In this document: positions 1 to 40,363 of the stretch, piece after piece
Position numbering within the stretch: position 1 is the first letter of the stretch
Layout of the letters: every line of letters starts with the position of its first letter
Source of the DNA: an uncultured Verrucomicrobiota bacterium
GTDB taxonomy: Bacteria > Verrucomicrobiota > Kiritimatiellia > RFP12 > UBA1067
Direction of reading: 5' to 3'
DNA length: 40,363 bases
NCBI GenBank assembly: GCA_945613785.1
Contig: CALZAJ010000001.1
Coordinates: forward strand, 1 to 40,363
Notes under the pieces: model-generated
What the model saw: the letters and a program-made list of their open reading frames with translations, nothing else
Told to the model about the DNA's origin: nothing
Databases searched by the model: none
Translations under genes and position numbers: made by a program

Positions 1-613
1 CGTACTTGAGGAAAATCAGCGGAATCGCCCAGAAGGCGCTGCGAAACGTTGTGCGTCCGCTCTCGGGTCCGTTCGGACACAGCTTCACGATCACACCACA
101 GATGACGGCGGTCGCAATCACGACCGCCGGATTGAGACCGAGTACAGCCAGCGCGAAAGTCGCAAGCGCCATCACGCAATAGCCATAACCTCCCGTGACG
201 CTCTTCGTCCAGCCGCGGATGACCATGGCGGCGATGATGCCGGTCAACGCCGCGCGGAGGCCCATGAAGGCCGCCGCGAGGAACCGGTTGCCGAGAGGAA
301 TCATCTGATAGCCTGCCGCCACAATCGAGAAGATGATGACGCTGGGAAGCAAGACGCCGACGAGCGCGCAGATCGCCCCAGGAATGCCGGCGACCTTTCG
401 TCCGACATAGACGGCCGTATTGCCGGCAATGATGCCAGGAATCATCTGAAAGATCGGCAGGTGGCTGACGATTTCGCCTTCTTCGGTCCACTTGCGTTTC
501 TTGGCGAAGACCTCATCCGCCACTGCCAAGATGGCAAAGCCGCCACCGACCACGCAGAGCGCGATCTTGAACATCTCCCAGAAGAGCAACCAGAGTTTCC
601 TCACGTCAGACAT
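1..613 (-). CDS. chrA: Chromate transporter (CHR/ChrA family), C-terminal part cut by window edge
   Basis: Not in the ORF track because it runs off the window. Manual translation from the ATG at 613 gives MSDVRKLWLLFWEMFKIALCVVGGGFAILAVADEVFAKKRKWTEEGEIVSHLPIFQMIPG... It is a polytopic membrane protein with the VVGGG(F)A N-terminal signature I associate with CHR transporters. Confidence 0.6.
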   Translation of the reverse strand, partial: MSDVRKLWLLFWEMFKIALCVVGGGFAILAVADEVFAKKRKWTEEGEIVSHLPIFQMIPGIIAGNTAVYVGRKVAGIPGAICALVGVLLPSVIIFSIVAAGYQMIPLGNRFLAAAFMGLRAALTGIIAAMVIRGWTKSVTGGYGYCVMALATFALAVLGLNPAVVIATAVICGVIVKLCPNGPESGRTTFRSAFWAIPLIFLKY

Positions 614-628
614 TCCAACCTCTCACCC

Positions 629-1099
629 TCAGATCGCGAGCCGGCGAGCCAGCTCCGCACAGGCGACGGCATCATAAAGTCCGTCGTGCCAGGTGCGTCC
701 GTCCATCTGCGGCACGCAGCCGAACATCGCGCACAAATCGCCCAACTTGTAGCTCGGCAACTTCGGATAACGAGCCTTGGCAAGTTTCATCGTATCGACC
801 CACGGCCCCCACTTCGTCAGCGGCGCAACCCGCGTCAGAATCGTTTTCTCACAGGCGATGTTATGGGCGACGAGTCGCTGTCCCATCAATCGCGGCGCCC
901 AGGTTTCAAAGGAGCTTTGCAGCGTCCCGAGCGCATCCGATTCGTGTGCGCGTGCCGGTGCCCCCTCCACATCAAAGAACCATTCGCCCGTCTCAACGAT
1001 CTGACCTTCCCGCACCACGGCAAAGCCCAGCTGCCAGGGTTCGTTAACGTTGCCGTTCTCGTACCCTGTCGTCTCGAAGTCTATGGCGACGAATTCCAT
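629..1099 (-). CDS. DEDDh 3'-5' exonuclease (DnaQ/epsilon-like)
   Basis: 156 aa with Exo I IDFETTG, Exo II LVAHNIACE and Exo III HDGLYDA motifs. ATG confirmed at 1097-1099. Confidence 0.8.
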   Translation of the reverse strand: MEFVAIDFETTGYENGNVNEPWQLGFAVVREGQIVETGEWFFDVEGAPARAHESDALGTLQSSFETWAPRLMGQRLVAHNIACEKTILTRVAPLTKWGPWVDTMKLAKARYPKLPSYKLGDLCAMFGCVPQMDGRTWHDGLYDAVACAELARRLAI

Positions 1100-1165
1100 G
1101 GTGAGTTTTTAATTGCCTGATTGGAAATCGGAGGATTGAAGCCCGTGCACGTTCTGAGAGAGCAA

Positions 1166-1918
1166 CTAGCCCAGCGTTTCAACGACCTTGAGGGCCTGGA
1201 AAGTCTCTTTAACGTCATGGACACGGACGACCGAAGCGCCCTTCATAGCCGACCAGACGGCAATGCCCAGGTTTCCGCCAAGGTTCTTTCCCGTCATCTT
1301 CTCGCCCGTCAGTTTCTTGACGATTCGCTTCCGACTCGCCCCAACCAACACCTTTCCAAGCTTTGCCAGCTCGGGGACAGACCCCAACAATTCGATATCT
1401 TCCTCGCGGGAGGTTCCGAATCCGATCATCGGATCAAGATACACCTTCTCGATTCCAATCTGCCCCAGAACTCCGTCCAAGACGTTGGGGACAGACCCCG
1501 AAATCGTGGGGACAGACCCCGACAGTCGGTGAGGAATTATCAGTTCTGCGCCACTTTTTGCACAGATACGCGCCATTGCCACGGCTGGGTCGGCATAAAC
1601 GCAGTTAATAATCTGCACGCCGAGGTCCACGGAGCGCTCCGCCGTTTCGGGATGATAGGTATCCACCGAGAGGGGGACAGACCCCATCATCTCTGGGGAC
1701 AGACCCCGCAGAACCGGTTCAAGGCGGGACCATTCTTCCTCCCAGGTGAGGGGGACAGACCCCGGCCGGGTAGACTCTCCGCCAAGATCGATGATCTCCG
1801 CACCATCGGCGATGAGATTCTTCACGCGGCGAATGGCTTCTTCTGGTTTGTAGAATTGTCCGCCGTCCGAAAACGAATCTGGCGTGACGTTGACAATACC
1901 CATTACCTTGCAGGACAT
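1166..1918 (-). CDS. folP: Dihydropteroate synthase
   Basis: 250 aa. All canonical DHPS blocks are intact: GIVNVTPDSFSDGG, GGESTRPG, SVDT, DPMIGFG, GASRKR, RVHDV. Confidence 0.95.
   Translation of the reverse strand: MSCKVMGIVNVTPDSFSDGGQFYKPEEAIRRVKNLIADGAEIIDLGGESTRPGSVPLTWEEEWSRLEPVLRGLSPEMMGSVPLSVDTYHPETAERSVDLGVQIINCVYADPAVAMARICAKSGAELIIPHRLSGSVPTISGSVPNVLDGVLGQIGIEKVYLDPMIGFGTSREEDIELLGSVPELAKLGKVLVGASRKRIVKKLTGEKMTGKNLGGNLGIAVWSAMKGASVVRVHDVKETFQALKVVETLG
1373..1763 (+). repeat. Array of six perfect copies of the 13-mer GGGGACAGACCCC inside folP (antisense to the gene)
   Basis: Copies at 1373-1385, 1487-1499, 1508-1520, 1673-1685, 1695-1707 and 1751-1763, all in the same orientation. 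In the folP frame five copies read GSVP and one reads GLSP. Confidence 0.95.
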
Positions 1919-1999
1919 AACCGTGTAAATTGTTTGATTGTTGAATTCTTTGATTGGTTAATTGGTTGATTTCCGGAGGCCTTCGCCATTCACCGTTCG

Positions 2000-2641
2000 C
2001 TACAATCCGAGGGTCAGTTGGGAAACGGGACCGAAGCTACGGCGGTGCTCAGGGCAGGGGCCGAGTTTGGCGAGGGCCTCGAAGTGAGCCTTGGTGGGAT
2101 ATCCTTTATGCTGAGCGAAGCCATAACCAGGGTAAAGCTTCTCCAAACGAAGGCAATCCGCGTCACGCGCTGTCTTAGCGAGGATTGAGGCAGCCGCGAT
2201 AAAGAGTGATTTTGCGTCGCCTTTGATCACATTCTGCGCATCAGGGAGCGTGGAGACCGCCAGCCCGTCTACTAGGATGTGGGGTCTGTCCCCAGTCGTT
2301 AGGAGTTTAGCGGCGACTTCATCCGCGGCGCGCTTCATTGCGACGTGGGTCGCGCGAAGGATGTTGAGTTGATCGATTTCAGCAGGACTCGCACTGGCAA
2401 TCGCCCAGGTGCATCCAGGTGTCGTCTTGATGATTTCGGCGAGTTTCTCGCGCTTTTTCTCAGTCAGCTTCTTGGAATCGTTGATTTCAGACCAGGCGCC
2501 CGTCAGTAGGTCTTCGGCTAGCGCGAGAGGGACAGAGACGGCCGCCGTGTAGACACCCCCGACAAGAGGTCCGCGACCAGCCTCATCGATACCCATGACG
2601 GGATCACCGAGCTGCCGCTCAAGCTCGAGCGAAACGGCCAT
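2000..2641 (-). CDS. rnhB: Ribonuclease HII
   Basis: 213 aa with the GIDEAGRGPLVGGV N-terminal catalytic block and a DSKKL motif. ATG at 2639-2641. Confidence 0.95.
   Translation of the reverse strand: MAVSLELERQLGDPVMGIDEAGRGPLVGGVYTAAVSVPLALAEDLLTGAWSEINDSKKLTEKKREKLAEIIKTTPGCTWAIASASPAEIDQLNILRATHVAMKRAADEVAAKLLTTGDRPHILVDGLAVSTLPDAQNVIKGDAKSLFIAAASILAKTARDADCLRLEKLYPGYGFAQHKGYPTKAHFEALAKLGPCPEHRRSFGPVSQLTLGL
2281..2293 (-). repeat. Dispersed perfect copy of the 13-mer (reads GGGGTCTGTCCCC on the plus strand)
   Basis: Lies inside rnhB. In the rnhB sense strand it reads GGGGACAGACCCC and encodes TGDRPH. Confidence 0.95.
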
Positions 2642-2925
2642 CAGTCGACCCTTTCGAGTCCGTCGGGGAGCGGACGGTTTGCAATCTCCAGCAACTGGTC
2701 TAACTTGGACTCGATCCGTTTCATTGTCGCGGCCGATTCTTCGGCCTTGCGAAGGAGCTGATCGGCGCGAACGTCGATTTTTGCCTGAATCACTCTCGAC
2801 TCGTCAGCGGTCTTGTCGTAGACGGCGCGATTGGAGACGCCGCCCGTGGAGAACCAGACTGCGAATAACACGATTAGCAGCAGCAAAACGACCAACCAAG
2901 GCATGAATTTGCGAAACTTCTTCAT
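2641..2925 (-). CDS. Small membrane-anchored coiled-coil protein, function unknown
   Basis: I prefer the internal ATG at 2923-2925 (MKKFRKFMPWLVVLLLLIVLFAVW...) over the 140-aa ORF-track start. It has one N-terminal TM helix followed by a charged helical tail. Its stop overlaps the rnhB start (TGATG). Confidence 0.5.
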   Translation of the reverse strand: MKKFRKFMPWLVVLLLLIVLFAVWFSTGGVSNRAVYDKTADESRVIQAKIDVRADQLLRKAEESAATMKRIESKLDQLLEIANRPLPDGLERVD

Positions 2926-2971
2926 ATCAAGCGTCCTCTCCGTGCTATTATACCAAATCACCGATTTGAGA

Positions 2972-2980
2972 TGGTATAAT
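2972..2980 (+). promoter_or_regulatory. Extended -10 element (TGgTATAAT) only 8 nt upstream of the L,D-transpeptidase ATG
   Basis: The sequence is atggTATAATatcggccgATG, and there is no Shine-Dalgarno between the box and the start codon. Confidence 0.35.
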
Positions 2981-2988
2981 ATCGGCCG

Positions 2989-3885
2989 ATGACACTGATT
3001 GCCGTCACACTGTTGGCTGCCACAACTTTTGCGGAAACGCCAAGCCTTTCCCGTCAGATTCAAATGGATCGGGCCGGGTTCTCATGCAATACGATTGACG
3101 GTGTCTGGGGCGGCAAATCCGAGCGGGCCGCGCGGAAGTTTCTGGATACGGGGCATTTCTTCGACAGCGACATCTCGGCGACAAATCTGCTCTCATATGT
3201 GACGGTGACGCAGGAAGACCTCGACGCACTTGTCCGCATCCCCAATGATCCGGCGGCGAAGGCCGAATTGACGACGATGGGCTACGAGACGATCAAGGAG
3301 ATGTTTGCCGAACGCGGGCATCTCTCCCAGCGGGCTCTCGAGCGGCTGAATCCTAATCTGAATTGGAATGGCATTCAGGCGGGAACGCGCATCCGCATGC
3401 CGATCTTCCCGACGATGGACGAGGAGTTCAACGTGTGGCCGAAGGGTCGCCCTGGGGCGACCAAGCGTCCTGAAGCGGACGAAATCCGCATTTCGCTGTC
3501 GCGTTTTGAAATTGCCGTCTTCGACAAGGCGGGCAAGCAGTTAGCGCTATTCCCCTGTTCGATTGCGAAGAACAAGACAAAGCTTCCGCCGCACGGCGAG
3601 CTCCGCATCACCGAGACGGTGGCGCGTCCCAACTACACCTACACGCCTGATCAGACGCCGGCGGGCAAGAGGGTCAAGCGCTACATCTTTCCGCCGGGAC
3701 CGAATTGTCCGGTCGGCGTCGCCTGGCTCGGCCTGAATCTTCCTGGCTACGGCATTCACGGCACGCCGCGTCCGGAATCAATCGGCAATGCCGAATCCCA
3801 CGGCTGCTTCCGTCTTTCGAACTGGAACGCCGCTCGCCTCTACGGCCTGTGTCCATCCGGCACACGTGTGATCGTAGAGGACTGA
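2989..3885 (+). CDS. L,D-transpeptidase (YkuD domain) with an N-terminal peptidoglycan-binding-like domain
   Basis: Signal peptide MTLIAVTLLAATTFA. Catalytic motif HGTPRPESIGNAESHGCFRLSNWNA (the H...SHGC signature). N-terminal DGVWGGKSERAARKF resembles a PG-binding domain. Confidence 0.9.
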   Translation: MTLIAVTLLAATTFAETPSLSRQIQMDRAGFSCNTIDGVWGGKSERAARKFLDTGHFFDSDISATNLLSYVTVTQEDLDALVRIPNDPAAKAELTTMGYETIKEMFAERGHLSQRALERLNPNLNWNGIQAGTRIRMPIFPTMDEEFNVWPKGRPGATKRPEADEIRISLSRFEIAVFDKAGKQLALFPCSIAKNKTKLPPHGELRITETVARPNYTYTPDQTPAGKRVKRYIFPPGPNCPVGVAWLGLNLPGYGIHGTPRPESIGNAESHGCFRLSNWNAARLYGLCPSGTRVIVED

Positions 3886-3917
3886 GAAAAAAGGCTCTCG
3901 CCGCCTTCACATCCAAC

Positions 3918-3953
3918 CTCCGTTTCGTACACCCAAGAGTTTACGAAACGGAG
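3918..3953. terminator. Hairpin between convergent genes (bidirectional terminator candidate)
   Basis: Perfect 12-bp arms around a 12-nt loop: CTCCGTTTCGTA-N12-TACGAAACGGAG. It sits between the ldt stop (3885) and the dfx stop (3977). Confidence 0.6.
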
Positions 3954-3976
3954 ATGAGAATTCGATTCGGCTTCCG

Positions 3977-4381
3977 TTAAGATTGCGTTCGGGAGCTATC
4001 ATTCTCGCGGTAAGTCAGGAGCCACAAGCCGTGCAGGTTGCAGTACGCGTAGATGCGGAGCGGCTCATCGTTCGGGAGGAGGGAGAACTGGGCTTCGGGG
4101 TAACAGCAGGGCTTCAGGTACTTGAGCTGGCAGCCCGCCTTCGTCTCCACGGCGATCCAGTCGATGTGATGCGCCTCGGTCATCGGATGCTCGCGCGTCC
4201 CGACCCGCACCCAGATGACGCCCTTCTCGACCGAACAGACCGGAACGTGCTTCTCCCGATCGCCGTCCGTCGCCTCGGGAATCAGTTCCTGCATCGTCTC
4301 GCCGCAACAGACCAGCTCCGCCGCGGTCTCCGCGACTGGACACACGATCTTTCCACACTTCGCACACCGATAGAATTTCAT
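3977..4381 (-). CDS. dfx: Desulfoferrodoxin (2Fe superoxide reductase)
   Basis: 134 aa. The N-terminal desulforedoxin-like part has CAKCGK...CCGE cysteines. The C-terminal SOR domain has EKHVP, HPMTEAHHI and CNLHGLW. Confidence 0.9.
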   Translation of the reverse strand: MKFYRCAKCGKIVCPVAETAAELVCCGETMQELIPEATDGDREKHVPVCSVEKGVIWVRVGTREHPMTEAHHIDWIAVETKAGCQLKYLKPCCYPEAQFSLLPNDEPLRIYAYCNLHGLWLLTYRENDSSRTQS

Positions 4382-4534
4382 ACGCCGCCTCCTTCCTTAA
4401 GTGGATGTCAACGGCGCACAGTATACAGGCTTCCCCGACAACCTGTCGGTCGCAATTAGAACGCTTCAGCGGATTCAATCGCCTCGCTTTATCGCACGGG
4501 CGGCCTCCGAGCCGGACACGCCGTGCCGCGGCCG

Positions 4535-5407
4535 TCAGGACAGGATCGCGCCGAGATTCGCCATGATGCGGTTGGCGACGGCAGGCTTGTTCATCGTATA
4601 GACGTGCACGTTGTCGACGCCGTTGGCGAAAAGATCGACGATCTGCTCGGTCACATGGGCGATGCCCGCCTCGAGCATGGCGTCGGGATTGTCGCCGAAG
4701 CGGTCCACGATCGCACGGAAGCGCGGCGGCAGAAGCGTGCCCGAAAGCTTGCAGATGCGGGTGATCTGCTTCGCGTTGGTGACGGGCATTACGCCCGCAA
4801 CCACGGGAACCTTGATGCCAGCGGAGCGGATCTTCGCAAGATAGGCGTAAAGGATGTTGTTGTCGAAGAACATCTGTGTCGTCAGGAAATCGAGCCCCGC
4901 GTCCACCTTGTCCTTCAGGTGCGCGATGTCATCCTTCAGGTGCGCGCACTCGGGATGCCCTTCCGGATAGCAGGCGCCGCCCAGGCAGAACCCGGGATAG
5001 TACTGCTTCAGGTAGCGGACGAGCTCGGACGCGTGCTTGAAGTAGCCGGGCGGAACCGCCTCGGCATCCGGCGGCAGGTCGCCACGCAGCGCGAGGACGT
5101 TCGTGATGCCAAGGGACTTCATCTTCGCCGCTTCCGCGGCAATGCCCTCGCGCGTCGCCATCACGCAGGTGAGGTGGGCGAGCGCCGTCACCCCGCAATC
5201 GCGCTGCACGTAATCGGCGATAGCGCTCGTATTCGCACTCGACGTGCCGCCGGCGGCGCCGTAGGTGACGGACATGAACGCAGGCTTCGCCGCGGCGAGT
5301 TCGCGCACGGCGTCCTTGACGGGATCGAGCGGCATGTCGCGCTTCGGAGGGAACACTTCGAACGAGACGCTGGGCTTGCCAGAACTGACGATATCCTTGA
5401 TCTTCAT
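4535..5407 (-). CDS. metF: 5,10-methylenetetrahydrofolate reductase
   Basis: Start set at the ATG at 5405-5407 (MKIKDIVSSGKPSVSFEVFPPK...), giving 290 aa, a typical MetF length. Motifs include SVTYGAGG, the LTC block and LRGD. The longer ORF-track start adds an implausible N-terminus. Confidence 0.9.
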   Translation of the reverse strand: MKIKDIVSSGKPSVSFEVFPPKRDMPLDPVKDAVRELAAAKPAFMSVTYGAAGGTSSANTSAIADYVQRDCGVTALAHLTCVMATREGIAAEAAKMKSLGITNVLALRGDLPPDAEAVPPGYFKHASELVRYLKQYYPGFCLGGACYPEGHPECAHLKDDIAHLKDKVDAGLDFLTTQMFFDNNILYAYLAKIRSAGIKVPVVAGVMPVTNAKQITRICKLSGTLLPPRFRAIVDRFGDNPDAMLEAGIAHVTEQIVDLFANGVDNVHVYTMNKPAVANRIMANLGAILS

Positions 5408-5491
5408 AGAATTGGTTAATAGTCTATCATTTTCAGCCCTTCTAGACCAATAGGTTCGAACCCCGCAGCATTCATAGGTCAATTCTATGGC

Positions 5492-5528
5492 AAAAAAAGT
5501 CACCCGAACTCCACTTCCAGAGTCCGGG
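5492..5528 (-). terminator. Rho-independent terminator after the outer-membrane protein gene
   Basis: On the minus strand it reads CCCGGACTC-tggaagtg-GAGTTCGGG-tgac-TTTTTTT: a 9-bp stem with one mismatch plus a T7 run. Confidence 0.6.
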
Positions 5529-5568
5529 CGCCTGGGTATTTCAACAACAAAGGAAACGAATGGCAGGC

Positions 5569-6465
5569 TTAGAAGCTGAGCGTCGCGGAAAGACCGGCGA
5601 CGACGTTCCAGCTCTCATCCCAGCGGCCCGTGCCCTCGTAGCCGCGGGACGCACGACGGATGTCGCGATCGAACAGGAAGTCCGAGTAGCCGACGTAGCC
5701 GCCGATCTCGAGATTGTCGCAGACGGACCAGGTGAGCTCGAGCTTGAGCATCGTGTCCATGAGTCCGTTCTTGTTCGCATCCCCGACATACGCCTTGACG
5801 CGCTCGCAGTTGCCGAAGCCCTGCGCGATGGAAGGCCGCAGCGCGAGCGTCTCGTCATCCTCTCCCAGCAGGTTGAAGGAATGGCCGATCTCCATGCTGA
5901 CATAGGTGCCGTTGTCGCGGATTACGTCACGCTCGATGGAGAGCGCCGGTTCGAACCAGAGATCCGGCAGCGAGAGGCTCAGCGTCCAGAACTGCGTATC
6001 GTCGTCCGCACCGGCATCACGCTCGCCGTGACGTGCCTTCGCGCCGGGATGGTACTCGTAAAGGTAGTTGAGTCCGATCTCGACCGTCGTGGGCAGCCAC
6101 GTGACGTCTTCTGGCGAAAAGGCATGGGAGATCCCCACGTACGGATGAAGCTCTGTGTACTTGCCGCCGCGGTTGCCGTAGCCCGCCTGGCGTCCGTACT
6201 TCGTCATGTCGAAGATCGCCTCGGCGCCGACCGTCACGAGATCGAAGAACGTGATTTCCGCCGACGGCGTCAGGATCGGATCGCGGTTATCCACGAAGCC
6301 ATAGCTCAGGTACTTGGAGTCGAAGGCGAGCGAGAACGACGCGGAAACGACCGGCGTCTCCTCGGTTTCTCCCTTCTCCGCTTCGGCCACAACCTCATCG
6401 ACCGCCGTCGCGAGCGAAACACCGCCGCACACCGCGGCTGCACACATGATTGCTTTGAGTTTCAT
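5569..6465 (-). CDS. Putative outer-membrane beta-barrel protein (last gene of the feo cluster)
   Basis: Signal peptide MKLKAIMCAAAVCGGVSLATA. The body has alternating aromatic and hydrophobic strands rich in Y and G. The C-terminus ...GLSATLSF ends in Phe, as in OMP beta-signals. I recognise no specific family with certainty. Confidence 0.5.
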   Translation of the reverse strand: MKLKAIMCAAAVCGGVSLATAVDEVVAEAEKGETEETPVVSASFSLAFDSKYLSYGFVDNRDPILTPSAEITFFDLVTVGAEAIFDMTKYGRQAGYGNRGGKYTELHPYVGISHAFSPEDVTWLPTTVEIGLNYLYEYHPGAKARHGERDAGADDDTQFWTLSLSLPDLWFEPALSIERDVIRDNGTYVSMEIGHSFNLLGEDDETLALRPSIAQGFGNCERVKAYVGDANKNGLMDTMLKLELTWSVCDNLEIGGYVGYSDFLFDRDIRRASRGYEGTGRWDESWNVVAGLSATLSF

Positions 6466-6493
6466 TGACTTGTTCCTTTTGATAGTTTATTGT

Positions 6494-6649
6494 TCACTTG
6501 GCGCGCTTCCGTGCGTTCGGGCAGCCCGCGCAGCCGCCGGAGCACTTGCCGTCACAGAGGCACGGAGTCCCCTTCTTGTGGACTCGCCAGAGGGCGAGTG
6601 CCACAAGTCCGAGGAGCACGACCAGCACACAGATGGATCCGAGGTTCAT
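6494..6649 (-). CDS. FeoB-associated Cys-rich small membrane protein (51 aa; below the ORF-track length cut-off)
   Basis: Manual translation gives MNLGSICVLVVLLGLVALALWRVHKKGTPCLCDGKCSGGCAGCPNARKRAK. It has one TM helix plus a C-terminal Cys/Gly cluster and lies 24 nt downstream of feoB, matching the architecture of the FeoB-associated Cys-rich family. Confidence 0.7.
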   Translation of the reverse strand: MNLGSICVLVVLLGLVALALWRVHKKGTPCLCDGKCSGGCAGCPNARKRAK

Positions 6650-6673
6650 GGCTCTTTATCCTTATCTGACGTG

Positions 6674-9061
6674 TTAGTCAAACGACGCCGGTCTAGGCGA
6701 CCTGCGTAAGATCGTCCAGAGCACGAAGACGTCGACGAGGATCGCGACCGCCGTCCAGAAGCCGAAGCCGGCGCCCGCGACGAGAAGTCCGATCTGATAG
6801 ATGCTTAACGCGAGCATATAGCCGACGAACATCTGGAAGCCCAGCGCAAACCAGCCCCACTTGGCCTGCCCCATTTCGCGGAAGGTCGCGGCGATCGCGA
6901 CCACGCACGGCGGGACGAACAGGTTGAAGACCAGGAAGGAGAGCGCCGCGAGCTTCGGATAGTCGCCGAAGGAGGCGAAGAGGTTCGAAACATGCGCCGC
7001 CGTCGTCGCGCCGTCCATGCCGGCCGCCACGAGTCCCAACGTCGCCGTCGCCTGCTCCTTGGCGATTTCGGCGGTGACGGACGCCGCCGCACCCTGCCAG
7101 GTTCCGAAGCCGAGCGGCGCGAAGAGCCACGCGATCCATTCACCGAGGTCACGCAGAATCGAACGCTCAATTTCATCGTCGGCCAGCAGGTTCATCGACC
7201 AGTCGAAGTGCATGATGAACCAGAGGACGACGCACGCCGGGAAGATGATGAGACCAGCCTTTAGGACATAGCCGCGCACACGGTGCCAGGTATGGATGAC
7301 GATCGCGCGGAAGGTCGGCAGATGGTAGGCCGGCAGCTCCATGATGAACGGCGCCGCGTCGCCCGCGAAGAAGCTGGACTTCTTGAGCGCGATGCCGCCG
7401 AGAATGACGATCGCGATGCCGATGACGTCCATGAGCGGCGCCACATACCACTGCTCGCGGAAGAAGATGGCTGCGAACATCGCGATGATCACCGTCTTGG
7501 CGCCACAGGGGATGAACGTCGCGAGGATGACCGTCATGCGATGGTCGCGTTCGTTCTCGATCGTTCGTGCCGCCATGACGGCTGGCACGCCGCAGCCCTT
7601 GCCGACGAGCATCGGGATGAAGGACTTGCCGGAGAGCCCGAACTTGCGGAACAGGCGGTCCATGATGAACGCCACGCGCGCCATGTAACCGCAGTCCTCG
7701 AGGAAGGCGAGGAACAGGAAGACGATCGTGATGACCGGCACGAAGCCGAGCACCGTGGCCATGCCGCCCCACGCGCCGTCGACGACGAGCGACTTGATCG
7801 TCTCGCTCGCCCCGATCCTGTCGAGCCCAGCCTGAATGAGCGCACCGATGCCGGGCACCCAGACGCCGTAGTCCGACGGATCGGGCTCCTCGACCGTCTT
7901 GGCTGCCGTGTAGGCCGCCTCGTCAATCGCCCACTCCTCCGCCACATCACCAGTCTCTTCGTCTTCAATGCTGGCCTTCTTCTCGCCGGCCTCCCAGGCG
8001 GCAATCGTCGCCTCGGCCTTCGCGAAATCTTCCGTCGCCTCCTCGTACGACTTGCCGTCGACCTCGTGTGTCGTGAACGGCAGGTGCCAGCCCTCGCTGC
8101 CCAGCAGACCGTCGCTCGCCCAGTCCGTCAGCTTCGTGCCGGGACCCGACTCCGCGACGGCTAGGAACCACATCGCGCACAAGGAGAGAATGAAGACCGG
8201 CAACGCCAGGATACGATGCGTCACGAAACGGTCAATCTTGTCCGAAAACGTCGTCTTGCCCTTGCGCTTCGCGTTCTTCGTCAGCGCCTTGTCCATCAGG
8301 TTCTTGATGAACTCATAGCGCTGATTCGTGATAATCGACTCCGCGTCGTCCTCAAGCTCCTTCTCGCAGTCGCGGATGTGTTCCTCGATGTGCTTGAGCT
8401 CGCCGACGCCGAGTCCCAGCTGACGGATCACGTCACGGTCGCGCTCGAAGACCTTGATCGCGTACCAGCGGATGGCGCGCTTGGGGACCAGCTTCTGGAT
8501 CGATTCCTCAATGTGCGCGAGAGCATGCTCGACCGATCCGCTGAAGACGTGCGGCACTTCGGGGTTGCCATGCGTGTCGATCTTTGAGATGAGCGTCTTG
8601 GCCGCCTCGACGCAGCCCGCGCCCGTGTGGGCCGAGATACCGACGACCTGACAGTGCAAAGCCTTGCCGATGCGCGCGAAGTCGATCGTGTCGCCGTGTT
8701 CCTTGACGAGATCCATCATGTTCACCGCCACCATCATCGGCAGACCGAGTTCGGCGAGCTGCGTCGAGAGATAGAGGTTGCGCTCAATGTTCGTGCCGTC
8801 GACGATGTTGAGGATAGCGTCCGGATTCTCCTCGACGAGGAACTGACGCGAAACCTTCTCCTCAAGGGAATACGGCGAAAGCGAATAGATGCCGGGAAGG
8901 TCCTGGATGACAACCTCCTTGTGTCCCTCGAGGACGCCCTCCTTCTTCTCGACCGTCACACCCGGCCAATTGCCGACGTACTGGTTCGATCCCGTGAGCG
9001 CATTGAAGAGCGTCGTCTTACCCGCGTTAGGGTTTCCGGCCAAGGCAATCTTGATAGACAT
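6674..9061 (-). CDS. feoB: Ferrous iron transporter FeoB
   Basis: G-domain IALAGNPNAGKTTLFNALTG and DLPGIYSL, followed by a polytopic permease domain. Start set at the ATG at 9059-9061, preceded by GGGAGAAAAG. The ORF-track start at 9079 is a TTG. Confidence 0.95.
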   Translation of the reverse strand: MSIKIALAGNPNAGKTTLFNALTGSNQYVGNWPGVTVEKKEGVLEGHKEVVIQDLPGIYSLSPYSLEEKVSRQFLVEENPDAILNIVDGTNIERNLYLSTQLAELGLPMMVAVNMMDLVKEHGDTIDFARIGKALHCQVVGISAHTGAGCVEAAKTLISKIDTHGNPEVPHVFSGSVEHALAHIEESIQKLVPKRAIRWYAIKVFERDRDVIRQLGLGVGELKHIEEHIRDCEKELEDDAESIITNQRYEFIKNLMDKALTKNAKRKGKTTFSDKIDRFVTHRILALPVFILSLCAMWFLAVAESGPGTKLTDWASDGLLGSEGWHLPFTTHEVDGKSYEEATEDFAKAEATIAAWEAGEKKASIEDEETGDVAEEWAIDEAAYTAAKTVEEPDPSDYGVWVPGIGALIQAGLDRIGASETIKSLVVDGAWGGMATVLGFVPVITIVFLFLAFLEDCGYMARVAFIMDRLFRKFGLSGKSFIPMLVGKGCGVPAVMAARTIENERDHRMTVILATFIPCGAKTVIIAMFAAIFFREQWYVAPLMDVIGIAIVILGGIALKKSSFFAGDAAPFIMELPAYHLPTFRAIVIHTWHRVRGYVLKAGLIIFPACVVLWFIMHFDWSMNLLADDEIERSILRDLGEWIAWLFAPLGFGTWQGAAASVTAEIAKEQATATLGLVAAGMDGATTAAHVSNLFASFGDYPKLAALSFLVFNLFVPPCVVAIAATFREMGQAKWGWFALGFQMFVGYMLALSIYQIGLLVAGAGFGFWTAVAILVDVFVLWTILRRSPRPASFD

Positions 9062-9088
9062 GGCTAACTTTTCTCCCAAAAAAATTGA

Positions 9089-9307
9089 TCAGGCAGCCTG
9101 AACAAGAATCCGTTTCGCGAGATCGTCGTTGACGGCGATACGACTGTCATGAATTCCGAGAATCATGTTGCCGTAGCTCAGCTGGACGACGGTCACCATC
9201 ACACCCGGGACAAAGCCCAAGGCGCCCAAGTGCTTCTTCACGACGTCAGTTCCCTTGATCGTCATGATCCGGGCCTTATCGCCCCTCTTCAATATTGCCA
9301 GTGGCAT
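9089..9307 (-). CDS. feoA: Ferrous iron transport protein FeoA
   Basis: 72 aa from the ATG at 9305-9307: MPLAILKRGDKARIMTIKG...LGALGFVPGVMVTVV. This is the SH3-like FeoA signature. Confidence 0.85.
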   Translation of the reverse strand: MPLAILKRGDKARIMTIKGTDVVKKHLGALGFVPGVMVTVVQLSYGNMILGIHDSRIAVNDDLAKRILVQAA

Positions 9308-9344
9308 GTCGCACGCCCTCTTTCCTGTTTTATCCAGTCTGGTC

Positions 9345-9360
9345 GTTAGCATAGGCTAAC
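9345..9360. promoter_or_regulatory. Perfect inverted repeat GTTAGC-atag-GCTAAC upstream of feoA (operator candidate)
   Basis: It lies 38-53 nt upstream of the feoA ATG. Extra GTTAGC/GCTAAC half-sites occur at 9395-9400 and 9063-9068. Confidence 0.35.
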
Positions 9361-9482
9361 TCAACGATGCATATGATATCACAAACGCCCGAAAGTTAGC
9401 AAGTGGAAAGTTTACCATGTCTTACAATCGTATTTCGGCCGGCCTTTTGAGCCCGATCTGCCGGCGTCGTGCGCTCTGCAAC

Positions 9483-9564
9483 AGGACATTCTGTCCCAAG
9501 GTCGGACCAGAATGTCGCAGCTCGTCACAAAAGGTCGGACCAAATGCCTTTGGCACGCGGTTGC
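9483..9564 (+). promoter_or_regulatory. Dyad- and repeat-rich control region upstream of the hsp20 pair
   Basis: Palindrome GGACAttcTGTCC at 9483-9495. The 9-nt arms GACATTCTG (9484-9492) and CAGAATGTC (9507-9515) form an inverted repeat. Two copies of the palindromic GGTCGGACC lie at 9499-9507 and 9532-9540. TGGCAC-N4-TTGC lies at 9551-9564. Confidence 0.3.
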
Positions 9565-9600
9565 TAAAGGGGAGGCGTATCAATCGAAAGGAATGAAACA

Positions 9601-9996
9601 ATGAACACAATTATGAATATGGATCCGTTCCGCATACTGGACGAGCTCTTCAACATGAAGGGTCCGGCTTATCGGAACATGCGGGCGCGTGCAGCCGGAC
9701 GCTTTCCGCCGGTGAACGTGTTCCTCGACGACAATGCGGTCCTGATTGATCTGGAACTTCCGGGCAAGACCGCCCAGGACATCGATCTCACGCTGGAACC
9801 GCAGGCCGTGGTCATCGCCGACAAGCCGACGGTCGAAGAAGGAAAGGAAACACCGGCGCCGGCTTGGAGCCGCCGCCTCAATCTCCCCTTCCGCGTCAAC
9901 GCCGACAAGGCCAACGCCAAATTCACCAACGGCATCCTTCGCATCGAACTGCCCAAGGCTGAAGCCCAGGGCGTGCGCAAGATCGCCATCGCCTAA
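9601..9996 (+). CDS. hsp20: Hsp20/alpha-crystallin small heat-shock protein
   Basis: 131 aa with PPVNVFLDDNAVLIDLELPG and a C-terminal FTNGILRIELPKA. Confidence 0.9.
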   Translation: MNTIMNMDPFRILDELFNMKGPAYRNMRARAAGRFPPVNVFLDDNAVLIDLELPGKTAQDIDLTLEPQAVVIADKPTVEEGKETPAPAWSRRLNLPFRVNADKANAKFTNGILRIELPKAEAQGVRKIAIA

Positions 9997-10023
9997 TCAC
10001 GAGAGAGAAAGGAGCTTTCAATC

Positions 10024-10359
10024 ATGAACATGGAAAACTACATTGTCCCGACGGCGACCTTCACCGAGAACCCCGAGGCCTATGAACTCGTCGTGGAGCT
10101 GCCGGGCATCGGCAAGGAGGATGCGGACCTTCATATCGACGGACACACGCTCACGCTGAAGACTCACGCGACGTACGAGAATCCGGCCGGGTTCAAGCAG
10201 GTCGCGGTCGAGTTCGAGCGGACCAACTACGCGATGAGCGCGGAACTTCCCGAGATGGCCGACGCGTCGGCGATGACGGCGCGGCTGGAAAACGGACTCC
10301 TCACGGTCACGATCAAGAAGAAGCCCGAGGTCCAGCCCAAGCGCATCGAGATCCTTTGA
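10024..10359 (+). CDS. hsp20: Hsp20/alpha-crystallin small heat-shock protein (second, divergent copy)
   Basis: 111 aa with YELVVELPGIGKEDADLHIDGHTLTL and LENGLLTVTIKKK. Confidence 0.9.
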   Translation: MNMENYIVPTATFTENPEAYELVVELPGIGKEDADLHIDGHTLTLKTHATYENPAGFKQVAVEFERTNYAMSAELPEMADASAMTARLENGLLTVTIKKKPEVQPKRIEIL

Positions 10360-10384
10360 TCCTCAAACAACACACACCCCCGAC

Positions 10385-10416
10385 GACGCCCGAGGCAACC
10401 CCTCGGGCGTCTTTTT
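10385..10416 (+). terminator. Rho-independent terminator after the hsp20 pair
   Basis: GACGCCCGAGG-caacc-CCTCGGGCGTC followed by TTTTT: a perfect 11-bp stem. Confidence 0.7.
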
Positions 10417-10421
10417 ATCCG

Positions 10422-11897
10422 TCAGCTGTAATACGAGAGGCGGCGCTCGACGAGTTCCATGACCTTGGCGACCAATGCGTTGAAGACATAGTAGAAGACG
10501 CCGGCGACGATGAACGGCACCATCGTCGTATGGGCGCCGGCTGCCATCTTCGCGACGGTGAACATCTCCGTGACCGAAAGCGCGAAGGCGAGCGACGTGT
10601 CTTTCACAAGCGTAATGACCTCATTCGTCACCGGCGGAAGCACGCGCTTGACCATCTGCGGGAAGACGATCCGCAGGAACGTCTCGACTGGTCCGAGGCC
10701 CAGCGCCGATGCGGCTTCGTGCTGTCCTCGTTCGATGCCCTCTAGTCCAGCACGGTAGATCTCGGCGAAATACGCGGCGTAGTTGAGAGCGAACGCGATG
10801 ATCACCGCGATGATGCGGTAGCAGGGCGCGAGTTGGATATGGAAGACGTACCAAGGGCCGAAGTACACAAAGAACAGCTGCAGCATCAACGGTGTACCGC
10901 GCATGACGGAGATGAAGGCCTTGACCGGCGCCGATACGACGGCATGCGCGCTCATGCGTCCGAAGCAGATGACGAGCCCGAGCGGCAGGGCGAAAAGGAG
11001 CGTCAGTACAAAGATGGCGATGCTGACGCCGAGTCCGCGGAAGAGGCCGGCGAAGAGCTTACCATAATCGAGCGGGTTGGCCAGGGCGTTCTCAGCCGGC
11101 GTGCTTGACGCATCGCCGTCGGGCGTCGCCGCGAGCACTAGGACGTTCGCGCCCTCGAACCATTTGGCGGAGATTTTCGCGGCCGTACCGTCAGCCACCA
11201 TCTCGCGGAGGGTCTCCGTAACCTGATCCCGGAGCGCGACATTCCCCTTCTTGAAGCCGATGCCGTAGAACTCGTGCATCACGGCCTCGTCGAGAATGCG
11301 AAACTGTCCAGGACAGTCGGCGAGCTTCTTGAGCGCCACGCCCATGTCCATCGCAATCGCGTCCACGGCGCCGGCGTCCAGCTCCATCACCGCATTGTTA
11401 TAGTTCGGCGTGACGACGATGCCCTTGAAGGTCGCGCCGAGCGCGGCCTTCTCGCCGCCTTCTTTGAGGGCCTTCTCAACCGGCGTGTCGGTCTGGACGG
11501 CGACGGTGCGGCCCTTGAGGTCGGCGAGTGTCCGGATCGACGAGGCGACCTTTACCAGGACGACCTGGGAGTTGTCGATGTACGGCGGACTCCACGTGTA
11601 GGCCTCTTCGCGACCGTTGATGGTGAAGCCATTCCAGATGCAATCAATCGCCCCGGAGCCAAGCTCCATGTCTTTGGCGTCCCAATTGATGGGATTGGCG
11701 ACGAACGTCCAACCGCGACGGACACAGACCTCCTTGGCAAGATCCAGGTCGAAGCCGACGAACTCGTCACCCTGTTTGAAGCCGTAGGGCGGGAAGTCCG
11801 CATCAAAACCCACGGTCAATCGCTTGACGCCCTCGGACGGCTGTCCGCAACCGGCGAACAGGAATGCCGCGAGGGCGGACAACACGAGCTGTTTCAT
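10422..11897 (-). CDS. Amino-acid ABC transporter, substrate-binding domain fused to the permease
   Basis: Start set at the ATG at 11895-11897, preceded by GGTGGAGAGA. Lipoprotein-type signal MKQLVLSALAAFLFAGC. The N-terminal half is a family-3 SBP (DADFPPYGF, IDCIWNG). The C-terminal half is a HisM/GlnP-type permease with the EAA loop EAASALGLGPVETFLRIVFPQ. Confidence 0.85.
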   Translation of the reverse strand: MKQLVLSALAAFLFAGCGQPSEGVKRLTVGFDADFPPYGFKQGDEFVGFDLDLAKEVCVRRGWTFVANPINWDAKDMELGSGAIDCIWNGFTINGREEAYTWSPPYIDNSQVVLVKVASSIRTLADLKGRTVAVQTDTPVEKALKEGGEKAALGATFKGIVVTPNYNNAVMELDAGAVDAIAMDMGVALKKLADCPGQFRILDEAVMHEFYGIGFKKGNVALRDQVTETLREMVADGTAAKISAKWFEGANVLVLAATPDGDASSTPAENALANPLDYGKLFAGLFRGLGVSIAIFVLTLLFALPLGLVICFGRMSAHAVVSAPVKAFISVMRGTPLMLQLFFVYFGPWYVFHIQLAPCYRIIAVIIAFALNYAAYFAEIYRAGLEGIERGQHEAASALGLGPVETFLRIVFPQMVKRVLPPVTNEVITLVKDTSLAFALSVTEMFTVAKMAAGAHTTMVPFIVAGVFYYVFNALVAKVMELVERRLSYYS

Positions 11898-11944
11898 TCT
11901 CTCCACCATTCAACTACCTCTCTGCTGTCAGCCGACGGCCGCGC

Positions 11945-13921
11945 TCACTCGGACCACTTCTTGACGAGCGCGGCGATCACTTCAGACTCCGCCTCGGTGA
12001 TCACACCATCCGCCCGGACTCGATCCAGCGCCGTGCGGAACTCCTCGGCCTGTTCGCCGTCAAGGCCACGGAAGAAGTCCTGCAGGACTTCCGTCTCATG
12101 CCAGTTGACCTTTCCGTCGAAGAGGATGTCCTTGCCCATCGCACGCATCACCTTCGCCAAGGCGCGTTCATTGACGGGAGACAGCAGGGGTCCGCTCTCC
12201 ACGGCGGCGTGGCGCAGACAGTACCGCATGATCGCCAGCACGATCAGCATAAGCGCAATGGCGGCCGGAAGCGAGATCCAAGCCGACCCGACGAAGGCCG
12301 CGATCACGTAGCTCACGCACGAGACCGCCGCCACCACCAACGCGTACGGCAGCTGCGTATTCACGTGAATCACATGATTGCAGCGGGCACCGGCCGAGGC
12401 CATGATCGTCGTGTCCGAAATAGGCGAGCAATGGTCGCCGCAGACGGCACCCGCCATGCAGGCGGAGACGGCGACAATGGTCAGTGTCGAACCGGGGATG
12501 GCGGCGAGCACGATCGGAATGAGGATGCCGAAGGTGCCCCAGCTCGTTCCCGTCGAGAATGCGAGGGCCATGCCGATGAGGAAGATGATCGCGGGCAGGA
12601 AGAGCTTGAGCGAGGCCGCAGGGCCGTTGATGAGATCCGAAACGAACACCTTCGCTCCCAGCGAATCTGTCATCGTCTTGAGCGTCCAGGCGCAACAGAG
12701 GATCATGATCGCCGGGACCATCGCCTTGAAGCCCTCGGGAAAGGCCTCCATGCAGTCCTTGAAGCCGATGACGCGACGGCAGAGATAGAAAAGGACGGCG
12801 AACACCACCGCAGCGATCGATCCGTAGACGAGTCCGACGGACGCATCGGAATTCGAGAACGCCGTCATGAAGTCATGATAGCCGTCGCCCACCTTGGCCG
12901 GATTGAAGAACCCGCCCGAATAGATCATGCCGAGAATGCAGGTCACGACCAACACGGCCACGGGCACAAGCAGGTCCCAGACGCGTCCGCGACTGTTGTG
13001 CGCGAGGGCCTCGGCCCCTTCGGCCAATGCGGAGAGGTCCTCGTGTCCCGCCTCGGCTTCCGCTTCGTAACGGCGCATCGGACCGAAATCCAGGCGCTTG
13101 GTTGCCACGAAGAACATCGTGACGATGGTCAGGATCGCATAGAAGTTGTAGGGAATCGCATTAATGAAGAGCGAGAAGCCGCTTTCCGCGCCCGCGCCCT
13201 TCGCAAAGCCCGCGACCGCGGCGGCCCAGGAGGAGATCGGGGCGATGATGCAGATCGGCGCCGCCGTCGCATCGATGAGATAGGCGAGCTTGGCGCTCGA
13301 GACGCGCTTCGCCTGGGTGACGGGACGCATCACGCTGCCGACCGTCAGACAGTTGAAGTAGTCGTCGACGAAGATGAGCATGCCGAGGACGACCGTCGCC
13401 AGCTGCGCGCCGACGCGCGACTTGATGTGCGTGGCCGCCCAGCGACCGAACGCCGCCGACGCGCCGGTCTTGTTCATCATCGCGACGAGCGAGCCGAGCA
13501 GCACGAGGAAGAGGAGAATGCCGATGTTGTAGGGATCGGCGACGGATTTCACGAATCCGTCGGACATCGCATGCACCAGCGTGCCTTCGAACGAACCCTT
13601 CGCATAGAGGAGTCCGCCCGCCAGGATGCCGACGAACAGCGACGAATAGACCTCCTTGGTGATGAGCGCCAGGAGAATCGCGAGAAGCGGCGGCAACAGC
13701 GCCCAGCCGGTGCCGAAGAAACGGTTCTCCGTCCGAATGGTCGCCAACGCCTGCGCCTCATGCGCCTTGAACTCCGGATCCGACTGGACCTTGTCGGCAT
13801 AGGCGCCGACGTAGGCCTTGGCAGCTTCCAGTTGCGTCAGGTCGGGAGCGGATGCGGACGTCTCGGCCTGCGCGAAGAGCGCGCAAGCGACGATCAGGAC
13901 AAGCGACAGGATCTTTTTCAC
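11945..13921 (-). CDS. NhaC-family Na+/H+-type antiporter with an extra soluble C-terminal tail
   Basis: GTG start at 13919-13921, preceded by AAGGAGG. There is a signal-like N-terminus, then [25 protein letters not shown] and many TM helices typical of NhaC-like proteins. The last ~90 aa are hydrophilic and helical. Confidence 0.7.
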
Positions 13922-14769
13922 TGACGTCCCTCCTTCAGCAGCTTCCGGATGCGTTCGACTTCTTCGGCCGTGACCGTATCGTCCGCCAGGATGTCACGGA
14001 GCTCGTCACGGACCTTTTCGCGGAAGCCGACGCCCGCGACCTTGCCGAGGAACTCGCCGAGGCGTCCGTCATGCTTCTGCTCGAAGATCTCCTGCGGCGT
14101 ACCCTGCGCGGAGATGTATCCGCCCTCGAGGAAAAGGACGCGCGTGGCGACATCGCGCGCGAAGCGCATCTCGTGGGTGACGACGACCATCGTCATGCCG
14201 TTCTTCGCAAGGTCCTTCATGACGTCCAAGACCTCGCCCACCATCTCCGGGTCGAGCGCGGAGGTCGGTTCGTCGAAGAGCATCACCTGCGGATGCATCG
14301 CGAGCGAACGGACGATGGCGACGCGCTGTTTCTGTCCGCCCGACAGCTGCTGCGGGTAGGCCTTCGCCTTGTCGGCCAGTCCGACGCGCGCCAGGAGCTC
14401 CAACGCCTCTTTCTCGGCCTCCGCACGCGCCACTCCGCGCACCAGCCGCGGCGCAAGCGTGATGTTGTCGAGAATCGTCAGGTGCGGGAAGAGATTGAAG
14501 TGCTGGAATACCATGCCCATCTCGGAACGGACGCGGTTCTTCGTCTTCTCATCGGCCGCCACGATGTCGATCCCGTCGAAGACGATCGATCCCTTGGTCG
14601 GCTGCTCCAGGAGGTTCATGCACCGGAGGAACGTGGACTTGCCGCCACCGGACGGACCGATCATGACGACGACTTCACCCTTGCAGATGTCCGTCGTCAG
14701 TCCCTTGAGGACCTCCAGCTTCCCGAAACTCTTCTTCAGGTTCTCGATTTTCAGTAGGACTTCACTCAT
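13918..14769 (-). CDS. Amino-acid ABC transporter ATP-binding protein (GlnQ/HisP-like) with a ~45-aa C-terminal extension
   Basis: Start set at the ATG at 14767-14769, preceded by GGAGAGG. Walker [10 protein letters not shown], signature LSGGQKQR, Walker [12 protein letters not shown]. Confidence 0.9.
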
Positions 14770-14827
14770 ATCAACCTCTCCAAATCTCTTTCGCTCGACC
14801 AACCACCAGCTGCCGACACAGACCTTC

Positions 14828-16354
14828 TCACGAATCGTTGTGGACCGGGTTCGCACCCGTGTTCCGGAGGTACCTCTCCAGCAGTCCCAACAGCCAGGTC
14901 ATCGTCATTACGAGAATCAGATAGACGGCCGCGACGGTCAGGTAGGGAAGGTACACCGAGTACGTCTGCGAACGGATGATGTCACCGCCCTTCGCCAGGT
15001 CGATGAGCGCAATGTAGCCGACGATGGACGTGTCCTTCATGAGCACGATGAACTCGTTGCCGAGCGCGGGCAATACGTTGCGGATCGCCTGCGGCAGGAT
15101 GATGCGGATCATCGTCCGCCAATAGCTCAGACCCAGCGCACGGCCGGCCTCCATCTGGCCGGGGTCGATGGACACGATGCCCGCCCGCATGATCTCGGCC
15201 TGATAGGCACCGGAGTTGATGCCGAAGGCAAGGATCGCGATGAGCACCTTCGACTCGACGGACCGCAGGATGATGTAGTAGGTGATGAGCAGCTGCACGA
15301 CCATCGGCGTGCCGCGGATGATCGTGAGATAGATCTTGCACAGCGCGTTCAGGACCGTGAAATAGCCGTACTTGTCATGGCTCGAGCGAATGACCGCGAC
15401 GAGGAAGCCGAGCACGAGGCCGAAGACGATCGAGGCCAGCGCGACCTGGAGCGTGATCGACAGGCCGTTGACCAGGTACATGCCGCGCGAGGAACCATCG
15501 GCGGCCTTCTTCAGGAAGCAGAGATAGAAGTCTTCGCGCAACGCCGTCCACTTCTCGTCCAGCCAAGCCGCTAGGCCCGAACGACCGACCGACTCAGGCG
15601 TCGGTTCGACGACCGCGCTGCCGCCATCCTTGAGCCTGTCGCTCTCCGCCGTGTAGTCGACGATCCACCGCGCAAGACGTCCGTCCGCTTTCGCCTCGGC
15701 GATCGTCTCGTTCACGGCGGCCAGGAGCTCTGGCTGCCCCTTGGCGATCGCGATTGCATATTCCTCAGACGAAAGGAAATCGGAAATCGCCAGCGCGGCC
15801 TCCCCCTTCACGCAGTTCCTCGCCGGATCGACGTCTGCAATCACGAACGCGCAGCGTCCTGCCAGCATGGCCGCACAGGCCTCGGGCGGCGTCTTGAAAC
15901 GCTCAGGCTCCTGCTTCAGTTCCTCCTTCACATAGGCGTCGCTCGTTGTGCCGCCCTGGACGCCGATCTTCTTGCCCTTGAGCTGGTCCTTGCCCGTGAA
16001 CGGGTTCGACTTCTTGTAGATGACGACAATGCCCGTCTTCACATACGGCTCGGAGAAGTCCACGTTCTTCTTGCGGTCCTCCGTCACGGTAATGCCCGAC
16101 GCGGCGAGGTCCGCCTTGCCCGAGATCACGGCGGGAATGACCGAATCGAAATCCATGTTCTCGGCACGGAACTCCTTGCCGAGCTTCTGGGCGACGGCAC
16201 GGGACAGCTCCACGTCGATGCCGACGATCTCCGGACCACGCAGGAACTCATAAGGCGGGAAGGTCGCTTCCGTCGCCATCGTCAGCGTTTCGGCGGCCTG
16301 CGCAACACAGGTCGCCAACACGAGTCCACTCAGGGCAGCAAGAAACTTCTTCAT
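14828..16354 (-). CDS. Amino-acid ABC transporter, substrate-binding domain fused to the permease
   Basis: 508 aa. A signal peptide and family-3 SBP domain ([22 protein letters not shown]) are followed by a permease with the EAA loop [22 protein letters not shown]. Confidence 0.85.
15961..16203 (-). repeat. Near-identical nucleotide tract shared with 16706-16948 (paralogous SBP domains)
   Basis: Read directly at an offset of 745 nt. For example, gtgaacgggttcgacttcttgtagatgacgacaatgcccgtcttcac is identical in both copies. Confidence 0.85.
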
Positions 16355-16364
16355 GACGAACGAC

Positions 16365-17102
16365 TCACTCGCCCTTCAGCTTGTCGCTCTCTTCCGTGAA
16401 CTGACGGATCCACTGGTCGAGCTGGCCGGACGCCTTGAGTTCCGTAATCGTCTCGTCAATCGCCTTGAGCAGCTCCGGCTGTCCCTTGCGAATCGCGACG
16501 GCATATTCCTCAGACGTGATGAAGTCGGAGAGCGCAAGCTCCGCCTCGCCCTTCACGCAGTTCTTGGCAGGGTCGATATCCGCAATCACGAAGTCGACAC
16601 GGCCGGACTTGAGCGCCGCCACGGCCTCGGCCGGGGACTTGGTGCGCTCAGGCTCCTGCAAAAGCTGTTCGAGCACGAAGGTCTCGGACGTCGTGCCGCT
16701 CTGCACGCCGATCTTCTTACCCTTGAGCTGATCCTTTCCAGTGAACGGGTTCGACTTCTTGTAGATGACGACAATGCCCGTCTTCACGTACGGAATCGAG
16801 AAATCCACGTTCTTCTTGCGGTCCTCCGTCACGGTGATGCCCGCCGCGGCGAGATGGGCCTTGCCCGAAATAACAGCGGGGATCACGAAATCGAAGTCCA
16901 CAGTCTCGGCCTTGAACGGACGATTCAGCTTCTGGGCGACGGCACGGCAGATCTCCACGTCAATGCCGGCAATCTCCTGTCCGCGGAGAAATTCATACGG
17001 AGGGAACGTCGCCTCCGTAATCATCTTCAGGGAATTGTCATCCTTCTGACCACAGCCCGCGAGCATCGCGGCACCAACCACGACCAAAATTAGTTTTTTC
17101 AC
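16365..17102 (-). CDS. Amino-acid ABC transporter substrate-binding lipoprotein (free SBP)
   Basis: GTG start preceded by GGAGGAAAG. Lipobox LAGC. It is about 70 percent identical by eye to the SBP domain of the gene at 14828-16354. Confidence 0.9.
   Translation of the reverse strand: MKKLILVVVGAAMLAGCGQKDDNSLKMITEATFPPYEFLRGQEIAGIDVEICRAVAQKLNRPFKAETVDFDFVIPAVISGKAHLAAAGITVTEDRKKNVDFSIPYVKTGIVVIYKKSNPFTGKDQLKGKKIGVQSGTTSETFVLEQLLQEPERTKSPAEAVAALKSGRVDFVIADIDPAKNCVKGEAELALSDFITSEEYAVAIRKGQPELLKAIDETITELKASGQLDQWIRQFTEESDKLKGE
16706..16948 (-). repeat. Second copy of the near-identical SBP tract (see 15961-16203)
   Basis: Same as 15961-16203. Confidence 0.85.
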
Positions 17103-17132
17103 GTTCTTTCCTCCAAAATGGGATTTATTATA

Positions 17133-18029
17133 TCAAAAGCGGCGGCACAAAAGATGCGCGAACTCCACGCCCAAGGCCGCGCCGAAGACAAGCGCGCAGC
17201 CAATCAGACAACGCGTCGTCATCGTGTCGCCGAAGAACAGCCAGCCGAACACCGCACCGAAGACGCTCTCCAGGCTCATGATGATCGCCGCCAGCGCCGG
17301 CGGCGTGCGCAGTCCCTGTGCGACGTTCTGCAGCGTGTAGCCGATGCCGGACGCGCCGAGACCCAGGAACAGGAGCGCCGGCCAGGCGGACTTGAAGGCC
17401 ATCGCCGTCAGCTTCGTCGATTCGGCTTCCAATCCCAGCAGGGGCGCCCCGCACACGGCACAGGTCATGAACATGACCGCCGACAGCGCAAGGGTGTCCG
17501 TCCCCGGGGCGAAACGGTCGACCACCAGGATCTCCACGGCGAAGAGCGCGGCACACGCCAGCGTCCAGAGTTCGCCGAGCCCGACCTTGAAGACATCCCC
17601 GCCCGTGATGCAGATGAGATAGGTGCCGATGAGCGCCGGAACGAGCGCCAGCCATTCGGCCCGCGTGGACTTGCGTCCGACGAAGACACCCATCACCGGC
17701 ACGAGCAGCATGTAGTTCGTCGTCAGGAAGGCGCAGACGCCCGGCGTGATGTCGAAATCGAAGGCCTTCTGCTGGGCAAGCATCGGCACGAAGAGCGAAA
17801 CGCCGCAGATGGCGCCGGCAATCCACGTTCGGCGCGTGAAGCCGTTGCGCCGACGGACGACCTGCACGAGCACGAGGAAAACCGCCGCGATGAGCGAACG
17901 GAAGACGATGACCGCATTGGGTCCGAGATGGCCCGCCCCGAGCTTCTGTCCGACGAAGCCACCGCCCCAGAAGAGCGTGGTGATCAACAGGAGGACGGCG
18001 CCGACATGAGGACCCTTGAACATCACCAT
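17133..18029 (-). CDS. DMT-superfamily (EamA-like) transporter
   Basis: 298 aa with about 10 TM helices. LFWGGGFVGQK matches the EamA N-terminal signature, and the protein has a duplicated half-structure. Confidence 0.8.
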   Translation of the reverse strand: MVMFKGPHVGAVLLLITTLFWGGGFVGQKLGAGHLGPNAVIVFRSLIAAVFLVLVQVVRRRNGFTRRTWIAGAICGVSLFVPMLAQQKAFDFDITPGVCAFLTTNYMLLVPVMGVFVGRKSTRAEWLALVPALIGTYLICITGGDVFKVGLGELWTLACAALFAVEILVVDRFAPGTDTLALSAVMFMTCAVCGAPLLGLEAESTKLTAMAFKSAWPALLFLGLGASGIGYTLQNVAQGLRTPPALAAIIMSLESVFGAVFGWLFFGDTMTTRCLIGCALVFGAALGVEFAHLLCRRF

Positions 18030-19654
18030 TGTCCCAACTTGAGGTACGGGAAGATCTGTTTCTCCAGCGTCGTGTCGAGATCGAACAGCGCAACGCCCGA
18101 CGTGCCATACTTGCGCGACAGGTTGATCTGATCGATGACCGCCTTCGCATCCAGTCGCGATTCATTCGCCGTCACCCCGATGCCCACGATCGTCTTGCGC
18201 GCGTGGAACCGGTTCTGGGCGTGTTGCTGCAGGAAGGACTCAAACTGCGAGAGACTCTCCGAATAGTCCATTGGGACGACATAGTCGACGAGGTTCAAAC
18301 GGAGCCAGCTGTCCCAGTCCTGTCCGACGGACGCGATACAGGTCGGGTACTTGCCGAGGACGGCCGTCGTGAACCACGCGGGACGGCGCACGTGACGGCG
18401 CGCCTCCGCGACAAAGCGCGTGATGACTTCCGCCGCATTCGCCGGACGCACGCTGCCCTCGTACCAACGGACGAAGTCGAGGTGAATGCCATGGACGGGA
18501 TACTTGTCCTGCAGTTCGTCGATCGCGTCAAGAAGGTGCTTGCGCACGCCCGCATTCGACGGATCCAGGTACTCGCTGAGCTGACCGTTGAACCGGCTCG
18601 TCAGACGCCAGCCGCGCCGTTTGAAGTCCTCAAGCCGACTGGGCGTCGCGCGCGTCGCATTGAAGCAGAGAATCCAGGCGTGGACACGAATGCCCGTACC
18701 GCGCGCCGCGGCGAGACAGGCCCTGAGCTGATCCCCTTCCTGTTCGAAGGTCTTCGACCGCGGCAAGACGTTCGACGGATAGTGCGCGAAGCCCGCGCCC
18801 GCGACATTGACGAAGAGGTCGGTCACGCGGGCCTCCTGCAGCACCTTCATCGTCCTCGGCCAGTTGCCAGGGTAGAGTCCGCAGCCCGAATGATCCCAGA
18901 CCGCATGAATCTCGCCTTTGCGCGGAATCTGACGCAACGCAAAGTTCCGATAGGATTGATGGCGCGCGGCCTCCTTGGCCTGATACGTTTTGTAGTTCCA
19001 AAGCGACGGATCGAGGCAGCCCACCAACGCACCCAGCAGCTGCGACTTCAGCTTCTCGTCGCCGTCCGCCAGCAGGACGTGCGTCATCCAATAGCCCGCG
19101 GAGGTGGAGATCCAGGCCGCCTCTCCCGTCGACCTCCCGTTGCGGTCGGACCACGTCGCCATGATACGTCCCTTGCCCGGCTCCGGGATGGCCCGCTGCA
19201 GCACCGTCGAGGTCTGTAGGATGTTCCGCGGCAAGCCCTCGGGAAAGTTCACCTTGAAATCCATCTGGCTCCACTGGCCGGGATAGGAAGCCGTCACATA
19301 CCCGAGCGGCTTGACCCCCATGAGGGACGCCAACTGCGGCGAGGCCGAATAGAAGACGACCAGCTTCCCGTTGCGCGCACGATACTCGCGCAAGATCTTC
19401 ATCTCGGCCGCGGACGGTTCGTTGAAGCCGACCAGGAAGGCGACCTTCGCGGATGTCAGCGCGGCGGACATCTCCTTCGGAGTCGCCAACGCCGCCGGAA
19501 TGTCCTCGCCCTTCAACCAACGCTGAACATGCTTGGCGAGCGACGTGTAATAACCGGGATCATGCGCGACGACCACGACTTTCTCGCCCGCGCCCCAGAG
19601 GAGGGACGGGACGAGTCCAAACAAAACAGCGAAAAGACAGAGGAAGCGTTTCAT
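18023..19654 (-). CDS. Secreted glycoside hydrolase-like family 10 (GHL10/YngK-like) protein with an unknown N-terminal domain
   Basis: Signal peptide MKRFLCLFAVLFGLVPSLLWG. The C-terminal ~300 aa look like a TIM barrel, with GTGIRVHAWILCFNA, YPVHGIHLDFVRWYEG and DYVVPMDYSE. The family assignment is from memory of these blocks. Confidence 0.6.
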   Translation of the reverse strand: MKRFLCLFAVLFGLVPSLLWGAGEKVVVVAHDPGYYTSLAKHVQRWLKGEDIPAALATPKEMSAALTSAKVAFLVGFNEPSAAEMKILREYRARNGKLVVFYSASPQLASLMGVKPLGYVTASYPGQWSQMDFKVNFPEGLPRNILQTSTVLQRAIPEPGKGRIMATWSDRNGRSTGEAAWISTSAGYWMTHVLLADGDEKLKSQLLGALVGCLDPSLWNYKTYQAKEAARHQSYRNFALRQIPRKGEIHAVWDHSGCGLYPGNWPRTMKVLQEARVTDLFVNVAGAGFAHYPSNVLPRSKTFEQEGDQLRACLAAARGTGIRVHAWILCFNATRATPSRLEDFKRRGWRLTSRFNGQLSEYLDPSNAGVRKHLLDAIDELQDKYPVHGIHLDFVRWYEGSVRPANAAEVITRFVAEARRHVRRPAWFTTAVLGKYPTCIASVGQDWDSWLRLNLVDYVVPMDYSESLSQFESFLQQHAQNRFHARKTIVGIGVTANESRLDAKAVIDQINLSRKYGTSGVALFDLDTTLEKQIFPYLKLGQW

Positions 19655-20388
19655 TTGATCAGGTCGGGACGTTGCTCCTTCGTCAGCTTGCGGGCCTCGG
19701 CGGTCCGCCAGGCCTCGATCTTCGCATGATCACCCGACAACAGGACCTCGGGGACCTTCATGCCACGGAACTCCGGCGGATGCGTGTATTGGGGCGCTTC
19801 AAGGAGACCCTCTCGGCCGAACGACTCCGACGCCGTCGCGGCAGGTCCGCCGCCCAACACGCCCGGAAGCAGACGGACAATCGAATCAACCATCGCCGCC
19901 GCCGCCAGTTCGCCGCCGGTCATCACGAAATCGCCAATCGAATACTTGTCGGTCACCATGGTCTCGATCCGCGCATCAAACCCCTCGTAGTGTCCGCACA
20001 AGAAGATGAGATGGGAGAACGTTTGGGCGTTTGGATTGGAGGGCGCAGCAACGCCTGCAAAGAGTTCGGCATCACGCTGAGTGAAGGTCTTACCCGCAGG
20101 AGAAGTCATAATAATCCGCCGCGCCACTGTGTTCAGGACACCCTCTTCACCTCGAGCGGCACACGCGGCTTCAACGGCCTTGAACCAGGGCTCGCACAGC
20201 ATCAGCAGACCCGGACCGCCCCCGTAGGGCTTGTCGTCGCATTTCTTCCACTTCCCTACGCCATAATCGCGCAAATTGATGATATTGACCTCACAGGCGC
20301 CCTTTTTGACAGCACGCGCCACGATGCTTTCTTCAAGAAAGCCCCGAAACATCTGCGGTTGGACGCTAATAATATCAATCTTCAACAT
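19651..20388 (-). CDS. trmD: tRNA (guanine37-N1)-methyltransferase
   Basis: Start set at the ATG at 20386-20388, since MLKIDIISVQPQMFRGFL aligns with canonical TrmD N-termini. Other motifs: DDKPYGGGPGLLM, GHYEGFD, IGDFVMTGGELAA. The stop overlaps the downstream ATG (ATGA). Confidence 0.9.
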   Translation of the reverse strand: MLKIDIISVQPQMFRGFLEESIVARAVKKGACEVNIINLRDYGVGKWKKCDDKPYGGGPGLLMLCEPWFKAVEAACAARGEEGVLNTVARRIIMTSPAGKTFTQRDAELFAGVAAPSNPNAQTFSHLIFLCGHYEGFDARIETMVTDKYSIGDFVMTGGELAAAAMVDSIVRLLPGVLGGGPAATASESFGREGLLEAPQYTHPPEFRGMKVPEVLLSGDHAKIEAWRTAEARKLTKEQRPDLIK

Positions 20389-20395
20389 TTTCGCT

Positions 20396-20401
20396 ATTAT
20401 A
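20396..20401 (-). promoter_or_regulatory. TATAAT box 7 nt upstream of the trmD ATG (leaderless-mRNA candidate)
   Basis: The minus strand reads tttttgcTATAATagcgaaaATG, with no Shine-Dalgarno. Confidence 0.35.
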
Positions 20402-20446
20402 GCAAAAATCAGAAATAAAGAGGCGCCCGAGATCACTCTCGGACGC
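20402..20446 (-). terminator. Terminator after the ferredoxin gene
   Basis: The minus strand reads GCGTCCGAGA-gtga-TCTCGGGCGC, a 10-bp stem with one G-U pair, followed by the T-rich ctcTTTaTTTctgaTTTTT. Confidence 0.5.
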
Positions 20447-20480
20447 TTCTTCCGCACTCAGCGTGCTAAAGGCGAATGCC

Positions 20481-20651
20481 TTAGGCCGCGGAGATGGCTT
20501 CGCAGGGGCACTGAGCCGCGCAAGCGCCGCAGTCCATGCACTTGTCAGGGTCAATCGTGTAGGGCGTACCCTCGTTAATCGCCTCAGCCGGGCAAGCCGC
20601 CTTGCAACCACCGCAACCAACGCACTTCTCGCCATCAATCTTCATCGCCAT
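20481..20651 (-). CDS. 2x[4Fe-4S] ferredoxin (56 aa; below the ORF-track cut-off)
   Basis: Manual translation gives MAMKIDGEKCVGCGGCKAACPAEAINEGTPYTIDPDKCMDCGACAAQCPCEAISAA. It has two CxxCxxCxxxCP clusters, and AAGGAGGAA lies 7 nt upstream of the ATG. Confidence 0.85.
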   Translation of the reverse strand: MAMKIDGEKCVGCGGCKAACPAEAINEGTPYTIDPDKCMDCGACAAQCPCEAISAA

Positions 20652-20687
20652 TTTGGATTCCTCCTTGTTCTTTTGAAAGATGCGTGC

Positions 20688-20717
20688 ATTTTATCATCTG
20701 ACTACTTAGTTAGGCAA
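20688..20717 (-). promoter_or_regulatory. Sigma70-type promoter candidate for the ferredoxin gene
   Basis: The minus strand reads TTGCCT-N18-TAAAAT, with a TG upstream of the -10 box. Confidence 0.4.
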
Positions 20718-20752
20718 CGGTAACTTGCAGGCGTTTTGGCAATCCAACCGCG

Positions 20753-22049
20753 TCAGTCGAAGATTGCGAACGCGGGGAGTCCCTTGACGGCTTCGAAGCC
20801 AGGGAGCTTGCGAAGTTCGGAAATGTCTTCGGCCTGAAGGCGAATGACGGTATAGCGCTTGAGTTCGGAAACGACTTCAGGATCGACGAAGGTCGTCTTC
20901 TCCATCATCGTACAATTCTTGCACCAAGTCGCCCAGCAATCGACGAAAATGGGCTTCTTCTGGTCGGACATGACGGACGCAAACGTCTCAGGGGTCGCGG
21001 CGATCCGACCAGACGCTTCCCCGCCGAGGTCGGCGGGGGTGCTGACGAAGCCCGTGTAGGCGAGGTAGCCGTACCAGGCCGCGAAGCTGAGCACGAGAAC
21101 GCCAAAGGCCCTGTTGACGTACTTCATCCAACCGCCCGGCTTCGGAAGAACCTGCAACCCCGCGCCGGCAAACGGCCAGGGAAGCCCCATGCCGAGACCG
21201 AGGACAAACGGCAGCGCGAGCGCCAGCACATGCCCTTCCGCATGGAGTTTCGCCGTCAGCAGAAGCACGGCGATCAAGATCGGCGCGACGCACGCACCTG
21301 CAAGAACGGCACTCACCATTCCCATGAAGAACGCGAAGAGTCCAGGAAGCATCGTCGCCTTCTTCTGGGCGAAACCGCCACGCCTCTTCGAGAAGTCGAT
21401 GAAGAAAACGCCGAGCATGGAGAGTCCGAGCGCAAGGAAGATGAGCGCGATCACCACGTTGAACCAGGGATTGCCCTGAATCTCGCCGAAGGCCATGCCG
21501 CCGATGGCGGCGAGAACGCCCATGATGCCGTAGGCGAACGCAATGCCGAGACCGTAGAGCGCACCGCGTGCGGCGGACTTGCCGATGATCATCAGGTTGA
21601 TCGGCACCATCGGCAGCACGCAGGGCGTCAGGTTCATCGCCAGGCCGCCGAACAGAATCAGAAGAAGTCCCAGCAGGAATCCGCCCAGCCCGCGGTCCGT
21701 CGACAGCCACTGCGAGGCTGGCTCGTCATTCCCCTTGAGCCAGGAAAGGAAGTCCGCGGTGGACAGATACCCCTGCGCCAGGCGGCAGGAAGCGGGTGCG
21801 GCGGTCTCGACGGCCTTGACCGCGTCAGCGGCGACGGACGGACGGACACTCTCGGCGGGAGTCGTCGACGAGACCTTCTGAGCGTCGGGCGGAATGATCA
21901 TGCACAGCTCGTCCGTACAGATGGTGAGCTGTCCGTTGATGTCATGGACCTCGCCTTCGATCCGCTCGCCATTGATGATGTAGACGTCGGCGCGGGCAAG
22001 CGCGAGGGAACAGACGAGTGAAAGAGCGAAAAGGAACTTCTTCATCATG
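20753..22049 (-). CDS. dsbD: Thiol:disulfide interchange protein (DsbD/CcdA membrane core plus C-terminal thioredoxin domain)
   Basis: Start set at the ATG ATG at 22044-22049 (MMKKFLFALSLVCSLALARA). Core motif NLTPCVLPMVPI. The C-terminal domain has the CxxC motif in VDCWATWCKNC. The start overlaps the ispH stop. Confidence 0.8.
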
Positions 22050-22881
22050 TATCCTCCTGTGTCCGCAGCCAATCCACGGCCTGGGAAAAGAACTCTTCGG
22101 GAGTCGAGGCACCGCTCGTCACGCCCAGGCGACCGATTCCCGAGAAGTCGATGTCCCGGAGATCTGCCATCGTGCCTGCACGAAACGTCCGACAATGCGC
22201 GACCTCGCAGAGACGCTTCGTGTTGGACGACTGGGCACTGCCAAGGACCAGTAGCGCATCACCGTCAAACGCCTTGACGGCATCCTGTCGTTCCTTCGTC
22301 GCGCGGCAGACCTCGGCGGTCGACTCAACGACGAACGTCTGCCGCAGCCGTTCGACAACCGCCGCCACGTCATCGGCGTTCATGGTCGTCTGGCTCACGA
22401 CGCCGAGGGGACGCTTCGCCGTCTCGAGGGATGTGTAAGAGCTGTCGTTGATGACAATCGGATCCGGAACTTCGCCGGTGATGCCCTTCACTTCCGCATG
22501 GTCCGGATGACCGATGACAACGACTTGAAGTCCGCGGGACGCGAATTCCGACGCGGCCTGGTGGACACGAGCGACAAAGGGACAGGTGGCGTCCACAACC
22601 TTCAATTTGCGCGCGGCGGCCTCGGCGCGCACGGACGGACTCACCCCGTGCGCCGAAAAGAGCACGGTCGAGCCCTCTGGCACGTCCGAAAGCGACTCGA
22701 CGAACTTCAGGCCCCGAGACTTGAGATCGGCTACGACCAGCTCATTATGGACGAGTTCGTGGAGGCAGTAGACCGGTGCGGCGGAAGGTTGGGGGTGGCA
22801 AGTGACGAGGGCGCGCGCCTTTTGCAGAGCGTTCTTCACGCCTGCGCAGAATCCATGCGGCTCGAGTATCTCAATCGTCAT
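22045..22881 (-). CDS. ispH: 4-hydroxy-3-methylbut-2-enyl diphosphate reductase
   Basis: 278 aa with PHGFCAGV, HELVHN, the SAHGVS block, ATCPFV and SQTT. Confidence 0.95.
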   Translation of the reverse strand: MTIEILEPHGFCAGVKNALQKARALVTCHPQPSAAPVYCLHELVHNELVVADLKSRGLKFVESLSDVPEGSTVLFSAHGVSPSVRAEAAARKLKVVDATCPFVARVHQAASEFASRGLQVVVIGHPDHAEVKGITGEVPDPIVINDSSYTSLETAKRPLGVVSQTTMNADDVAAVVERLRQTFVVESTAEVCRATKERQDAVKAFDGDALLVLGSAQSSNTKRLCEVAHCRTFRAGTMADLRDIDFSGIGRLGVTSGASTPEEFFSQAVDWLRTQEDT

Positions 22882-22919
22882 ACAAACTCACAACCATCAA
22901 CCCAAAACACCTCTCACCC

Positions 22920-23723
22920 TCACTCGTCCCCGCCCGCCTTGGCCTTTTCCCAGAGCGCCTCCATCTCGCCGATGGTCATTTCCTTGAGCGGCTTGCCTGC
23001 GGCCTTCGCGGCAGCTTCAACCGCGCGGAAACGGCGGGAGAACTTCGCGGTGGTGAGTTCCACGGCCGATTCGGCATCGACCTTGAGGTGACGCGCGAGA
23101 TTGGTGATGGAGAAGATGAGGTCGCCAAGCTCCTGCTTGACGCGATCGGAATCGGCAGGATCCTCGCTCGCGCGCGCAGCGATTTCGGCCTCCAGTTCGG
23201 CGAGCTCTTCCTTGATCTTCGCGAGGGGACCCGCCGCGTCCTTCCAGTCAAAGCCGACACGGGCGGCCTTCTCCTGGGTGCGCTGCGCCTTGAGGAGTCC
23301 GGGCAGGGTCGGCGGGACGCCGTCGAGCGCGGAATGGCGGGACTCCTTCTTGTGTTCGAGCTGCTTGAGCTGCTCCCAGTTCCGGAGCACGGTCGCGGGG
23401 TCATCGGCCTTCACGTCGCCAAAGACATGCGGGTGGCGGTGAACGAGTTTGTCGGAGACGCCGTTGGCGACGTCGTCGAACGTGAAGCGTCCTTCCTTCT
23501 CGGCCATCACGCTCTGGAACATGATCTGCAGGAGGACGTCGCCGAGTTCCTCGACATAGTTGACCTGGTCGTCGGGTTTGTCCATCGCCGCCAGGAGTTC
23601 ATAAGTCTCTTCGAGGACACAGGGCTTGAGGGATTCGAGCGTCTGGATCCTGTCCCAAGGACAACCCGCCTGCGGATCACGCAGACGGGTCATGATTTCG
23701 TGCAACCGTTCAATACCGGTCAT
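22920..23723 (-). CDS. mazG: Nucleoside triphosphate pyrophosphohydrolase MazG
   Basis: 267 aa with GCPWDRIQT and EETYEL...EELGDVLLQ, followed by a second MazG half with ELGDLIFSI. Confidence 0.9.
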   Translation of the reverse strand: MTGIERLHEIMTRLRDPQAGCPWDRIQTLESLKPCVLEETYELLAAMDKPDDQVNYVEELGDVLLQIMFQSVMAEKEGRFTFDDVANGVSDKLVHRHPHVFGDVKADDPATVLRNWEQLKQLEHKKESRHSALDGVPPTLPGLLKAQRTQEKAARVGFDWKDAAGPLAKIKEELAELEAEIAARASEDPADSDRVKQELGDLIFSITNLARHLKVDAESAVELTTAKFSRRFRAVEAAAKAAGKPLKEMTIGEMEALWEKAKAGGDE

Positions 23724-23736
23724 GATGTCTTCTCTC

Positions 23737-24408
23737 TCAGATTCTCAGGATGCCGAGGATGGTCTTGGCGGCCGCGGTATCCAGGCACTTCACATCGGCA
23801 TCTGCGCCGCCGAAGTCCTGATAGGCCACGTGGTCGTTCGGCACGACCACCGCGCCCATTCCGGCGAGGAGCGCGCTCTTGACGCCGAGACCCGAGCCCG
23901 TCACGGCGAGCGTGCGGAGGTTGCGGAGCTTATTGGCGGCACAGGCGCGACGCCAGGCGTCCCACTTGACGCAACCGTAGGTCGTCGACTGCTCCTGGTG
24001 AAGGATCACGTCCTCGCCGAGGAGACCCTCGAACGCGGGACGGACCGCTTCGACGTCCGCACGCGTCGCGATGACGACACGCACGCCCTTGTCAGCAAGC
24101 GTCTTGACGAAATTGCGGAAGGTCGGCGTGACGGCCGCGGGAACTGCCGCGTTCAGCACGGCGGCAAAGCGGTCCGTCAGGTCCTTGGCCGCCTTGGCGG
24201 CGGTCTTCTTGGTCTTGATAACCGTGAAGTATTCGGCGAGGCCGCCCTGGTAGTTGCCCCCCGCCAGGTGCTGGGCCTCCACGCGCGTGCTGAAGGGAAT
24301 GTCATTCTCCTTCAGCAGCGCCTCAGTGGTCTGATAGAGGAGTTCTGCGCCGTTCAGCACGGCGAAGTCGAACTCGACAATCACGCCTTTCTTGCTTTCT
24401 TCGGCCAT
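23737..24408 (-). CDS. HAD-fold protein with degenerate catalytic motifs
   Basis: Start set at the ATG at 24406-24408, preceded by GGGGGAG. Motif I reads VIVEFDFAVLNG instead of hhhhDxDGT. Motif IV reads TGSGLGVKSALLAGM instead of GDSxxDIxAAxxAGM. Confidence 0.5.
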   Translation of the reverse strand: MAEESKKGVIVEFDFAVLNGAELLYQTTEALLKENDIPFSTRVEAQHLAGGNYQGGLAEYFTVIKTKKTAAKAAKDLTDRFAAVLNAAVPAAVTPTFRNFVKTLADKGVRVVIATRADVEAVRPAFEGLLGEDVILHQEQSTTYGCVKWDAWRRACAANKLRNLRTLAVTGSGLGVKSALLAGMGAVVVPNDHVAYQDFGGADADVKCLDTAAAKTILGILRI

Positions 24409-24434
24409 CCGACTCCCCCCTTCAGCAGAACGAC

Positions 24435-25667
24435 TTACTTCGCGGTGCGCTTCTTGCGCGGATTGGGCTGGCCGATCTCCTGCAGCATCTTGCGGAAGGA
24501 GCCCTTGCGGACGTTGAACGGCTTGCCGCCCTTGATGCGCGAGAACTCGCACGCGCGGATCTTCGCCGCGGCGTTCTCGTCCGGTCCGACGACGCCCGAC
24601 TCGCCGTTGAGGGCGCACTCGACCGCCTTGCGGGCGCACTTCTCGATGAGCTTCAGGTCCTTCTTGTTCGGCGCCGCCGCACGGGCAAAGTAGCCGCTCT
24701 TGAACACCTGGACCTTCTCGGCCTTGAGGAGCTCGCCGAAGCGCTTGCCGACGTACTGGCCGACGTTGACCTTGTCGAGACGCGGATGACCGAAGGCATC
24801 AACCGGAACGTCCTCGCCACGCTTCTTCATCTCGGCGATGATGTCCGCCACGCCCGCACCCTCGGAGACGAAGATGTTGACGCTGTCGACCTTGTCCATG
24901 ATCGGGAGAAGGCGCGCGGCCTCGGCCTTGAAGTCGATCTTGGATTCCGGCACGTAGACGGCATGGACATCCTGGCGCGCACGCGTGAGGTTGAACCCGT
25001 CCAAGAACTTCGTGCGGTTGAGCATTTTGCGATAGTACTGGGCCGTCTTGTAGGTCAGCCAGCCGCAGTTACGGCCCATGACCTCGTGAATCGTCAGGGC
25101 GCGCGGATTGGCGCTGTTCTCCTTGACGACGTTCATGAAGAACTTCGCACCCTCTTCGGCCGCCGTCCAGGCGCCGAGGGACTGCTTGATCGGGAAGACG
25201 TCGTTGTCAATCGTCTTCGGCAGACCGACGACGATGAGCGGATAGTTGTTCGTCGCGAGGTACGCGGCGAGATCGGCCGCCGTCGTGTTCGTGTCGTCGC
25301 CACCGATCGTGTGAAGGACGTCGACGCCGTCCTTGACGAGCTGGTCGGCCGCGACCTTGAGCGGATCCTCGCCTTCCTTGACGAGACCGCGCTTGACGCA
25401 GTCCTTGACATTCGTCAGCTTCACACGGCTGTTGCCAATCGGGGAGCCGCCATGCTTCGTGAGGATGAGCGCGTTCTTGCGGACCTCATCCGTCACCGGG
25501 ATGGACTGACCCTTCAGGAGACCCATGTAGCCGTTCACGTAACCGATCATCTGCACGTTCGGCGCGACCTTGTTGTACTCGTCGATGAGGAACCCGATCG
25601 AGGAGCTGAGGCACGGAGCGAGACCGCCAGCCGTCAGGAACGCAACCTTCTTCACTTCTTTCGCCAT
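24435..25667 (-). CDS. pfp: Pyrophosphate-dependent 6-phosphofructokinase
   Basis: 410 aa. It has TIGGDDTNT (Asp where ATP-PFKs have Gly) and PKTIDNDV (Lys where ATP-PFKs have Gly). These are the two classical PPi-specificity residues. Confidence 0.9.
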   Translation of the reverse strand: MAKEVKKVAFLTAGGLAPCLSSSIGFLIDEYNKVAPNVQMIGYVNGYMGLLKGQSIPVTDEVRKNALILTKHGGSPIGNSRVKLTNVKDCVKRGLVKEGEDPLKVAADQLVKDGVDVLHTIGGDDTNTTAADLAAYLATNNYPLIVVGLPKTIDNDVFPIKQSLGAWTAAEEGAKFFMNVVKENSANPRALTIHEVMGRNCGWLTYKTAQYYRKMLNRTKFLDGFNLTRARQDVHAVYVPESKIDFKAEAARLLPIMDKVDSVNIFVSEGAGVADIIAEMKKRGEDVPVDAFGHPRLDKVNVGQYVGKRFGELLKAEKVQVFKSGYFARAAAPNKKDLKLIEKCARKAVECALNGESGVVGPDENAAAKIRACEFSRIKGGKPFNVRKGSFRKMLQEIGQPNPRKKRTAK

Positions 25668-25752
25668 CTTCTTATCTCTCTTTCTCTATATTTAGGATAT
25701 TCTAAATCCAGTTGTAAAATCCAACACCCCAAGAACCAGACAATCAGTCTGT

Positions 25753-26214
25753 TCAGATCTGCTTGAGCACGTTCGCCATCTCGATCGCGCTCTGCATCAC
25801 CGCAAAGCCCTTGTTGCCCTGCTTGGTGCCGCAACGCTCAACGGCCTGCTCGAGATTCTCGGCCGACACGATGCCGTCGAGAACCGGAACGCCCGCGTGA
25901 AGCGAAATCTTGGAGAACGCCATCGCCGTCGTGCCGTTGATGAGCGAAGCGTGCGTCGTCGCACCCTGCACCACCGCGCCAAGGCACACGACCGCATCCA
26001 CGCCCTGCTTCCCGGCGAGCTTCTGCGCCACGACCGGAATCTCATAAGCGCCCGGCACACGCACCAGCGTCAGATTCTTCTCATCACCGCCCATGCGCAC
26101 AAAGGCATCCGCGGCACCCTTCACGAGCTGCTCGGTGAGGAAGCTGTTGAAGCGGCTCACAACGACCGCCACCTTCAGTCCCTTGGCAATCAGCTCTCCG
26201 TTAATCTCTTTCAT
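25753..26214 (-). CDS. ribH: 6,7-dimethyl-8-ribityllumazine synthase
   Basis: 153 aa with VAVVVSRFNSFLTEQL, VPGAYEIP, and ALGAVV.G.T.H blocks. Confidence 0.95.
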   Translation of the reverse strand: MKEINGELIAKGLKVAVVVSRFNSFLTEQLVKGAADAFVRMGGDEKNLTLVRVPGAYEIPVVAQKLAGKQGVDAVVCLGAVVQGATTHASLINGTTAMAFSKISLHAGVPVLDGIVSAENLEQAVERCGTKQGNKGFAVMQSAIEMANVLKQI

Positions 26215-26248
26215 CGATTATCTCTTTCCTTTTCAGAAAAACAGTAAA

Positions 26249-26277
26249 ATACTATCAAATATCGGTTGGCTTGTCAA
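26249..26277 (-). promoter_or_regulatory. Sigma70-type promoter for ribH
   Basis: The minus strand reads TTGACA-N17-TAGTAT. This leaves only a ~28-nt leader with an AAAGGAAAGAG Shine-Dalgarno. Confidence 0.5.
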
Positions 26278-26343
26278 AACACCTCCGCGAAAAGAGCTCT
26301 TGACAAATCCATCATTTTTTGTTCCAAATCTTCAATATCTGAG

Positions 26344-27018
26344 TTATTTCACGATCGCCACGCCAGCCGAGCAGCCCAAACGCGTCGCACCTGCCTTAAT
26401 CATCGCCAAAGCGTCACTTTTCGTGCGAATACCGCCTGCTGCCTTGACGCCCATCTTCTTGCCGACCATCTTGCGCATCAGCTTCACGTCCTCGACCGTC
26501 GCCCCGCCTGTTCCGAATCCGGTCGAGGTCTTCACGAAATCAAAGCCCGCTGACTTCGCCATCTTGCAGGCGTAAATCTTCTCTTCCTTCGTCAAATAGC
26601 AACATTCAAGAATCAGTTTTGTGAGGGTTTGAGAGTTTGATTCTTTGATTGTTTGATTGATGGTCTTCCAGCTGGCAAGCTGCATCTGAGCTTCTTTGCT
26701 TTCAGGACCCTTTGCGCAGGCGACCTTAGTCTGTGCGACGTTAATGACGAAATCGAGTTCGGTTGCGCCATCTTCCTGCGAATTAATCGCCTCGAAGAGA
26801 ATCGTTTCGGGCGTATTCTGTCCAAGCGGGAACCCGATGACCGTACAGACCTCGACATTCGTCCCCTTCAACAGCTTCGCGCACCGCGCAACTTCGCAAG
26901 GATGGACGCAAACAGAGGCAAATCCATACTTTTTCGCCTCGCGGCACAACTTGGCAATGTCAGCGGGCGAACCATTCGGCTTGAGGAAAGTATGATCGAT
27001 ATATTTGGCGAGTTCCAT
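26344..27018 (-). CDS. deoC: Deoxyribose-phosphate aldolase (short class)
   Basis: 224 aa with [30 protein letters not shown] (Schiff-base Lys) and KAAGGIR. Confidence 0.95.
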
Positions 27019-27039
27019 GCGTGCGCTCCTTATATGTTA

Positions 27040-27726
27040 TTAGTTCGCGTAGAGAATGTCTTCCGGCGGTTCTGCGGCGAAAGTGACGGTTTTGCCCGTC
27101 ACAGGGTGAGGAAATGAAAGTTCAACGGCGTGCAGGAGGGTTCGTTTCGGACGCATCCGCAGATGTCGGTCCTTCGCCGCATCGCCATAAAGCGAATCTC
27201 CCGCAATCGGATGACCGAGGTGCGCGGCATGGACACGAATCTGATGGGTTCGCCCCGTCTCAATCCGGAATTCGACGAGGGCAATCGGGCCCTGCTTGCC
27301 AAGGACCATCCAGTGCGTGACCGCGCGCTTGCCGTCCGGAACATCGACCGCCATCCGCTTCGGATCCCACGGCTTGCGTCCGATCGTCGTCTCAAGGCGC
27401 CCCGTCTTCGTCTTCGGCGCCCCGTGAAGCACCGCCAGGTAAGTCTTTTTCACCTGACTGTGAGACTCAAAGGCCTCGCGCAACTTCAGGTAGGCGCGCT
27501 GGGTCTTGGCGAAGACCATCACGCCGCTGGTATCCGCATCAAGACGATGAACGACCCCCGGACGCTCCCGGCTGCCGACGGACGCCAGGGCGGGGCAATG
27601 TTCGACCAGGGCGTCCGAAAGCGTGCCCGTCTCATGGCCAGGTGACGGATGAACATACATCCCCGCCGGCTTGTCGACGACGAGGATGTCCGTGTCTTCG
27701 AAGAGTATGTCGACCGAGTCGGACAC
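27040..27726 (-). CDS. RluA-family pseudouridine synthase (no S4 domain)
   Basis: GTG start immediately after the mscS stop. Motifs VVDKPAGMYVHP, HRLDADTSGVMVFAKT and HQIRVH. Confidence 0.9.
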   Translation of the reverse strand: MSDSVDILFEDTDILVVDKPAGMYVHPSPGHETGTLSDALVEHCPALASVGSRERPGVVHRLDADTSGVMVFAKTQRAYLKLREAFESHSQVKKTYLAVLHGAPKTKTGRLETTIGRKPWDPKRMAVDVPDGKRAVTHWMVLGKQGPIALVEFRIETGRTHQIRVHAAHLGHPIAGDSLYGDAAKDRHLRMRPKRTLLHAVELSFPHPVTGKTVTFAAEPPEDILYAN

Positions 27727-28629
27727 TTACTTCGCCGCGGTGTGAACCATGACCTGCGGGAACGGAATCTCGATGCCCGCGCGATCCAATTCCTCCTTGA
27801 CCGCCTGGAGAACGCCCGAGTAGACGGCCCAGTAGTCGCCGGTCTTGGACCAGGGACGGACGTTCATCGTGACCTGACTCTCGTCGAGGCCCGCCACCGC
27901 CACGGCCGGCGCCGGCTCGGCCAGCACGCCCGGGACCTTGGCGACAGTCTCCCGGATGACGGAGATCGCACGTTCAACGTTCTCGCCGTACGCGATGCCG
28001 ACCTGAAGATCGACGCGGCGCTTGTCGAGCGCGCTGTAGTTGACGATCGGACCACCCCAGACGCTCTTGTTCGGCAGGACGATGCGCTTGTTGTCGGCCG
28101 TCGCCATCACCGTGGCCATCATGTTGACTTCGACGATCGCGCCCGTGTGGCCCGCGGCATCGACAACATCGCCGACCTTGAACGGCTCGTTGATGGCAAT
28201 CATCATGCCCGAAGCGAGGTTGCCAAGGGACTCCTGGAACGCAAAGCCGAGGATGAAGCCCGTCACGCCGAAACCCGCGATGAGCGGAGCGACATCGACG
28301 CCAAGACGGCCGAGGACCATCACGAGAAGGATCGCCCAGCAGATCTTCATCACGACGGACGAAACAAACGAGGTGAAAAGCGTCTTCTTCTTGCCATTGC
28401 GCGTGAGGGCACGCAGAACGGCCGCGCCAATCAGGCGAATCACGAGCCAGCCAACAAGGAAGATCAACGCCGCGGAAATGACATTAATCGCAAAATCCAC
28501 GCCTTTTTCAGAAATCCAGGTTACAATCTGCTGATACAGGTCCTGTCCGGCGGACAGCTGGGAACTCAGGCTGTTAGCAACGACTGCTTTCACGCCGACG
28601 GACGCGTTCGCGACTTCATTTGTTGGCAT
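27727..28629 (-). CDS. mscS: Small-conductance mechanosensitive channel (MscS family)
   Basis: 300 aa. PFKVGDVVDAAGHTGAIVEVNMMATVMATADNKRIVLPNKSV aligns closely with the E. coli MscS beta-domain. Confidence 0.85.
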   Translation of the reverse strand: MPTNEVANASVGVKAVVANSLSSQLSAGQDLYQQIVTWISEKGVDFAINVISAALIFLVGWLVIRLIGAAVLRALTRNGKKKTLFTSFVSSVVMKICWAILLVMVLGRLGVDVAPLIAGFGVTGFILGFAFQESLGNLASGMMIAINEPFKVGDVVDAAGHTGAIVEVNMMATVMATADNKRIVLPNKSVWGGPIVNYSALDKRRVDLQVGIAYGENVERAISVIRETVAKVPGVLAEPAPAVAVAGLDESQVTMNVRPWSKTGDYWAVYSGVLQAVKEELDRAGIEIPFPQVMVHTAAK

Positions 28630-28655
28630 TTTTTATTTCTCCTCGGGGATTGTCG

Positions 28656-30092
28656 TCATATTATATCATCTTTCGCGCGTTGTAGACGCGCCAGCAACCA
28701 GAGAAAAAGTGCACAGGCGACATACCAGAGGGCACATTCCCACAACGGCCAGCTGGGAACGGTCAGCGAGGCGCCCGGCACATCCGCCACGGCATCCGAA
28801 ATCAAGGCCATGGTCCGAGACATCAGGCCCGCCAGGTTGTTCAGATGGACAGCGCAGTCCGCCGAGACATAGCTCGTCAGCATCCCCAGCGCACCTGAGA
28901 CGACGCCAACCGTCGCCAACGGCAGGACGGCCAGGTTGGAGAAGAGTCCACCCGGCGTCAGGCGTCCGAACACACGCGCGGCAATCGGCACGCCCGCCCC
29001 CCAGGCGATGAGCGAGAATAGGAGCACCGACGCGACGTGTCCGCGTCCCTTCAGACACCGCGCCCCGAGAATCAGCGCGAACATCACGGCAAACGACATC
29101 TGGCTGCCGACATCCGTCAGCCGCTCGGGCGCGAGCACATGGACGAGCAGAAAGGCCTGGGCCCAGGCGACCATGCCGTTCGGACGACGCCAGAAGACCG
29201 GTGCCAGCGCATGAAACGACACCATCAGCGTGGCACGCACCGCACTCGGAGGAAAACCGATCATCGCCACATAGAACCAAAGGACGGGTATCAGCACGAG
29301 GCCGGCGAACCTCACGGGCAAGGCCAGGAAGAGCAAGAGGTAAATGACGATCCGCGCCAGGACCATCACATGCAGTCCCGAGATGGCGAAGACATGGATC
29401 GTGCCGGCCAACACGAACCGCTCCTTCGCTTCACGGGCGATCTCACGCCGCTCGCCCAACAGCATCGCCCGATTCATCGCCGCCGACGGGGGATCGTGCT
29501 CGAGCCCGAGACCGACCCGCCGTGACAGGTCGCGCCGCAGGCCGGCCAAGAAGACCGAGAGGTCCGAAGGACGCGCGCGGCGGACGGCCGAGGTGCCGGG
29601 ACCACGGACCCACAGGGCACGTGCCTGACCAGGGGGCGGACGCTTTCGGGCCAGCCAGCCCGTACAGTCCCAGGTCTCGCCAGGCGTCGGCTCCTGGACG
29701 AATGCGTCGGCGAGACCAACGACCCGCAAACGCACCGGACCGGCCGTGCCGTCAAAGGAGAGGAAACGCACGCCGCGCGCGTCCGTACGGACCACGCACG
29801 GGGCCGAGACGCGCACGCACATCGTCTGGGGGCAGCTCATGTCGCCACGGAGCACCTCGTTCAACACGGCCTCCCGTGCCAGCACCGCTCCAAAAGCCAG
29901 CGCCAGTCCGGACAGGAAAACCGCCAGGAGCGTCCACCCCCGAAGCTTCAGGCCAAAGCCGAAGAGCGAACAGAGCAGCAGCGAACCCAACACCACGGGC
30001 TCGAGCGCGGCAAAGCGTTCGGCACAGAATCCGCAGGCCTCGCCCAAGGCGAGGGCCCCACAGCAAGATAGCCAGTTGCGTTCGGTCGTCAT
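28656..30092 (-). CDS. comEC: ComEC/Rec2-family DNA internalisation channel protein (no metallo-beta-lactamase domain visible)
   Basis: 478 aa. It has an N-terminal OB-like region and a competence domain with GTIHVFAISGLHV. I found no HxHxDH motif. Confidence 0.8.
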   Translation of the reverse strand: MTTERNWLSCCGALALGEACGFCAERFAALEPVVLGSLLLCSLFGFGLKLRGWTLLAVFLSGLALAFGAVLAREAVLNEVLRGDMSCPQTMCVRVSAPCVVRTDARGVRFLSFDGTAGPVRLRVVGLADAFVQEPTPGETWDCTGWLARKRPPPGQARALWVRGPGTSAVRRARPSDLSVFLAGLRRDLSRRVGLGLEHDPPSAAMNRAMLLGERREIAREAKERFVLAGTIHVFAISGLHVMVLARIVIYLLLFLALPVRFAGLVLIPVLWFYVAMIGFPPSAVRATLMVSFHALAPVFWRRPNGMVAWAQAFLLVHVLAPERLTDVGSQMSFAVMFALILGARCLKGRGHVASVLLFSLIAWGAGVPIAARVFGRLTPGGLFSNLAVLPLATVGVVSGALGMLTSYVSADCAVHLNNLAGLMSRTMALISDAVADVPGASLTVPSWPLWECALWYVACALFLWLLARLQRAKDDII

Positions 30093-30198
30093 GATGTCTC
30101 CACAGGAACGAGAACATCATAGCGAATCCGGGAAAACGAAGTGTCTTCAGAATGTCCGCAAAGTGTCCTTTTTTCGGGACACTTCGCGGCGGCCGAAA

Positions 30199-31077
30199 TC
30201 AAAGCTCGGCGATCAGGAGGGACGAACGGTGCGGCAGCAGCATCTCGATCTCCGTGCGGTCCGCGGCAGAAAACCAGATGCCCTTCTCGGCCAGGAAGGG
30301 ACGGAGATTGGCCGGCGTCTCATAGGACCCGATCGCGCCCGTGACGGAATCACGCAGATCATAGCGCTTGAAGAACTTGCCGTTCAGCTGGAGGTCGGCC
30401 GTGCGCGTGCGCACATACACAATCAGGTTGAACCGCGGATGGTTCATGACCAGGACCTTGTCGCGTCCCGCCCGGAGCTTCTCCAGGTCAAGCCCTGGGT
30501 TGAGCTTGCGCAGGGACGCCAGCGTCGACCCGTGCTCCTGGGCGATGCGCGTAGCGGAGTCGCCGGCCTTGACCTTGACCTCGGAAACCCATTGGGCGTT
30601 CTTCCCGTCAAAGAGCCAGGAAAGATTGAGGGCACCCAGGCGCCGCGCCAATACGTCGTCGAGGTCGGCGGCCGGCTGACCCGGCAGGAGCCGAATCTGT
30701 TCAATCGTCGTGACCGCCAGCGCGAGGTCCCGCTCCTGTTCCGCGGCCTCCAGACGGAGGAGCAGGTTGCGGACCTGCGGCGAACGTGACGCGATGTCGT
30801 TGACGACCACCACATTGTGCGGCACTTCGACGACCGGCGGGGGCGGCGGGGTCTGTTCCTGCGGCCGAGGCTCGACGGCCTCCTGCACGATCTCCGGCGG
30901 CGTCTCGACCGTCATGTCCTCCGCCTGCGGCGACTTGCGCCGACAGAGCGTGACGACCAAGGAGACGGCCGCCGCCAAGAGCACGAGAATGACAAGCCAA
31001 CCGAAGGGCCCCAAGGGGTGTTCGTCCCTGCGACCCGGATTATACTCGATTCCGTAGATGCCCCTGGCGAGCGACAT
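30199..31077 (-). CDS. Membrane-anchored LysM-domain protein with a Pro-rich linker
   Basis: TM helix WLVILVLLAAAVSLVVTL, linker PPPPP, and LysM-like VKVKAGDSATRIAQEHGSTLASLRKLNP. The C-terminal ~90 aa resemble the first half of a YkuD fold but lack the His and Cys. Confidence 0.6.
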   Translation of the reverse strand: MSLARGIYGIEYNPGRRDEHPLGPFGWLVILVLLAAAVSLVVTLCRRKSPQAEDMTVETPPEIVQEAVEPRPQEQTPPPPPVVEVPHNVVVVNDIASRSPQVRNLLLRLEAAEQERDLALAVTTIEQIRLLPGQPAADLDDVLARRLGALNLSWLFDGKNAQWVSEVKVKAGDSATRIAQEHGSTLASLRKLNPGLDLEKLRAGRDKVLVMNHPRFNLIVYVRTRTADLQLNGKFFKRYDLRDSVTGAIGSYETPANLRPFLAEKGIWFSAADRTEIEMLLPHRSSLLIAEL

Positions 31078-31086
31078 CGTCCCGTC

Positions 31087-33746
<2,660 letters not shown>

Positions 33747-33766
<20 letters not shown>

Positions 33767-33911
33767 GGTCCTTTTCGCCGCTGTCGCGCTCTCCCTTCTG
33801 GCGGGTTGCATCGCCGACTCGCCGGAAGACACGGAGTTGCCGTGGAGCACGAACAAGTCCTGGGAAGGCATGGCGCCAATCGCCCCTTCCGTGATGGATC
33901 GATACGACTAA
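33747..33911 (+). CDS. Small lipoprotein (54 aa) overlapping the 3' end of the upstream gene
   Basis: Internal ATG of ORF 33633-33911. The product MSSSLTKVLFAAVALSLLAGC has a lipobox (LAGC). It overlaps the upstream CDS by 20 nt. Confidence 0.5.
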
Positions 33912-33933
33912 GCTGACAGATGGTTGTAAAGCG

Positions 33934-34872
33934 ATGATTACCAATCAGGTGCTAATCAACAAAGAGGGCGGCGTTCGACTGGACGCCGCCTTGCTTTTGG
34001 CCTATCCGAGTTCTGCACGCGCGTTCGTTCGCGAGGCCATCGAGGCCGGCGACGTGCTGGTGAACGGTCGGCGTGCGGCGAAGGGCCTCAAGCTCCGCGG
34101 CGGCGAGACGATCCAGATCGCCTCCCTCGCCGAAGCCAATGACAACACGGTCGCGCCGAATCCCGACATCCGCCCGCGGGTCGTCTTCGAAGATGCCGCG
34201 CTGCTGGCGCTCGACAAGCCCGCAGGCATGCCCGTCCAACCGCTTTCGCGCGGCGAGCTGACGACCCTCATGAACGGCGTGGTCGCGCGCTATCCCGAAT
34301 GTATTCCCCTGGGGGACAGGCCCCTCATGGCCGGAGCCCTTCATCGCATTGATGCCGATACCTCGGGTCTCGTCCTTGTCGCGCGTTCTGCAGAGTCCTT
34401 CGAGCGGCTACGCAGCCAGTTTACCGAGCAGTCCGTGAAGAAGACCTATCTCGCGCTTGTGGAGGGCTCTGTCGCCGTCGGTGGCACCTTGGAAAACGAC
34501 CTCATCCACGATCCCACCTTGCCCTTCTGCCGGATGATCGATGCGCACCACAACCGCCTGACCCGCGCGCAACAGGAGAAGCTGAGGCCGCTCCATGCCG
34601 TGACCAACTTCGTCCCGATCGGACACACCACCGTCGAGAACGAGGAGCGGACGCTGCTGGAGGTCACGATCTACACGGGCGTCACCCACCAGATCCGCGC
34701 ACAGCTCGCCCTTGCCGGGATGCACATCATCAACGACCGGCTTTACGGAGCCTTCGCCATCGAAGGACAGGACGGCCATTGCCTCCACGCCCTCGCCGCC
34801 AGGTTCCGCCATCCGCTTTCCGGCGACGAAACGGAAATCCGTACACCCTACCCTTCGTGGGCCAACCTCTAA
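33934..34872 (+). CDS. rluD: 23S rRNA pseudouridine synthase, RluD-like (S4 domain plus catalytic domain)
   Basis: 312 aa with an S4-like N-terminus (VLVNGRRAAKGLKLRGGE) and the motifs LDKPAGMPVQP, HRIDADTSGLVLVARS and HQIRAQ. Confidence 0.9.
   Translation: MITNQVLINKEGGVRLDAALLLAYPSSARAFVREAIEAGDVLVNGRRAAKGLKLRGGETIQIASLAEANDNTVAPNPDIRPRVVFEDAALLALDKPAGMPVQPLSRGELTTLMNGVVARYPECIPLGDRPLMAGALHRIDADTSGLVLVARSAESFERLRSQFTEQSVKKTYLALVEGSVAVGGTLENDLIHDPTLPFCRMIDAHHNRLTRAQQEKLRPLHAVTNFVPIGHTTVENEERTLLEVTIYTGVTHQIRAQLALAGMHIINDRLYGAFAIEGQDGHCLHALAARFRHPLSGDETEIRTPYPSWANL
34311..34323 (+). repeat. One-mismatch copy of the 13-mer (GGGGACAGGCCCC)
   Basis: Lies inside rluD and encodes LGDRPL. Confidence 0.8.
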
Positions 34873-34887
34873 GACCAGGAGACTTCC

Positions 34888-35700
34888 ATGCTGCAGCTTC
34901 TCGCCGGCGCACTCACCATCGTCGCAGACATCTTGAACGGACTCTACGGCTGGTCCGGCGCCACCATTGAGGAAATCCAGCCCTCCCCCTACGTCGAACT
35001 CTTGCCCAAGACCGTCTACGGCTGCCAGTTCAGCGTCCTCGCCCTCGGCGGACGCGACGACCTGAAGGGGTCGACCTGGGCCCATCCCTTCATGGGCCTG
35101 CAGGAACGGATGAAGCCCGCCGACACCTCCTACTCCTTCGATCTCGCCGTCCTAGGCAACCTCTCGCGCGGCACGAACGTCGCCTTTAAGGTCGCCGGCC
35201 TCGTCAACTACGACGCCATCCTCGAGAAACATTCGAAGGAAGACGCCGACGAATTCGCCAAGGGCAAGCCCTCCAAGGCCGAGCAGGAAGCGCAGGTCTG
35301 GAAGAAGGACACGACAGAACGTTCGGTCGGCTATCTGCCGCCGTCCCCGCCGGACTACGAAGGTCAGCCCGTCGGACGCGAAACCGGCTTCTTCTTCGCG
35401 GGTGCAGCCAATGTGATGCCTCAGACGGACGTGAGAGGCGTCCAGCTTGCGGGCCTCGTCAATTTCGCCGACGCGATGACGGGCGTACAGCTCGCGGGCC
35501 TCTCCAATACGGCCCACGTGCTCCATGGCGTCCAGATCGCCGCGTGGTGCAACGAAGCGGACGAAGGCGCAGGCGTGCAAATCGGCCTCCTGAACAACGG
35601 ACGCCAGATGAAGGGCCTGCAGATCGGTCTCCTGAACTTCCTGCAACCGAGCGAGAAAGAGGACGGCCGCTTCCTGCCGCTCGTCAACGCCCAGTTCTGA
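34888..35700 (+). CDS. Repeat protein with iterated G-[VL]-Q-[LI]-[AG]-x-[LW]-x-N units, function unknown
   Basis: At least five tandem 14-17-aa units in the C-terminal half: GVQLAGLVNFADAMT / GVQLAGLSNTAHVLH / GVQIAAWCNEADEGA / GVQIGLLNNGRQMK / GLQIGLLNF. An AGGAG Shine-Dalgarno lies upstream. Confidence 0.6.
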   Translation: MLQLLAGALTIVADILNGLYGWSGATIEEIQPSPYVELLPKTVYGCQFSVLALGGRDDLKGSTWAHPFMGLQERMKPADTSYSFDLAVLGNLSRGTNVAFKVAGLVNYDAILEKHSKEDADEFAKGKPSKAEQEAQVWKKDTTERSVGYLPPSPPDYEGQPVGRETGFFFAGAANVMPQTDVRGVQLAGLVNFADAMTGVQLAGLSNTAHVLHGVQIAAWCNEADEGAGVQIGLLNNGRQMKGLQIGLLNFLQPSEKEDGRFLPLVNAQF

Positions 35701-36129
35701 TCAGGCCTCGAACGTCGCGTGGGGGTCTGTCCCCAACCGACGGAATTCCGCCGGCAACAGCTGGGCCGATTCGAGTTCGGCCAACGGACACCACAGGAAC
35801 TCAATCCAGTCTTCCTTGGCCTCCACCTTCAGGTCGGCAACCGTCATCTCATAGACCAGGTTGATCTCCGCATGGGGCTTGCCATGCTGAAGGAAACTGT
35901 TCTCCAGACAGCCGAGAAACCGCCCGGTCTCCGCGGCAAGCCCCGTCTCCTCCTGCATCTCACGGACGAGGGCCTGACGCCCCGTCTCGCCGAACTCGAT
36001 GTGTCCGCCCGGCAGATATGTCGTCGACCCGCCCTTGGCCTTGCACAAGAGCAACCGGCCGTCGACAATGCAAACGCCGCGGGCGATCGTCTCAATGCCC
36101 GCCACCTCGTATTCCTTGAGTTCCGCCAT
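35701..36129 (-). CDS. Nudix hydrolase (candidate dihydroneopterin triphosphate pyrophosphatase by context)
   Basis: A perfect Nudix box, GHIEFGETGRQALVREMQEETGL. The start lies 38 nt inside folB. Confidence 0.85.
   Translation of the reverse strand: MAELKEYEVAGIETIARGVCIVDGRLLLCKAKGGSTTYLPGGHIEFGETGRQALVREMQEETGLAAETGRFLGCLENSFLQHGKPHAEINLVYEMTVADLKVEAKEDWIEFLWCPLAELESAQLLPAEFRRLGTDPHATFEA
35722..35734 (-). repeat. Dispersed perfect copy of the 13-mer (GGGGTCTGTCCCC on the plus strand)
   Basis: It lies 22 nt inside the 3' end of the Nudix gene and encodes LGTDPH. This is where two convergent genes abut with no intergenic gap. Confidence 0.95.
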
Positions 36130-36481
36130 CTCTGCGACCTCCTCCGTAGCTGACCGACGCCGACTCCAAGTGCGGAATCGCGCCGAACTTCGTGACCTTC
36201 ACGTGCGCATACCGCACCTTCTCCTCGATGAGACAGGCGTCTAGGACGACCTTGGCCGCATGCTCAAGCATGCGACATTTCTCCCAAATCAAAGACTCGG
36301 AAATCAGTTTCGCGAGCTTCGCATAGTCAACCGTATCCGAGAGGCGATCGCTGCGCGCCGCCTCGTCGCCAATCTCCAGCGACACGTCGACCCTCAGCTT
36401 CTGCGGAACAATGCGCTCATTCGGCAGGTCGCCGATGATGCATTCCACCATGAGTCCGTTCAATTCCAAAGTCATGGACAT
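36092..36481 (-). CDS. folB: Dihydroneopterin aldolase
   Basis: 129 aa. LELNGLMVECIIGDLPNERIVPQKLRVDVSLE and VDYAKL fit the FolB pattern. The Gly/Arg-rich tail is the part overlapping the Nudix gene. Confidence 0.8.
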   Translation of the reverse strand: MSMTLELNGLMVECIIGDLPNERIVPQKLRVDVSLEIGDEAARSDRLSDTVDYAKLAKLISESLIWEKCRMLEHAAKVVLDACLIEEKVRYAHVKVTKFGAIPHLESASVSYGGGRRDGGTQGIRGGGH

Positions 36482-36517
36482 ATTATACCATTCTACGGCG
36501 ATCTGTCGACTAACCCA

Positions 36518-37900
36518 TTACCAGCGCGCATTGACCGCCGCCTTGCGCTTTTCCGTCCAGAACTTCATGAAATCCGCCGCCACATTGCGGTGCGCGACCG
36601 CCGACCACGCCACGGCCGTCGCCTGATCGGCCGGCATGCCAGCCGCCGTCAGTTCGAGATATTTCGGAATGACCTGCCGGTACTCCGCGAATTCGCGACT
36701 CGTGTAAACGCCCTTCTCAAGGAAGTAGACCAGCGCCCAGGCCGTGCAGTAATGCAGGTTCTGGTCGCCGGAATAGAACTCGTCCCGCGTCATGCGCAAC
36801 ATACCGGAGAGACAGTTCGCATATCGGACAGGATCCTTCGCGACCCACGCCGCGCGATTGCCCTTCTCCACGACCTTCACCGCATTCTTCGCCGCATTGT
36901 ACTTGATGTTTTCGAAGAAACACGCATGGCCTTCGTTGAACCACATCGCGTGATTGGCATTCCCCGTCGCGTAATGCAGATATTGATGGAACGCCTCGTG
37001 CCGCATCGTGGACAGGGCTCGCTTCGGATCCTCCGCGGCAACGAGCAGTTCCGCGCGACTCGGATCCCAGAGGCCGACGCTCGTCGTGTCCATGAACCCA
37101 GTCGAAGCACGGTATTCGCGGTATTCCGCCAACGAGCGAAAGACCCGAACGACGCCGACCTCTACGTCCTTCCCCGGCGGAATATAGAACTCATAGCTGC
37201 GACGCAAGGCGTCGAGCTGCTTCATCGTATCCTTGATGAAGCGTCCGCCCTTCGCCTTGTCGAGATTCGTCAGGAAACGATAATGCTCGTTTGTCTCCTC
37301 CCACCACTTCATCGACGGCGCGGATGCACCGCTGCGCTTCAGGAGCGTCAGGGACTTCTCGCAACCCTTCAGCAGCTTCTCGGTCTCCTTCTCAGGCGAC
37401 GGAATGATTTCGGCAATCTCAAACTCCACGTAGAACCGCCGATTCTTCACCGTGACAAAACGACCTGTGCCGCGTCCTCCCCAATGTCGCTTCCAGCCTT
37501 CGAGCTCCTCCGGCGTAGCCTGGAAGGACGTCTCGAGCTCGTCAAGACGCGCCTCAATCTCATCCCGCTCACCGTCTGCGCGACCAAGGACCGGCGCCAG
37601 CGATTTCACGTTCGCCACGCGCTGGACGTTGCCATGCTTGTCCGTCCATTCGCCGATCAGTTGTCGGTTTCGCCAGAGATCGACAGGGCTGAACCACTTC
37701 ACGTCACGCGTCAGGCCATTCTCCATGACACGATAGAACCGGGCCTGCGGCGTCGGCGCAGGGACACCCTTGGCGCCGGCCAGCAGCCGGACCTTGACCG
37801 TACCGTCACCAATCGGCTCGGGTTGCGGCTTGAGCGCCGGCATGCCCCAGACGGACGCACAACACAGGATCAGAAAAAAGGTTAACGGACTTCTCTTCAC
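36518..37900 (-). CDS. Secreted putative zinc metallopeptidase (HEXXH; DUF1570-like)
   Basis: GTG start overlapping the upstream stop (GTGA). Signal peptide MKRSPLTFFLILCCASVWG. It has an HEAFHQYLHY motif. The family call is from memory of DUF1570-type proteins. Confidence 0.55.
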   Translation of the reverse strand: MKRSPLTFFLILCCASVWGMPALKPQPEPIGDGTVKVRLLAGAKGVPAPTPQARFYRVMENGLTRDVKWFSPVDLWRNRQLIGEWTDKHGNVQRVANVKSLAPVLGRADGERDEIEARLDELETSFQATPEELEGWKRHWGGRGTGRFVTVKNRRFYVEFEIAEIIPSPEKETEKLLKGCEKSLTLLKRSGASAPSMKWWEETNEHYRFLTNLDKAKGGRFIKDTMKQLDALRRSYEFYIPPGKDVEVGVVRVFRSLAEYREYRASTGFMDTTSVGLWDPSRAELLVAAEDPKRALSTMRHEAFHQYLHYATGNANHAMWFNEGHACFFENIKYNAAKNAVKVVEKGNRAAWVAKDPVRYANCLSGMLRMTRDEFYSGDQNLHYCTAWALVYFLEKGVYTSREFAEYRQVIPKYLELTAAGMPADQATAVAWSAVAHRNVAADFMKFWTEKRKAAVNARW

Positions 37901-40233
37901 GGACGATAGAAGAACAGCAGCGCATCAGTCACGGATATCATCAGCTGCTCCGGTTTGTAGTATCCGCTGGGCACCGTGTTCCGATCCGAGCCAAGCGGAA
38001 ACGTCACATGCCACTCACCGACAGCATTGTATCCGTCGATGATCGCAATGTCAAGCGGGTAACGACGATCCGTGACCTGCGGCATGAAGTCGTTCGCGCG
38101 GACGAGCCAGACAGGCTGGGAATTGTCGAGCCAACTCTTCACCGCGGCCTTCTGTTTCTCAAGTTCCGCCGCCGTCTTGACCTCGACGAAGGCTTTCTTC
38201 GTGTCCTTGACCTTGAGCTTCTTCGCGCATTTCTTGATCCAGGCCGGAAGCTTGCCGAAGTCACGGTCACGAAGGCCCGATGCGTTTGCAAGCTCCTTCA
38301 TCGCCCCGAAGTAGGCCTCGAACTCACCCATGCGGCTGCCAGGACGCCCCTCGGTCGGATGCGTATGGACGCGACGGACGTCGATTCCCTTGCCGCCCTT
38401 GGCGGGTCCGCCAGGCTGGACGCCGTAGTAGACGCCCGTCGACATCAGCGAAATGATCGTGCTTGCGGAATTGAACCACTGCCCGTCGGGATTGATCGTG
38501 AAATACCAACGCGTGATGTAGAAGTTGTTGAGAAGGTGATCCGTCAACAACGGCGGAACCTCCTCGACCGCCTTCGGCGTCGTGACCTCGATCTCCTTTT
38601 TCGAGTAGGTGATGCCGTTCGCGTTCTTCACGTACGCACGGACATAGTACTTCGTCCCGGGCTTGAGTCCGAGAATGCGCGCATCGTAGCGATCGTAGTG
38701 ATAGAGCGGATAACGGTTCTTCGCAATCGTGGGATTCTTCCGCACGTCCCACGTGAATCCGTACTCGTCCAAGAGCGGCTCGCCACGGTACATGATGTCG
38801 CAGACAGGACGCATCGAAGTCGGCAGGACCTCGGTCACTTCCGTCAGACGAATGCGAGGCAAGAGCGCGTCCTTGAGATCCTTCGGCGTCAGCTTCGGCT
38901 TGATGAAGGCGAGCTTGAACGAACATTTACCATCCGCCTCCTTGATGTCCGTGATCTCTATGCCACCGTCGATCAACGGTGGAATGCGCGCGACGATCGG
39001 ACTCTTCATCGTGAAACTGTCACCCGTATGGAAATAAGCCGCGGGACTGCTCCCCGTCGCCTTGAAGAACGGATCGTCCGCCCGATAGGTGTAACACAGG
39101 TCCGGCGGACCCATCATCGGCGAAGTGAAGGTGACGTTGATGACATGGATCAACAGACCCTGCTCGCCCGGATGCCCAACCGGTCTCTTCTCATTTGAGA
39201 CGTACTCGACGTAGAACATGTAGTTCGGATGCGAAGATGGAATGAAGCATCCGAGGGTCGGCTGCGGCGCGCGCGGCTCGCGCGAGACGCGCGACGAACG
39301 CGGATCAAGCGTATAGACACCGTCCGCCTTCAGGACAGGATAGGTCTCGGGCGGCACGAAGGCATGGTAGATGACGCGGTCACAGGCCATGCCCGTCGGA
39401 CTGTAGCTCCACGGCAGACAAGGCGTTCCCGCGAAACCGTCATGCTTCTCTGTCGCATGATAGTAGTCCGGAGAGCCGAGGTCGTGTCCCAGTTCATGCA
39501 CCATGACCTGTCCGTCCCCCGGCCACGTCGCCTGCGGCAGCGAATTCGGCCACAACGGCTCGGCCCAGGCAATCTGCGGATTGTACATCCCGATCTCATC
39601 CTTGTCCCAGGCGTTCTTGGGCTTCGGATAGGCCGTGCGCAGATGCTGCTCGACCTTCGCGCGGTCGAGGTTCTTGCAATAGACGTAACAGGTCAGCGCG
39701 CCCTTCTTGAAGCCCTTCCCGTTGCGCTGGACAAACGCCAGCGCATCCTGGCGCAACTTCACCGCGCGAGCCTGTCCCTCCCCGTCATTGTTCCAGCCGA
39801 TCTTGTTGCCCCAGCGATCCCAGCGACAGTAGTAGCCAAAAGGATTGGGCGCGACATAGACCGTCGGATAAACCGCCAGGACCGGATACGTCGTATTCTG
39901 CGAATAGTCATCGTAGTAGTCCTTGATCGTATAGGCTCCGCCCTGAATGTGATCCAGGTCGTTCATCACCGCCTTCGGGTCTGGCGGCGTGCAGTCCGGA
40001 AAGGTGATGCAGACGAGATCGACCTGAAAAGCCCCCGTAAAGACCGGCTTCAGACGCTTCGGACCCCAGTTCGCCGTCGTGATCTTCTGATCGGCCGTGC
40101 GACTCTGGAATTCGTTCGGCAACGGCAGCTTCCCCGGCGCCGCACCCTTGCCCTTCGACGGCGCGGCAATGGCACCGCCGGCAAAAAGCACGGCGGCGGC
40201 CAGGAACAACAGATTTGCGCGAAAACGAATCAT
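37897..40233 (-). CDS. Secreted M6-like (immune inhibitor A type) metalloprotease with an Fn3-like module and a large C-terminal region
   Basis: 778 aa. Signal peptide MIRFRANLLFLAAAVLFAGGAIA. Zinc motif VMVHELGHDLGSPDYYH, matching the M6 signature HExGHxLGxPDxY. It has an Fn3-like segment (GLKPGTKYYVRAYVKNANG). Confidence 0.75.
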   Translation of the reverse strand: MIRFRANLLFLAAAVLFAGGAIAAPSKGKGAAPGKLPLPNEFQSRTADQKITTANWGPKRLKPVFTGAFQVDLVCITFPDCTPPDPKAVMNDLDHIQGGAYTIKDYYDDYSQNTTYPVLAVYPTVYVAPNPFGYYCRWDRWGNKIGWNNDGEGQARAVKLRQDALAFVQRNGKGFKKGALTCYVYCKNLDRAKVEQHLRTAYPKPKNAWDKDEIGMYNPQIAWAEPLWPNSLPQATWPGDGQVMVHELGHDLGSPDYYHATEKHDGFAGTPCLPWSYSPTGMACDRVIYHAFVPPETYPVLKADGVYTLDPRSSRVSREPRAPQPTLGCFIPSSHPNYMFYVEYVSNEKRPVGHPGEQGLLIHVINVTFTSPMMGPPDLCYTYRADDPFFKATGSSPAAYFHTGDSFTMKSPIVARIPPLIDGGIEITDIKEADGKCSFKLAFIKPKLTPKDLKDALLPRIRLTEVTEVLPTSMRPVCDIMYRGEPLLDEYGFTWDVRKNPTIAKNRYPLYHYDRYDARILGLKPGTKYYVRAYVKNANGITYSKKEIEVTTPKAVEEVPPLLTDHLLNNFYITRWYFTINPDGQWFNSASTIISLMSTGVYYGVQPGGPAKGGKGIDVRRVHTHPTEGRPGSRMGEFEAYFGAMKELANASGLRDRDFGKLPAWIKKCAKKLKVKDTKKAFVEVKTAAELEKQKAAVKSWLDNSQPVWLVRANDFMPQVTDRRYPLDIAIIDGYNAVGEWHVTFPLGSDRNTVPSGYYKPEQLMISVTDALLFFYRP

Positions 40234-40298
40234 TTCACGCCAATCTTCTTGATGCGCTTGAGGATATCGGCCTTGCCTTCGGACGAGATCGACTTGTT
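40230..40298 (-). CDS. 3' end of an unidentified upstream ORF (only the last 22 codons look genuine)
   Basis: It reads ...NKSISSEGKADILKRIKKIGVK*. The stop overlaps the M6 protease ATG (ATGA). Further upstream the frame runs into adapter-like sequence and stop codons. Confidence 0.25.
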   Translation of the reverse strand, partial: NKSISSEGKADILKRIKKIGVK

Positions 40299-40353
40299 AT
40301 TGATTCGGAGTCCACCGAGATCTACTCGTTCTTAGTTCTACAGTCCGACGATC
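40299..40353. other. Illumina P5 / small-RNA (RP1/RA5) adapter-like sequence, probably a technical artefact at a contig end
   Basis: Exact 14-mer CCACCGAGATCTAC at 40312-40325 and exact 20-mer AGTTCTACAGTCCGACGATC at 40334-40353. The whole stretch aligns with a few mismatches to AATGATACGGCGACCACCGAGATCTACACGTTCAGAGTTCTACAGTCCGACGATC. Confidence 0.8.
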
Positions 40354-40363
40354 AACAATGATG

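Follow-up and report, generated by a model that had tools for sequence, protein, structure and literature searches.

We found that eight exact copies of a single 13-nt word, GGGGACAGACCCC (W1), lie within three genes of the window, i.e., the 40,363-nt stretch of DNA from an uncultured Verrucomicrobiota bacterium analyzed here, and that in related genomes the same word bounds a transposase element and also occurs as solo copies and tandem arrays, both intergenic and intragenic. We assign a probability of roughly 70% to the reading that the words in folP, rnhB, and a NUDIX hydrolase gene are solo and array copies of the end word of a Y1 transposase, tolerated in protein loops. W1 and its close variant GGGGACWGTCCCC (W2) fit a putative role, deduced from sequence comparisons, as the cognate end or recognition word of IS200/IS605-superfamily Y1 (HUH) elements of the TIRYT/TnpA-Y1 subclass 2.1 type, and the eight copies in the window would, by analogy, be solo or array derivatives of a Y1 element. 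On this reading, the folP cluster would be an old, still-active colony of mobile-element words and not a regulatory device of folP.

Eight exact copies of one word in three genes

A scan of both strands of the window located six exact W1 copies within folP, all on the (+) strand and all at the positions given by an earlier sequence-only reading, as well as two further exact copies that it had not listed, at 2281 and 35722 on the (−) strand (Table 1). None of 100 dinucleotide-preserving shuffles of the window contained any match to W1. Beyond the exact copies, only four sites in the window had two or fewer mismatches, compared with ~1 expected; exact copies thus far outnumber degenerate ones. 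Over the ~49 kb examined for this species (the window plus an 8.8-kb extension past its start, which held no more words), there are 8 to 10 word copies, and three genes hold all of them. Every copy in the window is intragenic. The word is free of stop codons in all six frames and encodes G-x-x-P each time. Within the window, it is translated in three combinations of frame and strand, i.e., as GSVP and GLSP in folP, GDRP in rnhB, and GTDP in the NUDIX gene, which is the gene after folB. A one-mismatch variant, GGGGACAGGCCCC, is present in the window and occurs 18 times in 11 other loci.

Table 1. Coordinates of the word copies and of their principal host genes in the window
Feature	Position	Strand	Description
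folP (dihydropteroate synthase)	1166..1918	−	250 aa, intact, hosts six copies; Pfam Pterin_bind
Copy F	1373..1385	+	Coding strand GGGGTCTGTCCCC = GSVP 179-182; helix break before ELAK...SRKR
Copy E	1487..1499	+	GSVP 141-144; variable loop before YLDPMIGFG
Copy D	1508..1520	+	GSVP 134-137; 21 nt from copy E
Copy C	1673..1685	+	GSVP 79-82; immediately before LSVDTY
Copy B	1695..1707	+	Other frame, GLSP 72-75; 22 nt from copy C
Copy A	1751..1763	+	GSVP 53-56; immediately after ESTRPG (loop 2)
rnhB (RNase HII)	2000..2641	−	Pfam RNase_HII, E = 1e-34; hosts polymorphic array
rnhB word copy	2281..2293	−	Coding strand GGGGACAGACCCC, read GDRP; single-unit allele of 21-nt array
One-mismatch variant GGGGACAGGCCCC	34312..34324	+	In RluA-type pseudouridine synthase gene, read GDRP
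NUDIX hydrolase word copy	35722..35734	−	C-terminal tail of gene 35701-36129 (−), read GTDP

The sequence-only reading described folP as unbroken, with its copies in tolerated positions and its catalytic blocks intact, and all of this held. Specifically, the protein matched the full Pterin_bind profile (1-244/244; E = 1e-50) with five copies read as GSVP and one as GLSP; the blocks NVTPDSFSDGG, ESTRPG, SVDTY, DPMIGFG, and GASRKR were invariant in the FolP alignment; and an AlphaFold model (pLDDT, 88) places each of the six words in a loop, a short strand bridge, or a helix break. Also confirmed were the two spacings noted earlier, 21 nt for 1487/1508 and 22 nt for 1673/1695. The flanks of the six copies are unrelated to one another. 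The identical FolP protein was found in 312 index blocks of public assemblies, from which 24 contigs were read, and in each of the seven contigs compared the six words had the same offsets. Five folP polymorphisms among these seven strains all fell outside the words, where ~0.5 would be expected within them, which makes the count uninformative.

A GGGG/CCCC hairpin, also proposed earlier, is indeed predicted for the word (4-bp stem) but is weak (−2.9 kcal/mol as DNA). Since a control word with the same stem and loop composition, GGGGAAGCACCCC, has an equal fold energy, the fold alone is not the source of what sets the word apart.

Occurrence of the word across bacteria

We counted at least 118 loci, from ~10 phyla, in which two copies of the word lie 5 to 30 nt apart; some of these loci belong to isolates of Stieleria, Niallia, Bacillus, Streptomyces, and Pseudoduganella. 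The control word gave 3 such loci. The notion that any G4-N5-C4 hairpin behaves likewise was rejected, as G4N5C4 words in 1.24 Mb of control loci amounted to 17 singletons. A logo of the flanks of 431 distinct copies revealed no conserved flank (≤0.2 bit), so the repeat unit is exactly 13 nt; no conserved cleavage motif was visible beside the word across phyla in the same logo. The modal copy spacing across phyla is 21 nt, tandem arrays have periods of 16 to 40 nt, and intergenic arrays also occur in ~10 phyla. Among the genes colonized elsewhere are those for NAD synthase (NadE; 9 copies in both orientations), biotin ligase (BirA), a TsaD-family protein (TsaB-like), MnmE, GH43, and ABC ATPases, as well as the Y1 gene itself. 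The collection viral_contigs held no paired word, leaving phage carriage unsupported. In searchable full text, the exact 13-mer (either orientation, and also written as RNA) appeared in no paper, and matches to its 11-mer cores were unrelated (e.g., primers).

Association of the word with Y1 transposase genes

A Y1_Tnp homologue was present in 11 of the 118 word loci listed (827 kb) versus none of the 75 control loci (1.24 Mb; Fisher, P = 0.004), with word copies within ~100 nt of the Y1 gene, often inverted on both sides. Of the 33 PVC Y1 homologues with ≥50% identity to the query, 22 had the exact word upstream of the start, at 40 to 260 nt and most commonly at −101. Versions matching at 12 of 13 positions precede the Y1 genes of L213, L214, L220, L221, L224, and L225, and several Y1 genes have opposite-orientation copies downstream. 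One Kiritimatiellia metagenome-assembled genome (MAG) contains 12 copies of the Y1 gene that are 85 to 100% identical; in the 11 copies that were aligned, similarity begins exactly at the word, with none upstream, which identifies the word as the left boundary of the Y1 element. Other word versions surround other Y1 genes, i.e., W2 those of Verrucomicrobia CAMZEN01, GGGGCCAGACCCC that of L237, and GGGGACAGGCCCC that of L253; as judged from these sequences, the word variant follows the Y1 lineage.

The encoded proteins matched Pfam PF01797 with E-values from 1e-8 to 1e-17 and carry the motifs NHFH, NHVH, or NHWH and YINLNP, YIHLNP, YVHLNP, or YIELNP. They scored 45 to 67 bits against the NCBIfam RAYT model NF047646, which has a cut-off of 80. 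Those of the PVC type possess a C-terminal extension of ~150 aa with no Pfam match, and a C-terminal HTH appeared only as a weak HTH_23 match in L104 (E = 3e-4, below the cut-off).

The sequence-only reading had offered a binding array for an unknown protein as one interpretation, and this came close to the mark, because the word flanks the gene of its likely partner, a putative Y1 (HUH) transposase. Against our preferred reading, the window itself yielded no significant match in a tblastn search with seven Y1 proteins (best E = 0.02), nor does the 8.8-kb extension contain a Y1 gene. Word and Y1 gene are found together in other Kiritimatiellia and Lentisphaerae MAGs (L065/L212; ONTV01 with L039, L106, and L258), and the tie to a resident element in the present genome is drawn by analogy with L065/L212.

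Word sites in the folP and rnhB genes of relatives

Aligning folP orthologues, a check that the sequence-only reading had proposed, revealed the word or the variant GGGGACTGTCCCC at the same loop positions in relatives, with a number and set of sites that turns over among close relatives (from 3 to 6). Site D carries W1 or W2 in all word-bearing relatives; the Gly codon of site B toggles W1 to W2 (GGT versus GGA); site F in close relatives reads CGG TCT GTC CCC (12/13) or W2, with no indel; the D/E loop contains one to three units at 21- or 24-nt spacing; and copies B and C of L294 are directly adjacent (13 nt apart). The best folP match in genome_contigs is only 66% identical to the folP of this species.

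What is retained at these sites is the nucleotide sequence, as had been suspected. G[ST]VP recurs at the same positions of the FolP alignment and is encoded every time by GGG-[TA]CT-GTC-CCC, though hundreds of synonymous encodings are possible. At conserved residues, codon identity among relatives is 93% within the words versus 38% elsewhere in the gene; the word positions are conserved among FolP proteins only about 70 to 80% identical; and W2 keeps its central T although ACT and ACA both encode Thr. The three frame/strand readings in the window point the same way.

The copies differ from word-free sequence in two ways. The loop arrays of folP and the rnhB array add length, in 21- or 24-nt units, relative to orthologues; in rnhB, strains >98.6% identical have one, two, or three perfect 21-nt units (TTGDRPQ repeated), and the RNase HII of other strains is 220 or 227 aa long. 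In contrast, three or more folP sites show no indel relative to word-free relatives and differ from them by substitutions or by a patch of several nucleotides; among the sites without an indel are site A, which reads GCG ACG CCG in word-free relatives, site F before ELAK, and the YEGTVPD site of L205. Classical transposition would not yield such sites, and they count against our preferred reading.

Shared sites can also change in concert, most clearly in the sisters L206 and L208, which carry W1 and W2 throughout, respectively. A strict rule of one variant per genome holds in part, with W1 and W2 mixed in L292, L293, and L207. Throughout the clade, the copies are extremely clustered in rnhB-folP, with 10- to 15-kb flanks nearly empty, and the words have a uniform orientation in folP of all relatives and the opposite one in the adjacent rnhB; both features count against our preferred reading. 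Predisposition of folP by its codons was considered and rejected: in 79 word-free folP loci, sites with ≤3 to 4 mismatches were just 1.2 times denser than in the flanks, the sole hot position being the GGESTRPG codons. As generic DHPS genes barely exceed their flanks, tolerance and predisposition fail to explain the rnhB-folP hot spot.

Weighing the alternatives

The alternative that survives best, improbable as we judge it, is that host selection maintains the words as a cis-element in folP and genes close to it, i.e., a factor-site array or a set of mRNA hairpins tuning folate-pathway expression, and that the transposon-end resemblance stems from a domesticated Y1 protein or domesticated Y1 sites. 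Conservation of the sites and codons in divergent FolP proteins, the uniform coding-strand orientation in folP, and the retained T of W2 would all suit such an element, as would the excess of exact over degenerate copies, the position of seven of the eight exact window copies in folP or in the NUDIX gene after folB, and the origin of sites via substitution, as for binding sites. However, the word forms arrays in unrelated genes (NadE, BirA, MnmE, TsaD-family, ABC ATPases, and GH43) in both orientations as well as intergenic arrays in ~10 phyla, and it bounds a multi-copy transposase element. Moreover, close relatives differ in the number and set of their folP sites, strains differ in their rnhB array, and relatives lack the NUDIX copy. 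A comparison of positions 900 to 2800 with Rfam gave no credible match. Nothing favors the mRNA-hairpin role in folP expression raised by the sequence-only reading, since the hairpin is weak and the orientation relative to transcription differs between genes.

The analogy with DNA uptake sequences (DUS/USS) drawn in that reading fared worse, and we regard spread of the word by biased uptake and recombination as very unlikely. Like USS, the word is found within coding regions, in reading frames whose peptides are tolerated, and some copies apparently arose by substitution, which is consistent with molecular drive. Yet 8 to 10 copies per ~49 kb in three genes differ from an even spread of ~1/kb; the identical word is found in ~10 phyla and not in one competent family; and neither tandem arrays (16- to 40-nt periods) nor Y1 gene ends are features of DUS. 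Hardly credible at all is a protein-level G-S/T-V-P motif or an internal folP duplication with incidental nucleotide identity, or else an assembly artefact: G[ST]VP does recur at the same FolP positions, but its codons are GGG-[TA]CT-GTC-CCC every time where conserved residues elsewhere share theirs at only 38%, other frames or the other strand are used by the copies in rnhB and NUDIX and by one in folP (GDRP, GTDP, and GLSP, respectively), the sequences around the six folP copies are unrelated, and public assemblies agree (FolP in 312 index blocks; six words at identical offsets in seven contigs).

Possible origin and spread of the copies

If the words are copies of a Y1 end word, a trans-acting process linked to the resident Y1 element of the genome may generate them and keep them uniform. 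In one candidate process, the small G4/C4 hairpin would be bound and cleaved in single-stranded DNA; local re-insertion and template switching on G4/C4 ends are other candidates. Spread would be mainly local, through tandem units and conversion of near-matches close by, and only copies in loops would pass selection in folP, rnhB, and the NUDIX gene. Copies would survive in genes because the word is stop-free in six frames and encodes a Gly-x-x-Pro turn, and because selection spares those in loops.

A more specific and rather doubtful idea is that the words were written over existing sequence instead of being inserted, by a Y1-dependent or G4/C4-primed template switch that would replace a near-matching loop or patch. 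Overwriting of this kind would make the copies uniform per genome (W1 in one lineage and W2 in its sister) and would create new G-x-x-P turns in essential proteins with their length unchanged. It would amount to transposase-linked editing of housekeeping-protein loops, along with in-frame length variants in 7-aa steps.

Relationship to known mobile elements and repeats

The closest published counterparts are the terminal inverted repeats (TIRs) of TIRYT genes, which have GGGGWSAS in common and are also arranged as dimers and clusters (Di Nocera et al. 2013, PMC3733652). The word starts with GGGGACAG, and GGGGACAG-ACCCC fits GGGGWSAS (W = A, S = C, A, S = G); as in TIRtrons, inverted repeats flank the Y1 genes (here in related loci only), and further repeats lie at other places in the genome, singly or as dimers or clusters. 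TnpA-Y1 subclass 2.1 proteins carry NH[YF]H and Y[IV]HLNP motifs, are found in ~15% of sampled strains (Table 1 of PMC6006769), and had no REP-like hairpins next to their genes in the analysis of Quentin et al. (2018, PMC6006769). The proteins described here, with NHFH and YI(N/H)LNP, resemble them in sequence and in a patchy distribution over many phyla. However, published TIRs are longer and vary from species to species, whereas the present word is exactly 13 nt, identical in ~10 phyla, self-complementary (a G4/C4 hairpin), arranged in long tandem arrays with a mostly 21-nt period, and placed in frame within housekeeping genes.

The word shares with REP/REPIN-RAYT systems the flanking of a Y1 gene by short palindromic repeats that are dispersed and co-vary with the transposase lineage, and intragenic in-frame REPs have been described, mostly in the PVC bacterium Opitutus terrae (PMC3733652). 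It differs in having no GT[AG]G foot and in being 13 nt long instead of an imperfect palindrome of 20 to 40 nt. In addition, the Y1 proteins fall under the RAYT cut-off (45 to 67 versus 80 bits), at least one MAG has a multi-copy transposase (12 copies) whereas RAYTs are single-copy and domesticated, and every copy in this window is intragenic.

Rickettsia palindromic elements (RPEs) offer another parallel, as they sit in frame in surface loops of essential genes with function kept; correspondingly, the words lie in modeled loops of an intact FolP and in frame in NadE, BirA, MnmE, TsaD-family, and ABC ATPase genes. RPEs, however, measure ~100 to 150 bp, are confined to a single lineage, lack a known transposase, and clearly represent insertions, whereas several word copies cause no length change relative to word-free orthologues. 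HIP1 of cyanobacteria (GCGATCGC) and DUS/USS are likewise short coding-region words retained at the nucleotide level at orthologous positions, and their spread is attributed to substitution or drive and not to insertion, but they occur at ~1/kb genome-wide in one lineage, with neither tandem arrays nor a transposase; the word described here is rare overall, strongly clustered, and marks transposon ends. Finally, the Y1 HUH enzymes of IS200/IS605 elements (IS608 and ISDra2) act on small single-stranded DNA hairpins, which by analogy provides a plausible basis for recognition of a G4-N5-C4 hairpin. IS608 has comparable hairpins at both ends, on the same strand, and its cleavage tetranucleotides are defined and lie at fixed offsets; in the present case, the two ends are reverse complements, no conserved cleavage motif is visible in the flanks, and the proteins have a long C-terminal extension.

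Implications

To our knowledge, no substrate, function, or biochemistry is known for TnpA-Y1 subclass 2.1 (TIRYT) proteins, and a self-complementary 13-nt end word found across phyla is a candidate substrate. The words in an intact folP would illustrate a route by which mobile DNA remodels loops in housekeeping proteins. In other bacteria, loop insertions in DHPS are known to lead to sulfonamide resistance. More generally, mobile-element words may be a source of protein variation that is long-lived in DHPS, RNase HII, NAD synthase, and MnmE, including standing in-frame length polymorphism such as the one to three TTGDRPQ repeats in RNase HII of near-identical strains. The arrays also have practical consequences for sequence analysis: they create long stop-free antisense ORFs, can mislead motif-based annotation, and break or gap assemblies, as in L119, which contains an N-run.

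Exact copies of the word lie within genes of the window

A search of the window for the 13-mer GGGGACAGACCCC (the word, or W1) confirmed all six same-strand perfect copies claimed for folP by the sequence-only reading and located two further exact copies that it had overlooked. None of 100 dinucleotide-preserving shuffles of the window contained any match to the word, and a tolerance of up to two mismatches added just four sites, compared with about one expected, so exact copies are far more numerous than degenerate ones. As the copies fall in folP, rnhB, a NUDIX gene and, in the form of a variant, a pseudouridine synthase gene, all of them are intragenic.

Coordinates of the word and of related features in the window
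Feature	Position	Strand	Remarks
folP, full-length dihydropteroate synthase	1166-1918	−	Pfam Pterin_bind E=1e-50, profile 1-244/244; six copies inside
Word copies in folP (F, E, D, C, B, A)	1373, 1487, 1508, 1673, 1695, 1751	+	Exact
Antisense ORF over folP	1121-1969	+	Stop-free, 282 aa; words read GDRP and GQTP
Word copy in rnhB	2281-2293	− (rnhB coding strand)	Exact; read GDRP
One-mismatch variant GGGGACAGGCCCC in RluA-type pseudouridine synthase gene (ORF 33934-34872)	34312-34324	+	Read GDRP
Word copy in C-terminal tail of NUDIX gene	35722	−	Exact; read GTDP

On the folP coding strand the word appears as GGGGTCTGTCCCC, and the copies translate to GSVP (n = 5) or, in a different frame, GLSP (n = 1). 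Read directly from the sequence, the word is stop-free in all six frames, each of which gives G-x-x-P (GDRP, GTDP, GQTP, GVCP, GSVP and GLSP). The AlphaFold model of FolP (pLDDT 88) places the six copies in loops, in short bridges or at a helix break. The antisense ORF that spans all of folP is probably spurious; words of this kind help antisense frames stay free of stops and could lead gene callers astray. Folate-linked genes hold seven of the eight exact copies. The NUDIX gene with the eighth comes directly after folB (window 35701-36481, −), and the folB-NUDIX pair, three genes downstream of folP in relatives L292-L294, is ~34 kb away in the window, which constitutes a synteny break.

The word recurs in arrays across bacterial phyla

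With each bacterial species represented by a single genome, a scan for pairs of word copies 5-30 nt apart revealed at least 118 loci, cultured isolates among them, compared with 3 for a control 13-mer with the same stem, loop composition and predicted fold energy (−2.9 kcal/mol). The phyla among the matches listed were Spirochaetota, Planctomycetota, Verrucomicrobiota (including Kiritimatiellia and Lentisphaerae), Actinomycetota, Bacillota, Pseudomonadota, Acidobacteriota, Bacteroidota, Patescibacteria and Chloroflexota. Binning errors may lie behind part of the MAG assignments, so the phylum count should rest on isolates and consistent MAGs; isolates by themselves represent four phyla. Word-bearing or Kiritimatiellia-like contigs were also seen in bins that carry the names of unrelated taxa (L129, Faecalibacterium sp. 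CAG:74; L017, Muribaculaceae; L048/L073, Enterobacteriaceae MAGs), which may be contaminated.

The 118 loci listed contain tandem arrays in which the 13 nt are an unchanging core and the spacers vary from genome to genome; a logo of 431 distinct copies showed no flank conservation. The commonest variants change word position 9 only, to G, T or C. Spacing between neighboring copies shows a sharp mode at 21 nt, which is a preference and not a rule, since in some arrays of other phyla (L061, 5741-5766; L032/L045) the words abut, giving a 13-nt period, or recur every 16 nt. Spacings divisible by three made up 48%, compared with 35% expected (p=2e-4), which fits many arrays being in coding sequence. 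In-frame arrays were found in genes for NAD synthase (nine copies, both orientations), biotin-protein ligase, a TsaD-family protein, MnmE, a GH43 enzyme, ABC ATPases and the Y1 transposase; solo copies and arrays occur both in genes and between them.

Y1 transposase elements carry the word at their ends

The ORFs of all 118 listed loci were clustered to seek common families, and only IS200-like Y1 tyrosine (HUH) transposases, ABC ATPases and acyl-CoA ligase-like proteins emerged. The Y1 family matched Pfam Y1_Tnp (E from 1e-10 to 1e-17), and tblastn detected its gene in 11 of the 118 loci versus 0 of 75 unrelated control loci, with the word no more than ~100 nt from the gene and often flanking both sides in inverted orientation. 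A reciprocal search from the word-adjacent Y1 protein of one Kiritimatiellia and one Verrucomicrobia locus (alignment A2) yielded 80 PVC loci. Of 33 homologues sharing at least 50% identity with the query, 22 carry the exact word at a distance of 40-260 nt upstream of the start (mode −101), and six further homologues (L213, L214, L220, L221, L224 and L225) have a near-exact upstream word; several Y1 genes are followed by opposite-orientation copies.

The Y1 gene is present 12 times in the Kiritimatiellia MAG SBF912 (JBMNOD01; L212-L223), at 85-100% identity and in many cases at a contig end. When 11 of these copies were aligned, similarity started at the word, with none upstream, indicating that a multi-copy mobile element has the word as its left boundary. 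The SBF912 gene resembles an IS undergoing active transposition and not a domesticated RAYT in single copy, and some of its copies have 2-3 additional word units upstream. Other Y1 lineages hold variants at the same place, namely GGGGAC[AT]GTCCCC in CAMZEN01, GGGGCCAGACCCC in L237 and, in L253, the window's own GGGGACAGGCCCC, which was seen again in 11 other loci. These data show the word to be the terminal sequence of Y1 elements.

In Verrucomicrobia CAMZEN01, W2, a close variant of W1, also lies in frame inside the Y1 ORF (L273, 2924, 3183 and 3628; L276), giving …AGTVPEA… and …CGDSPL…, and a Y1 paralogue has near-matches at these sites. This arrangement is reminiscent of reports of REPs inserted into tnpA genes in subclass 2.4.

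Comparison with TIRYT repeats

TIRYT tyrosine transposases are flanked by terminal inverted repeats instead of REPs; many of these repeats share the motif GGGGWSAS, and some occur as dispersed dimers and clusters (Di Nocera et al., PMC3733652). The start of the word, GGGGACAG, fits this motif. TIRYT proteins correspond to TnpA-Y1 subclass 2.1, which is characterized by HuH NHVH/NH[YF]H, a Y motif YIELNP/Y[IV]HLNP and a C-terminal HTH, and beside which REP-like structures were not found (Quentin et al., PMC6006769). The word-linked Y1 proteins have HuH NHFH, NHVH or NHWH and Y motif YINLNP, YIHLNP, YVHLNP or YIELNP, and score under the NCBI RAYT cut-off; a C-terminal HTH was not confirmed in them. 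We conclude that the feature probably represents TIRYT-type Y1 transposase end repeats, as 13-nt words colonizing essential genes in frame. Intragenic palindromic repeats per se are already known, and in-frame REPs have been recorded, chiefly from Opitutus terrae, a PVC bacterium, and from Rickettsia. What is new relative to known TIRYT repeats is the minimal 13-nt unit, identical across phyla, the ~21-nt arrays and the dense in-frame colonizing of housekeeping genes; the exact 13-mer had no match in the searchable literature.

Conservation and turnover of the word in folP

The window derives from a Kiritimatiellae bacterium of the gut or rumen; public assemblies contain an identical FolP in 312 index blocks, with homologues named Kiritimatiellae DHPS. 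We aligned folP proteins and codons from nine relatives that bear the word and two outgroups that lack it. Almost all of the word-bearing lineages have it at loop sites D/E and C/B. It takes the form of W1 or W2 (GGGGACTGTCCCC on the coding strand), its orientation is uniform and its codons are invariably GGG-[TA]CT-GTC-CCC. Codon identity at conserved degenerate residues was 93% in words versus 38% outside. The proposal of a word selected at the DNA level or serving as a binding array was partly right, in that it is the nucleotide sequence of the copies that is maintained. The sequence-only reading had also asked whether orthologues keep the word at the same codons, which holds for D/E and C/B alongside turnover, as sites number 3 to 6 among relatives and loop arrays vary by 21- or 24-nt units. 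At shared sites the sisters L206 and L208 have W1 only and W2 only, respectively, indicating concerted change, although L292, L293 and L207 mix both. The 10-15 kb flanks of folP hold zero or one word in each relative. The rnhB-folP region thus stands out as a hot spot for the word, and generic folP genes showed no near-match enrichment. In L294 (4708-4733) two words abut, 13 nt apart (RGLSPGSVPLSVD); the corresponding window sites are 22 nt apart.

The serious alternative to transposase end repeats is that the host uses the words as a regulatory or binding array in its folate genes, given the conserved folP sites, the uniform orientation and the association of copies with folP plus folB-NUDIX, but we consider it unlikely because the word is a transposon end, its arrays occur in unrelated genes and phyla, and its sites turn over. 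An uptake sequence (the analogy drawn initially, and wrongly), a protein motif, chance or artefact as the source of the repeats is contradicted by the density and distribution of the word, its codon and frame use, and independent assemblies.

Three folP sites, A (after STRPG), F (before ELAK) and an extra one in L205 (YEGTVPD), differ from word-free relatives with no indel, by substitutions or a contiguous patch (e.g., GGG TCT GTC CCC in the window versus GGG GCG ACG CCG in L293), and L294 has an identical G4/C4 stem with another loop. These sites do not fit simple transposition. The tree implies repeated gains, or losses restoring ancestral sequence, a pattern suggestive of patch or loop replacement, which might involve a template switch at the G4/C4 ends or an exchange catalysed by an enzyme.

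A Y1 enzyme, or a process dependent on it, would recognize the small hairpin and make and homogenize the copies; spread would be chiefly local, with selection keeping only copies in tolerant loops. Retention would be unusually likely because the word is stop-free with G-x-x-P in all frames. The word offers a widespread, uncharacterised class of HUH proteins a candidate substrate.

Array polymorphism in rnhB

Word arrays display live, in-frame remodelling of housekeeping proteins. Among same-species contigs >98.6% identical (the window, L120-L124, L295 and L296), the rnhB copy consists of 1, 2 or 3 perfect 21-nt units (aacgactGGGGACAGACCCCa), the window having the 1-unit allele; contig L119 has an N-gap ~55 nt downstream of the rnhB array. 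The products contain TTGDRP, TTGDRPQTTGDRP or three repeats, each unit adding TTGDRPQ to RNase HII, and arrays thus change in unit steps within a species.
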